Below the pieces are notes generated by a model that searched no databases, was not told the DNA's origin, and saw only the letters and a list, made by a program, of their open reading frames with translations. A stretch of DNA of 64,000 nucleotides from Acidobacteriota bacterium (GTDB taxonomy: Bacteria; Acidobacteriota; Terriglobia; Acidiferrales; UBA7541). The DNA is taken from assembly GCA_013289695.1 (NCBI GenBank), contig JABCZK010000020.1, positions 2,038 through 66,037 on the forward strand. Direction: 5' to 3'. The translations under genes were made by a program, and so were the position numbers. Positions 1 through 64,000 of this stretch are shown piece after piece (the stretch's first letter is position 1; every line of letters starts with the position of its first letter).

Positions 1-170
1 ATCGGGACTGACAGAGAGAGGCTGACCGGGCCCCGATCCGTAAGAAAAGTCGCTGCAAACCCTGCAAGGAATCGCTGCGGCTTCGTTCTCAGGATGATGC
101 CCGCCGCTGCGTGCATGGTTTCGTTCTCGAATGCTCGGCGGCATGATCGCCACATTAGGAGGATTTAGCC

Positions 171-443
171 ATGAATCAGAAATTGAATCTCGGTCTTTCC
201 CTTGTTGCTGGCCTACTTGGCGGCATCACGTCGTACAGCCTGTCTCCCCGAGTCTTGCGGGCGCAGGAGCAGGCCCCGCCGCCGAAAACGATCACGGCGG
301 AGCGATTCATTCTCACGAATGAGCAAGGAACCACCGCCGGCATCTTCGGCCTCAAAGATGGCAAGGCCAACATCACCCTGTTCGATTCCGCGGGTCGTGT
401 GATATGGAGTACTGAGGTCAGGCCAGCACCTGTCCGACAGTAA
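171..443 (+). CDS. small hypothetical protein with N-terminal hydrophobic anchor or signal segment
   Basis: 90-aa ORF in track. aggagga lies 7 nt upstream of ATG 171. N-terminal LNLGLSLVAGLLGGI forms a hydrophobic helix. No catalytic motif recognised. Confidence 0.55.
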   Translation: MNQKLNLGLSLVAGLLGGITSYSLSPRVLRAQEQAPPPKTITAERFILTNEQGTTAGIFGLKDGKANITLFDSAGRVIWSTEVRPAPVRQ

Positions 444-647
444 AAGTCGAGCATCGAGCACGAACTACCGTGAAGATGGCGCGCCGGGAGGCCTGGTGCT
501 CTTTTGACAGAGACTTAGCATGGACGCCGCGTTACGGGAAACTTGGAGTAGCGCGTCAACTTTCCGATAAGGAGTTGGGATCGGGAAGTAGACAATTCAC
601 TCAACAATATTCGATGGCTAAGAGGATAACGCTCTACACTGACCGAT

Positions 648-1199
648 ATGGCGATCACGGATTTTCTGGCTGAGTTCAGGCGAGCTACCGAAGCAAAATG
701 GAGCAATACGTCAATAAATCCGACGATTTATGGATTTCAAATTCAGCGGGGTACCCGCTGGAATGTCGGACTGTCGGTCAAATTGATTGAAGAGTACGAG
801 AGTGTGCTGAGTACCCGTTTCCCCAAAGATTTCAGGTCGTTTCTTCTTGAGATGAACGGCACAGATCTTCCGACGCTAAATGTAAACGCTCCGGCTGGAT
901 CGCAACGTGAATCTGTCGGTGTCTATTCGTATCCGAGGGATATCGAAATTGTGAAAACGCTCGTGGAACGAATCCGCACCAGCGAGCACGAAATAATCTC
1001 GGACCTCGCCGGGCGGGGATTTCAACTCACGGTAGAGGCGAGTCTCGTCCCCATTTACGGCCATCGATACGTCGTCTGCACCCCGGATCTGAGTAGGAGT
1101 ACTGTACTTTCCATCGTAGTGCATGACACTGATGCGATCGTTTACGGCAATTCATTAATGGAATATTTGGAAACTGAATTCCTCCGAGCGACATCCTGA
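648..1199 (+). CDS. SMI1/KNR4 (SUKH-1) family protein, immunity-protein-like
   Basis: 183-aa ORF. LIEEYESVLSTRFPKDFRSFLLEMNGTDL resembles the SUKH/SMI1_KNR4 core (LP.dY..FL...NG). Assignment is from motif memory only. Confidence 0.65.
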   Translation: MAITDFLAEFRRATEAKWSNTSINPTIYGFQIQRGTRWNVGLSVKLIEEYESVLSTRFPKDFRSFLLEMNGTDLPTLNVNAPAGSQRESVGVYSYPRDIEIVKTLVERIRTSEHEIISDLAGRGFQLTVEASLVPIYGHRYVVCTPDLSRSTVLSIVVHDTDAIVYGNSLMEYLETEFLRATS

Positions 1200-1280
1200 A
1201 TGGAGCGCGCAGATGTTCGAATTGGGCTTACCTACTGGTGATTCACGCTACCGGAGCCCCACTTTTGGTTCGATTCCACG

Positions 1281-1415
1281 AGTGGCTTGAGAGTGAGGTA
1301 TGCAGGTTCGGATTTTGCGGCGAAGAATATCGCTCGATTCCGCGCGAGGTCAGTCTCCACGGGCTGACCAGACTCAGCTTATCTATGCAGTGGCGACCTA
1401 ACGCCTGATTTGCGT
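1281..1415 (+). repeat. 135-bp direct repeat, copy A (orphan copy of the 3' end of the 1501-1752 gene)
   Basis: agtggcttgagagtgaggtatgcaggttcggattttgcggcgaagaat...cagtggcgacctaacgcctgatttgcgt matches 1625-1759 with about 5 mismatches. It translates in frame to EWLESEVCRFGFCGEEYRSIPREVSLHGLTRLSLSMQWRPNA-stop but has no ATG. Confidence 0.9.
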
Positions 1416-1500
1416 CCCGTCACCGAAGATTTGAAGTAGCACTTCACATGTCCGGCGTTAATAAGGACTCTAGACTGCGATTTGATCTAGACTCGTTTTC

Positions 1501-1752
1501 ATGACCCGCACAGCAAAAGACTCACCCTATCGTAAACAGCGTTTTCTCGACGTGGTCAAAAAGGCTGACGGGTCATACGACGTGTTCTTGGACGACTCTC
1601 CGATCAGAACGAATATCCCCGAAGAGTGGCTTGAGAGTGAGGTATGCAGGTTCGGATTTTGCGGCGAGGAATATCGCTCGATTCTGCGCGAGGTCAGTCT
1701 CCACGGGCGGACCAGACTCACCTTATCTACGCAGTGGCGACCTAACGCCTGA
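1501..1752 (+). CDS. hypothetical 83-aa protein
   Basis: ORF in track. Its last 42 codons plus stop are duplicated 344 bp upstream. No family recognised. Confidence 0.5.
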   Translation: MTRTAKDSPYRKQRFLDVVKKADGSYDVFLDDSPIRTNIPEEWLESEVCRFGFCGEEYRSILREVSLHGRTRLTLSTQWRPNA

Positions 1753-1759
1753 TTTGCGT
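1625..1759 (+). repeat. 135-bp direct repeat, copy B (inside the 1501-1752 gene and just past its stop)
   Basis: About 96 percent identical to 1281-1415 by eye. Weaker similarity continues downstream (tgtccggcg.gttaa in both copies). Confidence 0.9.
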
Positions 1760-1874
1760 AACACGACATGTTCCGGGCTAGTACTCTACTTGTCCGGCGC
1801 GTTAACCAGACTTACGCTTTCATGCAACATTCCGGACCCGCTCGGCGTCTAGACCTCACATGAGGTGAGAGTTT

Positions 1875-3929
1875 ATGTTCGAGAGGTTATCATTTTCGGC
1901 GCTGTTCGCAATTGGTGTGGTCCTAGCGTCTTACGGTTGGAGTCAGGCGCAGTCAGAACAACCTGGTTCGCACCTTCGACCAATCCAGCAAAACGGCAGG
2001 TGGGGGTATATCGACCGCACTGGGAAGATCGCCATCGAACCCCAGTTCTCGTGGGCGGAGGAATTTTCAGAAGGGCTTGCGGCGTTTGAAAACGAAGATG
2101 GTAAACACGGTTACATCGATGAGACCGGCAAGCCTGTAATCGAACCCAAGTTCGATAACGGGACCAATTTCTCCGAGGGGCTCGCTGCAGTATCGGTAGA
2201 TTTCAAATGGGGTTACATCGACAAAAGCGGGAAGTGGACCATACCGCCTCAGTTCGCAGTCGGAAGGCCCTTCTCTAATGGTCTCGCACTCGTCGGCGTA
2301 CCGCTCTCCGGCGAAGTCACGTTTCCGCCCGGTCCAGAGAAACACGAGTTTATCGACAAGACTGGAAAAGTCGTGATCAGCTCTGAACACGACATCCTGA
2401 ATGGTAGTTTTTCAGAAGGGTTCGCTGCGGTCCAATTCATCACGAACAAGGGCATAGATGACCAGCTGATTGATAAGACTGGAAAGACTCTCATCGCCGT
2501 GCAAGATTTGCAGCTTAGAGGCTTTTCGGATGGCTTGGCAGTGGTAAAGAAAGATGGGAAGTGGGGGTACGTAGGTAAGAGCGGGCGCTTTCTCATTGAA
2601 CCGCAGTTCGAAGAGGCTGAGTCGTTTTCGGAAGGGTTAGCCGCGGTCGAAATTGATAAGAAGTGGGGATATATCGACCCTCAAGGCGCAATAGTTATTG
2701 GGCCAACTTTCGATTTTGCTCCGGGCGAGTTCTCCGAAGGATTGGCATTGGTTTTCATGAATGGTGAGTGCGCCTATGTTGACAAGACAGGGAAAGTCAC
2801 CATTCATGTTCGTTGTGACGACGCGGAGGGATTCGAAGGCGGCTTGGCCTCTGTGCATATCGGAAAAGACCCTGAGGAAAAGCGCGCCTATGTAAACAAA
2901 CGAGGTGACTTTGTCTGGGGTCCTGCTGCCTTCAAGTATCGGTCGCTTGAAGAAATTCGGGCGCGCGCCGAGAAACGAAGTAAAAAGGAAGAAGTATTGA
3001 CACCTTTGACTGAGGAAGAGCGGTCGCTGAATCTACGCGACGTGATTCTTAATCAACCCGATTTCGTCGCAGATCTCAGCTTTTTCGTTGGAGAAGGATT
3101 CGGTGGTTTCAGCGGTGGAGAGCGTCTTGCCCGGAAAGGAAACAGGTATCGTCAAGAGAGTCAGTTCTGGATTTTTATTGGGGAAGTCGGTAAGTCTGCG
3201 GCACGCCTCTACCCGAATGCCAAAGTCTACGATGATTTCGAGGCGGCGAGAGGCGGGCTGGAGGACGGTCTCCTTTTTGACCTGAGGGCTTTGGCCCTAG
3301 AATCCGATGTCAATTTCACAGCTCTGGGAACGGCACTGATTGACGGGCAGAAATGTATCAAGGTCGAAGCAACAAGGCCCGGGAGTCCCGAGAAAACGTA
3401 CCTCTACGTTGCGCGCGGTTTGAAGAATCTGGCTATCGTGTCCCAAAGCATTGGGCCAAAGCGCAGCATGGTGGAAAGGTTGAGCAATGTTTCTCTCGAA
3501 GTGCCAGCAAATCTGGTTGAAATCCCTTCTGACTATAAACCCATCGGGCACGACCGATGGGTCAAGGTCGAGACAGCCAAGGTAACTTACAAAGGCAATC
3601 CTTCTAAGGATTTCGGAGTCTTCCGGGCACCGGGCGGTGAGTTGTTCATATGGATTAGTGATGCCTACTACCCTTGGGAGTATCTCGTTCGGCCAAACCA
3701 GGGGACGGTCGAAATAGCTTTCGAAGGGTTACTGGTGACGCGTTCCGGCGAATACGTTTGGCAAACCAAGGAGATGGAAGCGTTCAGTCAGACGGGTTAC
3801 CGAGTTGCCAGCGAGCGAGGAGCTTACGAAACGGACGAAGATAGACGCGTGATCGTAAGTCAGAACTCGGTCAAATTCCGCTCGCGCAGTTACGAACAAG
3901 ACAAGGCGATGATTGAAGTTAGCTGGTAG
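1875..3929 (+). CDS. secreted WG-repeat (KWG-type) protein with an unknown C-terminal domain of about 330 aa
   Basis: 684-aa ORF. ggtgagag RBS-like site before ATG. Signal-like N-terminus FSALFAIGVVLASYGWSQAQS. At least 8 repeats of the form KWGYIDKSGK..I.PQF....FSEGLA. Confidence 0.85.
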   Translation: MFERLSFSALFAIGVVLASYGWSQAQSEQPGSHLRPIQQNGRWGYIDRTGKIAIEPQFSWAEEFSEGLAAFENEDGKHGYIDETGKPVIEPKFDNGTNFSEGLAAVSVDFKWGYIDKSGKWTIPPQFAVGRPFSNGLALVGVPLSGEVTFPPGPEKHEFIDKTGKVVISSEHDILNGSFSEGFAAVQFITNKGIDDQLIDKTGKTLIAVQDLQLRGFSDGLAVVKKDGKWGYVGKSGRFLIEPQFEEAESFSEGLAAVEIDKKWGYIDPQGAIVIGPTFDFAPGEFSEGLALVFMNGECAYVDKTGKVTIHVRCDDAEGFEGGLASVHIGKDPEEKRAYVNKRGDFVWGPAAFKYRSLEEIRARAEKRSKKEEVLTPLTEEERSLNLRDVILNQPDFVADLSFFVGEGFGGFSGGERLARKGNRYRQESQFWIFIGEVGKSAARLYPNAKVYDDFEAARGGLEDGLLFDLRALALESDVNFTALGTALIDGQKCIKVEATRPGSPEKTYLYVARGLKNLAIVSQSIGPKRSMVERLSNVSLEVPANLVEIPSDYKPIGHDRWVKVETAKVTYKGNPSKDFGVFRAPGGELFIWISDAYYPWEYLVRPNQGTVEIAFEGLLVTRSGEYVWQTKEMEAFSQTGYRVASERGAYETDEDRRVIVSQNSVKFRSRSYEQDKAMIEVSW

Positions 3930-4356
3930 GATGTTGGGATCATGAATCGAATGCCTGATAAGTAATCGGAAACTGACCCACTACCGATTCCCTGGTAGGT
4001 TGGACTTTGCCGCAAAAAGCAGATTCCTCCCGGCGTCCCGCGCCCGCCAAACTGCGGCTGGAGAGATCCTTCGGCGGGCGTGAAGCAAAGGCGCCGACCT
4101 CCCTTCGCAAAATCACTCAGGGCAGGCAGGATGACGATGCTCGTCGCATCGTCAGAAAAAGCGCGGGACTCCGTTCCCTTCGCAGGAGTCGCTCAGGGCA
4201 AGCGGGACGACACGCGACATTTTCGTGCGCAAGACTGTGACGGGTCGCCCTGGTGCGGAGCAGGCAACGGCGAAGAGAGAACCGTGCCTGCGGCAGGCAG
4301 GCTTCGTTGATGCGCTCCCCAGGATGACGGTGCGGGCTGTGATTGAGCTGACGTTA

Positions 4357-4486
4357 TAGGGGCAAGTCTCAGACTCGCCCCTACAGGTTCAAACACAGAG
4401 TCAACTGCGGCCGTCCCGCAAAGGCGGGACGGCCGCTACAAAGTGAAAGGCAGCGGCAAAAGAGCCGGCGGGACGCCGGCGCTACG
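4357..4486. repeat. cluster of three REP-like GC-rich hairpins, each followed by CTAC(A/G)
   Basis: 4357-4384: taggggcaagtc-tca-gactcgcccctac. 4407-4440: gcggccgtcccgc-aaag-gcgggacggccgc+taca (13-bp perfect stem). 4464-4486: gccggcg-gga-cgccggc+gctacg. Confidence 0.85.
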
Positions 4487-4683
4487 AATTCAAAATCATA
4501 AACGGCGTGGATTTTGCCGCGGGCTGTAAATACAGAATGGACAGAGACGCGAGCGGCCGCAGCGGACGGTGCGGGCTGCGGGGGCGGACGTTAACTCGTG
4601 GAGTTCACTTTCGGCACCTGGGCCTTGTTTCGTGCTGGCGGCGGACCTAGAATTGGGATAGAAGGGTGTTTTAACGGGAGGTG

Positions 4684-5028
4684 ATGCCCTTGCAACTCGA
4701 CGACCGCATGAAGCAGTTGCTGCGAGAGCTGGGACACGCCATTAATGATACGGTGTCGGATTCGAACCGGATCGCGGAAGCGATATCGGGAGTGCGTTCG
4801 GCGGGGTTCGACATTGTGCTGAAGCTGGACGCGACGATTGGCTTGGCGCGGCGTTCCGCGCAGGACGCGAAGATGACCACGCAGGACCGGCGCTTTTTGG
4901 AATCGCTGCACATCCGCGTCGACGATGAAATCATGGAAGAAGAAACGATCGAGCCGCGGGTGGAGATCACCGCGCAAGACATAAAATTCTTGAAGTCGCT
5001 AAAGATATCCTTTGATGAAGAACTGTAA
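4684..5028 (+). CDS. hypothetical protein with an internal duplicated C-terminal motif
   Basis: ORF in track (GTG 4681 or ATG 4684; gggag just upstream). Contains TTQDRRFLESLHIRVDDE and TAQDIKFLKSLKISFDEE. Confidence 0.5.
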   Translation: MPLQLDDRMKQLLRELGHAINDTVSDSNRIAEAISGVRSAGFDIVLKLDATIGLARRSAQDAKMTTQDRRFLESLHIRVDDEIMEEETIEPRVEITAQDIKFLKSLKISFDEEL

Positions 5029-5407
5029 ATTCATCGCAGCCGCGCTATTTAGCGCCGCCGCTCTGCTGGCGGTGGCCGCGCCGTCCGCGCGCGCGCAGGT
5101 TACCGAGCCGGCGCGCACACCGATTCCCACCGCTCCCAACACGCCGGTGGTGGTGAAGCAGCAGCCCACCAAGGCGGTGTGGTTGAAAGCAGAAGTGATT
5201 CACGCCGACCTGAACACGATCATCGTGCGGGAAGTGGGCAATGAAATGGTGATCCACACCTTCACATTCTCCGAGAGAGCCAAAGACAAAATCGAGCAGG
5301 TGCAGGATGCAGGCGGGTACCAGTCCGGGGATCACGTCAGGATTTTGTGGATGCCCGGCACCAGTGAAGCGCTGAATATTAAGGGCAGGCCTTCCAAACC
5401 GATTTGA
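5015..5407 (+). CDS. secreted hypothetical protein
   Basis: ORF in track. Signal peptide MKNCKFIAAALFSAAALLAVAAPSARAQ. Overlaps the previous gene end by 14 nt. Confidence 0.6.
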   Translation: MKNCKFIAAALFSAAALLAVAAPSARAQVTEPARTPIPTAPNTPVVVKQQPTKAVWLKAEVIHADLNTIIVREVGNEMVIHTFTFSERAKDKIEQVQDAGGYQSGDHVRILWMPGTSEALNIKGRPSKPI

Positions 5408-5540
5408 TTCCTCGTATTGAGAAGTAGGATTTCAGTACAAGCCATCTCATAAGTATTCGACTACGATCGGGAAGCGCTGCTTCCCTGGCGCGCAGCCGGT
5501 CGTGACGGTGTCACGTGAACGGGAGTGACAGTGTGGCAGC

Positions 5541-5566
5541 GGGCGGTTCGCGAACCGCCCCTACAG
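5541..5566. repeat. REP-like element
   Basis: Perfect 20-nt palindrome gggcggttcgcgaaccgccc followed by ctacag. Confidence 0.85.
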
Positions 5567-5824
5567 CGCGCGACGGGCTTGGCATGACGATGAGCACGGG
5601 CGCAGCGGCGCGTCGCGATGCTGACAGCTCGACAAGCCGGGGCGCAGCCCTTCGATTCGGCACTGCCGAATCTCAGGATGAATCGCCCTGCGGGGTGATT
5701 CACAAGCAGCGCCCCTCCCATGGCCTCGGAGGGTTGCCGATCGATGGCGACCCCGCCCTTCCGGATTTAACGTTGATAAGATGGCTTGTAACGACAAGAG
5801 CGAGAAACGAGCTGGCGCTACGAA

Positions 5825-6631
5825 ATGATTCGCCCTCCTGCAGTTGCTGGACGCTTCTACCCATCCGAAGTGAAGGAGCTTGCGCGGCAGATTGCCGAAT
5901 TCGCGCCCGCGACGAGCACGGGCAAAATTGCGGCGCGCGGGTGCGTGGTACCTCATGCGGGCTACCTGTATTCGGGACACGTCGCGGGTGCGGTTTATTC
6001 TTCGCTGGAAATTCCCGCGCGATGCATTCTGCTGGGGCCGCGGCATTACCCGCGCGGCGAAGCGATGGCAATTCTGTCGCAGGGAAGCTGGCAAACTCCG
6101 CTGGGAGATGCGCCGGTAGATGCGAAGCTGGCTGCTGAGCTGATGCAGGCTTGCCCGCGTTTGCGTGAAGACGCCGTAGCACACGAGCGCGAACATTCGC
6201 TGGAGGTGCAGATTCCGTTTCTGCAGCGGCTCGCGCCGGACTTTCGATTTGTACCGGTGGTGCTGGGGGCGGATCGTTATCCGTTGCTCGAGGAATTGGG
6301 CCACGCGGTGGCGAAGGTGGTGGCTGCACAGAGCGAGCGCGTGCTGGTGATTGCCAGCACGGATATGAATCATTACGAGAACGACGCGTTCACGCGCGTG
6401 AAGGACGCACGGGCGATTGAACGCATTCTGGCTCTGGATCCGCGCGGGCTGTATGACACGGTGCGCGCCGAGGGGATTACGATGTGCGGCTACGCGGCGA
6501 CGACGGCGATGTTGGTGGCGATGCGGGATCTGGGCGCGGAGAGCGCGGAGCTGGTGCGCTATGCGACGTCGGGCGATATTACCGGCGAGCGCGATGAGGT
6601 GGTTGGGTATGCAGGGTTGATCGTGCGCTGA
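5825..6631 (+). CDS. MEMO1-family protein (AmmeMemoRadiSam system protein B-like)
   Basis: 268-aa ORF. N-terminal MIRPPAVAGRFYP and the later HAGY.YSG and STD.NH motifs are typical of the Memo family. Confidence 0.8.
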   Translation: MIRPPAVAGRFYPSEVKELARQIAEFAPATSTGKIAARGCVVPHAGYLYSGHVAGAVYSSLEIPARCILLGPRHYPRGEAMAILSQGSWQTPLGDAPVDAKLAAELMQACPRLREDAVAHEREHSLEVQIPFLQRLAPDFRFVPVVLGADRYPLLEELGHAVAKVVAAQSERVLVIASTDMNHYENDAFTRVKDARAIERILALDPRGLYDTVRAEGITMCGYAATTAMLVAMRDLGAESAELVRYATSGDITGERDEVVGYAGLIVR

Positions 6632-6652
6632 GCGGTGGCGAGTTTCTGTGGC

Positions 6653-6718
6653 GGCGGTCTTCAGACCGCCATCGGTTGTTGGCGTGACGCCGAAGGCGCA
6701 CTGAAATGCGCCGCTACA
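6653..6718. repeat. two REP-like hairpins between convergent genes
   Basis: 6653-6670: ggcggtc-ttca-gaccgcc. 6695-6718: ggcgca-ctgaaa-tgcgcc followed by gctaca. Confidence 0.75.
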
Positions 6719-6735
6719 AAAGCGAGCTTGCGTCG

Positions 6736-9700
6736 CTAGTTGACGTTGAGCGTGAAAGTGAAAGTGTGCGTGGTCGTGCCGCTGGTGGCGGTCACGGTGA
6801 TGGTTTGGTTCTGCACCACTGGCGTGCCTGGGTTGGTGGGCCCCGTTCCGCCGCCGCCTCCGCACGCAGCAATTCCGACCAAGAGCGTAAACATCAGTAC
6901 GGCGCCAGTGAGATTCCAGCGCCGTCGGCGCGATTGAATTGCCAGCGCGAGGAGCGCGACGCACAGGAGCAGGACGCGAATCGCACCAGCGGTGGTGCGC
7001 CATCCGCCGAAGTCAATGTGGCGGCTTAGCGGAACGAGCGAGCTGGGAGCCGTCGTAGAAACCTTAATAGTTGAGGTGCCGCCCGCGGCCACGGTAGCCG
7101 GTGTGAAGCTGCAAGTGCTTTCCAAAGGAAGATTGGTGCAGCCCGTGAGATTGACTGAAGCGGTGAAACCGTTCAGCGCGTTCACGGTCACGACGGTGGT
7201 TCCTGACGAACCGGGAGCGCTGACATTGACTGTTGGCGGCGCAAACGAAATGCTGAAATCTGGGCCAGGTGTGACTTGCTGATTGATTGCGAAGGACCCG
7301 GCGGCATAATTCGTATCGCCTGAGTAGTTCGCGACAATCTGAACGTTACCGAAGGTCAAAGCAGCGGTGGTCAGCTGCGCCTGACCGTTACTCAAGAAAA
7401 CGTTTCCAAGCGTGACAGAATTTCCAAGGAAAGAAACGGTACCGGTCATGGCTGGTCCGCCAGACTTCCCGGGCGTGACTGTTGCAGTGAAAGTGATGGA
7501 CTGGCCCTGCTGAATCGTTGGCGCGCTGGAGGTGAGTGCGACGCTGGTGCCAATTTGGGCATCCACTTGAGCCGTCGCAGAAACCGCAGCTGCGTAGTTG
7601 GTGTCGCCGCTGTATTTGTAGGTGATTGAATTATTGCCAAGCGTGTACGCGCTGGTGATAAGGGATGCCGTGGCTTGGACAGCGCAATTTGAATTTGTGC
7701 TGGATTGAACTGTCTGAGGCGTTCCGAATTGAGTCGCGCCATCGAAAAACGTGATCGTACCAGTCGGAGGATTTCCGCAACTCTGAGCGGTTACGGCGCC
7801 CGAAACCAAGGCCGCTGAGCCAAAGATCGCGGTCCCGTTCCCAACGTTGGGGGGAGCTGCGGCGGTTACGGCTTGGGTGATCGTAAAAGATGCGGCGGGC
7901 GAGGTGCTGGCGTTGAAGCTGGGGTCGCCGCTGTAGGCGCCGGTGATGGGATGAGTTCCCGCTGTGAATGTGAACGTAGGATTCGTGGGCAGGACATTGC
8001 CCTGGCTGTTCAACGTCAGCGCCGGAATTCCGCTGATGGCCTGGCCGTTGTCCTTGAAGGTGACGGTGCCGGTGGGCACGCCATTGCCGGAATTGCCGCT
8101 TACGTCGGCGCGGAGATAGACCGTAGAGCCGTACGGTCCGGTGCTGAACGGGAAGATATTGCCTTGCAAATCTTGAGTGATGAAGGAAACGGCGGTCTTG
8201 CTGCCTTCCGGGGTGACCAGGACGGAGACAGGCGGCGTGGAGTCACTGGCGGCGAAGGTGCCGTCACCGGGGTAGTGCGCGGTGACGGTGTAAGTGCCGC
8301 CCGGCAGCACATTCGTTGTTGTACTCACCGACCCGTTGGACAGCGCAAAATCGGTAACGCCCGGGTCAATGGTGGTGGTCGAGAGCAGCGCAACATTGCC
8401 TGTGGCCGTGCCAGTGGCTGGAGCAGTGGGCGTTACATTGATCTGCACGGTCACGGGAGTGCCATGGACGATTGACGATGTTGGGTTAAGCGACAAAGTG
8501 GTAGTGCTGGGCTTCAGCGCGGAGGTGATGGTGCTCCACTTGTTGACGAGATTGGCGGCGTTGACCGAACCGAGACCGGTGGTCAGGTCATAACCGGCGG
8601 TTGAGTTGTAGCCGGACAAAATGCCGATGCCTGCGGGGCCGGGAGAGCCGCAGTTGACCTGCGATGGCCCGGTATCGTCGCAAGGCATGGCGTTGGTGCC
8701 GGTGGTGATGTCGTAAAAAATGCAAGTGCTCGCGGGCGTACCGGACGAGCTGCAGCTTGCGCCGGACTGCGCGGCTAATCTGTAAAGAGTGTAGTTGGCG
8801 TTACCCTGGCGCGAGCCGGCTTTCTGGTTGACCATCGCCATAATCCCAGCAAAGGACGGCGAGGACGCAGAAGTGCCCCCAGCGGCAAGGAATTCCATCT
8901 CCTGGGGGTTCTGGTCGCAGTAGATGCCGTCCGTTCGGTCAGCCTCACAAATAATGTAAAAGCTGCCGGTGTAGAATCCTGCGGCAGCGTACAACGAGAC
9001 GTCCGGGACATCGCGTTTTCGATCGCTGGGCACGCCGGTGCCGGTCTGCCAAGAGGGCTTGGCGTAGCCTCCCGAGCAACTGGCGATATCCTGTCCGTCG
9101 CTCGTAGTACAGCCGCTTTTCCCGCCAGAACCGCCAACGGTGAATATATTTACATTGAGCAGTTGCGAATTGTTGCAGTTTGTCAACGGATTGCTGGAGT
9201 AGCCATAAAATTCCAGCGCCTGACTGGTGCAGCTATCGTTCCAGGGAACCTCGGGGATGTAGCTCTTGGCGGATAACTGCGTGGTTGCGTTATTCGTCCT
9301 GCTCCAGTAGGTGGCGGGGTTCGAAAGGTCGTTGAAATCCGTACCGCCGACGGCGACGTTGTAGGGCGTGGATGCAAACCCGCTTACTTGCAAGCCGAAT
9401 TCAGCGGGCGCAGGGGATGGATTGTCGTGGCTGTCGCAACCGGCGGAGCCAGAGTCGCCGGCGGAAACAAATGCAGTGATTCCTTCTGCGGCGGCTTGCT
9501 GCCAGACAGAGTTGTAGAACTGATTGCCGGCGGTACCCAGCGCGGCTTCACACATTCCATAACTTTCGCTGAGTATCGGAGCTACGTTGTTGTCCACGGT
9601 GAACTGCGCGGAAAGATCAACACCAAGAGTCGTATTAGTGGTGGCGGACGTGACGAATTTGATGGTGGCGCCCTTGGCGACCGCGCCAGCCCATTGCAGA

Positions 9701-10710
9701 TCGAGATCCGATTCCGTTTCATCGCCAGGCACGATGCCGGGATCCGGGCCGTCCAGGATGACGACCGGATCGTTCGCAGGCAGACCAAAGAGACTGCGGA
9801 AGTTCTCGATGTCCTTCATGTCCACATCGGTCTCGCCAATGATTGCGATGGTCTGGCCGGTACCGTCGATCACGGGAGCGGGACTGCCATTCCAGAGCGG
9901 CAAGACGTTATAGATCGTTGCAAAATCGTAGGGGCCCAGCCCGTAACAGGTCACCGGCTGGCCCGCTTGGTTCGTGCCACAGTTAAGAGTGAGTTCTGAA
10001 TGGAGCGGTTTGATCTCGCCGGTCGTCTTGTTTTTCTTGAAAACGCCAGAAACCACGTGCATCGGTTTTCTGGGAAAATTGTGCAGTGTGTCGACGCCCA
10101 CAATCACGGGCGCGAGCGCGGTGGGGATCGACGGATTGGTGGAGTTGGCCCAGTGGTCTTCGATTGCACCACCGGCGGTGGGGACTGAGTATTTGTGGAT
10201 CGCGGTGTGCAACGCTTCCTGGACTTGGCCGGCGGTGCCGGAAAATTCGATCACGGTGCGGCCGTTGGAGATTGGGGCGACCTGGAATCCGTGGGATTGC
10301 AGCCAGGACGTTATGGTTTGGATGTCTTGATCGGAGGGGCCGAACTGTCGGCCGAATTGCTGCGGAGTGAGCCATTGGTGATAGTTCGGCGAGGATTGAT
10401 CCTGCTGCTGGTCGAGCAATTGTTCGAGCGTGGCTTCCTGGCTGGGGCTGCGTTGCAAGACGAGGAGCATGCGGTTCATGGGCAGGCTGGCAGGAGCCGC
10501 GCCGCGATCGTATTCGGCGCTCGCCAGGTAATAGGTGTTGCCCTTCAGCACGGTGAGGTTCGATTCGTCCACCGCCTGGGTGATGCGCGACGACACGGAC
10601 GTGGTTTGCGCTATCGCATCCAGAGGAAGCAGCATCAGAGGCAAACAGAAAGCAAACGGCACGAGGATGCGCAGGAAACGCGCGGGCTTGGGTCGCATGG
10701 TTTCGCTCAC
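6736..10710 (-). CDS. secreted sedolisin (peptidase S53) with pro-kumamolisin-type propeptide, multiple Ig-like repeats and a hydrophobic C-terminal tail
   Basis: 1324-aa ORF with a signal peptide. Propeptide-like segment: SPNYHQWLTPQQFGRQFGPSDQDIQTITSWLQSHGF. Catalytic-type motifs SAGDSGSAGCD and GGTSASSPSFAGIMAMVNQ. Repeated Y(S/P)GD..(Y/F)A Ig-like modules. Confidence 0.85.
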   Translation of the reverse strand: MSETMRPKPARFLRILVPFAFCLPLMLLPLDAIAQTTSVSSRITQAVDESNLTVLKGNTYYLASAEYDRGAAPASLPMNRMLLVLQRSPSQEATLEQLLDQQQDQSSPNYHQWLTPQQFGRQFGPSDQDIQTITSWLQSHGFQVAPISNGRTVIEFSGTAGQVQEALHTAIHKYSVPTAGGAIEDHWANSTNPSIPTALAPVIVGVDTLHNFPRKPMHVVSGVFKKNKTTGEIKPLHSELTLNCGTNQAGQPVTCYGLGPYDFATIYNVLPLWNGSPAPVIDGTGQTIAIIGETDVDMKDIENFRSLFGLPANDPVVILDGPDPGIVPGDETESDLDLQWAGAVAKGATIKFVTSATTNTTLGVDLSAQFTVDNNVAPILSESYGMCEAALGTAGNQFYNSVWQQAAAEGITAFVSAGDSGSAGCDSHDNPSPAPAEFGLQVSGFASTPYNVAVGGTDFNDLSNPATYWSRTNNATTQLSAKSYIPEVPWNDSCTSQALEFYGYSSNPLTNCNNSQLLNVNIFTVGGSGGKSGCTTSDGQDIASCSGGYAKPSWQTGTGVPSDRKRDVPDVSLYAAAGFYTGSFYIICEADRTDGIYCDQNPQEMEFLAAGGTSASSPSFAGIMAMVNQKAGSRQGNANYTLYRLAAQSGASCSSSGTPASTCIFYDITTGTNAMPCDDTGPSQVNCGSPGPAGIGILSGYNSTAGYDLTTGLGSVNAANLVNKWSTITSALKPSTTTLSLNPTSSIVHGTPVTVQINVTPTAPATGTATGNVALLSTTTIDPGVTDFALSNGSVSTTTNVLPGGTYTVTAHYPGDGTFAASDSTPPVSVLVTPEGSKTAVSFITQDLQGNIFPFSTGPYGSTVYLRADVSGNSGNGVPTGTVTFKDNGQAISGIPALTLNSQGNVLPTNPTFTFTAGTHPITGAYSGDPSFNASTSPAASFTITQAVTAAAPPNVGNGTAIFGSAALVSGAVTAQSCGNPPTGTITFFDGATQFGTPQTVQSSTNSNCAVQATASLITSAYTLGNNSITYKYSGDTNYAAAVSATAQVDAQIGTSVALTSSAPTIQQGQSITFTATVTPGKSGGPAMTGTVSFLGNSVTLGNVFLSNGQAQLTTAALTFGNVQIVANYSGDTNYAAGSFAINQQVTPGPDFSISFAPPTVNVSAPGSSGTTVVTVNALNGFTASVNLTGCTNLPLESTCSFTPATVAAGGTSTIKVSTTAPSSLVPLSRHIDFGGWRTTAGAIRVLLLCVALLALAIQSRRRRWNLTGAVLMFTLLVGIAACGGGGGTGPTNPGTPVVQNQTITVTATSGTTTHTFTFTLNVN

Positions 10711-10858
10711 CTTGGTTCCTGTTTTTGGACAGCGAGGACGGCACGGAGAGTAGACGGAGTTGTAAGAAGTGTCAAGTTGTCCTTGGGGACAGATTTCCGG
10801 TAATGCCGGGGCTAAAACCGCTCATCGCGGCAGACGGCGCGCCCCGGCGGTGGCTGAT

Positions 10859-11614
10859 TTAATGCGCGGAGCGGATGCGGGTGGCGAGGGTACGGGCGCG
10901 GGTGCGGGCGATGTCTATGAATTTCTCGTCGGCGGCTAGCTGGTCGAGGGTGGGGAGCAGGCGTTCGGGCTCGGGGAGGAGCTTGTTGTTGTAATCGCGT
11001 TCGATCTGCTGCATCACGTCGTTGACGCCGAGATGGTCGTAGCGCATGGTGCGGACCAGGTCGGAGAGGTCCGTGGTTTGGCGGGCGAGGCCCTCGAAGA
11101 TATTGACGAGCTGCGTGGCGGTGTCGTCGAGCGTGTAGTTGAAATCGGTTTCGTGCTTTTCCGCGCCCTTTTCGTAGCGCAGGGTTTTCGCGCCGAGGTT
11201 GGCGAGGCGGCGATGAACTTCCAAATCTACGTTTTGAAAATTATTCAGCTTGGCGGCCAACTCGAAAATGCGTTGCGCGAGCGGCGCACTGACTTCAAAT
11301 GGCTGCGGATTGGCGTCTTCATCGAGCTGGCGTATGTCGTAGGTGCCGGAACCGGCTTGATTGATTTTGATTTCGACGAACTCGGGGTAGCTGGTTTTGA
11401 ATACCTTGCGGAAAGTAATCTCGGCAGCGGCGTTTTCTGCGGCGGCGCGCGAAGCGCTGCATGCGCGGTGTGATGCAGGGGGACGCAGCAGGCGGGTTGG
11501 CAGCGCAGCGGACGTTGCCGCGCCAGAAACCGCGAGGGCGAGAAAAAGTAGCGCGGTGCGAGCGAGCGCAGTAGCGCGGTGAAACTGTGAGGAACGAATC
11601 GTGAATTGGCGCAT
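10859..11614 (-). CDS. secreted hypothetical protein
   Basis: Internal ATG at 11614 of the 315-aa track ORF gives MRQFTIRSS...TALLFLALAVSGAATSAA, which is signal-like. This ATG overlaps the ruvC stop as ATGA. The upstream part of the track ORF is Arg-rich and lies inside ruvC. Confidence 0.6.
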   Translation of the reverse strand: MRQFTIRSSQFHRATALARTALLFLALAVSGAATSAALPTRLLRPPASHRACSASRAAAENAAAEITFRKVFKTSYPEFVEIKINQAGSGTYDIRQLDEDANPQPFEVSAPLAQRIFELAAKLNNFQNVDLEVHRRLANLGAKTLRYEKGAEKHETDFNYTLDDTATQLVNIFEGLARQTTDLSDLVRTMRYDHLGVNDVMQQIERDYNNKLLPEPERLLPTLDQLAADEKFIDIARTRARTLATRIRSAH

Positions 11615-12255
11615 CACAACCCAGAGATGCGCGCCGCGCGGGTTTGGTTTCGCAGCGTATTCTTCGTCGCGCTGGCCGCAGAGCCCGGACGGACTCTTGC
11701 GGGACTTGCGGTGATGGAGGCGAGCAGGCGTTCGCGCGCGCGGAAGCTGTGCGCGTGGCAAAGCGCGACCGCCAGCGCGTCGGAGGCGTCGGCGGGTTCG
11801 GGGCATTCGGTCAGTCCCAGCGCGGAGCTTACCATCTGCTGCATCTGCTCTTTGGATGCGGCACCGTAGCCCGCGATGCTGGACTTCACTTCGCGCGGCG
11901 AATAACTGTGCGCGGGGATGGAGGCTTGCGCGGCCGCGAGCAGCACCACGCCGCGAACTTCGGCGAGCTTCAGTGCGGTGCGCATATTCAGCGCGGTGAA
12001 AACGGATTCGACGGCAACAGCGTCTGGCGCGAATTCCGCGACCAGGCGAGCGATCAATTCGTGAATTTCGCGCAAACGCGCGGCGAAGGTGGCGCGCGCG
12101 GGAAGTTTCAAGGCGCCGAAACGCAGCAGGCGCGGAGTGGAGCCGATGAATTCAACGACGCCGTAGCCGGTGGCGCCGGCGACGGCGGGGTCAACGCCCA
12201 GCACGCAGAGGCGCGCGGTCTTTGAGGTTATCGTGGTGGCTGCTGGGCGAATCAT
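11614..12255 (-). CDS. ruvC: crossover junction endodeoxyribonuclease RuvC
   Basis: From ATG 12255: ...CVLGVDPAVAGATGYGVVEF...AVESVF...SIAGYGAASKEQMQQMV...ADASDALAVALCH, the RuvC pattern. Confidence 0.85.
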   Translation of the reverse strand: MIRPAATTITSKTARLCVLGVDPAVAGATGYGVVEFIGSTPRLLRFGALKLPARATFAARLREIHELIARLVAEFAPDAVAVESVFTALNMRTALKLAEVRGVVLLAAAQASIPAHSYSPREVKSSIAGYGAASKEQMQQMVSSALGLTECPEPADASDALAVALCHAHSFRARERLLASITASPARVRPGSAASATKNTLRNQTRAARISGL

Positions 12256-12459
12256 CTGAGTCCGCACAAGTGTAGTGCGCGAGGCGGACGGAGTGTAGTG
12301 TTTTTTCCAGGGTGGGCGACGCGAACACAACTGGCGGAGTCGACCAAGTATTTCTGGATCAATTATAAACGAGGTGAGGTCATGACCGTTCGTGAGAAAA
12401 ATTTAGAAATCAGCTTCGGACAGGATATCCCTGCCATCGCAGCGGCCAGGGAGAAGAGT

Positions 12460-13524
12460 ATGATTCCTGCGTCACTTGTTTCTCGGCGTACGTTCCTCGC
12501 GGGCGGAACCGCCGTTGCTGCAAGCCTGTTGCTGGGTCAAATGGCTGAGGCTGAAAGTTCTGGAGCCGTGGACGACCCCATTCTCAGGGAGTACGACATC
12601 GCTACTAATGGAATCTCCTTGCACGTAACTGAGCAAGGGGAAGGGCCAGCCGTTCTGTTCTGCCATGGGTTTCCGGACACTTCCTATACTTGGCGCCGAC
12701 AGATGAAAGCCGTCGCGTCAGCTGGATATCGGGCAATTGCTCCAGATATGCGCGGTTATGGCCGCAGCTCAGCTCCGGCGGACGCAGCCTTGTACACGCC
12801 GCTGCATACGGCCGGTGATCTGGTTGGTTTGCTCGATGCGCTGAGTATTGCCAGCTCTGTGCTTGTGGGCCATGACTGGGGTGCAGCTCATGCGTGGAAC
12901 TCTGCGTTGATGCGTCCTGATCGATTTAAGGCGGTGTTCTGTATGAGCGTGCCTTACGTTCCGCGTGGCGATGTCAGCGTGTTCGAGCGCATGCGGAAGT
13001 CCGGCCATCAAAATGATTTCTATATGTTCGAACAAATGAAACCGGAAGCCGATCAGATTTGGGCTGACGCTGCAGTCACCATTCCAGGGATTTTGTATTG
13101 GGCATCGGGTTCTGCTCCGGCCGATCAGAGGTGGAGCCCTATGGATCCTGCGCGAAGCCTTCATCGTCCGGCTCCCGGGCCGTTGCCGTCATGGGCGGAA
13201 CCAGATTACGTCGCTCATAACGTCACTGAATTCCAGCGTACCGGCTTTCACGGTGGCCTGAACTACTACCGCGCCGCCGAACCGTATTTCTATTTGTCCG
13301 CCGCTTGGAAAGGCGCGAAGATCACCCAGCCTTCCTTTTACATTTCGGGGAAGGTGGATGGCTTGCAAGAACTCTATCCGCCAATAGAAAAAATCCGTGC
13401 CGGCCTTCCCGGTCTCGTGGGGAGTCTCGAACTCGACAACGTCGGCCACTGGGTACAACACGAAGCCTCTGCGGAGGTCGGTGAGCAGCTCGTGGCGTTT
13501 CTGCGCACTGTAAGTCCCGCCTAA
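12460..13524 (+). CDS. alpha/beta hydrolase (epoxide-hydrolase-like) with Tat-type signal
   Basis: LFCHGFPDTSYTWRRQM and the nucleophile elbow VGHDWGA. ATG 12460 (ggagaagag upstream) gives MIPASLVSRRTFLAGGTAVAASLLL. ATG 12382 is an alternative start. Confidence 0.8.
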   Translation: MIPASLVSRRTFLAGGTAVAASLLLGQMAEAESSGAVDDPILREYDIATNGISLHVTEQGEGPAVLFCHGFPDTSYTWRRQMKAVASAGYRAIAPDMRGYGRSSAPADAALYTPLHTAGDLVGLLDALSIASSVLVGHDWGAAHAWNSALMRPDRFKAVFCMSVPYVPRGDVSVFERMRKSGHQNDFYMFEQMKPEADQIWADAAVTIPGILYWASGSAPADQRWSPMDPARSLHRPAPGPLPSWAEPDYVAHNVTEFQRTGFHGGLNYYRAAEPYFYLSAAWKGAKITQPSFYISGKVDGLQELYPPIEKIRAGLPGLVGSLELDNVGHWVQHEASAEVGEQLVAFLRTVSPA

Positions 13525-13776
13525 GACGTGCCGTTCGATTTCCTGTTCGAGATTATGATGGCACAGCAATAAAACCAAGGCGACTTCTGGAGTTGGACTT
13601 TCAGCTGCGCTTCCAGTCTTGTAGGTCTAACGCGGTAATCGGAGACTGCCTCGCTACCCGCATTCCGGCTGGATTGAAACGAGGACTGAGCGACAAAGCG
13701 GCGGCGCTTCGGCCCGGAATCAATCGGGCACTGAGTGCGAGCAAGTCGCCGCACTGCGTGATGGCCTGGCTCGCGG

Positions 13777-14529
13777 TTAGCTGGCGACGGCGGCTTGCAT
13801 TTCTTTTTCGTCGATATCGAAGTTGGCGTAAACGTGCTGCACGTCGTCGTGATCTTCCAGCGTTTCAACCATGCGCATCATTTGCTGGGCTTGCGCGCCG
13901 CTGAGCTTCACGTAATTCTGCGGAACGAAAGCGACTTCAGCGGTGGCAGGAGTGATGCCGGCGGCGAGGAGCGCTTCGCGCACTTTTTCAAATGCTTCGG
14001 GGGGCGTGGTGACCTCCCAGGCCGAGCCGTCGTCGCGCAGATCTTCCGCGCCGGCGTCCAGCACGATGCTCATCATTTTTTCTTCGTCCGCGGCTTCCTT
14101 GGGGACGATGATGTCCCCCTTGCGGTGGAACATCCAGCCGACCGCGCCGTTTTCGGCCATGTTGCCGCCATTCTTGGAGAACATGTGGCGGACTTCGCTG
14201 ACGATGCGATTGCGGTTGTTGGTGACGACCTGCACCAGCACGCCCACGCCGCCCGGGCCGTAGCCTTCGAAGGTGACTTCGTCGAGCGTTTCGCCCTCGA
14301 GCGTGCCGGTGCCGCGCTGGATGGCGCGCTCGATGTTGTCGTTGGGCATATTTTCGCTCTTCGCCGAAAGTATGGCGGTGCGCAGGCGCGGGTTGGTGAT
14401 GGGGTCGGCGCCGCCGGTGCGCGCAGCAATGGTTAATTCACGGATAATTTTGGTGAAAATTTTGCCACGCTTGGCGTCCGTAGCCGCCTTCTTATGCTTG
14501 ATCGTGGCCCATTTAGAGTGTCCAGACAT
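13777..14529 (-). CDS. yebC: YebC/PmpR family DNA-binding transcriptional regulator
   Basis: MSGHSKWATIKHKKAATDAKRGKIFTKIIRELT is the canonical family N-terminus. 250 aa. Confidence 0.95.
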   Translation of the reverse strand: MSGHSKWATIKHKKAATDAKRGKIFTKIIRELTIAARTGGADPITNPRLRTAILSAKSENMPNDNIERAIQRGTGTLEGETLDEVTFEGYGPGGVGVLVQVVTNNRNRIVSEVRHMFSKNGGNMAENGAVGWMFHRKGDIIVPKEAADEEKMMSIVLDAGAEDLRDDGSAWEVTTPPEAFEKVREALLAAGITPATAEVAFVPQNYVKLSGAQAQQMMRMVETLEDHDDVQHVYANFDIDEKEMQAAVAS

Positions 14530-14736
14530 GCGTAAACCTTCTTCAGGGAGTGTGGCAGGAGCAGCAGGCTAGCTCTTGCCGCGATAGTGTAGCAGCAGCG
14601 CAACATTCAGGCAAGAGAGGGTGGCGCGCAGAGAGGGTGGCGCGCGGTAATTGCTCAGTTTCCGAGTACGTGGTTTATCAGAACTTGGGTATCAATCCAA
14701 CGTTGAAGGCGGAAAAAAACCGAGTGAGGCGATAGC

Positions 14737-15231
14737 TTACGCGCTCTTAGCGGCGACGCCCGACAGCGTTGGGGTCCGATATTTCTCGCGAAAGCATTTT
14801 CTGAACAGCATTGCGGCGGAATTTACGTAAAAGTCCATCGAGAATGCCGAAAAGACGACGAAGCCAGTCCGAGCGTCCAATTCGACCTTTGCCCACCGAG
14901 AAATCCCGAAAGATCGGTACAGAAGCCAAGCCATTACGATGGCAAGATAGACCGCGAAGAAATACGTTCCTGTCTGCAACCATGTTGGGGCCTGTCTAAC
15001 AATTTCGCGCATGGGGACGCCTCTCCTTGCGAGCGTTACGCCGCTCAGAAAAGCCGCCAAAACAAACGACGCGATGGCTCCTAGGAAAGGCACCACAATC
15101 CAGATTTCCGATGCTGACGCGCGACCCCATAGTGACAAAACATGGACACCCACAGAGACCATAAACCCAACTACAGCGGCTAGTAGCAACGATCTGCAAG
15201 CTGGTTTCATTCTTACCCTGCGAGCGATCAT
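14737..15231 (-). CDS. hypothetical integral membrane protein
   Basis: 164-aa ORF with about 4 hydrophobic helices. Lies in a visibly more AT-rich stretch. Confidence 0.5.
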   Translation of the reverse strand: MIARRVRMKPACRSLLLAAVVGFMVSVGVHVLSLWGRASASEIWIVVPFLGAIASFVLAAFLSGVTLARRGVPMREIVRQAPTWLQTGTYFFAVYLAIVMAWLLYRSFGISRWAKVELDARTGFVVFSAFSMDFYVNSAAMLFRKCFREKYRTPTLSGVAAKSA

Positions 15232-15752
15232 ACTCGATGTTTGTGTCGAATGTAGATGCTCGGGCCAATTGGCAAATGCCTGATTAACCCGGCGCTGGGA
15301 AACTGACCAATGCTCGAGGCGTCTCGCTATAATTCCCAGTCATGCGAAAAATCATTTTCGCGATTTCGGTTTTGACTGCTGTGGTGGCTCGGTCGTTGTG
15401 TGTGCAGCAGCCTGTTCCCGCGACGGCGTACTTAGCGCAACCGGTCCCCGGCCGTTGGATAGCGATATCGCTCACGGCGCGGTGAGGCTCGGGTGAGAGT
15501 GCGGCCACCATGAAAATCTTGCCTTCACCAGGGAGAATTTCCTCGCGGGATTCCGGCGATTGTGCCTGAGAGAATCAGATTTTCGGTTCCCTGCTTGGAT
15601 TGAAAATAAGTCCTGTGTTTTCGCGGTGTTTGCTCTTGACCAAAAGAGCACAGATCCAGAAGTGAGGCGCTTTTGATTCGCGACTTGGCCGAAGCAATGC
15701 ACTTCAGGTCTGTGCCATTCACTTCACCGCTGGGGACCCTGGGGGAACCAAA

Positions 15753-16013
15753 ATGCCAAACCTATTTACAACCGCAACGACCGAACAAGACGCACAGGTG
15801 GAAAAGCGATTGTGGCAAGCCGTGGTAGTGAGCACGATTCAAGAATGGATTTCCGGACCGCTGCGTTACAAACGTATAGCTGAAGAATATTTGTTCCAAG
15901 ACCGCTCCGATTTTCCGCTGGTGTGCCAGTCGGCTGGGCTCGATGTTGACAGCTTGCGGCAAAAATTGATCCGGCTGCGCACGCACTCAAACCCTCTCGG
16001 CAAGGTCGCGTAG
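15753..16013 (+). CDS. hypothetical 86-aa protein
   Basis: ORF in track with balanced amino-acid composition. No family recognised. Confidence 0.4.
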   Translation: MPNLFTTATTEQDAQVEKRLWQAVVVSTIQEWISGPLRYKRIAEEYLFQDRSDFPLVCQSAGLDVDSLRQKLIRLRTHSNPLGKVA

Positions 16014-16230
16014 GACGCGTTCCCTCAGATTTGACCTAGCATGAAAACAGCCGCGGGGTGCGGTTTGTTGAGCGAGACATCTTGCGTCGAAGTTTCGATC
16101 GACGCGCGAATCCGGCACGCCGATAACGCGGCTTACCACGACTGGTACTTGCTTTAACTGGAATGAATTTCTATCGAGACCTGCCATGCTCTACAATCCC
16201 TCTGATCGAACCGACGTCGAATCGAGGAGC

Positions 16231-16797
16231 ATGAGCATGAACAATCTCAACGACTTGCTACAACGTAATAAGCAATTTGCTGCCCAGCAGTCTGCTCAGG
16301 GCACGCTCATGCCCTCGCTTCCGCGAGCTATGCCCAAGGTAAAGGCGGTCATAATCGGTTGCGCTGATATGCGTGTGGATCCGGCTCATATCTTTGGAAC
16401 GAAACCGGGCGAGGCCGTCGTGCTGCGCAACATCGGCGGACGTTTTACCCCAGGGCTGCTCGAGGAGCTGGCGCTACTTGGCCGAATCGGTCAGGTTGCT
16501 GGAGAAGTTCCGGGAGGTGGCGGGGAGTTTCACCTCATCGTGTTGCAGCACACCGATTGCGGCATCACTCGCCTGGCCGGCGACCCTGACAAGCTGGCAC
16601 GCTATTTTCAAATACCGGAAGGCGAGGTGAAGATAAAAGCGGTGCTCGATCCCCGGGCGGCGGTTTCCATCGACGTTGCTGCGCTCCGAGCGGTCCCCGC
16701 GTTGCCGGGCGCTTGGCTGATTTCAGGCCTCGTTTACGAGGTGGCGACCGGACTTGTTGAGATCGTCGTACCGCCTGCGCCGATTCGTACTGCGTAA
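16231..16797 (+). CDS. beta-class carbonic anhydrase-like protein
   Basis: CADMRVDP (C.D.R) and LQHTDCG (H..C) zinc-ligand motifs. gaggag lies upstream. ATG 16231 or 16237 is more likely than the track start 16186. Confidence 0.75.
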   Translation: MSMNNLNDLLQRNKQFAAQQSAQGTLMPSLPRAMPKVKAVIIGCADMRVDPAHIFGTKPGEAVVLRNIGGRFTPGLLEELALLGRIGQVAGEVPGGGGEFHLIVLQHTDCGITRLAGDPDKLARYFQIPEGEVKIKAVLDPRAAVSIDVAALRAVPALPGAWLISGLVYEVATGLVEIVVPPAPIRTA

Positions 16798-16900
16798 GAC
16801 TCCCCATTAACGCCGCGAGCTCACCCGGTCCGCGTAGCACGGTCTAGTCGATTGATACGATCTTATTCTCAAGGAACCGCCGTGCACGAGATCTGGGCCG

Positions 16901-18082
16901 TCAGACGAGTACAGCTTGCACTGGACGGCGTGGGCTGGCGTGGGCTGACAGCTTCGGATAGCCCATATAGAAAACAAAAGTCGGCTGCCATGTGGAATCT
17001 GTGGTGACTTCGTTGAGCAGCGCGGCGCGAGAGGCCGGTCGGCCCAGTGCCCGCTCATGGTCCACCATTTCGACGGCCTCGTTACAGGGACGCGCGGAAA
17101 GTCCGTGGGCGGTCGCAAAGAGATGCGCGCGCTGCCAGATTCGGCCTGCTTGCAAGCATTGCTCCTGTGCGTATCGGTCGCGCACGGCGATGAATCCGAT
17201 CAGCGGCGCGCCGAGCATCAGGTTCGCATAGCCATTGTCGGTGCTGCGCGACGCAGCCCAGCGCAGCATTCGCGCAGACATCATCTTGGCAATCGCAGTA
17301 GCTATGGGCGGCAGGCCGGAGGCATCAATCGTCAGGCCATCGCGGTATTTCTGGACCGCACTCCATTTCAAGCGGACCCAACGTTCGCTGCCGCGCTGAA
17401 CATCTGGATCGGAATAGATCTCCGTATTTGCGGCAGAACTAATTTCGGCGATCTTTTTTCGATCGGCTTCGTCGGTGAAAAGAAATAGCTTCAGGTCTGC
17501 GTCGTCGCCCGGCAGATGTTTGAGTGCTGCTACGAAATCAGGCGGAATCGTTTTGCTCGGATCGTAAGGACCACGATTCGTGTGGCGCCGTGGGATGGCA
17601 TTGTAGAGCTCGTTTTCTTCGCGCTTCCCAGGTGCGAGATTCACGCGGGCCAAGAGTTGTGGTTTGGGTGCCGCGGGAATCGGACCAAGTTTTCCCGGCA
17701 GCAGCTCAGCCGTGGCTGCGTATCCGTTGGCAGGCGCGGCCAGCATCAGATTCTCCAGAGCGCAACCCATGCCGATATGCTCTTCGCGCAGATAAGGATC
17801 GAGCGCGCCGACGTTCCTCTGTGTGTCAATGTACAGCCCGATTGCGGAATCGGTGATTTTGAAAAGCCAGGGCTGAGTGTTATGGGGGCTGGCGGCTAGA
17901 ATCGCGGCGCGCACCAGCGCGAGTGGAGCATCGTTTCCGGTGTTGCGCCAGCCCTTCCACGGCTCGTAAGCCGGCCCCTCGCCGACGCTGAAAACTCCTT
18001 GATCCCAGGCGCGCCAGACGCCGCCGCCCACGACGGCGACGGTCACGATTCCTGTGCCTTTTAGGAAGGATCTCCGGCGCAC
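16901..18082 (-). CDS. Tat-exported nitroreductase-fold (Acg family-like) FMN oxidoreductase
   Basis: MRRRSFLKGTGIVTVAVVGGG twin-arginine signal. SPHNTQPW and RHTNRGPY are nitroreductase-type motifs. Confidence 0.75.
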   Translation of the reverse strand: MRRRSFLKGTGIVTVAVVGGGVWRAWDQGVFSVGEGPAYEPWKGWRNTGNDAPLALVRAAILAASPHNTQPWLFKITDSAIGLYIDTQRNVGALDPYLREEHIGMGCALENLMLAAPANGYAATAELLPGKLGPIPAAPKPQLLARVNLAPGKREENELYNAIPRRHTNRGPYDPSKTIPPDFVAALKHLPGDDADLKLFLFTDEADRKKIAEISSAANTEIYSDPDVQRGSERWVRLKWSAVQKYRDGLTIDASGLPPIATAIAKMMSARMLRWAASRSTDNGYANLMLGAPLIGFIAVRDRYAQEQCLQAGRIWQRAHLFATAHGLSARPCNEAVEMVDHERALGRPASRAALLNEVTTDSTWQPTFVFYMGYPKLSAHASPRRPVQAVLV

Positions 18083-18187
18083 GAAGCACCTCCGCGGACG
18101 GTTAGCTTTGGTAGCACACTGCCACGCTGCGCTCGGAACTAATGCAAGAATTCTTTCCGCGCGGTGGCAACAGCAGCCGTTGCAAGA

Positions 18188-18634
18188 TTACTGGACTGGA
18201 TTGTTGTAGCCGGCGTCGCGGGGGTCAATCGGCTTGCGTCCGGAAAATCCTTCGTCCTGGCGGTGGTAGAAACGGATGCGATCTTCGCCCAGCTTCCAGC
18301 AGAGATACACTTCCTCGTCGTCAATGCGCGCGGGAAAATCCAGCAGCCCCACTTCCAGATCCTTTACCACGCAACCGGTTTCCTGAATCTGGTCCAGCGC
18401 GGACTGCACGGTTTCTTCCAGGCGATTGCGTTCCAGGCGCGTCTTGGCCGCGCTTTCGTATGCCACGGCCAGGCCGCCGGAGCGCTGGATGCGTTCGGCG
18501 AGTGAATTGATCTGCTCGTCCACGTCCATCATCTTGCGGCGCGATTCCATCGCTTCGATCAGCAGCGGCTCGAGCTGCGAACGCAGCCGCTCCGCTTCCG
18601 TCAGCGAGAAATATTTGGACTCCTCATCCGCCAT
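18188..18634 (-). CDS. DUF2203-like protein
   Basis: 148 aa. N-terminal FSLTEAERL...LEPLL and C-terminal YLCWKLGEDRIRFYH...GFSGRKPI resemble DUF2203. From memory. Confidence 0.65.
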   Translation of the reverse strand: MADEESKYFSLTEAERLRSQLEPLLIEAMESRRKMMDVDEQINSLAERIQRSGGLAVAYESAAKTRLERNRLEETVQSALDQIQETGCVVKDLEVGLLDFPARIDDEEVYLCWKLGEDRIRFYHRQDEGFSGRKPIDPRDAGYNNPVQ

Positions 18635-18664
18635 GTCGCGTTGCTCCCCAAACTTGCGGCCCCA

Positions 18665-19645
18665 TCAGCCGCCAATATAGACCATCGTGCGCGAGGGCGG
18701 AACAAAATCCGGCTCGTTGATACGATGGCCCTTTTCCTTGGTTTGCACCATGGCGATAATCGCGTCGCCGATTTCGCGGTCGCCCATGCCGCTGCGCAGC
18801 AAACTTTTCACGTCGTGGTCTTCTTTGCTGAACAGGCAGGTGCGCAATTTCCCATCGGCGGTGAGCCTAATGCGCGAGCAATGTCCGCAGAAGGGCTGCG
18901 TTACGGGCGCGATCAATCCGATTTCGCCGCCGCCGTCCGCGAAGCGGTATTTCCGCGCGGTCTCGCTGCGCTCGTGCACCACGGGGATCAGCGGCCAGCG
19001 CGCCGAGATGCGCCGATGCACTTCCGCCGCGGGCACTACCATGTCGCGCGTCCATGCGCGGTCCGCATCCAGCGGCATGAACTCGATGAAGCGCATGACG
19101 ATGTCTTTTGCGCGCGCGAATTCCGCGAAGGCTTCCACTTCGTCGTCGTTCAGCCCGCGCACCAACACAGCGTTTACCTTCACGGGACGCAGCGGCGAAG
19201 CCTGCGCCGCCTCGATTCCCGCCAGCACTTGATCGAACGTCTTGGTGCGGGTCACTTTCTCAAACTTTTCACGATTTAGCGAATCCAGGCTAATGTTGAT
19301 GCGGTCCAGGCCCGCCGCCACCAGCCGGTCGCAGCGCTCGGCGAGCAAGTGGCCGTTGGTGGTCATCGAAAGGTCCTGCACACCAATAGCTTTCAGCCGC
19401 GCCACAAAATCTTCCACGCCCGGACGCACCAGCGGCTCGCCTCCCGTCACGCGCACTTTGCGAATGCCCATCCCCAGCAAAATGCGCACCAGCCGCTCGA
19501 ACTCATCCCATTCCAGCAGCGCGTGCTCCGCCATGTGATTTTCCGGATCCGCCGAACGGCAATACACGCAGCGAAAATTACAGCGGTCCGTCACCGAAAC
19601 CCGCAGGTCGGTGATGGGGCGTCCGAATTTGTCCGTCAGTGCCAC
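18665..19645 (-). CDS. moaA: GTP 3',8-cyclase MoaA (radical SAM)
   Basis: LTDKFGRPITDLRVSVTDRCNFRCVYC plus a C-terminal CGHCSRIRLTADGKLRTCLF cluster. GTG 19645 gives an E. coli-like N-terminus. The track start 19729 (TTG) would add 28 non-conserved residues. Confidence 0.9.
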   Translation of the reverse strand: MALTDKFGRPITDLRVSVTDRCNFRCVYCRSADPENHMAEHALLEWDEFERLVRILLGMGIRKVRVTGGEPLVRPGVEDFVARLKAIGVQDLSMTTNGHLLAERCDRLVAAGLDRINISLDSLNREKFEKVTRTKTFDQVLAGIEAAQASPLRPVKVNAVLVRGLNDDEVEAFAEFARAKDIVMRFIEFMPLDADRAWTRDMVVPAAEVHRRISARWPLIPVVHERSETARKYRFADGGGEIGLIAPVTQPFCGHCSRIRLTADGKLRTCLFSKEDHDVKSLLRSGMGDREIGDAIIAMVQTKEKGHRINEPDFVPPSRTMVYIGG

Positions 19646-19734
19646 GCTCTTTTTAGATGCTGTCAAGAATAAAATGGCCCAATCCGAATTCGGAATTGGG
19701 CGAGGATGCCAGCGGCGCAGCACGCTCAAAAAAA

Positions 19735-19880
19735 CGCGCTCGCTGGATGCTCTCCTTTCCAGATCCGGGAGGAGCAGGCGTTTCCGCCCAATCCCTCATC
19801 TCCTGAAATTACCAGGAGCATCGCCCCCACGCCTTGGGTTGTCTCTCCGTTAGGCCGAGCGGGTCGGAGATATCAGAGCC
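19735..19880 (-). ncRNA. structured 5' leader of moaA, possible Moco-riboswitch-like element (tentative)
   Basis: Minus-strand RNA contains CUCCGACCCGCUCGGCCUAACGGAG, hairpin CUCCUG-guaauuu-CAGGAG, GNRA hairpin GGCG-GAAA-CGCC and ...GGAAAGGAGAG, then a U7 run. Not verified against a covariance model. Confidence 0.25.
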
Positions 19881-20139
19881 GATGATACGCTTCCAGTCGA
19901 ACGGGAGCAAACAATCGCGACGTCGGAAAGTGGCGCAAGCCGGCGCACAGTACGTCCAGCTAATTAAGTGCCTTGGGGTGCGAGAAAGTGTCGTATCAGT
20001 AAACATACTGATGCAAAGTGTGCCGTTTTGAACAGGTTCGCCTGCCCCTGTTCCCATATTGTGGTCACGGTTGCTTTTGAACCATTCCCGGGAGCCAGTT
20101 CGCGAAGGGGCTGGCTCTCGCTAATCCGGCGGACTTTTG

Positions 20140-21492
20140 ATGTCTTCAGACTCACGAGAGCGCATCAAACAGGGCGAGCTGCCCCTGGTCCTCAACGGAT
20201 CGGCAGGCAGAAGGCTGCCTTTGCGCATCCTCTTTGTTCACAGAGACGTAGCGGACGTGGAGCTGTGCATGCAAGCGCTGAAGAAGGCCCATTTCAAGGT
20301 CAGTGCGGACGTAGTTCTAACGCCGGACCAGTTTGGCGCACATTTCAAGTCAAAATTTTACGACGTGGTGCTGGCCGAATACCCGTCCCCGAACTGGGAG
20401 GGAAGGCGCGAGCTGGAAATGTTGCGTCTGCGGGAAAGGCAGACCCCCTGCATTTTCCTGATGGACACCGTGCAACCTGAGACCGTGGCGGAACTTATCA
20501 GCAGCGGCGCCGCCGATTGCATTGGCATGGACCACGTTGGGCACCTGCCCGTAGCCGTCCGTCGAGCCCTCAGTGAGAACCACCTTCGCGAAGAGCGCGA
20601 TCGCACCGAAAAAAAGCTACGCCATTCAGAAGCACGCTACCGCGCTCTGGTGGGTAACCTGACTTATGGAATCTGCCGCTGCAACATTAAGGGCAAGTTC
20701 CTCGATGTCAATCCGGCGCTGGCGACCATGCTGGGTTATGCGTCGCGCGAGGAACTGCTGGCGGTGAACCTGGCAGCTGACGTCCTCTGCGATCCTGCCA
20801 AGCGAGCACAATTGCTGGGCCAATCCGCGGACCAGCATGACGCCGATCCGCTGGAGGTTGAATGGAAACGCAAGAACGGCGCAACCCTGAAAGTTCGGCT
20901 CAGCGGGCGCGAGGTCAAAAACGAAGGCGAGACGGGCAGTTACGAGATCATCGTTGAGAACGTCACGCAACAGCGCAAGCTCGAGGATCATTTGCGTCAA
21001 CAAGCGGCCAAGGATCCCCTCACGGGCCTGGCCAACTACCGCCATCTGGTGGAAACAGTTGATAGCGAAATCAAGCGCTCCGAGCGCACCACGCGTGAGT
21101 TCGCTCTGCTGTTCCTGGATTTGGACGGATTGAAACAGATCAACGATCGTTTCGGCCACCTGGTTGGCAGTCAAGCTCTCTGCCGGCTGGCCGATGTGTT
21201 GTGCATCTGCAGTCGCAAGGTAGATACTCCTGCGCGTTTCGGCGGGGATGAATTCGCGCTGGTGCTACCTGAAACAGGACCAGCGCCGGCCAACCTGGTG
21301 GCCCAGCGCATTTGCGACAGTCTCGCGAACGACGGTCGAGAGCCGAAGCTATCGGTCAGCATCGGCGTTGCTATTTATCCGCAGGATGGCGAAAATGTGG
21401 ATTCGCTTCTGGGCGCCGCGGATGCGGCGTTGTACGCGATGAAAACCAGAGCCCACAGCACGGATGCGAAGACGCGGACGAAGACCGCGTAA
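20140..21492 (+). CDS. diguanylate cyclase: degenerate receiver-like domain, PAS, GGDEF
   Basis: RFGGDEFALVLP active site with RKVD (RxxD I-site) 5 residues upstream. PAS-like SEARYRALVGNLTYGICRCNIKGKFLDVNPA. N-terminal REC-like fold with substitutions. Confidence 0.9.
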   Translation: MSSDSRERIKQGELPLVLNGSAGRRLPLRILFVHRDVADVELCMQALKKAHFKVSADVVLTPDQFGAHFKSKFYDVVLAEYPSPNWEGRRELEMLRLRERQTPCIFLMDTVQPETVAELISSGAADCIGMDHVGHLPVAVRRALSENHLREERDRTEKKLRHSEARYRALVGNLTYGICRCNIKGKFLDVNPALATMLGYASREELLAVNLAADVLCDPAKRAQLLGQSADQHDADPLEVEWKRKNGATLKVRLSGREVKNEGETGSYEIIVENVTQQRKLEDHLRQQAAKDPLTGLANYRHLVETVDSEIKRSERTTREFALLFLDLDGLKQINDRFGHLVGSQALCRLADVLCICSRKVDTPARFGGDEFALVLPETGPAPANLVAQRICDSLANDGREPKLSVSIGVAIYPQDGENVDSLLGAADAALYAMKTRAHSTDAKTRTKTA

Positions 21493-21539
21493 CTGTTTCG
21501 TACGGCGATAGAAGGCGGCAAGGCGGACCAGGTGACCCA

Positions 21540-21833
21540 ATGAAACACGAAGCCAAAGTAATCAGCATCCAGCGCGTTTCCTCTTTCCGGCTAGACCCAA
21601 TTTTGACCGGCGAGGAAGCAATCGTCCTGCGAGCTCTTGCCTCTGGAAACAGCGACCGGCAAGTCTGTAGCCTACTGCGCATCAACCCGGACACGTACTT
21701 GCGCATGATGCGCGACATGCGCGAAAAGATTGGCGTGTCGGATAACGTTTCCCTCATCGCCTGGGCGAAGCAGCGCATCCAAGGCGTTGACCAGCGAATT
21801 GACACGGCCACAGAACGCACACGCTTGGCATAA
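21540..21833 (+). CDS. small LuxR/GerE-type HTH protein
   Basis: ATG 21540 within track ORF 21312-21833. LTGEEAIVLRALASGNSDRQVCSLLRINPDTYLRMMRDMREKIGVSDNVSLIAWA fits the GerE HTH pattern. Confidence 0.65.
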   Translation: MKHEAKVISIQRVSSFRLDPILTGEEAIVLRALASGNSDRQVCSLLRINPDTYLRMMRDMREKIGVSDNVSLIAWAKQRIQGVDQRIDTATERTRLA

Positions 21834-22021
21834 ATTGGACTGATTGCCGCAGAACGAAGCGGCCGCTCCCAGAACACCGTCCCCGTCATGTTCGCTTGCA
21901 GTCTGGAAATCTGCGCTCCGGGCACGGCTGTGAGCCGCATTGCGCAACCCGGTGCACAACCGGAAAGTGCCGCCGATGCGCGCGTTTCCCTGCGCGGCGG
22001 ATATGATAAAGTTGCGAACCG

Positions 22022-23185
22022 ATGCGCATCTTCGTACTGGGAGTGGGCGGCGCCGGCTCCTTGCTTGCTCAATTGCTCGTGCGCCAGGGTCACACGGTCT
22101 GGTGCGGCGATCGCGACCCGGACCGCGCGCGAAAGTTTCTCGGCAAGAAGAGCGCGATCGAAGTAGTGGAAGCGAACGCGCGCAATCTTTGGTCCATCGT
22201 GCGTGCGGCTCGCGGCTGCAACTTACTGGTCAACGCTTCCCCCGCCGTCTTCAACGAAATTATTCTGCGCGCGGCGCTGCGTCTGCGTTCGCATTACCTG
22301 GATCTAAATTCGCACCTCAATCGCAGTCCGTTCAAGCCGGAACAATTCCGCTTCCGCAAACGCTTCGAGGCGAAAAATCGCGCGGCGCTGATCTGCACCG
22401 GCGCGGCGCCCGGCCTCACCAATCTTCTCGCCAAACGCGGCTCCGAATTGCTGGACAGCGTCGAGTCCATGCAAATTCGCCTGTACGAAAGCACCGAAAG
22501 CAAGGATCCGGTTTCCACCTGGTCACCAGAAGTGATGTACGACGAAGCGATCTCCAGCCCGCGCGTCTATCGTCACGGGCGCTTTTCGCTCGCCAAGCGC
22601 TTCGCGGATCGTGAAAAATTCCGTTTCCCGCCGCCCATCGGCGAGACTACCGTGTACCTGGCCGCGCAGGATGAAGTTTGCATGTTGCCTTACGTGGTTC
22701 CCATGCGCGATATGGACGCCAAGATCGGCGGCAATGATTTCGATCGGCTGTTCCGCTGGTATCGCCAGGGACGCCTGAACCGGTCGCAGGGAATCCCGCG
22801 CAAACGCTTCCCAAAAACTCTCACGCCCAAGGGCGTCGCCGGGATGATTCGCAGTGGCGTGCTGGAAAATGCGCGCTTCGCCGCGGCCGTCCTGGTGCGA
22901 GGAGTGAAGGACGATCAGCCGCTGCTGTTGCGCTACGACGCGAGCTTTCCCACGCTGTTTCAGATTCGCCAGCGCGGATTGATCTCGACGCCCATCGCCT
23001 ACGCGACGGCGCACCTGGCCGCCATCTTCATCAAGCATTTTCCCCGCGATATGGCCGGCGTCTTCGGCCCGTCGGAGCTGCCCATCGAAACGCGCCGCGC
23101 AATCCTCACCGAAGCGCGCTCCCGCGATTTTCGCGTCGCATTCAAAATGACGCGGCTGAAGAAAACCGAAGACGAGGAATACTAG
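22022..23185 (+). CDS. saccharopine dehydrogenase-like NAD(P)-binding protein
   Basis: MRIFVLGVGGAGSLLAQLLVRQGHTVWCGDRD Rossmann N-terminus. Length and the GAAPGLTNLLA motif are typical of the family. Confidence 0.75.
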   Translation: MRIFVLGVGGAGSLLAQLLVRQGHTVWCGDRDPDRARKFLGKKSAIEVVEANARNLWSIVRAARGCNLLVNASPAVFNEIILRAALRLRSHYLDLNSHLNRSPFKPEQFRFRKRFEAKNRAALICTGAAPGLTNLLAKRGSELLDSVESMQIRLYESTESKDPVSTWSPEVMYDEAISSPRVYRHGRFSLAKRFADREKFRFPPPIGETTVYLAAQDEVCMLPYVVPMRDMDAKIGGNDFDRLFRWYRQGRLNRSQGIPRKRFPKTLTPKGVAGMIRSGVLENARFAAAVLVRGVKDDQPLLLRYDASFPTLFQIRQRGLISTPIAYATAHLAAIFIKHFPRDMAGVFGPSELPIETRRAILTEARSRDFRVAFKMTRLKKTEDEEY

Positions 23186-23303
23186 ACGGAAGCCTTCACC
23201 CGTAGCGCCGCCGCAGGCCCTTTGCTGCAGCGACACCGGTGTCGCACGGGACGTTTGTCGGGGCTGGTTTGGAATGATGGCACGCCTTCGCGCCGTTGCA
23301 TGT

Positions 23304-23332
23304 GTAGGCGCCCGTCTCAGACCCGCCCCTAC
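23304..23332. repeat. REP-like element bounded by GTAG and CTAC
   Basis: gtaggcgcccgtc-tca-gacccgcccctac. 10 of 13 stem pairs. Loop and right arm resemble the 4357-4384 copy. Confidence 0.7.
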
Positions 23333-23357
23333 CAGCACCAGCGCGGGTATATCGAGG

Positions 23358-24020
23358 TCAGTACGGCCTGGCCAGCGGCTTCAGCAAACCGAAATCGGTC
23401 AAGCCGTTCACGACGAACTGCACTGCCAACGCCACCAGCAGCAATCCCATCAGCCGCATCAGGATGCGTATCCCGGTTTCGCCCAGATATTTTCGCACGC
23501 CGTCCGCGCCGGCCAGAATCAGGAACGAAAGGAACGACGTCAGCAGAATCGTCGCGTAAATCACCACTTGTTGCCACAACGAGTGTGATTCGCCCACCAG
23601 CACCATCACCGTAGAGATCGCGCCGGGGCCCGCCAGCATCGGCATTCCCAGGGGAATGATGCTCGCGTCCTGTTTTTCCGCGCCTTCCTGTTGCTCTTCG
23701 GCCGTCGCTTTCGTGCCGGACTGCTTGGCCTGCAGCATGTCCAGCCCAATCCCCATCAGAATGATTCCTCCGGCGATCTTGAACGCCGGCAGCGTGATGC
23801 CGAATATTTTGAAAATCAGGCTGCCAGCCAGCGCAAACGAGCACAGCACAATCGCGCAAGTCACCGCCGAACGGCGCGCCACGGCCCGCCGTTCCGATGA
23901 AGGCGAATTCGCCGTCACCGCAAGAAATAAAGGGATCACGGCGAACGGGTCCACCAGAAAAAACACCGAAGTAATCGCGAGTAGCGCGAATTCAAGAACG
24001 GTTTTGATCGAGCCAGCCAT
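23358..24020 (-). CDS. MarC family (UPF0056) membrane protein
   Basis: FFLVDPFAVIPLFLAVT near the N-terminus plus 6 hydrophobic segments. 220 aa. Confidence 0.8.
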   Translation of the reverse strand: MAGSIKTVLEFALLAITSVFFLVDPFAVIPLFLAVTANSPSSERRAVARRSAVTCAIVLCSFALAGSLIFKIFGITLPAFKIAGGIILMGIGLDMLQAKQSGTKATAEEQQEGAEKQDASIIPLGMPMLAGPGAISTVMVLVGESHSLWQQVVIYATILLTSFLSFLILAGADGVRKYLGETGIRILMRLMGLLLVALAVQFVVNGLTDFGLLKPLARPY

Positions 24021-24178
24021 GGAATTCAGCGCGCAATCGCAGCGCCGGGGTCACAGTAACATTCTTGCACAATCCCACGCTGCGGAAAAATCCAGCGCAA
24101 GCAACTGTAGTTGGCCCCGGCAGGTACAGCGCAAAGCCACAATTTGCAGTGGTTCAGCAGGCAGACGTAACTAGCATT

Positions 24179-26824
24179 TCATTCGTAGCGCAATGCGACC
24201 ATCGGATCAACGCGCGTCGCTCGCCTTGCGGGAATGTAGCAAGCCGCCAGCGCGATCGTTGCAAGCAGCACTGAAACCGTCACGTATGTGACCGGATCGG
24301 TCTCGCTAACAACTAGAAAATTCCTGGCGACGCGGCCTGCCGCGAACGCGGCAGCCAATCCAATCGCCAAGCCCACCAGCACGATCATCGCTCCCTCCCT
24401 AAAAACCATCTTCAGGACGTCCGCTGGGCTCGCGCCAAGCGCCATTCGTATACCGATCTCATGGGTCCGTTGGCTGGCGGCGAACGATACGACGCCATAG
24501 ACACCGACAATCGCAAGCATAAGTCCCAAGCCGCCCAGTGACGCGGCCAACCCTGCGCCGATTTGAAAACCGAGCAGACCACCTAGGGTGTAAAGCCCCT
24601 GCCGCATCGTCTCCACATCAAAAACAAGCAAGTCCGGTGACAACGTTGCAATCGTACGCTGAATTTCAGGCATCATCGCTTCGGGCGCCGCATATGTTCT
24701 CACCTGAAGCGTCTCCAAGGAATTGAAGGTGTAGTGTTGTGCGAACGGAAGATAAAAGAACGGCGCGATCGGACTTGTGATGCTATCGAATCGAGAATCT
24801 TTGACCACTCCGACGACTTCGATGGAATGTACCGGCTCACTGCCAAGTTTGAAGTGGTGTCCGATCGGATCCTGGTTAGGCCAGAATTGCTTGGACATTG
24901 CTTCGTTGACGATCCCGACATACTGCGTGTGTGCGTCGTCGGCAGACGTAAACGTGCGCCCCCGCACCATCGGAATCCTCATCGTCTCGAAATAATCCGG
25001 AGAAATCACGTTATAAAGGAAAGGCGGCACGGATTGGCCAGTCGGCGGCTCGTAACCGTCAATTACGGGAGTGTCGGCGTTGCTCAGATAACCCAGCGGC
25101 ACAACGGCCGCGATGCTCGCAGACTCGACGCCAGGCAGTGCGCGAACGCGATCAAGGAGATGCTTATAAAACTCGCGTCCCTGCGCTTCGCTGTAGCCAA
25201 TTTGGTTTGGGTCCATACTCAAGTTCAGTACGTGGCTGGGGTCAAAGCCGAGGTCTATCCGTTGCGCTTCCATGAGGCTGCGTGCGTAGAGCCCCGCGAT
25301 GATCAGCAGCATCAGCGAGCCGGCAACCTGTGCCACCGCAAGCGCACGGCGCAGCCGAGATTTGCCTCCGGCAATTCCGCGGCCGCCTTCGCGCAGGACG
25401 GTCGCCAAACCGCTGGAAGAGCGAATGGCCGGTGCAATTCCGACGATCACTCCCGTCAAGAGCGCGACCACCAGGGCATAGGTGAAAACGCGCCAGTCGA
25501 ACCCGAAATCGAACTGCACCGGAAGATCGGTCTGGAGATGGATCGAGCCCAGAGTCGTGCTTCCCAAATACCCAAGGAGAAGCCCCGCCACGCCGCCCAA
25601 GAATGCGAGCACAACGCTTTCCGTCAGCAACTGGCGGATCAAACGGCTGCGCACTGCCCCGAGCGCAGCGCGGATTGCCATTTCCCGTTCGCGTGCGGTG
25701 GCGCGCACGAGAAGAATGTTAGCCACATTGGTGCATGCCAGCAGGAGCACCAGTGCGGCCAGCCCGAGAAAGAGTCCCGAAATAACAAGCGTCGTATGTT
25801 GAGGGTCGGCCGCTTGCAGCCTCAGAAAGGCTTGAATGTTCATGGCCTTGTCGGTGTCCGGATATGTCTGCGACAGGCGTTGACCAATAACGCCCAATGA
25901 GCTTTGCGCCTGTTGGAGTGTGATGCCGGTTTGCAAGCGCCCAGTCACGATGACGAGACGCTCTCCTCGATTGACCATGAAGTCTTTCGGATAGACTCCA
26001 ATTGATGCCATGCCGAGAGGTAAAAAGCCCTGGACGGACAAGAACGGGCTCATGCCGTGAAATCCCGCAGGAGCTATCCCAACAATCGTGATCGGGTGGC
26101 CATTCACAGAAACTGCCCTGCCGACGACGTTCGGATCGCCCCCGAAGTGCACCTGCCAATACGAATAACTCAGAACCATCACCGGATCCGCTCCCAAAGT
26201 TTCTCCTTCGGAAGGCAAAATCAAGCGGCCGAGCGCGGGCTTGAGACCGAGTACAGAGAAATAATTCCCGCTCACATAATTGGTCATAATCCGATCGGAC
26301 TTTCCATTCACTGCCAAACCGTCCATTCCGGACAGATAACACATCAAACCAGAGAAAGAGGCGGACGCCTGATCTCCCATCTCTTGATAGTCGGGAACGG
26401 AGAAAAAGAATTGCAGAGGGCCGTTACCCTTATGGAAGGCAAGAACAGCCGTTTGGTCGGGGTCCTTTATTGGCAGAGGACGAAGCACGATCGAGTCGAC
26501 CACGCTGAAAATGGTTGTGTTGGCGCCGATCCCGAGGGCGAGCGTGAGGACGGCGATGCTTGTAAATCCTGGCGATTTGCGCAGCGTGCGCAGGGAATGG
26601 CGAACGTCCTGCAGTAAGTCTTCCAGCCACGTCCGAGCCCATTGATCGTGCGTGACGTCCTGGATGACTCCCGCGTTGCCCAGCTCACGCTGCGCCGCTG
26701 CGCTGGCTTGCGCTGATGATTCGCCGCGCGCCTCGCGATCCCGCGCGGCCATCTGCAAATGGCTGGCGATTTCTTCGTTCAGTTCTTGTTTACGCTTCTC
26801 GGCGTCGCCCCACGGGAATTTCAT
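24179..26824 (-). CDS. ADOP-family duplicated MacB/FtsX-like ABC permease
   Basis: 881 aa. N-terminal charged leader, then LRTLRKSPGFTSIAVLTLALGIGANTTIF. Two FtsX-type 4-TM modules. C-terminal RVDPMVALRYE. Confidence 0.9.
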   Translation of the reverse strand: MKFPWGDAEKRKQELNEEIASHLQMAARDREARGESSAQASAAAQRELGNAGVIQDVTHDQWARTWLEDLLQDVRHSLRTLRKSPGFTSIAVLTLALGIGANTTIFSVVDSIVLRPLPIKDPDQTAVLAFHKGNGPLQFFFSVPDYQEMGDQASASFSGLMCYLSGMDGLAVNGKSDRIMTNYVSGNYFSVLGLKPALGRLILPSEGETLGADPVMVLSYSYWQVHFGGDPNVVGRAVSVNGHPITIVGIAPAGFHGMSPFLSVQGFLPLGMASIGVYPKDFMVNRGERLVIVTGRLQTGITLQQAQSSLGVIGQRLSQTYPDTDKAMNIQAFLRLQAADPQHTTLVISGLFLGLAALVLLLACTNVANILLVRATAREREMAIRAALGAVRSRLIRQLLTESVVLAFLGGVAGLLLGYLGSTTLGSIHLQTDLPVQFDFGFDWRVFTYALVVALLTGVIVGIAPAIRSSSGLATVLREGGRGIAGGKSRLRRALAVAQVAGSLMLLIIAGLYARSLMEAQRIDLGFDPSHVLNLSMDPNQIGYSEAQGREFYKHLLDRVRALPGVESASIAAVVPLGYLSNADTPVIDGYEPPTGQSVPPFLYNVISPDYFETMRIPMVRGRTFTSADDAHTQYVGIVNEAMSKQFWPNQDPIGHHFKLGSEPVHSIEVVGVVKDSRFDSITSPIAPFFYLPFAQHYTFNSLETLQVRTYAAPEAMMPEIQRTIATLSPDLLVFDVETMRQGLYTLGGLLGFQIGAGLAASLGGLGLMLAIVGVYGVVSFAASQRTHEIGIRMALGASPADVLKMVFREGAMIVLVGLAIGLAAAFAAGRVARNFLVVSETDPVTYVTVSVLLATIALAACYIPARRATRVDPMVALRYE

Positions 26825-27180
26825 GCCTTGCTCTCCTCGCCAGCCGGGCCCAGAATCCCTGCGATCGCCTGCGAAATCTGCGCCCAGCGCGACCGCTCGG
26901 CCGCCAGCTGCTTCTTCCCCGCCGCGCTGAGCCGGTATACGCGCACGCGCTGGTTATTTTCTGAAACCTTCCACTCCGCCGCGATCAATTTCTGCCGCTC
27001 CAGCCGGTGCAGCGCCGGATACAGCGAGCCCGTATCCACCTGCAGGATGTCGCCGGAGTTCGCGCGAATCGCAAGTGCGATCCCGTACCCGTGCTGCGCT
27101 CCCCAACGCAACGTCTGTAAAATCAGGAGGTCCAGCGTCCCCTGCAGCAGCTCGATGCGGTTCTGATACCGTGGCTTCAT
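26821..27180 (-). CDS. PadR family transcriptional regulator
   Basis: ATG 27180 with gaggaga RBS. LLQGTLDLLILQTLRWGAQHGYGIALAI...GSLYPALHRLERQKLI. Stop overlaps the permease start (ATGA). Confidence 0.9.
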   Translation of the reverse strand: MKPRYQNRIELLQGTLDLLILQTLRWGAQHGYGIALAIRANSGDILQVDTGSLYPALHRLERQKLIAAEWKVSENNQRVRVYRLSAAGKKQLAAERSRWAQISQAIAGILGPAGEESKA

Positions 27181-27189
27181 GGTCTCCTC

Positions 27190-27210
27190 GGATGTAGAGC
27201 ATCTACATCC
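27190..27210. promoter_or_regulatory. perfect inverted repeat, candidate PadR operator
   Basis: ggatgtaga-gca-tctacatcc (9-bp arms). Contains ATGT-N9-ACAT. Lies 10 nt upstream of the padR ATG. A related half-site ggctgtaga follows at 27212-27220. Confidence 0.5.
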
Positions 27211-27460
27211 TGGCTGTAGACGCCCTACACCCCTGCCGTGCTGCAATTGCCGTGCCGATTGTTTGGGAGCGAAAGTGCTTGCAGCCAAAGCTGTTAGTGG
27301 AATTGCACGCGCGGATCGCAGGCTCCGGACTGCCCGATTCTGGGACGCCTCGTCGCCAATTCGAACGGTACTTGCGCCATGCGTCGGCGATTGCAGCAGC
27401 CGTCTGCCCGTTGATCAATCAGCCGCGAAACGGCGCAGAACTTCGGTCTATAGTGTCTCG

Positions 27461-27893
27461 ATGATTCTGCCCGCGACTTCCCGGCCGCCAGCATCTGCAC
27501 GCGGCCTGACCGCGATGGGCATCTTCCTGGTGTTCGGAGCCTAAATGGCATCCTGCGCCGGACTGACCTTGGCATTGCCGGGCACGCCGCTGGCCCGCAT
27601 CTGGATTCTCAACCCGCGCGTCTACAAACAGCTCGCGCCTCTCGACAAAGAGGTGGGCGTCCTGTTCCTTCTGCTTGCCGCCGCTCTCGCGGGTTGGTTC
27701 AAACGCCGCGTTTGGGGATGGCGGCTGGCTACAGCGATTATCGCGACCCAGATCGCCCCAGACTTGGTCAACACTTTCTCGGGACACATGATCGAAGGCG
27801 GGCATCGGCGTCGTAATCGCCAGTGCGCTGCTCCTCTAGCTGTTGCGCTCGGACGTAAAGGCCGCGTTCGCCGTCGGCGAGCGGCAAAATTGA
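27461..27893 (+). pseudogene. disrupted small membrane-protein gene (two in-frame stops plus one frame change)
   Basis: MILPATS...GLTAMGIFLVFGA-TAA(27542)-MASCAGLTL...LFLLLAAALAGWFKRRVWGWRLATAIIATQ...HMIEGG. A +1 frame change near 27795-27803 then gives GIGVVIASALLL-TAG(27837)-LLRSDVKAAFAVGERQN-TGA. The unshifted frame becomes Arg-rich nonsense. Confidence 0.4.
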
Positions 27894-27952
27894 AAGCCAA
27901 AATTCTGGTTTACGCATTCACCATGCGCGGCACAGCAGTGGCACGCACGCGC

Positions 27953-28393
27953 TCAGCGATTGCGAATCGAAAGCGGTGAGCTGCTGATCACAGAGGCAGC
28001 CGCAGCTTTGGATGGTTCCGGTGCAGACGGCTTTTGCGCCTTCGCGGGCGCGGACGCAGCGGGAGCCGCAGTCCTGGTTTCCCAGGTTTTGCGAAGCTTT
28101 TCGCGTTGCGCGAGCACGTAGCTTTTGGCCTCGTCAAAACTGCGGTACACGCGCCGCCCCTTGATCATGTTGCAGGAACGGCAGCAGGCCACCAGGTTGC
28201 GTTCATCCTTCTTGCCTTTGCGAGCGCGCGGCACCACGAAATCCACCGACATGGCCAAAGCATTCTCGAAGCTGGCCGCTCCGTCGAGTCCACAGTACTG
28301 GCAGCGGTGATGATCGCGTTCCAAAATGCGCAGGCCCTCTTCGCGGGTCACCGGCCTTTCCACCAATCGAAGTGTCATCAGGTCTAATGGCAT
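27953..28393 (-). CDS. HNH endonuclease
   Basis: ATG 28393 with gggagg RBS. DHHRCQYCGLDG...NLVACCRSCNMIKG HNH/zinc motifs. Ala/Pro/Ser-rich C-terminal tail. Confidence 0.8.
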   Translation of the reverse strand: MPLDLMTLRLVERPVTREEGLRILERDHHRCQYCGLDGAASFENALAMSVDFVVPRARKGKKDERNLVACCRSCNMIKGRRVYRSFDEAKSYVLAQREKLRKTWETRTAAPAASAPAKAQKPSAPEPSKAAAASVISSSPLSIRNR

Positions 28394-28681
28394 GGAACAC
28401 CTCCCGAATCGGAAATCTTCTGGCGAGATGAAAGACGTGGATTTCCGATCGTCGTTGCCCAGACCATACGGCACGCGTGTGCCAGTGTCAAGATCACGAA
28501 GCAGATTACGAAGCAGGAGAAAGCTCGCGGCGCACGGCGGCATCGAATCGTGCATCTGAAAACCAAATCTAAGGCCTCCGTGTTTACCACGAACTGCCCG
28601 CTAGGCGTGATTAATTCCTGTTCTCGACGCTAGTCCGGAAAAACCAGCATCGTTCGCCTTCCGGTGTTCCGCGTTCAGTAA

Positions 28682-29411
28682 TTACCGCGCTGCCGCAACA
28701 GCGCGCTCCGGGTCGAAGTTGAGGTAAATGCCTTTTTCATTCGACAGCCCAGCCTTGACCTGTCGGGTCATCTCATCGGCGAGCACTTCATCGCGGCCAG
28801 CTGCAATTGCACTCAGCACCTGCCGCACTACGTCTACGGGCTTGACCTTCGGAAGAGTGAGCTCACTCGCCATATCCGTGTCCACCGGGCCGGCGTGCAC
28901 CCCCACCACTTGCGTGCCTTGCCGGTGCAAACCATTGCGTAGCCAATTCGTCAGAGCCCAAGCGGCGGCCTTCGAAGCGCTGTACGTTCCGGCGTTGGGA
29001 ACTGCTACCCAGCTCAGGATGGAGAGAACGTTAACGATGGCGCCACCACCGTTCTGCGCCAGAATCGGAGCAAACGCACGGCTCATCAGGAGCGGCCCAA
29101 AGTAGTTGGTTTCCATTTCTAACCGCGCGGCTTCGACGGAGTCGCGTCCCAGGAAACCGGTCCAAAGGGCAATGCCGGCATTGTTTATTAGCAGGTTGAC
29201 GTCGGTGCACTTGTTAGCGGCAGCAGCGATGGTTTCAGGCTTCGTCACGTCCAGACGTATCCGATTCACCCCCGTCGAGCGTTATGCGTTCCGGGTTTCG
29301 TGCTGCGGCGTAGACTTTTCTGGCGCCGGCAGCGAGCAGTTCTTGCGCAAATGCCAAACCGATTCCGCGGTTTGCTCCTGTTACGAAAGCGACTGAATCA
29401 GCGATCTTCAT
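28682..29411 (-). pseudogene. short-chain dehydrogenase/reductase gene with a frameshift in a homopolymer run
   Basis: ATG 29411 (aaggagg RBS) gives MKIADSVAFVTGANRGIGLAFAQELLAAGARKVYAAARNPERITLDG. The rest (NRIRLDVTKPE...LLINNAGIA...YSASKAA) is in another frame. The junction is the C5 run at 29269-29273 (G5 on the coding strand). Confidence 0.75.
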
Positions 29412-29469
29412 GTGTTATGCCTCCTTGTGTCGGCGACAAATCCTCCGATATCGTTGGCTTGGGTTGCTC

Positions 29470-29655
29470 ATGAGACCGAGCGGTCGCACGATTTCCCAGC
29501 ACCCCAGGTTCGATGCCATAAGAGACTGGTCGGTCGCAAATATACTTAGACCGACGCGGGGGGCGGCAGGCAAATTCCTGGTAAGCCGCGCCACCAGGCA
29601 TTCGCTTTTGGCCCAATCTTACTTGAGAAGTTCGGTTAGGACTCGCGCGCTATAA
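29470..29655 (+). pseudogene. possible truncated HxlR-type regulator remnant, divergent from the SDR gene
   Basis: HPRFDAIRDWSVANILRPTRGAAGKF loosely resembles the HxlR core (P....D.IGDKW...IL..L..G..RF). Only about 61 aa, versus about 110 or more expected. Weak. Confidence 0.25.
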
Positions 29656-30007
29656 ACCTGCCGTCTCCGCTGGTGACAACGCGCCTCTCGCAAAGTGACC
29701 TTACGAGAATGCAACTCGAGCGCATAATATGATTCTGCCGAACGGTCGGTGGCGCGAGCCGCGGAGCGAGAGCTGAGCTCCGCAGACCCTCACGCGTTAC
29801 CATGACGACATCATTCACATGAGGAATATTGTCGTCTGCGGTTTTCCATACGATCATCATTCAGGGCTTAGCGGACGAATGTTTGGCTTCTCAAGTTTCC
29901 GCCACGAATTCGTTGACTAGAGTTCGATGTTATTTACTCGGACCGCCGTCTCGGATCAAGCAACTGCTTAGCCACAGCCCAGGCCAGCGTCGAAGGAGGA
30001 ATAAATC

Positions 30008-30967
30008 ATGAAGCCCCCTTGGTTGCGCCGCGCGAGCGAAATCAACGGCGAACTCTGGCTGATTCTTTCGTTGTTTCTGATCGCGATGTTGCTGAATTAT
30101 ATGGTTAGCATGCACCATGCTGTGCTTGGCTTTTATTTCTTCCCGACCATCTTCTCGGCATACTTCTACGGCCGCCGGCATGCCACGATGACCGCCCTGC
30201 TGAGCTTTGCCCTGGTCGTTTCGCTGACATATTTCAACCCAAGTTTATTCACCTTTCATGGCGGGCAGAGTCTGGCGGACAGCAAATGGTTTGACATCAC
30301 CCTTTGGGGCGCGACGCTGATGGTAACCGCCTACGCGATGGGCACTCTCTATGACCGCAACCAAGCGAAGCTTCGGGAGCTGCGCCAAACCTATCATGGC
30401 GTTCTTCTCATTCTCCGCCAGTTCATCTCCAAGGATAAATACACACAGAACCATTCCTATCGAGTTTCGATATACGCCACAAAGATTGCTTCAGCGCTTC
30501 GATTCAACGAGGAGCGCATCGAAGACGTCCGTGCCGCGGCACTGCTCCATGACATCGGCAAGCTCGATATCAGCCGCGATCTACTTTATAAGGCAGCGCG
30601 CCTGACCCGGGACGAGACTGAGCAAGTTAAGACGCACATTGAAAAAGGAGGAGAAATCCTGCACCCCGTCGGTGGTGCGCTCCATCGAATCCTTCCCATC
30701 GTCCTTGCACACCACGACAACTTCGATGGTTCGGGACACCATCCGACTCAGGGAGAGGATATTCCGCTGGAGGCGCGCATCATTTCCGTCGCTGATGCGT
30801 ATGATGCGCTCACCAGCGACCGCCCGTACCGCAAAGCCACGTCGCCATTCGAAGCCAAAGAAATCATCATGAAGAGTGCCGGGAGCCAGTTCGATCCCGT
30901 TGTCGTCCGGGCATTCAACACCGCCTTCATCGCCGGCGAGATGGAGGTGCCCGAACTTGTTGTATAG
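30008..30967 (+). CDS. membrane-anchored HD-GYP-type phosphohydrolase (variant GYP motif)
   Basis: ggagga RBS. 4 N-terminal TM helices. AALLHDIGK (HD motif). HHDNFDGSGHHP in place of HHE..DG.GYP. IISVADAYDALTSDRPYRKA. Confidence 0.85.
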   Translation: MKPPWLRRASEINGELWLILSLFLIAMLLNYMVSMHHAVLGFYFFPTIFSAYFYGRRHATMTALLSFALVVSLTYFNPSLFTFHGGQSLADSKWFDITLWGATLMVTAYAMGTLYDRNQAKLRELRQTYHGVLLILRQFISKDKYTQNHSYRVSIYATKIASALRFNEERIEDVRAAALLHDIGKLDISRDLLYKAARLTRDETEQVKTHIEKGGEILHPVGGALHRILPIVLAHHDNFDGSGHHPTQGEDIPLEARIISVADAYDALTSDRPYRKATSPFEAKEIIMKSAGSQFDPVVVRAFNTAFIAGEMEVPELVV

Positions 30968-31144
30968 TTCGGGCGAAGTATCTTTTCAGGCCGGAGCACA
31001 GCTATTTGTGAAGGTTCCTTTTCAATGCTAGATGCCGCTATCGTAGACGGTTACGGAATCGGGCTAAATAAAATCCTGAACGCACAACGCTGAGGTCGCT
31101 CTCCGATTCAATCCACACGCCATCGCGCGCCCCGTCATTCGTTC

Positions 31145-31420
31145 ATGGCCGGCATCCATCTCACCGACCTAGAGTCGGAGAAGCACCTTGCCGCACATAT
31201 CGAGAACCTGAACTTGCTGGGATGCTTTGTCGAAACCGTGACGCCGTTCCCGAAGGGCACCAAGGTCAGACTGCAAATCTCGCATGGTGGCGTGAACTTC
31301 ATTGCGATGGGAAAAGTAGCTTATTCGCGGCCCAACTCGGGGATGGGAATCACCTTCACGACGATCGAGCCAAAGAACCAGGAAGTCCTAGATCTGTGGC
31401 TCGCGAACCTGCGAAAGTAA
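31145..31420 (+). CDS. PilZ-like single-domain protein (no canonical RxxxR in the ORF)
   Basis: 91 aa. IENLNLLGCFVET..PFPKGTKVRLQI......GKVAYSRPNSGMGITF matches the PilZ beta-barrel pattern (N.S..G ... GMG..F). Confidence 0.55.
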   Translation: MAGIHLTDLESEKHLAAHIENLNLLGCFVETVTPFPKGTKVRLQISHGGVNFIAMGKVAYSRPNSGMGITFTTIEPKNQEVLDLWLANLRK

Positions 31421-32000
31421 GCCCTGCCAGCTTGCCCGCAACTCCTGATTCGCCGTGCCAGCTCAACCGGTCGATGCAACACCACCTATTGTATTGATTC
31501 GACAGTGCTTCTGCGGGAGAACCATCTCTTTGGTTATGCTCGGTCAAAATGTAGCCGGGCAGCGTTCCGGCTGGTCCAACGCTAGCGAGCGTTTTTGGCT
31601 CTTGTTTTCAATGCAAGGCGGGTTCGAGCGGGCGACGCCGGCGATTCCCTCACCCGACGCTTGATCCCGCGGCATAATCTCCCTCATTCCACGGTAGGAC
31701 ATCCACAACTAGGACCCCGTACCGGTACCTGAAAAGTTGCAAATAGTTGACACCTTTTAAACAGAAATTTGATATGAATCGCCAACCGCGCGGGCTGTAC
31801 GCACATGTTGACCTCTTCGGCGGAGCGAAGCTTGGCTGAAGGGGCGCTGGACATCAATGCATCAGGTACTTGCACATCTGAAAAAAAGCGAAGTGGGAAT
31901 CCGACGATGCAACACGTTTGAACTCTGCCGGCGAGTCAGCAGAGCGGGCCCGCACCATTTTTGGATCAGATTAACTCTCAATCACGACGGAGGTTCACCA

Positions 32001-33314
32001 ATGAATCGGAAAATACTACTGACGGTAGTTTTTTGCGCTGTGGCTGGCCTGAGCGTTGTCGCATCCGCGGCGTTTGGGCAGGAACAACAAGAGGCAAAAC
32101 CGAAGCTGCAGGTTCGTCATGCCATCAAGCCCGCCAAGGCAGCGGACGCCGAGCAGGTGACGAGCGCGGTGGCGGCGGGGAGCGCAAGCAAGACTCCGAT
32201 GCTGCCTTTATTTACATTCAACGTGGAATCGGACCGAGACGGCAACGACTACACGGGCGTGATGGTGGGCGCCAACCCGTTCACAGGATTTGGAAAGAAG
32301 GACACGCACGTGAAGACGTTTATCGTCCCGGTGATCGTAATCACCAATACGGTGGGCACAGCCTTTGATCCCACCACTGGGGTCATCACTACCGCGCCGG
32401 GCGTCACTGTGTTCGACCCGACGAAAAACGACAACGGGTGCTTGGCCGCGCCGAACAACAACCCGCTGAAGCTCCTGCAACAATCGCCGATTTTCGATTC
32501 CTACGACATCTCCATCGGCGGCACGGATATGGGCCACACCCAATACGAAGACGCCCACCAGCGCGGCGAGTTCTGGAACGTGATTCAGAATAAGAACGAC
32601 TATCATGTGCTATTCGATCCGATCGAGAATCTATCCGCCATCGTGATCAACGTTCCGGCGGCTTTCAGCACCACACTTCCTCCAGCGGATTTCCCGGCTT
32701 GCGGGCCGTTCGGAATCGTGGACGTAGATTGGTTCGATAACTATCTCAACACGAACGTGCTGCCTGCGCTGCAACCACAGGTGAATGCGGGCAACATTCC
32801 GTTCTTCATGCTGTACAACACCGTGCTGGCCGGCCCGGTCACGAATCTCGGCAGTTGCTGCATCCTGGGTTACCACGGTACGTCCAACTTCCTGCCTCTG
32901 CAGGCCTATTCGCCCACGGACTTCGACACCACCGGACTGTTCGGGCCTACGGCGGGCGACTCGAATACGCTGTCGCATGAGGCGGGGGAATTCATCAACG
33001 ATCCATTCGGCAACAATCCCACGCCTGCTTGGGGCGGAGTAGGACAGGTGCCACCGGGGTTCTGCCAGAATAACCTGGAGGTCGGTGATCCGTTGACCGG
33101 AAGCAATTTCTCACCGATTGGCGGGCGCAACGGCTTCACCTATCACCTGCAGGAACTGACGTTCTTCTCGTGGTTCTTCGATTCGAAATCTATTGGGATT
33201 CACGGGTGGTTTTCGAACAATGACACGTTCACTACAGATGCGGGCCCTGCCTGCGTGCCCGCAGGCGGCTCGGGCGGCGCGACCAGCCCGATTCGCGTAA
33301 TCGGTAGCAAGTAG
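32001..33314 (+). CDS. secreted hypothetical protein
   Basis: ATG 32001 with ggagg RBS inside track ORF 31857-33314. Signal peptide MNRKILLTVVFCAVAGLSVVASAAFG. Contains CCILGYHG and LSHEAGEFINDP. No family recognised. Confidence 0.7.
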   Translation: MNRKILLTVVFCAVAGLSVVASAAFGQEQQEAKPKLQVRHAIKPAKAADAEQVTSAVAAGSASKTPMLPLFTFNVESDRDGNDYTGVMVGANPFTGFGKKDTHVKTFIVPVIVITNTVGTAFDPTTGVITTAPGVTVFDPTKNDNGCLAAPNNNPLKLLQQSPIFDSYDISIGGTDMGHTQYEDAHQRGEFWNVIQNKNDYHVLFDPIENLSAIVINVPAAFSTTLPPADFPACGPFGIVDVDWFDNYLNTNVLPALQPQVNAGNIPFFMLYNTVLAGPVTNLGSCCILGYHGTSNFLPLQAYSPTDFDTTGLFGPTAGDSNTLSHEAGEFINDPFGNNPTPAWGGVGQVPPGFCQNNLEVGDPLTGSNFSPIGGRNGFTYHLQELTFFSWFFDSKSIGIHGWFSNNDTFTTDAGPACVPAGGSGGATSPIRVIGSK

Positions 33315-33494
33315 AAATGTAGAATGGATCGTGCGGGGGCGGCGTGCGACATTCGCTGCCCCCTACTTTCTTTGTAGCCGAACGAGATTTGCTGCGCGTC
33401 ATTTTCGCCTCTTGCTATTGACAAACCTCCGCCTTCGGTACAAGTTCTCAAACGGCAATTTTCGAGATTTTCCGATGGTAAAGGGGAGTTCTGA

Positions 33495-35579
33495 ATGCGC
33501 ATCGCGTCGAAGTGCGTAGCTAGCTGGTTGGTTGTAGCGGGGCTGATGTGCGCGCCGGTGATTTGCGGACAAGAAGTTGGCGCGCCGCCCACGCCGCCGA
33601 AGCCGAAGACGGTGGAAATCACGCCGACGAACATCCAGGCGCACGTGGGAGACAAGATCAAGTTCACCGCAGTGGCCAAGGACGACACGGGAAAGACGAT
33701 CGATGTGAAGCCGATGATCTGGATCGCGCTGCCGCCGGATATCGCCGGAGCAGATGCTGATGGCACGGTGGTTTTTCGCGCGGCGGGGCAAGTGACGGTG
33801 GGAGCAGTGGTGGCGGGCAAGCCGGGATTTGCGACGGTGACCGTTGGAACGCCGCCGCCGGCAGCGGTGGAGGTGACGCCGCTGACGCAGGCGCTGGTGG
33901 TAGGCGGTTCCACTGTGTTGACGGCGACGGCGCGCTCCGCGAATGGCGACCCGCGGACCGATGTGGCGATTCACTGGAGTTCGAAGGCGCCAACCATCGC
34001 GAAAGTGGATGAGTCCGGGCTGGTGAAGGCGCTGGCACCGGGCACAGCGACTCTGATGGCGACGGGCGGACCGGCGAGCGGCGAAGTTTCCGTTAAAGTG
34101 GTGGCGGACACGCTGCAAAGAATTGCATTGGAACCGGCGACGACGACGGCGAAGACTGGCGACGTGGTGCACTTCACTGCGACACCCGTGGCGGCGAAAG
34201 GCGCGGCGGCTGCGGCGAAAGACCTGCTGACGAGCTGGAGCGTCAGCGGGCCGCAGGGCAAGGTTTATGCGGATGGCGCGTTCGTCGCGAATTTGCCCGG
34301 CACCTACGAAGTGACGGCAGCGATCGGCGGCCACACCGCGAACGCTTCGATCGTGGTCGCGCCGCGCAACGTGCAGCGCGGCCTGGACGTAGTGGCGCAC
34401 ATCCCGACGAAAAATGCCGAGGGCAAGGCAGTCCAAACGACCGAAGAGTGGGTCGTTGGCAATCATCTTTACGTCGCGACGATGGGAGACCGGCTGTACG
34501 CCTACGACGTTTCCGATCCGGCGCATCCCAAGGCGCTGGACAGTTTGAAGGCGGATGCGCGGCTTTACAACGATGTGAGCACCACGCCGGACGAAAAAGT
34601 GGGAGTGTTCACGCGCGAGGGCGCGTCGAACCGCAAAAATGGAATCGTGCTGTTTGACGCTTCGGACCCGGCGCACTTGAAAGTGATTTCGGAATATACC
34701 GAGACGGTGACGGGAGGAGTGCACAGCGCGTTCATCAACAGCCACTACGCGTACATCACGGACGATGCCACCGGCTCGCTGCGCGTCATTGATTTTGCGG
34801 ACCCGGCACACCCGAAAGAGGTGGCGCGCTGGCAAACGGAAAAATCGCAGGAGCAAATGATCGCTTCGCCGCTGGGCGAGGGCATGATCAGCACGGGCCG
34901 CTATCTGCATGATTTGTACGTGAAAGATGGATTGGCTTACCTGGCGTACTGGCGCGACGGCTTGGTGATTCTGGACGTTGGGGCCGGCATTAAGGGTGGC
35001 AGTCCGGAAAACCCGAAGCTGGTGGCGCAGTACAAATTTAATCATTACGAATTGTATGGAGACGGCTGGCTGGCGGGGGCGCACACGGCATTCCGCTACA
35101 AGAATTATGTGTTTGTGGGCGATGAGGTGTTCCCCGGATATTTCGATATCGGCACGAAGGAACGCATTCCCGTGCGCGGAATTTTGCACGTGATGGATGT
35201 GACGGATATCGAGCACCCACGCGAGGTGGCCAATTACGAAGTGCCCGAAGGCGGGATGCACAACGTGTGGCCGGATAACGATATTTTGTACCTGGGCGAT
35301 TACGCGGGCGGAGGTCGCGCGGTGGATATTTCCGGCGAATTGCGCGGCAATCTGTACGAGCAAGGCCGCGAAATCGCGAGCTTTTTCCCCGGCGACCCGA
35401 ATGGATATCGCGCCAATCTGCCGTTCACATGGGGCGCGCAGCCTGCCAACGGATTGATCTTCTTCAACGACATCAACAGCGGAATTTGGATCGTGAAATT
35501 GGGCAAGCCGAAATTCCAGGGATCCACGACCGCGCCGCAATTGCGGGACGAGGGAGCGACGGCGGCGAGCCCGTTTTAG
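33495..35579 (+). CDS. secreted protein with Big_2-type Ig-like domains and a C-terminal LVIVD-repeat beta-propeller
   Basis: Signal peptide MRIASKCVASWLVVAGLMCAPVICG. Three modules like VEVTPLTQALVVGGSTVLTATAR...GLVKALAPGTATLMAT. Repeats such as LYVATMGDRLYAYDVSDP and DGLAYLAYWRDGLVILDVG. Confidence 0.8.
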   Translation: MRIASKCVASWLVVAGLMCAPVICGQEVGAPPTPPKPKTVEITPTNIQAHVGDKIKFTAVAKDDTGKTIDVKPMIWIALPPDIAGADADGTVVFRAAGQVTVGAVVAGKPGFATVTVGTPPPAAVEVTPLTQALVVGGSTVLTATARSANGDPRTDVAIHWSSKAPTIAKVDESGLVKALAPGTATLMATGGPASGEVSVKVVADTLQRIALEPATTTAKTGDVVHFTATPVAAKGAAAAAKDLLTSWSVSGPQGKVYADGAFVANLPGTYEVTAAIGGHTANASIVVAPRNVQRGLDVVAHIPTKNAEGKAVQTTEEWVVGNHLYVATMGDRLYAYDVSDPAHPKALDSLKADARLYNDVSTTPDEKVGVFTREGASNRKNGIVLFDASDPAHLKVISEYTETVTGGVHSAFINSHYAYITDDATGSLRVIDFADPAHPKEVARWQTEKSQEQMIASPLGEGMISTGRYLHDLYVKDGLAYLAYWRDGLVILDVGAGIKGGSPENPKLVAQYKFNHYELYGDGWLAGAHTAFRYKNYVFVGDEVFPGYFDIGTKERIPVRGILHVMDVTDIEHPREVANYEVPEGGMHNVWPDNDILYLGDYAGGGRAVDISGELRGNLYEQGREIASFFPGDPNGYRANLPFTWGAQPANGLIFFNDINSGIWIVKLGKPKFQGSTTAPQLRDEGATAASPF

Positions 35580-35878
35580 CGATTGAAGTGTGCGGCCAAC
35601 GCGGCGTTGCGATGAGACGATGAAAGGGCAGATGATTCCACCGAGCGAGGTTCCTTTTTCGATCAGTTCAGGAGACGTTCACCCGCGTTTTGGCAATTCT
35701 TCGCGCTGATGCTCGTCTTGAACGGTTTGTACGATTATCATAACCAGAGCGGAATCGTGATTGATGTTATCGCCGCGATCGTTCTGGTCATTGTGTATTT
35801 CAGAGATCGAAGCGCGAAACAATGAGCGCGGTTGCGGTTCGGGATGGGCGGTAGCAAATCAATCGCGCCCGCCTGAGG

Positions 35879-35929
35879 GCCGCCGCTACAACGTCAACTG
35901 CGAAGAGCCGGCGGGACGCCGGCGCTAGG
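35879..35929. repeat. composite REP-like element, second copy of the 4431-4486 unit
   Basis: ggccgccgctacaacgtcaactgcgaagagccggcgggacgccggcgctagg. The 17-nt hairpin gccggcgggacgccggc is identical to 4464-4480, and gccgctacaa matches 4433-4442. Confidence 0.85.
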
Positions 35930-35998
35930 AAAAGCGCTACTGCGAACGCTGAACGCCGACCTTCCTGTTCGGATCACTTCAAACCGAAATGCGTCAAG

Positions 35999-38176
35999 CT
36001 ACTTCGCTGAAGGGCTTGGCGCGTATCCGGTGACGCCTAATTGCCAGAAGAGGAAGGCGACCTCGTCGGCTAGTTCGATGTCGCGCTGGGATTTGGTTGA
36101 GCCAATCCCGTGGCCGGCGTCGTAATCCACGCGCAGCAGGATGGGCTTGCCGCTGCTGGTCGAAGCTTGCAAGCGCGCCGTCATCTTCGCGGCCTGCCAG
36201 GGCGCGACGCGCGGATCGTTCACGCCAGTGGTTAGCAGAACCGCAGGATAGGGCGTGCTGGGTTTTACGTGCTGGTATGCGTCCATGCCGAAGAGCGCTT
36301 TGAATCCGTCCGCTTCTGTGACCGTGCCAAATTCCGGAATGTTCGCCGGGCCGCTGGCCATGGTTTCGGAACGTAGCGAATCCGAATCGCCGACGCGAAT
36401 GAGCGCGGCGCCGAAAAGCTCGGGACGCTGGGTGATCGCGCCGCCGATGGTGATGCCTCCGGCGCTGGTTCCCTCCCCTGCCAGGTGAGCAGCGGAGGTG
36501 TATTTGTGTGCGATCAGGTATTCGCCGCCGGCGAGAAAATCGTCTATGGTGTGCTGCTTGGTCAGCTTCTGCCCAGCCTGGTGCCAGTCTTCGCCGTACT
36601 CACCGCCTCCGCGCACGTGCGCGAAGGCGCGAACGCCGCCACGTTCCAGAAAGACCAAAATTGTGGGATCGAAGTAGGGATCGTAGTTGATGCCATAGGC
36701 GCCGTAGCCCGTGAGCCATGTGGGATGCGAGCCATCGAGAACGAGGCCGCGCTTATGGATGATCGAAAGCGGAACCATGGTGCCGTCGGCGCTCTTGGCT
36801 TTTACTTCTTGGGATTCGATTTGGGAGTAATCAACCGGGGATGGCGGAACCAGCGCGGTGTCGCTGAGTTCGTCGGTTTTCGCGTCCAGCGAATACCACA
36901 GAGGTGATTTGGTCCAGGAAGTAAGTTCCAGCCAGGCGCCGGATTCCGTGGGATTGGTGACGAGCGATTGGATCGCGCCGTCGAACGGGAGCTTGATGGG
37001 CTGAATGCTTCCGTTGCGGTACGGCAGGCGGCGCAAGCGGCCGATGCCGCCATCGAGATCCTGGACGTAGAGCGCGTCCGCCGCAACGGTGATATTGGTG
37101 ATCACCACTTCGCTCGCCGGCACCGCGACCGCGGCATGCGCCAGGTCTGGCGCGCTCAGGCTCGTGCGCAAAACCTTGAAGCGCGAGGCGTTCTTGTGGG
37201 AAAGCAGATAAATTTCGTCGGCGTGTACATCGAGGCCGGTGACTTCATCGCTCTGGTCCGCGATTTTCTTCCAGGCAGTCTTCGCGCCAGTATTGGCGTC
37301 GAACGGCACGGCATAAATGTCAAACTCGCGTTTCACGCCGTGGATGACCAGACCAATCATAAAGCCCGGGGCACCCGGTGAAAACAGCAGGTTCGAAAAA
37401 TCATTTTCGTCCACGCTCACGGCGGGATTTGCGCCGAAGCCAAATACTAAAGGCTCGGCCTCCGGATCGCCTCCCAGCGTGTGACGATACACTTTCAGCT
37501 TCTGATATTTTGCGGTGGGTGGCGCGCCGGAAGCGAGCTTCTGCGCGCGGGTGTAGAAGAAGGATTTGCCGTCGGGCAGCCAGCTGGGAGAAGCAAACTC
37601 GGCGCGATCAATGCTATCGGGCAATACCTTGCCTGTGGCGCTCTGCAAGACGTGCAGGACGCTTTCTTCCGAGCCGCCCAGCGAAATTCCATAAGCAACG
37701 TAAACGCCATCGAGGGAGGGCTGGAAATAATCAATGGAGTAGTGCTTGCCGTCGGCGGTGGTCATCTTTTCGGGATCGACCAGCAGGCGTTCGGGCGCGC
37801 TGAGAGTGTCGCGCACGAAGAGCTTGCGATTGTCCGAACCGGGCTCGGTCTTGTAATAAAAATAATGGCCGCCCCAGACCTGCAGCGCGGAAACCACGTT
37901 GCCGGCGTTGTCGAGCGCCTTGATGCGGGTGAGCAAATCATCGCGACCGGGAATGCGCGCGAGCACGGCGCGCGTGTAATCGTTCTGCGCTTTCATCCAG
38001 GCGATGACTTCCGGGTCCGAAGTGTTCTCCAGCCAGCGATACGGATCCGCTACTTTGGTGCCAAAGTAATCATCAATCACCGCGCGCACGGGAGTCTGCG
38101 GCAACGCCGATTGCGCCGTGGTCAGAGCCGGGAGAAGCAAGAGAATCGGAAGCACAATGCCGATCAGTCGTCGCAT
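35999..38176 (-). CDS. prolyl oligopeptidase family (S9A) serine peptidase, secreted
   Basis: Signal peptide. DPYRWLEN near the N-terminus. GEGTSAGG nucleophile motif. C-terminal D and H regions (VNDPRV, YDAGHG). Confidence 0.9.
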   Translation of the reverse strand: MRRLIGIVLPILLLLPALTTAQSALPQTPVRAVIDDYFGTKVADPYRWLENTSDPEVIAWMKAQNDYTRAVLARIPGRDDLLTRIKALDNAGNVVSALQVWGGHYFYYKTEPGSDNRKLFVRDTLSAPERLLVDPEKMTTADGKHYSIDYFQPSLDGVYVAYGISLGGSEESVLHVLQSATGKVLPDSIDRAEFASPSWLPDGKSFFYTRAQKLASGAPPTAKYQKLKVYRHTLGGDPEAEPLVFGFGANPAVSVDENDFSNLLFSPGAPGFMIGLVIHGVKREFDIYAVPFDANTGAKTAWKKIADQSDEVTGLDVHADEIYLLSHKNASRFKVLRTSLSAPDLAHAAVAVPASEVVITNITVAADALYVQDLDGGIGRLRRLPYRNGSIQPIKLPFDGAIQSLVTNPTESGAWLELTSWTKSPLWYSLDAKTDELSDTALVPPSPVDYSQIESQEVKAKSADGTMVPLSIIHKRGLVLDGSHPTWLTGYGAYGINYDPYFDPTILVFLERGGVRAFAHVRGGGEYGEDWHQAGQKLTKQHTIDDFLAGGEYLIAHKYTSAAHLAGEGTSAGGITIGGAITQRPELFGAALIRVGDSDSLRSETMASGPANIPEFGTVTEADGFKALFGMDAYQHVKPSTPYPAVLLTTGVNDPRVAPWQAAKMTARLQASTSSGKPILLRVDYDAGHGIGSTKSQRDIELADEVAFLFWQLGVTGYAPSPSAK

Positions 38177-38440
38177 GAGTTGTCCTTGGCAGTCAAAAGA
38201 TAATTAGCAGCGTAAGACGATAGCTTGGAATCACGGATGCGCTCAAGTTGTTTGTCGAAGCCGCGCACATCGGCAGCGATTTGAGATCCTGAGGCATCCC
38301 TCTGGAATCGCAGACGCACAGCAGCAAGGTGTTGCTTCCAATCGCGCCATCACCCAGAAGTGTTCAGCAGGGTTTGATGCTGGCCGCCTACCGCACGTTT
38401 GCTTGCTGGCGAGGCTTCCTGGGTTATAGGCGGCGCGGCG

Positions 38441-40900
38441 CTATTCGTAGCGCAGCGCGACCATGGGGTCGAGTTGCATGGCGCGGCGTGCGGGCGCGTA
38501 GCAAGCCCAGAAGCCGATCGCCGCAAGCACCAGCGTCGCCGTCACGTACGTGAGCGCATCGGTGGGGCTCACTCCCACCAGAATTGTGGCCATCGAGCGC
38601 GTCAGCGCCCATGCCAGCACGGCGCCGGAAAATACGCCCGCTATCACCAGCAGCAATCCTTGCTGCAAAACCAGACGCAGGATATCCCGGCGACCCGCGC
38701 CGAGCGCCATACGGATGCCAATCTCATGGGTACGCTGGCTGGCGGCGAATGAAACCACTCCATAGACGCCCACCACTGCCAGCGTGAGTCCAAGAAAACC
38801 CATGGCCGCGGCCAGGATCGCGCCGATTTGGAAAATGAAAAATCCATTCCCGCTCGCGAGCGACTGCCTCATCGTTTGAACGTCCGATACCGGCATGTTG
38901 GGATCGAGTGCGCGAACTTCGTTCTGCATCTGCGCGATCATGCTCTCCGGCGGCAGCGAGGAGCGAACCTGTAAGGTCCGGAACACGGAGAAATTCTGCG
39001 CGAGCGGAACGAAGAAATATGGTTTTTTGTCCCAGCCAATGAATATGTATTTCCCGTCGGCCGCCAAGCCCACGATCTCGACAAAAGGTCCCGTCGCGCT
39101 CTTCAGACTGAAACGTTTCCCGATGGGGTCCTGGTTAGGCCAGAATTGCTGCGCCATGGTCTGGTTCACGATGGCGACGAGCGGCGCCTTGTCGTTGTCG
39201 TTTTCGCGGAACACGCGCCCACGCAGCAACGGAACTCGCATCGTGTCGAAATAAGGTTCGTCCACATGGTTATAGATCACCACAGGAGGCGGCTGGCCGG
39301 GAGTGGGTGGTTGACCTTCGATGTAAACCAAGCTGCCGTCTTGCACGGGTCCCATGGGCACGCTGTACGCCAGGCTCGCCGATTGCACTCCGGGCAGGGC
39401 GCGGACCCTGGCTTCGAGGTCGTGATAGAACGTCTTGGTGCGGGTGTCGTCGTAGCCTACTTCGCGCGGGTCCAGGGTCAGATTCAGGACGCGGTCGGCT
39501 TCAAATCCCAGGTACGCATGTTGCGCGCTCATGAGGCTGCGCACGAATAGACCAGCAACGATCAAAAGCACCAGCGAGCCCGCTACCTGCGCCACCACCA
39601 AGACGCTGCGCAGACGGTGGCGGCTCACGCCCGCTGTATCGCTTCTGCCGCCGCTTTGCAGCACGGTATTCACGTCCGCTCGCCCCGCGCGCAAAGCCGG
39701 CCACAGGCCGACGATCGCGCCGGTGAAGAGAGCAACTGCCAGTGCGTATGCAAATACGCGCCAATCAAAACCGAAATCCACCCGAATGGGAAGTCGTCCA
39801 GCTGGGAGGATCGAGCCAACCGCCCCGCTGGCCCACACTCCCAGGGTCAGTCCAGCAATCCCGCCGAAGAGTGAAAGCATAATACTCTCTGTGAGCATTT
39901 GGCGAATCAGCCGCCAGCGATTCGCGCCCATGGCCGCGCGGATGGCCATTTCGCGCTGGCGCATGGTCGCGCGCACCAGCAGAATATTCGCCACGTTCAT
40001 GCAGGCCAGTAGAAGCACCAGCGCTGCCAGCGTTAGAAATACGCCGGCGATGAAGGGAACGATATTGTTCGGAAACGGCTGCGGCCGCGCCAGTCTTTCC
40101 GGAATGATGTGAACCGATATTCCCTTGTCCGTTGCAGGGTATTGCTCCGCCAGCCGCGCCGTCACCACGTTCATCGAACTTTGCGCTTGTTTCAGAGTCA
40201 CGTCGGGTTTCAGCCTCGCCAACACGGACAGCGAGCGGCCGCTGCGGTCGCTCCAGAACGTGGCTGCGTCCTGCGCCGGCATCATGTTCAACGGGACGTA
40301 GCCGTCCAAATTCAGAGCGAAGTTTGTGCCTTGAAATCCCTTCGGTGCCACGCCAATAATTGTAGCCTCTTGGCCGTCAATCAAAGCCTGCTTTCCCACA
40401 ACACCGGCATCGCCGCCAAAACGCTTTTGCCAGAAGTCATAACCCAGCACGATGTAGGGATCCTTGCCGCCTGCTTCACATTCCGACGAGAGAAACAGTC
40501 GCCCCAGCGCCGGCTGCACGCCCAGGCTCGAGAAGTAATTTCCGGTCACATAGCCATACACGAATTGATTTGCTTTGCCTGCGTAGCTGAGCCCTCCGAG
40601 ATTGACTTGAAAAGCAAACACATCGGAAAACGCATCGGCCTGTTTGCGAAGATCAACGAGTTGGGGGTAGGAAAGAGTGAAGATTCCCAGAGTGTCGCCC
40701 TGCACCTGCGCGGCCAGCACCATGATCTGCTCGGGGGTTTTTACCGGCAGAGGCCGCAGCACAAGGCCATTCACGATGCCGAAGATTGCGGTGTTGGCGC
40801 CAATACCCAACGCGAGCGTGAGGAGCACGATTATAGTCAGCATCGGCGATTTCCCGAGCATCCTGAAGGCGTAACGGACGTCCTGCCAGAGCGTGGCCAT
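38441..40900 (-). CDS. ADOP-family duplicated MacB/FtsX-like ABC permease (second copy, no adjacent PadR)
   Basis: ATG 40900 with gaggagga RBS. MATLWQDVRYAFRMLGKSPMLTIIVLLTLALGIGANTAIF. C-terminal QLDPMVALRYE. Confidence 0.9.
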   Translation of the reverse strand: MATLWQDVRYAFRMLGKSPMLTIIVLLTLALGIGANTAIFGIVNGLVLRPLPVKTPEQIMVLAAQVQGDTLGIFTLSYPQLVDLRKQADAFSDVFAFQVNLGGLSYAGKANQFVYGYVTGNYFSSLGVQPALGRLFLSSECEAGGKDPYIVLGYDFWQKRFGGDAGVVGKQALIDGQEATIIGVAPKGFQGTNFALNLDGYVPLNMMPAQDAATFWSDRSGRSLSVLARLKPDVTLKQAQSSMNVVTARLAEQYPATDKGISVHIIPERLARPQPFPNNIVPFIAGVFLTLAALVLLLACMNVANILLVRATMRQREMAIRAAMGANRWRLIRQMLTESIMLSLFGGIAGLTLGVWASGAVGSILPAGRLPIRVDFGFDWRVFAYALAVALFTGAIVGLWPALRAGRADVNTVLQSGGRSDTAGVSRHRLRSVLVVAQVAGSLVLLIVAGLFVRSLMSAQHAYLGFEADRVLNLTLDPREVGYDDTRTKTFYHDLEARVRALPGVQSASLAYSVPMGPVQDGSLVYIEGQPPTPGQPPPVVIYNHVDEPYFDTMRVPLLRGRVFRENDNDKAPLVAIVNQTMAQQFWPNQDPIGKRFSLKSATGPFVEIVGLAADGKYIFIGWDKKPYFFVPLAQNFSVFRTLQVRSSLPPESMIAQMQNEVRALDPNMPVSDVQTMRQSLASGNGFFIFQIGAILAAAMGFLGLTLAVVGVYGVVSFAASQRTHEIGIRMALGAGRRDILRLVLQQGLLLVIAGVFSGAVLAWALTRSMATILVGVSPTDALTYVTATLVLAAIGFWACYAPARRAMQLDPMVALRYE

Positions 40901-41145
40901 GAAGGTATCCTCCTCGTGCGTTGGATAGATATGCACGTGTCTGTCCCGCGGGTGATGTTCGCCATCTCTATGTTGGGAAATGACTTATAGCAGCACGCGG
41001 GATGCTTTCGACAGACGTGGTGAGCGATTCCGAAACGGGCCGTGACGAAAACGAACACCCGCGCGATTGGGCCGACAGGCTGGCTTGACATGTGATTTGA
41101 CCGCTCGTTGTTTCCTGCTAGCATGACTGCGTTCGCGCGTTCGCC

Positions 41146-43053
41146 ATGCAAGCCCTCAAACACGTTATCGTCGGGACCGCCGGGCACATTGACCACGGCA
41201 AATCTTCGCTCGTAGAGGCCCTCACCGGCACAAATCCGGACCGGCTCGAAGAAGAAAAGCGCCGGGGCATCACGCTGGATTTGGGATTTGCGTTCCTGGA
41301 CCTCGACGGAGTGAGGCTGGGACTAGTGGATGTGCCAGGGCATGAGCGCTTCGTGCGCAACATGCTGGCGGGAGCCGGCGGCATTGACTTGGTGCTGCTG
41401 GTGATCGCGGCGGACGAGGGGATCAAGCCGCAGACACGCGAGCATTTCGAAATTTGCCGCTTGCTGGGAATTCCGCGCGGAATTGTCGCCATCACGAAAT
41501 CCGAGCTGGTTGATTCCGACTCGCTGGGGTTGGTGCGTCTGGAGATCGAAGAATTCGTGCGCGGATCGTTTTTGGAAGGCGCGCCGATTGTACCCGTGAG
41601 CGCGCGCAGCGGCGCGGGGCTGGACGAGCTGAAGGCCGTGCTGCGACGCGGGGCACAAGCGGTGGCGGCGAAAGATGCGACGCAACATTTTCGTTTGCCG
41701 ATTGACCGCTCGTTTGCAATGAAGGGATTTGGCACGGTGGTAACCGGGACGCTGATTTCCGGCGCGGTGAAGGTGGACGACGAAGTGGAGCTGTACCCGA
41801 CGCGGAAACGATTGCGCGTTCGCGGGCTGCACTCCGGTGGCAAGCAGATCGAACGCGCCGTCGCGGGGCAACGCACGGCGGTGAACCTGGCGGGAATCGA
41901 GCACGAGGAAATCACGCGCGGGATGGTGCTGGCGCCGGCCTGTGTATTCGAAGCAACGCAGCGAGTGGACGCGCGCGTCACGCTGCTCGGTTCCGCACCG
42001 ACGCTGAAAAATCGCGCGCGTGTGCATTTTCATCAGGGTACGGCGGAAGCGATCGCGGAAGTGATTCTGCTGAGTGACAGCGGCGAACTCGCGGCGGGCG
42101 GATCGGCGTTCGCGCAATTGCGGCTGGATAAACCCTTGCTGCTGCTTTCGCGAGACCGCTTTATCCTGCGGCGGTTTTCGCCGGTGGTGACGATTGGCGG
42201 CGGCGCCGTGCTGGACGCGCGCGCGCCGCGGCACAAAAGCAGGGACGCGGCGGTTGCGCGGTTTCTGGGGGTGCTGGAACACGGCAAACGCGAAGAAATT
42301 CTCGGCGCACTGGCGGAAGCGGCGCCGCGCGGGCTGACGCTACCGGAGATTGTGGCGCGGTCGGGGTGGATCGAATCGGAGACGCGCGCGACGGCCGAAA
42401 AATTGGCGGCCGCGAAACGCGTAAGGATCATGGGGAGCGCGCCAATCGTGGTGGCGCCGGCACAGGCGGTCAGCGATTGCGCCGCGGCGATTCGCAAGGC
42501 GGTCGAGGCTTTTCATCGCACGAATCCCCTGCTCGCGGGAATTCCGAAACAAGAATTGCGCGCGCGGGCGGGGCGAGCGCGGGTGGAAATTTTTGACGCG
42601 GCGCTAGGTGACCTGATGGCGGCGCGAGCGCTGGTGACGGCTGGCGATCTGGTAAGCCAGGCCGGGCGCGAAATCACGCTTTCAACCGAAGAAACGCGCG
42701 CGAAGGAATTGATCGAGCGCGAATTCGAGAGGGCGGGATTGACTGTGCCGGGGTTTGCCAGCGTGCTGGCGAAGCTGCCGGTGGACGCGGCGCGCGCGCA
42801 GAAAATTCTGCAGATTCTGCTGCGCGAAAAAGTGCTGGTGAAGATTTCCAGTGACCTGGTATTTCACCGCAACACGCTGTTGCGCCTCCGGGAGACGGTC
42901 GCAAAATACCGCGAGGAACGCGGCTCGCGGCTGCCTATCACTGTATTTAAGGAACTTACGGGTATCACGCGCAAATACGCCATCCCGCTGCTCGAGCACC
43001 TTGACCGCGAGCAGGTTACGCGGCGGGCGGGGGACGAGCGTGTTATACTTTGA
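41146..43053 (+). CDS. selB: selenocysteine-specific translation elongation factor SelB
   Basis: [57 protein letters not shown]. Long C-terminal winged-helix region ending [21 protein letters not shown]. Confidence 0.9.
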
Positions 43054-43143
43054 AGGATTGGGGCCAGAGTGGCGAATCGGAAGCAGCCGCGCGGTCGTGT
43101 GCTGCGATTTGGTATCCAGAGAAGTCTGGAAGGCAGGTGATTT

Positions 43144-43377
43144 ATGGAAGCATTAAGCCCGTTTCATTTGATTATTATTCTCGCGGTGATCGTGCTGCTC
43201 TTCGGGGGCAAGAAGATTCCCGAAGTGATGCGCGGACTGGGCGAAGGCATCCGCAACTTCAAGGATGGCATGAATGCGCCGCATCCGAGCTCGCCCAGCG
43301 CGAACCCGCCGGCGAATCCTCCGGCCGCGGCGCCCACTGTACCGCCGACGCCCGCAGCAACTGAAGAGAAGAAGTAG
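43144..43377 (+). CDS. tatA: twin-arginine translocase subunit TatA/E
   Basis: [43 protein letters not shown] followed by a Pro/Ala-rich tail. Confidence 0.9.
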
Positions 43378-43422
43378 CGGCTTAAGTCGTACGGCGCGAA
43401 ATTTGGAGCTAGAGATATTCTG

Positions 43423-43453
43423 ACGGCGGCCGAGTGGTCGCCGTTTTCTTTTT
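43423..43453 (+). terminator. intrinsic terminator-like hairpin with T-run after tatA
   Basis: acggcggcc-gagt-ggtcgccgt (about 9 bp including one G-U pair) followed by tttcttttt. Sits between convergent tatA and maf. Confidence 0.55.
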
Positions 43454-43465
43454 GGCCCGCGCTAG

Positions 43466-44059
43466 CTACGTTGAGCCGGCTTCTTTCCAGCCGAGTGCTT
43501 GCAGCGTGGTCCAGAGGCGCGAGAGCGGCAAGCCCAGCACGTTGAAATAGCAGCCCTCGATGCGCGTGGCGAATGTTCCGGCGATACCCTGAATGCCGTA
43601 CGCTCCGGCTTTATCGAACGGTTCGCCGGTCTGAATGTAGTCTTCGATTTCCTCATCCGACATTTTCAGGAATTCCACGCGCGTTTTTTCCACATGCAGA
43701 GATTCCTTCGCGGCGGGAATGTTGATCACGCAGAGCGCCGTCAGAACTTCGTGCGTTTTGCCGCTGAATAGCCGCAGCATGCGGCGAGCATCTTCGGCGT
43801 CTTTGGGTTTGCCGAGAATTTGGCCTTGCGCGAGAACGATTGTGTCCGCCGCAATCACGATGGCGCGTTCGCCTGCCGCGCGCGCTTGTTCGGACACGGC
43901 GTGCGCTTTGGCTTGCGCTACACGGCGGACATAGTCCTCGGCGGCTTCCTGCGGCAGGCGAGTTTCGTCAACGTCCGCGGGCCGGACCCGAAACACGAAT
44001 CCCGCATTGCGCAGCACGTCCGCGCGGCGCGGCGAAGAGGATGCGAGGATCAATTCCAT
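43466..44059 (-). CDS. maf: Maf-like nucleoside triphosphate pyrophosphatase
   Basis: ATG 44059 gives MELILASSSPRRADVLRNAGF.F.V.PADVDE...KAGAYGIQG. Confidence 0.9.
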   Translation of the reverse strand: MELILASSSPRRADVLRNAGFVFRVRPADVDETRLPQEAAEDYVRRVAQAKAHAVSEQARAAGERAIVIAADTIVLAQGQILGKPKDAEDARRMLRLFSGKTHEVLTALCVINIPAAKESLHVEKTRVEFLKMSDEEIEDYIQTGEPFDKAGAYGIQGIAGTFATRIEGCYFNVLGLPLSRLWTTLQALGWKEAGST

Positions 44060-44469
44060 ACGAAAAACGTAACACAGAACGCCTGTACGTTCGTACAGGT
44101 CGCAACTGTGCACCAGGGACGTGGCGGATTGTACGCAGGCAATCGTGTCCGGCGTGGCGGCGGGTGGCAAGATAGTCTAGGCTGATAGAGCTGACCGTGT
44201 GCCGCAGGATTGCTTCGCGATTGGCCGGCATTTGGATTTTAGGTCTTGGCAACGGACTCCTGCAAATGAGTGAGAGAAACGAAAAATGGGATTCCTGTTC
44301 TACGCAAGCTTCGTGAGATTTGTACTGGCAGGCGGCTATGGCCACGTGCTGGCCGAGCGCGCGCGTGTGTGGATGAAGGCCGCCGGCATAGCGCCACCGG
44401 GGGCATAGATTCACCCTAGAATCGCTATCCACCGCAGACAGAGCTGCAGAAAGACCGAGGACCAAGACA

Positions 44470-45330
44470 ATGCCGATGACCAGGGAAGCGCGCGGGGGGC
44501 GGGGAGCGGATGCGCGCACGCCGGAAATGCTCGGCACGCTGGCGACGCGCGTGCCCCTGATCGAAGAATTTCAGTTTGTGAAATTCCACGTGGAAGGCGA
44601 GGTGGCCCATCTGCGCCTGGATCGCCCCGACCAGAATCTGCTGAACGAGCGCATGCTGATGGAAATCGCGGCGGGCATCAATTCCGTCAGCGAGAAGCGG
44701 GAAGTGAAAATGGTGCTGCTGGATTCCGCGGGCAAGACTTTTTCCGGCGGAATCGAGCTGGGGGAATATACACAGCGGCGCGTTTTCCAGTTGCTGGACG
44801 CATTTCACAGCGCGTTTGCGGCGATGATGGACACGTCGAAACCGGTGATCGTGGTGGTGAATGGCCCCGCATACGGCGGCGGCGCGGAGTTGGCGGCGCT
44901 GGGCGACCTGGTGATCGCGACACCCAATGCGCGTTTTGCGCAGCCGGAAATTAAATTGGGCGCGTTTCCTCCACTGGCAGCCGCGGTACTGCCTTACATT
45001 CTGGGCCCGAAGATGGCGATGGAGCTCGTGCTAACCGGTGAAGCGATGACCGCGGAGCGCGCGCGCGAAGTGGGGCTGGTGAATTTCGTGGTGGCGGAAG
45101 ACAAGCTGGTGGAGAAGGTGGACGAGATTATCGGGCGGGTAACGGCGCAGTCCGGTCCGGTGCTGACCATGGCCAAGAAAGCAATTCTGGGCAGCCTGGG
45201 ATTGCCGCTGCGCGAGAGCGTGCGCAATTCGATGAAAGTTTTCCTGAACGAGCTGGCCGACCTGGAAGATTCGCAGGAAGGTCTGCGCGCGCTGGTGGAA
45301 AAACGCGCGCCGAAGTGGAAGAACCGCTAA
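44470..45330 (+). CDS. enoyl-CoA hydratase/isomerase (crotonase) family protein
   Basis: VVVNGPAYGGGAELAALGDLVIATPNARFAQPEIKLGAFPP. Start uncertain; ATG 44527 is an alternative. Confidence 0.85.
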   Translation: MPMTREARGGRGADARTPEMLGTLATRVPLIEEFQFVKFHVEGEVAHLRLDRPDQNLLNERMLMEIAAGINSVSEKREVKMVLLDSAGKTFSGGIELGEYTQRRVFQLLDAFHSAFAAMMDTSKPVIVVVNGPAYGGGAELAALGDLVIATPNARFAQPEIKLGAFPPLAAAVLPYILGPKMAMELVLTGEAMTAERAREVGLVNFVVAEDKLVEKVDEIIGRVTAQSGPVLTMAKKAILGSLGLPLRESVRNSMKVFLNELADLEDSQEGLRALVEKRAPKWKNR

Positions 45331-45544
45331 ACACTCGTACGCCGATGTTGCAGTGTTCGTCGTGCGGCTGATCGTCTTTCGCAGCTATTCCCAATAGAAA
45401 TCACGACAGCACACAAAACCGGCCCTGGCGCGCGAACAGCGATCGCGAACAGCGATCGGATTGACACCAAAAGCGCGGGCGCATACACTCGCCGAGGACA
45501 ACTTAGCTGGCTCGGGGTAGCCTTGCGAGCGCGACCATCGCGCG

Positions 45545-45777
45545 CGCAGGTAAGAATTGAAATTGGGCTGGATGGATTTCAATTTTTAGGGAAGGCCGTG
45601 AAAATCGGCCACGGTCCCGCCACTGTAATCGGCCATCACTGAAGTGCGCTTTTCTTTTTTTGCGGGCGCACGGGTGATAGGTTGAAAGTCAGGGAACCTA
45701 CCCGAACTGGTCGAAGCTGACACTCTCCGCGCGAGAGAGTGTGGCGAGACGCCTCGCTCTATTCGCGAGGCTTTTTT
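45545..45777 (+). promoter_or_regulatory. cobalamin riboswitch with terminator-type expression platform
   Basis: AGGGAAggccGTGAAAAtcGGccaCGGtCCCGCCACTGTaa (45588-45628; B12 box GCCACTG at 45619-45625). 3' element AGTCAGGGAACCTACC. Then hairpin gcctcgc-tctattc-gcgaggc plus T6 (45751-45777). Confidence 0.85.
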
Positions 45778-45801
45778 ATTGCGCGGAGGAATATTTTGGC
45801 G

Positions 45802-46932
45802 GTGAGTCGAGCAAAACGACGTTTTTTTGCCAGCGCGTTGACGTTGGCATGTGGTGTGTTCGCGTGCGGCGTGCGCAATGCCGGCGCCGCCGACGTGCGC
45901 TCGCAGCAAAGCGCGGCCACGGCGACGGATCCCGCGGCGCAAACGGCGGCAAACAAGCGCGCCGTAAAGCAAGTGACGGACGAAACGGGCCGGCACATGG
46001 CGATTCCACTGAACGTGCAGCGCGTGGTGACCTTGGCGCCCAACCTGACGGAAACAATTTACGCGCTCGGCCTGGACGGCAAGCTCGCGGGCGACACGAC
46101 GTATTGCGACATTCCGCCGGCGGCGAAGGAAAAACCGCACGTCGGCTCGGCGCAGGAGCCGAGCCTGGAAGCTATTGTGGCGTTGCATCCTGATCTGGTG
46201 CTGGCGACCACGTCCATCAACCGGGCCGAAACGGCGGACGCGCTGCTGAAGATCGGCGTGCCGGTTTATACCAGCGATCCGCACACCATCGCCGGAATGC
46301 TGGGTTCCACCGCGACGATAGCGGACTTGCTGGGCGCAAGCGAGCAAGGCGCGAAGCTGGTGGCGGTATTGCAGCAGCGTCTCGACGCGCTGCACGAGGC
46401 GTTGCAAGACCGGCCCTTGGCGCACGTGCTATTTGTCGTGTGGGAAGATCCGCTGATTTCGATCGGGCAAAATACTTTTATCGCGGATGCGCTGCGCTGG
46501 GCGGGCGCGGAATCCATTATTGCGGCCAGTCAGAATTGGCCGCAGGTGAGTATGGAAGAAGTAGTGCGCTTGCAGCCGGACTACATCGTGCTAACGCCGG
46601 ACCATTTGGAGGCAGAAACGCACGAACACGTTGACACTCTGCGCAATCGACCGACATGGAGCGAGTTGCGCGCGGTGAAACTGGGACACGTGGTGATGGC
46701 CAGTGACGAATTCACGCGGCCTTCACCTGGGCTGGTGGACGCGATCGAATCGCTCGCGCACGAATTGCATCCGGATGTATTCAGCACGTCCGCAGCGTTA
46801 CCCGCCCCTCATTTCTCACAGCGGACCGTAGGGGCGGGCCTAGGACCCGCCCCTACAACCGCAAACGCGCACACGCTTTCGCAATTTGCTGTGGAACGAT
46901 TAAGCAATGAGGCTTCCAGATGCGCCCGCTGA
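45802..46932 (+). CDS. btuF: periplasmic substrate-binding protein of a cobalamin-type ABC importer (BtuF-like)
   Basis: GTG 45802 (ggagga 11 nt upstream) gives a signal-like SRAKRRFFASALTLACGVFACG. VVTLAPNLTETIYALGL...SLEAIVALHPDLVLA. Downstream of a B12 riboswitch. Track N-terminus 45739-45801 overlaps the terminator. Confidence 0.75.
   Translation: MSRAKRRFFASALTLACGVFACGVRNAGAADVRSQQSAATATDPAAQTAANKRAVKQVTDETGRHMAIPLNVQRVVTLAPNLTETIYALGLDGKLAGDTTYCDIPPAAKEKPHVGSAQEPSLEAIVALHPDLVLATTSINRAETADALLKIGVPVYTSDPHTIAGMLGSTATIADLLGASEQGAKLVAVLQQRLDALHEALQDRPLAHVLFVVWEDPLISIGQNTFIADALRWAGAESIIAASQNWPQVSMEEVVRLQPDYIVLTPDHLEAETHEHVDTLRNRPTWSELRAVKLGHVVMASDEFTRPSPGLVDAIESLAHELHPDVFSTSAALPAPHFSQRTVGAGLGPAPTTANAHTLSQFAVERLSNEASRCAR
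46828..46856. repeat. REP-like hairpin embedded in the 3' tail of the btuF-like ORF
   Basis: gtaggggcggg-cctagga-cccgcccctac (11-bp perfect stem with GTAG/CTAC ends). Translated as TVGAGLGPAPTT. Confidence 0.85.
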
Positions 46933-47945
46933 CGCCGAGACGGATTCTTTCGATCTGCGGGCTATTGGCGACGGTTCTCTTTGTCACGGTGGTGATTTCG
47001 CTGCGAGTGGGCGCTTATCCCATCAGCATGCGAGACATCGTGATTACCTTATTTAACGGCGCGATTGGACGCGGAGACACTTCGGAATTCAGCCAAGTGA
47101 TTTTCGGATTGCGCCTGCCGCGCATCGCTCTGGGGATCTTGGTGGGCGCGGCGCTCTCCACGTCCGGAGCCGGATTTCAGGCGCTGCTGCGCAATCCGCT
47201 CGCCGATCCGTATGTGCTGGGAGTTTCCAGCGGCGCAGCACTGGGCGCAATGCTGAGCCTGATCATTGCTCCGCACACCGTGGGCGCAATTCAATTGGCG
47301 GCGTTCGTCGGAGCCGCGGCGACCATCGCGGCGGTTTATTTTCTGGGCAGGCGCGGTGGGCAGCTGGACAGCGCGACGCTGCTGCTGGCGGGGATCATAG
47401 CGGCGTCATTCCTTTCGGCGATCATTATTTTTCTGCTGACCCTGGTAAACGGACCGGGGCTGCGCAGCATGACGTTCTGGCTGATGGGCGACTTGACGGC
47501 GCCTGCGCCAACCCAGAATGTGCTGGGCTGGTTCGGTTTTCTGTATTTTGTTTTCGTGGTGGCGGCGGGAGCGATGTACACCACATCCTCCGACCTGAAT
47601 CTGATTCTTACCGGCGAGCAGGAAGCGGGGCATCTGGGCGTGAACGTGACGCGCGTAAAATTGGTGGTGTATGTGGCCGCGTCGGTGCTGACTGGCCTCG
47701 CGGTTTCGGTGAGCGGCACCATTGGATACGTGGGCCTGCTGGTGCCGCACGTGATGCGCATGCTTTTCGGCACGGATTACCGGCTGCTGATTCCGACGTC
47801 CGCGATTGGCGGCGCGATTGTGATCGTGCTCGCCGATACGCTGGGGCGCACGATCGTCGCGCCCACGGAATTGCCGGTGGGCGCGATGACGGCGCTGGCC
47901 GGCGCGCCCGTATTTATTTACCTGATGCGCAGGAGAATTCGATGA
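46920..47945 (+). CDS. btuC: FecCD-family ABC permease (BtuC-like)
   Basis: 341 aa, about 9-10 TM helices. RLPRIALGILVGAALSTSGAGFQALLRNPLADPYVLGVSSGA. Confidence 0.85.
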   Translation: MRPLTPRRILSICGLLATVLFVTVVISLRVGAYPISMRDIVITLFNGAIGRGDTSEFSQVIFGLRLPRIALGILVGAALSTSGAGFQALLRNPLADPYVLGVSSGAALGAMLSLIIAPHTVGAIQLAAFVGAAATIAAVYFLGRRGGQLDSATLLLAGIIAASFLSAIIIFLLTLVNGPGLRSMTFWLMGDLTAPAPTQNVLGWFGFLYFVFVVAAGAMYTTSSDLNLILTGEQEAGHLGVNVTRVKLVVYVAASVLTGLAVSVSGTIGYVGLLVPHVMRMLFGTDYRLLIPTSAIGGAIVIVLADTLGRTIVAPTELPVGAMTALAGAPVFIYLMRRRIR

Positions 47946-48805
47946 ACGCCGGCGCGGAAAACGGAGCCGCGATGACGCACCAGCCGATCCCGCTCGCGCC
48001 TCCGAAGCGCGTGCGCCTGAAAGTGGAGCAGGCCAGTTACGCTTATTCGGCGACCGACCGCTCGGCGCCGAAATTCACGCTGGGGCCGGTGAGCTTCGAA
48101 GCGCAGCAGCGCGAGCTGGTGGCGATCCTGGGGCCGAACGCCAGCGGAAAATCCACGCTGCTGAAATTGCTGGCGGGATTGATCAAGCCATTGTCCGGGC
48201 GCGTGGAAGTGGATGGCACCGAAGTGAGCGAGCTGGACCTGCGCACGCGCGCGCAGCAGATCGCGCTGGTATCGCAGGAAAGCGAGCTGCTTTTTCCGCT
48301 GCGCGTCTGGGAATACGTGCTGCAGGGACGCTACCCCTATGGCAAAAGATTGCGGTTCGAATCCGACGAAGATTGCTTGCTGGCGGGAAACGCGCTGGCG
48401 CAGGTGGGCGCCGACGCGTTGCGCGACCGTTGGATGGAGCAGCTTTCCGGCGGCGAAAAACAGCGCGTGATTCTGGCGCGGGCGCTGGCGCAGCAGCCTT
48501 CCCTGCTGCTGCTCGATGAGCCTACGCAACATCTGGATATCGGCGGCAAAGTGGAATTGCTGCGTCGCTTGCGCCGCTTGGCCGATGAAAATCGCTACAC
48601 CGTGGTGGTGGTGACGCACGAATTGAATTTGGCCGCGGAATTTTCCGACCGCATCGCTTTGCTGCACAAGGGCAAGTGCCTGCGCATCGGAGAACCCGGG
48701 GAAGTGTATCAGCAGGAAGTGCTGGAAGAGGTGTTCGAAGCGCCACTCGAAGTCGAGAAGCGTTCGAGCGGGCGTCCGCGCGTGATCTTGCGCGGGAGCC
48801 ACTAG
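47942..48805 (+). CDS. btuD: ABC transporter ATP-binding protein (BtuD/FepC-like)
   Basis: Walker A GPNASGKST, signature LSGGEKQR, Walker B LLLLDEP. ATGA overlap with the permease gene. Confidence 0.85.
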   Translation: MNAGAENGAAMTHQPIPLAPPKRVRLKVEQASYAYSATDRSAPKFTLGPVSFEAQQRELVAILGPNASGKSTLLKLLAGLIKPLSGRVEVDGTEVSELDLRTRAQQIALVSQESELLFPLRVWEYVLQGRYPYGKRLRFESDEDCLLAGNALAQVGADALRDRWMEQLSGGEKQRVILARALAQQPSLLLLDEPTQHLDIGGKVELLRRLRRLADENRYTVVVVTHELNLAAEFSDRIALLHKGKCLRIGEPGEVYQQEVLEEVFEAPLEVEKRSSGRPRVILRGSH

Positions 48806-48849
48806 ACAGCCGGCAACCAGCGGCGTTCTTGGGAAGTTCGGGACGTCGT

Positions 48850-49078
48850 CCACAATCACCAGAGACTCCGCGCACGGGAAGACGGTGAAAAACCGTCGCC
48901 GCCGCGCGACTGTAAGGCGGAATTTTTCAGCGCGCACCACTGTCTGAAGCGAAGAATCGCATCAAGACCGGCGATTCGGAGTGGAAGATGGGAAGGCCGC
49001 GCTGATGCCGGGATTTCATCTTCGTGTATCGCGATGAAATCGCGGCAAGCCGCCAAGCCAGGAGACCGGCGGAGTCTC
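48850..49078 (+). promoter_or_regulatory. cobalamin riboswitch (second copy) upstream of the TonB-dependent receptor
   Basis: GGGAAgacGGTGAAAAaCCgtcgccGCcGCGCGACTGTaa (48876-48915) and the 3' element AGCCAGGAGACC (49056-49067). Occupies the first 43 codons of track ORF 49034-51472. Confidence 0.75.
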
Positions 49079-49162
49079 AATCCGGATGCAGAGGCGCCTG
49101 AGGCGGCGCCGCGCGTCATTTGGACAACCTTCAACTCCCGCGCGAGAGGGAGAGGAGGAAAA

Positions 49163-51472
49163 ATGAGACTACGCACGATTATTCTGCCTTTAGCTTCGCT
49201 CTTCCTGGTTTTTGCGATCGCCACCCCAGCACAGACTTCCAATACTTCAGCGCCAGCCAGCAGCGCCCCACACGATCAAAAGGCGGCATCGATTGCCGGG
49301 ACTGTTTTTGATCCCGACGGCCGCGTGGTGGCGGGCGCGCGAGTGACCCTTCTCCACGCGATGGCGCAACTGGAAGAACGGGAAACAAACTCGGAGGGCA
49401 AATTCCAATTTGAGGGTTTGCTGGCCGGGACGTATCAGATCGTCAGTACCTCTGCGAATTTTGACCAGTATCCTGTGGAAATTAATTTGCAGGGTGACGA
49501 AAAGCGAGTCGTGGATCTCCATTTAAAACTGAGCGCGCTACAGGATCGCGTCGTCGTCTCCGTTGCGCCGGGCGGCGCGCTGACGTCAACGATCGCATCT
49601 TCCGTCAGCGTCGTGACCGCGGAGGAAATTGACGACCGCGGCGCGCAGGTTGCTGCGGACGTGCTGCGAGGCCTGCCCGGTGTCGAAATCAATCAGTCCG
49701 GAGGCCGCGGAACGGTTACCAGCGCGTTCATTCGCGGCGGAAATTCGAACTACAACCTGGTGATGATTGACGGAATTGAACTGAACGATTTCGGCGGCGG
49801 GTTCGATCTATCGCCGCTGCCCGCTGAAGGGGTCGAGCAAATCGAAGTGATACGCGGTCCGGAGAGCGCGCTGTACGGATCGAACGCTGTCTCGGGCGTA
49901 ATTAATATCGAGACGATTCACGGAGATGGCCCGCCGCATTTTTCCTTTTTGGGCGAAGCCGGCAGCTTGTACACCTGGCGGGTGGCTACTACCGGAGCGG
50001 GACTGAACAAGGGATTCAGCTGGGCGTACAGCCTGTCGCGTTTGCAAACCAGAGGGCAAATTCGGAACGACGGTTACCGCAACCAGAACTCCACGGTGAG
50101 CCTGGGCTATTCGCGCTCGCCGCGCCGCAAATTCAACGTGAATTTCTTGGGCTACAACGGAGTAGTTGGGCTCCCGGGCCCCTGGGGCTCTGACCCGGAA
50201 GGATTATTTCCCGGGCGCGACCCCGCCACTCACCAGAACCAGAATCTTTTCGGCTACCAGGCGCAGGAAGTCGAACAATTCTCTTCGCGCTTCCAGCAGG
50301 TCACCACGGTGAGCGTCTCCACGGACCGCATCACTTTCTTTTCGCCTACGGACGGAAACTCGTTCACCAACAATCTGCGCGTGGTGGCCAATAGCAGGAG
50401 CGAGGTCGCGGTTTCTTCCCAGGACACGCTCGTAGCGGGATTCGAATACGACCGAGACCAGTTCAAGAATCTCTTTGTGGAAGGGACCAGCGACTTGCCG
50501 TTTCTGCTGGGGCGCAATAGCTATGCGTTCTTCGCGGAAAACCGCTGGAATCCCTCCGATCGTTGGTTCATCAACGTGGGAGTGCGCGTGGACGACCTGC
50601 AAACCGATTCCGTTCCGGTCAACAGCGACACCGGCCAGCCCGGGATTCCCGCCAATACCCTCGCCAAGGTTACGCCGCGGATTTCCGCCGCCTATGTGGC
50701 GCGGCAGGGAGACGGCGACGGCTTTTTCGGCGGAACCCGCCTGCACGCCAGTTTTGGAACCGGCTTCCGCGCGCCGGACGGATTCGAACTCGCGTTTACG
50801 AATAATCCGGCGCTGAAGCCCGAGCAAAGCACGAGCTACGACGCGGGCATCGAGCAACGCATGGCGCACGACCGCGCGATCCTGGACGTCACCTACTTCT
50901 ATAACAAATTCAAGGATCAGATTGTGTCGGTCGGCGACCTTCCCTCCAACTTTGATTCGGAGAACATCGGGAAGTCCCGAGCCTGGGGCGTGGAAACAAC
51001 CATTCGCATCCATCCCTTTCGCTCGTTCGAATTTTCAGGTACATACACTTGGATGAATACCGCGATTCTGGCGCTGGACGGATTTGCGGAACCCGCGCAG
51101 CCTTTCACCGTCGGAGAACCACTGCTTCGCCGCCCGCGCAACGCTGCTGGATTCAACGCGACCTGGACCAAGAAGCGGTTGATGCTCAACATGAACGGAA
51201 CGATTCGCGGCGCGGTGCTCGACGTCGAGCCGAACGATGGGACTTTTGCTTGCGAACTGGGGCTTACTTGCCTCTTCCGCAATCACGGATACGAACTGAT
51301 GAACGCGGGCTTCGCCTACCAGCTGCCCAAGGGCATCGAAATCTATGGGAGGCTGAACAATTTTCTGAATCAGAGATACGAAGAGGCGTTCGGCTTTCCG
51401 TCGTTGCGCTTGAACTTCATGGCGGGATTCAAAATTCAAATTCCCACTGCAGGAAGCCACGGGGATAATTGA
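49163..51472 (+). CDS. btuB: TonB-dependent receptor (BtuB-like) with carboxypeptidase-regulatory-like N-terminal domain
   Basis: ATG 49163 with gaggagga RBS. Signal peptide MRLRTIILPLASLFLVFAIATPAQT. Plug region VVTAEEIDDRGAQVAADVLRGLPGVEINQSGGRG..TSAFIRGGNSNYNLVMIDG. Aromatic-rich beta-barrel end. Confidence 0.85.
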   Translation: MRLRTIILPLASLFLVFAIATPAQTSNTSAPASSAPHDQKAASIAGTVFDPDGRVVAGARVTLLHAMAQLEERETNSEGKFQFEGLLAGTYQIVSTSANFDQYPVEINLQGDEKRVVDLHLKLSALQDRVVVSVAPGGALTSTIASSVSVVTAEEIDDRGAQVAADVLRGLPGVEINQSGGRGTVTSAFIRGGNSNYNLVMIDGIELNDFGGGFDLSPLPAEGVEQIEVIRGPESALYGSNAVSGVINIETIHGDGPPHFSFLGEAGSLYTWRVATTGAGLNKGFSWAYSLSRLQTRGQIRNDGYRNQNSTVSLGYSRSPRRKFNVNFLGYNGVVGLPGPWGSDPEGLFPGRDPATHQNQNLFGYQAQEVEQFSSRFQQVTTVSVSTDRITFFSPTDGNSFTNNLRVVANSRSEVAVSSQDTLVAGFEYDRDQFKNLFVEGTSDLPFLLGRNSYAFFAENRWNPSDRWFINVGVRVDDLQTDSVPVNSDTGQPGIPANTLAKVTPRISAAYVARQGDGDGFFGGTRLHASFGTGFRAPDGFELAFTNNPALKPEQSTSYDAGIEQRMAHDRAILDVTYFYNKFKDQIVSVGDLPSNFDSENIGKSRAWGVETTIRIHPFRSFEFSGTYTWMNTAILALDGFAEPAQPFTVGEPLLRRPRNAAGFNATWTKKRLMLNMNGTIRGAVLDVEPNDGTFACELGLTCLFRNHGYELMNAGFAYQLPKGIEIYGRLNNFLNQRYEEAFGFPSLRLNFMAGFKIQIPTAGSHGDN

Positions 51473-51501
51473 GACGACGATCATCTGATGACGAGGGGTA
51501 A

Positions 51502-52041
51502 TTGAGGGTTTCTGAATCGGATTTTCTGGTAGGGCATCGCGAAAGCTGGACCGCGCGGCGAGCGCCGGAGTTTTCCGTCGTGAATATTCATGCGATGGAA
51601 ATTCTCGCGACGCCCGAGCGGATTTTCCCGGAGTTGAGCGGTCAGGGGCTGCTGCTTCCGGCACGGCGTTGGAAATTGTTGTTTGGCTTGCGATTAGCAA
51701 TCGGGAAACTTTTCGGCTGGGACCGCGACATGGTCTCGCACCCGCCGCAACCTCTGGAAGCCGGACGACACTATGGCTTTTTTGCGATCAAATGGGTCGA
51801 TCCGCCGCACGAAGCCGGGATGGGTGTGAAAAATCGTTTGACGTCGGCGCTGATGTGCTGGGTGCTGGAGGAAATACCGCGAGGTACGAAAGTTTTTAAC
51901 GTGACCCTGGCCAATTTCGCGGGTTGGCAGGGGCGGAATTATTGGCGCGTCATACGGCCGTTTCACGATGGGCTGATTGAGGATTCGTTGAAGGAACTGG
52001 CGCGGCGGGTCGCGTCCCGCTCGGCTACGCCTCCGGTCTGA
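51502..52041 (+). CDS. hypothetical protein, DUF2867-like
   Basis: 179-aa ORF (TTG start in track; start uncertain). C-terminal GRNYWRVIRPFHDGLIEDSLKEL resembles DUF2867. From memory. Confidence 0.45.
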   Translation: MRVSESDFLVGHRESWTARRAPEFSVVNIHAMEILATPERIFPELSGQGLLLPARRWKLLFGLRLAIGKLFGWDRDMVSHPPQPLEAGRHYGFFAIKWVDPPHEAGMGVKNRLTSALMCWVLEEIPRGTKVFNVTLANFAGWQGRNYWRVIRPFHDGLIEDSLKELARRVASRSATPPV

Positions 52042-52136
52042 AAACAGGTTTTTCCCCAGAAGGACCCCAACAATTGTGACGGATGCTATAATTCTGGGTT
52101 CGCAGCGGCCTAGCGCTGCGTTATGCGCCTTACAAC

Positions 52137-53627
52137 ATGACCCGAGATACTCAGGAAGCAAATCGCGTTACACCCGAGATTATGGCGAAGTACGAAGCTG
52201 TGATCGGGCTGGAGGTGCACGCGCAGCTGAAGACGCGCACGAAAGCGTTCTGCGGCTGCGCGACGCGTTTTGGCGATGCGCCGAACTCCAATACTTGCCC
52301 GGTATGTTTGGGATTGCCGGGCGCGTTGCCGGTGCTGAATCGCCGAGCGCGTGAGCTGGCGATTCGCGCGGCGCTGGCGCTGGAATGCAAGATTCAGGAG
52401 CGCTCCGTCTTCGCGCGCAAGAATTATTTCTATCCCGACCTGCCGAAGGGCTATCAAATTTCGCAGTACGAGCTGCCGCTGGCGCTGGCGGGTTCGCTCG
52501 CAATTGAAGCCGAGGGTACGGCCCAGCGCATCGGCATCACGCGCGTGCACATGGAGGAAGACGCGGCCAAAAATCTGCACGAAGGCTTCGCGGATTCCGA
52601 CCGCTGGAGCTACATTGATTACAACCGCTGCGGCACCCCGCTGATCGAAATTGTTTCCGAGCCTGATATTCGCACGCCCGCTGAAGCGTATTCATATTTG
52701 ACGACGTTAAAGCAGGTGCTGGAGTACACGGAAGTGAGCGACTGCAACATGGAAGAAGGCTCGCTGCGCTGTGACGCTAACGTGAGCGTGCGCGTGCGCG
52801 GCGCGCCGAAATTCGGAACGAAAGTGGAAGCCAAGAACCTGAATTCGTTCCGCTATCTGGCGCATGCGCTGGAATACGAAATCGAGCGGCAAATCGGCGT
52901 GCTTGAGGCCGGGGGCACTGTGACGCAAGAGACGCGGTTGTGGAATGTGACGGCGGGACGCACCGAGGCGATGCGCTCGAAGGAATTCGCGCACGACTAT
53001 CGCTATTTTCCCGATCCGGATTTGCTGCCGCTGACAGCTTCGGCGGCGCTCGTGGCGCAGGTCCGGGCGGCCATGCCGGAATTGCCTGACGCCAAGCGGA
53101 CGCGTTTGCTGAGCGAGTATGGTATTGCCGCGTACGATGCGGGCGTGCTGACGGCCACGCGCGCTCTGGCCGATTATTTCGAAGCCGTCGCGAGCGCGGG
53201 CGCTCCGGCGCGTGCGGCCGCGAGCTGGATTTCGGTGGAATTGCTGCGGCGATTGAAGGATGCCGGCAAGGAAATCTCGGATTGTCCGGTGGCGCCGGCG
53301 GCGCTTGCGGAATTGCTCGCGATCGTGGAGCGCGGAGAAATTACCGCAGCCAGCGGCAAGAAAGTGTTCGCCACGATGTTCGATACCGGGAAGAAAGCTG
53401 CGGAAATTATCGCGTCCGAAGGCATGGCGCAGATCTCCGATACTGGCGCGATTGAAAAGATTGCGCGCGCGGTAGTGGCGAAGAGCCCGGACAACCTGGC
53501 CAAGTACCGCGCAGGAAGCGACGGCGTATTCAAATTTTTCGTGGGCCAGGTGATGAAGGAAACGCGCGGGCAGGCCAACCCGCAGATCGTCAACGAAATT
53601 CTGAAGCGCGTGCTGGCGGAGGCGTAG
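52137..53627 (+). CDS. gatB: Asp-tRNA(Asn)/Glu-tRNA(Gln) amidotransferase subunit B
   Basis: [23 protein letters not shown]...[19 protein letters not shown]...[18 protein letters not shown] 52182 is a possible alternative start. Confidence 0.95.
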
Positions 53628-53691
53628 CGGCGGCGCGTGTGCCGAGGCAGCTTGATTTAGCAACGTGTTGAGGGGCAGAAGGAGAAACGTC

Positions 53692-54210
53692 GTGTTGAAG
53701 GAAGGCGATCAGGCACCGCATTTTGAAGTGCTGGCGGACGACGGGCGAAAAGTATCGCTCGCCGACTATCGCGGCAAAAATCTGATTTTGTATTTTTACC
53801 CGAAAGCGAACACGCCGGGTTGCATTCACGAGGCGAACGGCTTCCGCAACATGTTCGCGGATTTCCAGGCGCAGAACGCGGAGATCGCCGGAGTGAGCGC
53901 GGACGTCGTGGAGGCGCAATCGAAATTCAGCAAGAAACTGAACCTGAATTTCCCGCTGCTGGCGGACACGGAATTCGAAGTGATCGAAGCGTACGGCGCG
54001 CGGCGCATGAAAAGCTTTTTGGGCAAGACCTTCATGGGAATCGTGCGGACCACTTTCTGGATCGGGCCGGACGGCAAGATCGTGAAGATTTGGAATGGCG
54101 TGGTCCCCCGAGGGCACGCAGCCGAGGTGCTGACTGCGCTGCGCGGCAGCGAGCCGGCAGACGAGCCCGACGACGCTGCGTCGGCCACCACGCCATCGAG
54201 TAAATCGTAA
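53692..54210 (+). CDS. bcp: thioredoxin-dependent thiol peroxidase (Bcp/PrxQ), Cys form
   Basis: GTG 53692 with aaggag RBS 7 nt upstream. LKEGDQAPHFEV...LILYFYPKANTPGCIHEA...FPLLADTEFEVIEAYG. Confidence 0.9.
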   Translation: MLKEGDQAPHFEVLADDGRKVSLADYRGKNLILYFYPKANTPGCIHEANGFRNMFADFQAQNAEIAGVSADVVEAQSKFSKKLNLNFPLLADTEFEVIEAYGARRMKSFLGKTFMGIVRTTFWIGPDGKIVKIWNGVVPRGHAAEVLTALRGSEPADEPDDAASATTPSSKS

Positions 54211-54270
54211 GCGAAATGCTGCAGCGCGCACGGTCGGAGAATTCGCTCGCACCCGGCTGGGAGAATCGAG

Positions 54271-54735
54271 ATGCTCAAAGTAGGCGACAAGGCTCCGCAC
54301 TTTCAAGTGACGGACGACAGTGGCGCGACCGTTTCGCTGCGGGATTATCGCGACAAAAACGTGATCCTTTATTTTTATCCGAAAGCGAATACTCCGGGTT
54401 GAATCAACGAAGCGTCCGAGTTTCGTGACGCCCTCAAGCAATTCGATGAACTGAACACCGCGATCGTCGGCTGCAGCGGCGATTCCGTCGAAGCGCAGAA
54501 AAAATTCAAGGTGAAGCACAAATTGACTTTCCCGCTGCTGGCCGACACCAAGTTCGAAGTAATCGAACCATACGGCGCGCGGCGCATGAAGAGTTTTCTG
54601 GGAAAATCGTTTCTGGGAATCGTGCGGATGACGTACTGGATCGGTCCCGACGGAAAAATCCGCGCCATCTGGGACAAAGTAACGCCGAAAGGGCACGCCA
54701 CCGAAGTGCTGGCGGCCATAAATGGCCAATCGTAG
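54271..54735 (+). CDS. Bcp/PrxQ-type peroxiredoxin with in-frame TGA (54400-54402) at the peroxidatic position; candidate selenoprotein
   Basis: MLKVGDKAPHFQV...VILYFYPKANTPG-TGA-INEASEF...FPLLADTKFEVIEPYGARRMKSFLGKSFLGIVRMTYWIGPDGKI. The TGA aligns with TGC of the upstream paralog. Frame and homology continue for 110 codons after the TGA. selB is in the window. Confidence 0.7.
54412..54431 (+). promoter_or_regulatory. SECIS-like hairpin downstream of the in-frame TGA
   Basis: GCGUCCGA-GUU-UCG(U)GACGC: 8 bp with one bulged U. Apical loop starts with G 18 nt after the UGA. The equivalent region of the Cys paralog forms no comparable stem. Confidence 0.5.
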
Positions 54736-54765
54736 GGCGCTTTTCCGCGCGTTTGTGGTGGTGCG

Positions 54766-55638
54766 CTAGACGGAAACTTTGAAGTGCTCGCCGTCTGGTT
54801 CGATGAGCGCGTTGTCAATCAGGCGCGTGTCTCCCACCTTCGCCGCGAGCAACACGTAGGACGTGCCGCGCAGATTGGTGATTGGCTCAAGCCTTTCATT
54901 ATCTACAATTTCGGCGTAGTCGAGTGCTACGCGCGGTTCCAGCGCCAGCACGCGGCGCAGAGCGGCCAGCAAGCGGTTGGCGTCGCGCTCGCCTTTGGCG
55001 ATTTCCTCGCGCACGGCTGCGAGCGAGCGCGAGAGCGCCGCGGCCGAGCGGCGGTCTTCCCCTTTGAGATAAACATTGCGCGAAGAAAGCGCCAGGCCAT
55101 CGGCTTCGCGCACGATCGGGCAGACCACCACGTTGGTATCGAGATTCAGGTCCGTGGACATTTGGCGGATGAGACGTGCCTGTTGCGCGTCTTTGCGGCC
55201 GAAATAGGCGAAGCGCGGTTGCACGATCTCGAAAAGTTTCAGCACCACGGTGGTGACGCCGCGAAAATGACCGGGGCGCGAACGGCCTTCGAGCCGGTCG
55301 CTCAATCCTTCCACGACGACGGCCGTGCGAAAACCAGACGGATACATTTCCTGCGGCGACGGCGCAAAAAGATAATCCACGCCCAGAGCTTCCAACGCGG
55401 CGCGGTCTGCTTCCAGCGTGCGGGGATATTTATTGAGGTCTTCCGCCGGGCCAAATTGCTTGGGATTGACGAAGAGGGACACGACCACCGGCGCGCCTTC
55501 GCGCTGCGCGGCGCGAATCAGCGAAAAATGCCCTTCATGCAGCGCGCCCATGGTGGGCACGAGGCCGAGAATGCGCTCCTCGGCGCGGGCTTCGTGCGCG
55601 ATTTGCTTCATCCATTCGATGGTGTGGACTGTTTGCAT
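54766..55638 (-). CDS. panC: pantoate--beta-alanine ligase
   Basis: LGLVPTMGALHEGHFSLIRAA...FVNPKQF...YPR....D. Confidence 0.95.
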   Translation of the reverse strand: MQTVHTIEWMKQIAHEARAEERILGLVPTMGALHEGHFSLIRAAQREGAPVVVSLFVNPKQFGPAEDLNKYPRTLEADRAALEALGVDYLFAPSPQEMYPSGFRTAVVVEGLSDRLEGRSRPGHFRGVTTVVLKLFEIVQPRFAYFGRKDAQQARLIRQMSTDLNLDTNVVVCPIVREADGLALSSRNVYLKGEDRRSAAALSRSLAAVREEIAKGERDANRLLAALRRVLALEPRVALDYAEIVDNERLEPITNLRGTSYVLLAAKVGDTRLIDNALIEPDGEHFKVSV

Positions 55639-55710
55639 GGGAGTGGGCGGAGGCGGGCGCTCAGGTGAAATGCAGATGAGATTTGCGCAAGCAGCGGCGG
55701 TGAGCGTGCC

Positions 55711-56226
55711 TCATGATTTGGCGCTCGCCTGCGCGGCGCGCTCGCGATAGAACGTAATCAGGTCGGTGCCAGTGGCTTTAGCGCCCAATTGCCGCAGCAG
55801 AGTGGTCACCTGGCCGCGATGGTAGGTGCCGTGATTCGCAAGATGCTGCAGCATTTGCCAGAGCGGCTGCGCTTGCGGTACGCCGGCCGTAGTCTTGTGA
55901 TGAACCACGCGCTGCGCATCCTCCGGCGTGAGCGAAGCGATGTAATCCGTCAAGTCGTTGTCAATTTCCGCCCAGCGGGCGCGCACGGATTCCGCGTTTG
56001 GAAATTCCGAACTAGGGGCGAAGGAATTCGGCGAGCGGCCGTGCCAACGTTCGAGCCACAGCCATTCCACCAGCATGACGTGTACCAGAGTGTCGCGCAC
56101 GGAACGAAAGCTGGAGCCCATATCGCGCGTGAACTGTACTTCCGTCAGCTGCGAGCAGGTAGCGAGCGTGCGATGGTTGGCCCAGGAGTTGTAATCGTAC
56201 AGCAGGCGAAAATCTTCCGCGTTCAT
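55711..56226 (-). CDS. DinB-family (four-helix-bundle, metal-dependent) protein
   Basis: ATG 56226 with aggagg RBS. YDYNSWANHRTL...HVMLVEWLWLERW...LANHGTYHRGQV. Confidence 0.8.
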   Translation of the reverse strand: MNAEDFRLLYDYNSWANHRTLATCSQLTEVQFTRDMGSSFRSVRDTLVHVMLVEWLWLERWHGRSPNSFAPSSEFPNAESVRARWAEIDNDLTDYIASLTPEDAQRVVHHKTTAGVPQAQPLWQMLQHLANHGTYHRGQVTTLLRQLGAKATGTDLITFYRERAAQASAKS

Positions 56227-56276
56227 GGGAAGCCTCCTGATGATTCGATTTGGCGCCGAGCGGCGCACGGCATGCG

Positions 56277-57170
<894 letters not shown>

Positions 57171-57374
57171 TTGATCCTCCGGTGCCGCTCCCAGAAATCG
57201 GGATGCAGCCCATCAAGAGCTTTGATGCTAGCAGAAGGCCGGCGGTTTCCGCAAAACTATTGTGCTGGAGGGCGCGAAACTGCCGTGTATGAATTGGTTA
57301 CGACGCTGCTGGCTATCGCGATTCGCGCGGTGTGCCCACGCGAGGTAGGATAACGATCAATTGAAACGGGCTCT

Positions 57375-57400
57375 GCGCCGCTTTCCGCGGAAAGCGGCGC
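57375..57400. other. 26-nt perfect palindrome between the His-rich gene and panB
   Basis: gcgccgctttccg|cggaaagcggcgc. No canonical downstream T-run on either strand. Confidence 0.9.
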
Positions 57401-57429
57401 AGCCGAAAAACCATCCGCACGCCGGCAAA

Positions 57430-57744
57430 TTAATGATCGTGGTCGTGGTCGTCCCAATCGTGGTCCGTGCGCCACCTATGCCCATCCTCATCCCACCACC
57501 TGTGGTCTGCTTTCCAGCAACGTTCGCGTTGCTCCGCGAGTTCATGGCGCCAGTGGTCGGCTTGCTTGCTGTTGGGGCCGTGATGCTCAATGGCCTCGTG
57601 CAGGTTATGGTCAATTTTCGCGATATTGCGCTGGCAATCGTCGTCGGCGCGGACTGGCGTGGAAGAAAATGCCAGAAAACCGGCCAGTGCTGCCATCGCC
57701 GTCGCTACCTTTATGGCACTGCGAATCTTCGAACGATTTTGCAT
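57430..57744 (-). CDS. small secreted His/Asp/Trp-rich protein
   Basis: 104 aa. Signal-like AIKVATAMAALAGFLAFSSTPVRA. Mature part has 2 Cys and ends DHRWWDEDGHRWRTDHDWDDHDHDH. Confidence 0.6.
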   Translation of the reverse strand: MQNRSKIRSAIKVATAMAALAGFLAFSSTPVRADDDCQRNIAKIDHNLHEAIEHHGPNSKQADHWRHELAEQRERCWKADHRWWDEDGHRWRTDHDWDDHDHDH

Positions 57745-57967
57745 GGGCGTTACGTCCTCCTGTCAAATTGAGTTGGTTCGTTCGGATTACGATGTCATTC
57801 GCGGGCACCGAGCACCTTGGTCAGTGCCGACACCTGCGCTCTGGGAAAACACTACACCGGAGATAAAATTCTTCCAATCAGGTATTCGCCTTAAAGTACT
57901 GTTTCTATAACTGTAGAGGAAAATGAAGCAGCGCCCGAACAGGGCGTAGAAATTTCCGCGTGCCGCT

Positions 57968-60900
57968 TCACGCCTCGCGTTTCACGCTGGACGCCGCAGG
58001 AAGGGGCACCGCAGGGTGCTGCTCGACGCCGCGCCATCCAACCGGGCGGCCCTGCACCGCTTCCTTCAGCGCGCGGAACAAAACCACGTACATCATTTGC
58101 CGGTAATAAAAACGCTGCAGGATGAGCGGCGCGAGCAGAGTCCAATCTTCGTGCCTTTCCAGCGCGAAGGCGACCACGCAGGTGAAGAGGTCAATGAGCA
58201 TAAAGAGCGCGAAGAAAATCAGGGAGCGCTCGACGTCCTGCAGCGTCCACAATTGCGGCAGTTGCGCGATGCGCAATTGCGCGAGGCCCCATAGCGCGAT
58301 CGAGAGCAGGAAGAGCAGATCAATCAGCGGAGAGACGAGCGGCAAAACAATCTGGAACATCACAATATTGGGGATGGCGATCCAACCCAGCGTGCCGTAG
58401 CGCGGCTTGCCCACCGCGTCGCGATGCTTCCAGACGGCCTGCATCGTGCCAAAGGTCCAGCGAAAGCGCTGGCGAATCAGCGCCTCGACGGTCTCGGGGA
58501 CTTCGGTGCGGCCGATGGCGTCTTCGTCGTAGAGAATCTTCCAGCCGTTGCGGCGAATGGTAAGCGTCAGGTCCGTATCTTCGGCAACCGTATCGCCGGA
58601 AAATCCATTGTTCGCGCGCAGCAAATCGGTGCGCCACGCGCCCACGGCGCCCGGCACCACCGGAATGCAATTCAGAAGATCGAAAGCGCGTTTTTCCAGG
58701 TTTTGGCTGGTGATGTATTCCAGAGCCTGCCAGCGCGTGAGCCAGCGATTGCGGTTCATCACTTTCACGTTGCCTGCGACGGCACCCACCTTGGGGTCAG
58801 CGAAATGGCGCACCAAGCGTGGAATCGCTTCGGGATCAACGATCGTATCGCCGTCAATGGAAACAATTACTTCGCCGGTGGCTTCCACGAGGCCATGATT
58901 CAGCGCGGCGGGCTTGCCGCGATTGGGCTGGCTGATGAGGCGTACGCGGGGTTCGCGCGAGAAATTTGCGTTGACCAGCTCGGCGGTGCGATCCGTGGAG
59001 CCATCGTTCACAACGAGAACCTCGAGCTTGGGATAATCGCAAGCGAGCGCCGCCTGCACCGTCTGGACGATGGCGGCCTCTTCGTTGTAAGCAGGAATCA
59101 GGACCGTCACGGTAGGTTTGTACTCGGGGTGATCGGCGGGCGCGGGACGCAATTTTTCGATGAGCGCCAGCAAACCAATAATCAGCGCGCGGCCGCTGAC
59201 CAGCAGAATCCCGGCCATGAAAATGAATGCAATTCCGGCGCGGAACCAGCGGAACACTTCAAAGATAAAGGCATCCGCGCGGACCATCAGCCATTCCTGG
59301 TGCGAGAGCGGCCGCATCACCTGCGCGCGCGATTGCCCCAGCAGATCGGAAACGGAAACGAATTCGTAGCCTTTGGCGCGCAGCCCGTCAATGATCTGCG
59401 GCAGCGCCGCGACGGTGTTGGAGCGATTCCCGCCGCCATCGTGCATCAAGATAATGTTGCCTCGGCCGAGCGTGGCGTCGTGCAGCACGCGCTGCACGAT
59501 TATGTCGCTCGTTGGAGGAGCGCCGCCATTCGGTTCGCCCCAATCGTGCGGGTCAATCTGCGCGCCGACGATGATGTAACCCATGGCCTGCGGAATCGGC
59601 AGCATCTGAATTTCGCTGGCGGTTTCGGGTTGGTGATCGATTCCGTAAGGAGGCCGGAAAAGCAGCGTCTTCACGCCCAGATTACTTTCAATCAATAGCT
59701 CCGTCAGATTTAGTTCAATCTGCAGCTGCGATTTCGAGATGGTCTCGAAGTCCGGATGCGTGAAAGTGTGATTGCCGATTTCATTTCCGAGCTGGTAGGC
59801 GCGCCTCACCAGCTGCGGATCCTGATTGGCAGACTCGCCGATGGCGAAAAACGCCGCCGGCGCATGCTTCTGCGCGAGAATATCGAGAATTTTCGGCGTC
59901 CACTCCACGTCGGGGCCATCGTCGAACGTCAGCGCCACTTTGTGCGGCGCCGCACCCATCTGCTCGATGCGCCAGGAAAGCGGATAACTCTGGTAGGACT
60001 CGTCATCGAAGACGTCGCTGGTGGAATCGTAATCAAACGTGCGGCGGCCACTCTGCGGCGTGGCGGTGATGCGCCAGATATCGCCCGCGCCTTCCAGAAT
60101 TAAATCGTAGCCCGGCGGAACTTCCTCGATTTTGGCGCGAATCGCGTCGGTGGAGTGGGTGGCGTCCCAGATGGACCAGATGGAAGGATCTTCCATACCC
60201 AGGCGCCAGAGGGCCGTGCCGCGCACACCGGCGCGCTCGGCGGCGCGCAGCTCGTTGTAGGCCGTGACGCTATCGAGCATCCAGACGTTGTGAATCTGGT
60301 TCTGCTCGTCTTCGTAGGAGTAGTGCGGATTCAGCGAGTCGGGATCGAAAGTGACGTCCGATTCCGATTCGACCGCGGTAATAATTCCCTGCTGGAAAGT
60401 CATCGCCTGCGCGATGGGGTGAGGAACTTTTTTGGTTTTCGCCGGCCAGTCGTAGCCGTAGTTCGCGATGCCCATGACAATCTTTTCGGGCGGAACAATC
60501 TTCACGATGTTTTCGATGTTGCGTTCGAACCAGTCCTGCGGCGCGATGGGTCCGGCGTCCGATGTCGGATAATGCAAGTCATAGTTCATCAGGATGACGG
60601 CGTCGGCCTGCGCCGCCAGATATTTGTAGTCGTAACTCCAGTCCGCGGCGGGAAGCGCGACCATGAGTTTGAGGTTTGTGGCGTGCATCGCCGTCGCGAG
60701 ATCATGAATGAAGCGCGCGAAATCCGGCTGGCTGCTTTGCGGCACCAGTTCGAAATCCACCACGATGCCGGACTGGTGCTGCGCGCTGGCGAAATCGGCC
60801 AACGATTTCGACAAGCGTTCGCGCGCCACGGGGTTCGCCAGCATCTCCGCGAGCTCTTTGGTGACCCACGTTTTCCCGTCGTAGTTGTTGACCATGGACA

Positions 60901-61360
60901 TCACCGGCAGCTCGATTGTGCTGGCCTGCATCCACGTCAGAAGCTTGGGGTCCTGTTCGATGTCCAGGCGCCCGTCCGCCGAAGAAGCGTGCAGCGCTTC
61001 GGGGATCAACAAATCAATATCGTGGTAATGCAGCTTCAGCGAAGCGAGGCTGGTGGGATCGTCAGCCACATAAAACGCCGCGCGCAGCGGATCGTAGTTC
61101 TGCGGCACCTTGCCCAACGCGGCCACTTTTCGTTTGCGGCCCCGCGGCGCCGTCTTGGATTTCAGTTTTGTGGGGACGGCGTGGATATTCCAGTGCGTGG
61201 CCGCCGAGAGGATGTCCGGCAGCTCGGGCTTGCGAAAAACATTGACCACGAAGACGACCAGGATGAGCGTGAAAAGTCCGCCCGTAATTTCCAGCACGCG
61301 GCGCGTGCGACGCCAGCGGCGGCGTTCCTGATCGTAGAAAATTGGCTTGCGTTCAGGCAT
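57968..61360 (-). CDS. membrane polysaccharide synthase fusion: GH18-like domain + CE4 (NodB) deacetylase + processive GT2 synthase
   Basis: 1130 aa. TM at aa 25-42. GH18-like aa 90-400 (SGIVVDFE, MNYDLHY, YGYDW). NodB motifs TFDDGP (478-483) and HTFTHP (531-536). GT2 aa 748-975 (VLIPAYNEE, NDGSTD, DGD, QRFRW). Multiple C-terminal TMs. Confidence 0.85.
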   Translation of the reverse strand: MPERKPIFYDQERRRWRRTRRVLEITGGLFTLILVVFVVNVFRKPELPDILSAATHWNIHAVPTKLKSKTAPRGRKRKVAALGKVPQNYDPLRAAFYVADDPTSLASLKLHYHDIDLLIPEALHASSADGRLDIEQDPKLLTWMQASTIELPVMSMVNNYDGKTWVTKELAEMLANPVARERLSKSLADFASAQHQSGIVVDFELVPQSSQPDFARFIHDLATAMHATNLKLMVALPAADWSYDYKYLAAQADAVILMNYDLHYPTSDAGPIAPQDWFERNIENIVKIVPPEKIVMGIANYGYDWPAKTKKVPHPIAQAMTFQQGIITAVESESDVTFDPDSLNPHYSYEDEQNQIHNVWMLDSVTAYNELRAAERAGVRGTALWRLGMEDPSIWSIWDATHSTDAIRAKIEEVPPGYDLILEGAGDIWRITATPQSGRRTFDYDSTSDVFDDESYQSYPLSWRIEQMGAAPHKVALTFDDGPDVEWTPKILDILAQKHAPAAFFAIGESANQDPQLVRRAYQLGNEIGNHTFTHPDFETISKSQLQIELNLTELLIESNLGVKTLLFRPPYGIDHQPETASEIQMLPIPQAMGYIIVGAQIDPHDWGEPNGGAPPTSDIIVQRVLHDATLGRGNIILMHDGGGNRSNTVAALPQIIDGLRAKGYEFVSVSDLLGQSRAQVMRPLSHQEWLMVRADAFIFEVFRWFRAGIAFIFMAGILLVSGRALIIGLLALIEKLRPAPADHPEYKPTVTVLIPAYNEEAAIVQTVQAALACDYPKLEVLVVNDGSTDRTAELVNANFSREPRVRLISQPNRGKPAALNHGLVEATGEVIVSIDGDTIVDPEAIPRLVRHFADPKVGAVAGNVKVMNRNRWLTRWQALEYITSQNLEKRAFDLLNCIPVVPGAVGAWRTDLLRANNGFSGDTVAEDTDLTLTIRRNGWKILYDEDAIGRTEVPETVEALIRQRFRWTFGTMQAVWKHRDAVGKPRYGTLGWIAIPNIVMFQIVLPLVSPLIDLLFLLSIALWGLAQLRIAQLPQLWTLQDVERSLIFFALFMLIDLFTCVVAFALERHEDWTLLAPLILQRFYYRQMMYVVLFRALKEAVQGRPVGWRGVEQHPAVPLPAASSVKREA

Positions 61361-61399
61361 TCAGACAATCCAAGCTAGCTGGCCCTTGAGACGGTGTCA

Positions 61400-62836
61400 A
61401 TGACCCCCATCAATAAGACGCGCGCAAACGTCGCCGCCGCGGTATGTGCTGGACTGGCACTGCGGGTGTACCTGGTACTGAAATTTCCGGTCACGGATAC
61501 GGGCGACGCTCCATTTTACATCGAGTTGGCGTGGAACTGGTTGCAGAACGGCGTGTACGGGTTTGCTGTGCACGGGCAGCTTACGGCTGTGGACATGCGC
61601 GTGCCGGGGTATCCGGCGTTTTTGGCGGCAGTGTTTGCCGTGGCCGGGCAATCGGCGCGTGCCGCGATGCTGACGCAAGTGGTGGTGGACCTGGCGACGT
61701 GCTTCGTGATCGCGTTGATTGCCGCGCGGCTGGCGCCAGCAAGCTCACGGCAGCGCGTGACGCTGGCGGGGTTGTGGCTGGCGGCGCTGTGCCCGTTTAC
61801 GGCGAACTATACGGCGGTGGTGCTCACTGAAACGCTCGTGATTTTTCTGACAGCACTGGCGATTCTGGTGCTGCTGCAGACGGATGCAGGCGGCGCGCAG
61901 GTGACGCGTGCTGGGTCGTTTCTCGCGAATCCGTGGCTGCTCGCTGGAATCGTGGTGGGATTTGGCACGCTGGTGCGGCCGGAAACTCCGTTGGTGCTGT
62001 TTGCGGCGGGATTGGTGCTGGTGGCGAAATGGTGGCGACCAGCGGACTGGAAGAAGCTGATTCGCGCGGGTCTGCTGATGGGTTTGGGATTGCTGATACC
62101 GCTGGTGCCGTGGGCTGCGCGCAACTGGCGCACGTTGCATGATGTGCAGTTCCTCGCGCCGCGGTACAGCGAGCTGCCGGGTGAATACACGCCGCTGGGC
62201 TTCACCGCGTGGACGAACACGTGGATGTGGCGTTATCGCGACGTTTACCTGACGCAATGGAAAGTGAACGAAGAAGAGATCGCGATTGACCGGCTTCCCG
62301 CGTACGCCTTCGATTCGCAGGACGAGAAAGAGCGCATGGCGGATTTGCTCGATGAATACAATGAAGCGCTGACGATTGATCCGCCCCTCGACCAGGAATT
62401 CCGCGAGATTGCGCGCGAACGGACTGAGCGGCATCCGCTGCGGACGTACGTGAAAGTGCCGCTGCTGCGGACTTTGACGCTGTGGTTCACGCCGCGCGTG
62501 GAGTTGCTGCCTTCGTCGGGGCATTTGTGGCCGCTGCGCGAGGAGTGGCAAGACGACCGGCCGGATTTTCTGCTTACGCTGGGGCTGAGCGTGGTGAACG
62601 TAATCTATGTTGCCCTCGCGCTCGCGGGAGCGTGGCTGGCGCGGCGAAGGCCAGGTTGGGCGCTGCTGATATTGTTCTGCGTGGTGCGCACGCTATTCTT
62701 CGCGAAGTTCGTGGAAACGCCTGAACCGCGCTACGTACTGGAATGTTTTCCCGCGGTGATCGCGCTTGCGGCGCAGATTTTTGCGTCGCGACCCGCTAAT
62801 CCAATCTCAGGTCTTGAGACTTCGCAGCCATCGTAG
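61400..62836 (+). CDS. GT-C fold membrane glycosyltransferase (GT39/ArnT-like)
   Basis: About 478 aa, at least 9 TM helices. N-terminal RVYLVLKFPVTDTGDAPFYIELAWNW region typical of PMT_2/ArnT-like enzymes. GTG 61394 is an alternative start. Confidence 0.7.
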   Translation: MTPINKTRANVAAAVCAGLALRVYLVLKFPVTDTGDAPFYIELAWNWLQNGVYGFAVHGQLTAVDMRVPGYPAFLAAVFAVAGQSARAAMLTQVVVDLATCFVIALIAARLAPASSRQRVTLAGLWLAALCPFTANYTAVVLTETLVIFLTALAILVLLQTDAGGAQVTRAGSFLANPWLLAGIVVGFGTLVRPETPLVLFAAGLVLVAKWWRPADWKKLIRAGLLMGLGLLIPLVPWAARNWRTLHDVQFLAPRYSELPGEYTPLGFTAWTNTWMWRYRDVYLTQWKVNEEEIAIDRLPAYAFDSQDEKERMADLLDEYNEALTIDPPLDQEFREIARERTERHPLRTYVKVPLLRTLTLWFTPRVELLPSSGHLWPLREEWQDDRPDFLLTLGLSVVNVIYVALALAGAWLARRRPGWALLILFCVVRTLFFAKFVETPEPRYVLECFPAVIALAAQIFASRPANPISGLETSQPS

Positions 62837-62868
62837 GACCATTGGTCTCTACGCAAGAAGGTCCCGGG

Positions 62869-63237
62869 ATGAGCACACTCGTCATAATTTTGTCGGTGCT
62901 TGCGGCGATGCCTACGCGTGGCCCAAGTGGTCGCATGTGCAAGAACAATCCTGAACTTGTCGGACCGTGCGTCAAGATTCATGGAAGAGCCCGCATTGTG
63001 AACGGCGGACCACAAATGCGCATTTGGCGCATCGGAACGAACCGAATTCTAGGAGTCCTTCCGTCGGAAGACGAAATCGTCCCGGTCAACCTTCGGGATG
63101 CAATGGAAACTGGTATGTAAGTGGACGTATACGGCGACTTTGAGGCCTGTCCATTCACCGAAAGCAAACCGAACGAGATGCAGATGGTCTGCACGGAATC
63201 GGCGACTCACTTGGTGGAAAAGAAAAACCCTGATTAG
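62869..63237 (+). pseudogene. small secreted-protein gene interrupted by an in-frame TAA (63118-63120)
   Basis: MSTLVIILSVLAAMPT...GRARIVNGGPQMRIWRIGTNRILGVLPSEDEIVPVNLRDAMETGM-TAA-VDVYGDFEACPFTESKPNEMQMVCTESATHLVEKKNPD-TAG. The segment after the stop has protein-like composition in the same frame. Confidence 0.35.
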
Positions 63238-63253
63238 TTGCTGGAGCGCGCTT

Positions 63254-64000
63254 CTAACTTTCTTCCACTGGCTCGGGATGAATCGTGAGGCGGAAAATTT
63301 GCGGGAAGCGTTCCTTCACGCGGTCTTCCAGCGCGGCGGTGATGTCGTGGACTTCGGTGATAGGGAGACTGCCATCCATCGCGCAGTGACAGGAAACTAA
63401 AATTTTGTGATCCACGCTGCGGACGTGCACTTCGTGGCAGTCGGTGAGCTCGTGGTATTCGGACTGCAGTGAATTCAGAAACTCCTGCACGGTGCGCGAA
63501 AGTTCCTTCATCTCTTCGCCGCCGCCGATTTTCACTCCCAGCGGCTCGATGTGAATGTTCACTAGCGCGCGCGGATCGGTTTCTTTGAGGATGTCCTCCT
63601 CAAGTTCGGAGGCGCGGCGGTGCGCCTCGCGCAGGCTGGCGCCTTCGTCCACCTCCAGATGCAGCTCGATGAACAGGCGGTGATCGAACTGGTGCGCGGA
63701 AAGCTCGTGGACGGCGAGGCCGCGCCTTTGCGCAATGGCGCGAATGGTTTCGAATAGATTTTCGTCGGTCTTGGCGCGGGGTTCGACGTGCACCACCACG
63801 TCCGCGGGAACAATCTGCGCGATGCGCTTTTCCACGGCGCTGCTGGCGGCGTGCGCTTGTTCCAGGCTCGCGGTGCGCGGCACGCTGATGGTCACGTCCA
63901 CGAAATAGCGCTGCCCGGCGCGGCGCACGCGCACGCGCTCGGACTGCAGCACGCCTTCGGTCTTGTCCACGGCGGTTTCGATGCGTTCGCGCAGCCCGCG
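63254..64000 (-). CDS. C-terminal part of a cation-diffusion-facilitator-type protein with three tandem cytoplasmic (ZT_dimer-like) domains; 5' end outside the window
   Basis: Three modules end HVEP, HIEP and HPEP, each with the pattern (hydrophobic strand)...EAH/QAH/EVH...helix...strand. The reading frame is open to nt 64000. Confidence 0.65.
   Translation of the reverse strand, partial: RGLRERIETAVDKTEGVLQSERVRVRRAGQRYFVDVTISVPRTASLEQAHAASSAVEKRIAQIVPADVVVHVEPRAKTDENLFETIRAIAQRRGLAVHELSAHQFDHRLFIELHLEVDEGASLREAHRRASELEEDILKETDPRALVNIHIEPLGVKIGGGEEMKELSRTVQEFLNSLQSEYHELTDCHEVHVRSVDHKILVSCHCAMDGSLPITEVHDITAALEDRVKERFPQIFRLTIHPEPVEES

Follow-up and report, generated by a model that had tools for sequence, protein, structure and literature searches.

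Does a TGA at the codon of a catalytic residue end a peroxiredoxin gene, or is it read through as selenocysteine (Sec)? This question is raised by a locus in the window, by which we mean the whole 64 kb stretch of soil Acidobacteriota DNA analysed here. At this locus a bcp-type reading frame contains a TGA at its peroxidatic position and lies directly downstream of an intact bcp gene with a Cys codon. An initial annotation, made from the letters of the sequence, had read the frame as a selenoprotein gene. Our results support this reading: the recoding signature comprises a conserved UGA, purifying selection, a covarying hairpin specific to TGA-bearing genes and a complete selB. We consider it very probable that the frame is one functional gene, encoding a BCP/PrxQ-type thiol peroxidase with Sec as its predicted peroxidatic residue. 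The features are collected in Table 1.

Table 1. Positions of the Sec peroxiredoxin gene, its signals, its Cys paralogue and selB in the window
Feature	Coordinates	Strand	Description and basis
selB, Sec-specific elongation factor	41146..43053	+	TIGR00475, 363.5 bits (cut-off 242)
Cys BCP/PrxQ paralogue	53692..54210	+	172 aa; PF00578, 125.7 bits; directly upstream of the Sec gene, 66% identical to the Sec protein
Shine-Dalgarno-like GGAG	54260..54263	+	7 nt before ATG 54271; read from the sequence, putative function
Predicted Sec BCP/PrxQ-type peroxiredoxin CDS, complete	54271..54735	+	154 codons, Sec at codon 44; translation
UGA predicted to be read as Sec	54400..54402	+	Peroxidatic position of P-x3-T-x2-[C/U]; the paralogue and all homologues have Cys in this alignment column
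Putative bacterial SECIS hairpin	54412..54431	+	GCGUCCGA-GUU-UCG-U-GACGC; comparative evidence

Translation bore out all the coordinates of the initial annotation. From its ATG the frame reads MLKVGDKAPHFQVTDDSGATVSLRDYRDKNVILYFYPKANTPG-TGA-INEASEFRDALKQF and runs on to a TAG at 54733-54735, and it holds a single in-frame TGA. The claim that this TGA lies opposite the TGC of the paralogue, which reads LILYFYPKANTPGCIHEANGF / YPKANTPGC IHEANGF, was confirmed by protein alignment. The column concerned is that of the invariant peroxidatic Cys of P-x3-T-x2-C, and the frame reads T41-P-G-U44 there. The Pfam model AhpC-TSA (PF00578) matched residues 4-132 with 124.9 bits, continuously across the TGA. 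Among the top NCBIfam models for the Sec ORF, NF006960 (BCP-type thiol peroxidase) scored 138.9 bits, just under its cut-off of 140, and the PrxQ model NF053650 scored 124 bits (cut-off 260), while AhpC, Tpx and other peroxiredoxin models reached at most 58 bits. The nearest solved structures were the BCP/PrxQ entries 5enu, 3drn, 3ixr and 3gkk (E = 2.5e-28 to 1e-24), and all of the top 10 PDB matches were BCPs or close homologues. By these comparisons the predicted protein belongs to the BCP/PrxQ subfamily, and not to AhpC/Prx1, Tpx, Prx5, Prx6 or AhpE. Many PrxQs have their canonical resolving Cys at +5 from the peroxidatic residue, or alternatively at about +35/36. In the Sec protein the +5 residue is Ser49 (UINEAS), so the C-x4-C arrangement is absent, and the region of about +35/36 likewise lacks a Cys. 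The only Cys is C68, which is Ala in three orthologues (L054, L056 and L042). The protein would fall in the CR-less (1-Cys-like) subset of PrxQs. A promoter and terminator scan of 53500-54900 gave nothing interpretable.

The coding signal continues undiminished past the TGA. With the long ORFs of the window as training set, a log-odds score of codon usage gave 0.32 bits/codon before and 0.34 bits/codon after it, and 0.34 in the Cys paralogue. Barring the adjacent-gene pair moaA/DUF2203, no other TGA of the window is flanked on both sides by coding signal. The pair, at 18667, was considered as a gene with an in-frame TGA and rejected, being two adjacent genes. Since the scores on the two sides are equal and no other such TGA occurs in 64 kb, the pattern is not one of chance.

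Gene callers nevertheless split the frame, as the initial annotation had foreseen. It had seen in its ORF track the 74-aa tail and an out-of-frame ORF; a mechanical ORF listing returned both (54511-54735, 74 aa; 54216-54428, 70 aa), and in addition an ORF of 43 aa at 54271-54402. Calls of 43 aa and about 74 aa are also what public contigs carry. The exact 43-aa N-terminal product is found on 30 contigs in public collections, and a public cluster of 188 members consists of C-terminal fragments of 73-98 aa named "peroxiredoxin Q/BCP" or "thioredoxin-dependent peroxiredoxin". The 43-aa piece, like the tail, goes under the name "peroxiredoxin Q/BCP" there. In public data the gene has no selenoprotein annotation. 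Could the UGA then act mainly as a regulated terminator, or could the locus give two polypeptides, one of 43 aa and one of about 74-110 aa? Gene callers give exactly these two fragments, and at Sec codons termination is known to rival insertion when selenium is scarce. However, the AhpC-TSA match is unbroken across the TGA, the active-site loop and the fold core are not found together in either fragment alone, and the internal GTG at 54511 is simply where a mechanical listing meets its first start codon past the stop. We consider both forms of this explanation highly improbable.

The TGA itself is reproducible. Public data contain this locus on 22 contigs. In contigs of four JGI samples the gene was identical or differed by two substitutions near the 3' end, with the TGA present in all, and one further JGI contig and one ENA contig had the same pair of 43-aa and 74-aa gene calls. 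A sequencing or assembly error was a possibility at the outset, but its probability becomes negligible when the same gene or TGA context appears in contigs of four JGI samples, the same split calls appear in an ENA assembly, and over 100 other genomes have the TGA as well.

Homologues with either Sec or Cys at the TGA column were sought, and both kinds were found. Orthologues with the same TGA are 75-88% identical to the window gene. A pattern scan of one genome per species with TTYTAYCCNAARGCNRAYACNNNNGGNTGA (FYPKA[N/D]TxG-TGA) found the motif in at least 120 species genomes. In 116 of the 120 matches listed, a BCP-like ORF extends some 100-115 codons past the TGA; among the same 120, three (L009, L058 and L087) look frameshifted and one (L119) is truncated where the locus ends. 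The TGA-form matches listed come from Acidobacteriota (many), Myxococcota, Desulfobacterota, Planctomycetota and Binatia, and further ones from Thermoleophilia/Actinomycetota, Clostridia, Verrucomicrobia, Gemmatimonadota, Nitrospinota and others. One match (L078) comes from an Anaeromyxobacter.

Comparison with 14 orthologues by the Nei-Gojobori method (NG86) gave dN/dS values of 0.05-0.13 downstream of the TGA, with dS of 0.4-2.1, and of 0.07-0.25 upstream. The low downstream ratio despite the large dS excludes a decaying nonsense allele, and it agrees with the initial observation that the frame after the TGA is intact and homologous, as would not be expected of an old pseudogene. A nonsense pseudogene was also considered as an explanation: a bcp duplicate killed by a TGC-to-TGA change and redundant beside the Cys copy, given that the TGA is one nucleotide away from TGC and that an intact Cys paralogue adjoins. 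Against it, the TGA is common to orthologues whose synonymous divergence is saturated while their downstream dN/dS stays low, the same arrangement is kept in at least 120 species, and in at least ten related loci the slot directly beside gatB contains the Sec gene as its sole bcp. We regard this explanation as exceedingly unlikely.

If the UGA is decoded as Sec, a SECIS element is expected shortly after it. A conserved hairpin was looked for there, and one was found. In the window its stem has 8 bp with one U bulged on the 3' side, and the nucleotides at 54420-54422 form an apical loop of GUU. Nine nucleotides separate the hairpin from the UGA, and its loop begins at the 18th nt. The minimum free energy (MFE) is -9.8 kcal/mol. 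Single-sequence folding was not significant, with z = -1.16 for 41 nt (25 of 200 shuffles fold as well) and z = -0.63 for 71 nt. Against Rfam, 54200-54800 gave no SECIS match, whether gathering thresholds or permissive E-values were applied, and Rfam has no matching family. The SECIS call rests on comparative data, because the window hairpin taken by itself is not significant.

These data are strong. Right after the UGA, GAAGCGUCCGAGUUUCG(U/C)GACGC is common to five orthologues whose other synonymous sites vary freely. When the 45 nt after the UGA were folded in all loci, mostly one hairpin in a fixed register was obtained, with GUU as the apical loop in 100 of 124. Two variants of this hairpin exist: that of the window, with its 1-nt 3' bulge, and a bulge-free form, GGUUGCGG-GUU-CCGCGACC. 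Pairs were counted on ungapped alignments. In the bulged variant (37 sequences) 92.9% of cells were paired, with changes on both sides at 3 pairs, and in the bulge-free variant (39 sequences) 96.5% were paired, with changes on both sides at 4 pairs. For either variant, none of 500 shuffles reached the covariation score, and sliding the 3' partner by 1-3 columns lowered pairing to 10-58% (bulged) and 37-52% (bulge-free). At pair 20-24, for example, 23 sequences have A-U and 12 have G-C, so that GAG/UUU covaries with GGG/UUC at a synonymous Phe codon, and at pair 17-27 there are 31 sequences with G-C and 6 with C-G. Synonymous divergence is 0-0.26 over codons +1 to +11, compared to 0.3-0.76 in the flanks.

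The hairpin is also specific to the TGA-bearing genes. As a matched control, metagenomes were scanned with the same pattern ending in TGY, and a hairpin was scored when at least 7 of 8 pairs and a GUU loop were present. By this definition it occurred in 69% of 118 Sec forms and in 2% of 119 Cys forms. With the comparison restricted to genes encoding the same peptide, ..E[AG].[EG]FRD, the figures were 85% for Sec and 6% for Cys genes. The mean MFE was -12.3 kcal/mol in Sec forms and -8.8 kcal/mol in Cys forms (Mann-Whitney p = 8e-12). The Cys paralogue of the window has no SECIS-like hairpin after its TGC. Taken together, these comparisons argue strongly for the hairpin being a SECIS element.

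The second component expected of a Sec-decoding organism is SelB. The selB gene named in the initial annotation is real and full-length: it covers positions 1-578 of the 581 of TIGR00475 and has the Pfam domains GTP_EFTU, Beta-barrel_SelB, SelB-wing_2 and SelB-wing_3. Its neighbours are an ADOP permease, a 104-aa ORF without a family match, Maf and an enoyl-CoA hydratase, with neither selA nor selD adjoining. In the window, and within 10 kb past either of its ends on public contigs, we found no selA, selD or selC (tRNA-Sec), and ARAGORN found no tRNA in the window.

Could the UGA be decoded instead as a standard amino acid such as Trp, Cys or Gly, through a reassigned code or SECIS-independent near-cognate read-through, so that no selenoprotein would be made? 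The four closest database homologues, from metagenomes and 75-79% identical, do have "W" in the protein at the critical column, as called by JGI. Their DNA has TGA there and the frame is open beyond it, so the "W" is a product of the gene calls; these were made on contigs only about 0.9-1.1 kb long, and the "W" is not reproduced under table 11. In the window, 10 of the 25 confident genes end with TGA as their ordinary stop, and the standard code is therefore in use. Moreover, established peroxiredoxin chemistry implies that an enzyme with Trp or Gly as its peroxidatic residue would be catalytically inactive, and decoding as a standard amino acid leaves both the TGA-specific covarying hairpin and the intact selB unexplained. 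We consider it very unlikely.

Decoding as Sec suggests the following mechanism, in which we infer selenium incorporation, peroxidase chemistry and the reductant, the chemistry of Sec44 being taken from the family. In translation the UGA would be bypassed as a stop: SelB, with Sec-tRNA(Sec) and GTP, would bind the hairpin and bring Sec to the ribosomal A site. The product would be an enzyme of 154 residues, its active site reading P37-x3-T41-P-G-U44. In reducing H2O2 or organic hydroperoxides, Sec44 would be converted to a selenenic acid, which would most likely be recycled directly by an external thiol reductant, for example thioredoxin, in a cycle of the 1-Cys type. This 1-Cys-like cycle is suggested by the Ser at +5 and by the sole Cys, C68, being Ala in close orthologues.

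If the Sec gene is functional, what is the Cys gene doing beside it? The initial annotation had described a tandem Cys/Sec pair with the Sec gene as the second copy. The tandem stands, but "second copy" is the wrong description of the Sec gene. The gene order TonB receptor - gatB - bcp - panC(-) - DinB - panB is kept across many Acidobacteriota, and in the at least ten loci in which gatB adjoins a single bcp of this type, that bcp is the Sec gene. Other relatives have a Cys orthologue in the same gatB-panC slot (P0022, P0009 and P0031). In these slot Cys orthologues the hairpin is degraded (4-5 of 8 pairs, loop AUU), with one exception, L131, which retains 7 of 8 pairs and GUU. A tandem Cys copy was found in three lineages only: in the window, in the closest species genome (L083, gatB 94% identical) and in a metagenome locus (L154). 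This copy is 62-70% identical to everything else, and a neighbour-joining tree places it outside the clade formed by 16 Sec orthologues and their Cys orthologues. Because of the slot synteny, the restriction of the tandem copy to three lineages and its placement in the tree, we read the Sec gene as the conserved resident of the gatB-bcp-panC slot and the Cys gene as an accessory addition. The upstream Cys gene is a separate, older paralogue that may serve as a selenium-independent backup.

It is tempting to speculate further that the tandem is a failsafe pair for selenium availability, in which the Sec enzyme is used when selenium is present and the Cys enzyme otherwise, and that switching in the slot among close relatives within the soil Acidobacteriota tracks the local selenium supply; at present we regard this as doubtful. 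Were it true, Sec/Cys slot switching would be a natural orthologous test bed for the preference of Sec over Cys in a peroxidase. Fitch parsimony on a neighbour-joining tree of 233 sequences gave about 22 changes between the Cys and Sec states, which is a rough, upper-end estimate. A preferential loss of the +5 resolving Cys in Sec forms was also considered and is not claimed: in raw counts Cys is at +5 in 34% of Sec forms (40/118) versus 76% of Cys forms, but after clustering the figures are 4 of 11 versus 8 of 15 clusters.

The value of these findings lies mainly in annotation and in an orthologous Sec/Cys system. The biology involves no new principle, since peroxiredoxins with Sec in place of the peroxidatic Cys are on record from 2001-2005 onwards. 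Genes of this kind are stored as fragments or with a spurious Trp, so the antioxidant repertoire and the selenium dependence of abundant soil Acidobacteriota are probably under-counted. The comparative set of at least 120 species, with its FYPKA[N/D]TxG-U motif and its SECIS in a fixed register, could seed an HMM or a covariance model.

How does the window gene compare with known systems? For the hairpin, the reference is the SECIS of E. coli fdhF, whose minimal 17-nt upper stem-loop, GGUUGCAGGUCUGCACC, is bound by SelB. Like it, the element found here is a hairpin within the coding sequence soon after the UGA, with its loop about 18 nt on and G-U in the loop. A single bulged pyrimidine in the stem is shared with one of our variants, and the bulge-free variant is strikingly similar. 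The differences are the triloop, GUU and not GGUC, and the bulge of the window variant, which is on the 3' side. The geometry also fits the published bacterial SECIS consensus, with G first in the loop and an optional bulged pyrimidine.

Among proteins, the Cys enzymes of the BCP/PrxQ group (E. coli Bcp, the BCPs of Xanthomonas campestris and Xylella fastidiosa, 5enu of Burkholderia and 3drn of Sulfolobus) share the FYPK-x-x-TPG-C/U loop, the length and the domain with the window protein. They differ from it in the peroxidatic residue, which is Sec here, and at +5, where the Sec protein has Ser and its tandem Cys paralogue Asn.

The closest known selenoproteins belong to the TxxU peroxiredoxin family, which is filed under COG1225, a group that we take to be that of Bcp. 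This family (COG1225 / PF00578) has been predicted computationally since about 2004-2005 (Kryukov, Zhang and Gladyshev). For Zhang et al. (2005), "Peroxiredoxin (Prx)", COG1225, with the motif TXXU, was a selenoprotein family already known at the time, and they reported 43 such genes from the Sargasso Sea. In bacterial genomes, Zhang et al. (2006) counted 12 Prx selenoproteins, three of them in Anaeromyxobacter dehalogenans, inferred five Cys-to-Sec events and reported selenoproteins in Acidobacteria. A review of 2026 has Prx (PF00578, TxxU) among the established selenoprotein families and cites Sohling et al. (2001). The subject of that last study, PrxU of Eubacterium (Peptoclostridium) acidaminophilum, is an experimentally characterised Sec peroxiredoxin, with Sec at the peroxidatic position and bacterial UGA/SECIS recoding, as predicted for the window gene. 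However, the Sec ORF scores only 40.2 bits with the NCBIfam PrxU model NF040737, far under the cut-off of 270, which indicates that the predicted Sec protein belongs to a different peroxiredoxin subfamily. In the selenoprotein surveys of 2005-2006 and the 2026 review, we found no experimental work on a BCP/PrxQ-type Sec enzyme.

With the TxxU family the window gene shares the PF00578 fold, the T-x-x-U site with Sec for Cys, widespread Cys homologues, a SECIS just downstream and multiple Cys/Sec conversions, and the changes counted on our tree agree with the published view that such conversions have been repeated. It differs in nothing essential, being an Acidobacteriota member that lacks the +5 resolving Cys and has a Cys paralogue adjoining. 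The precedent invoked in the initial annotation for Sec peroxiredoxins in other bacteria is borne out by the literature on this family. Since Sec peroxiredoxins of this kind are already known, the window gene is best regarded as a new, hitherto unannotated member.

The fixed-register GUU hairpin, the SECIS stem-loop that starts 9 nt after the UGA, was missing from about 25 Sec-PrxQ genes (encoding peroxiredoxins with selenocysteine at the peroxidatic position) among the matches listed. Within the 48 nt after the TGA, these genes carry another hairpin, placed a few nucleotides further downstream and exemplified by GGAUUC-CGUGAUC-GAAUCC with its loop of 7 nt. The shifted hairpin was located at L005, L052, L101, L122 and L124, and also at L008, L092, L068 and L117. 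It looks like a second SECIS design inside one protein family. In the gatB-bcp-panC slot we also found a Cys orthologue with a TGT codon (P0009, L131:4001-4462), in which seven of the eight hairpin pairs and the GUU loop are retained; this gene is possibly a recent Sec-to-Cys conversion.

The two forms were also compared at position +5, the fifth residue after the peroxidatic Sec or Cys, where many PrxQs carry the resolving Cys. In raw counts among the matches listed, Cys occupies this position in only 34% of the Sec forms (L005-L124), against 76% of the Cys forms (L138 onward), and Ser and Arg are frequent in the former. Counted by similarity clusters, +5 Cys was present in 4/11 Sec versus 8/15 Cys clusters, and the difference may therefore be an effect of phylogenetic sampling.

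Two cobalamin riboswitches lie, together with the operon and the receptor gene that follow them, just 5' of gatB, and jointly these elements make up a complete B12 uptake cluster under riboswitch control. The selB gene (41146-43053) is an orphan, outside any selAB or selD cluster; its neighbours are an ADOP permease, a 104-aa ORF without a family match, Maf and an enoyl-CoA hydratase.

Riboswitches and associated genes in the window
Feature	Position	Strand	Remarks
Moco/tungsten-cofactor riboswitch	19736-19881	-	54.2 bits; immediately 5' of moaA
moaA	18665-19729	-	directly preceded by the riboswitch
DUF2203 gene	18188-18634		after moaA, same frame
Cobalamin riboswitch	45534-45719	+	5' of the operon below
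Periplasmic-binding-protein/FecCD/ABC-ATPase operon	45739-48805		downstream of first cobalamin riboswitch
Cobalamin riboswitch	48851-49088	+	5' of the receptor gene below
TonB-dependent B12-type receptor	49034-51472		downstream of second cobalamin riboswitch

In two related contigs, which reach beyond the left end of the window, a DDE transposase gene (L136:632-1267 and L137:4916-5422) precedes the counterpart of window ORF 1875-3929, a homologous gene, at a distance of about 1.9-2 kb. Since their gene content differs further upstream of the transposase, a variable region is suggested at this edge.

At three Sec-PrxQ loci (L009, L058, L087) the reading frame breaks down shortly after the TGA or mid-gene; the genes have truly decayed, or else the MAG assemblies contain indel errors. 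On four short contigs (loci L001-L004), the JGI gene calls render the Sec UGA as Trp (P0001, P0002, P0003, P0005), presumably because an alternative genetic code was applied. In this way, protein databases come to include full-length "peroxiredoxins" whose catalytic residue is given as W.
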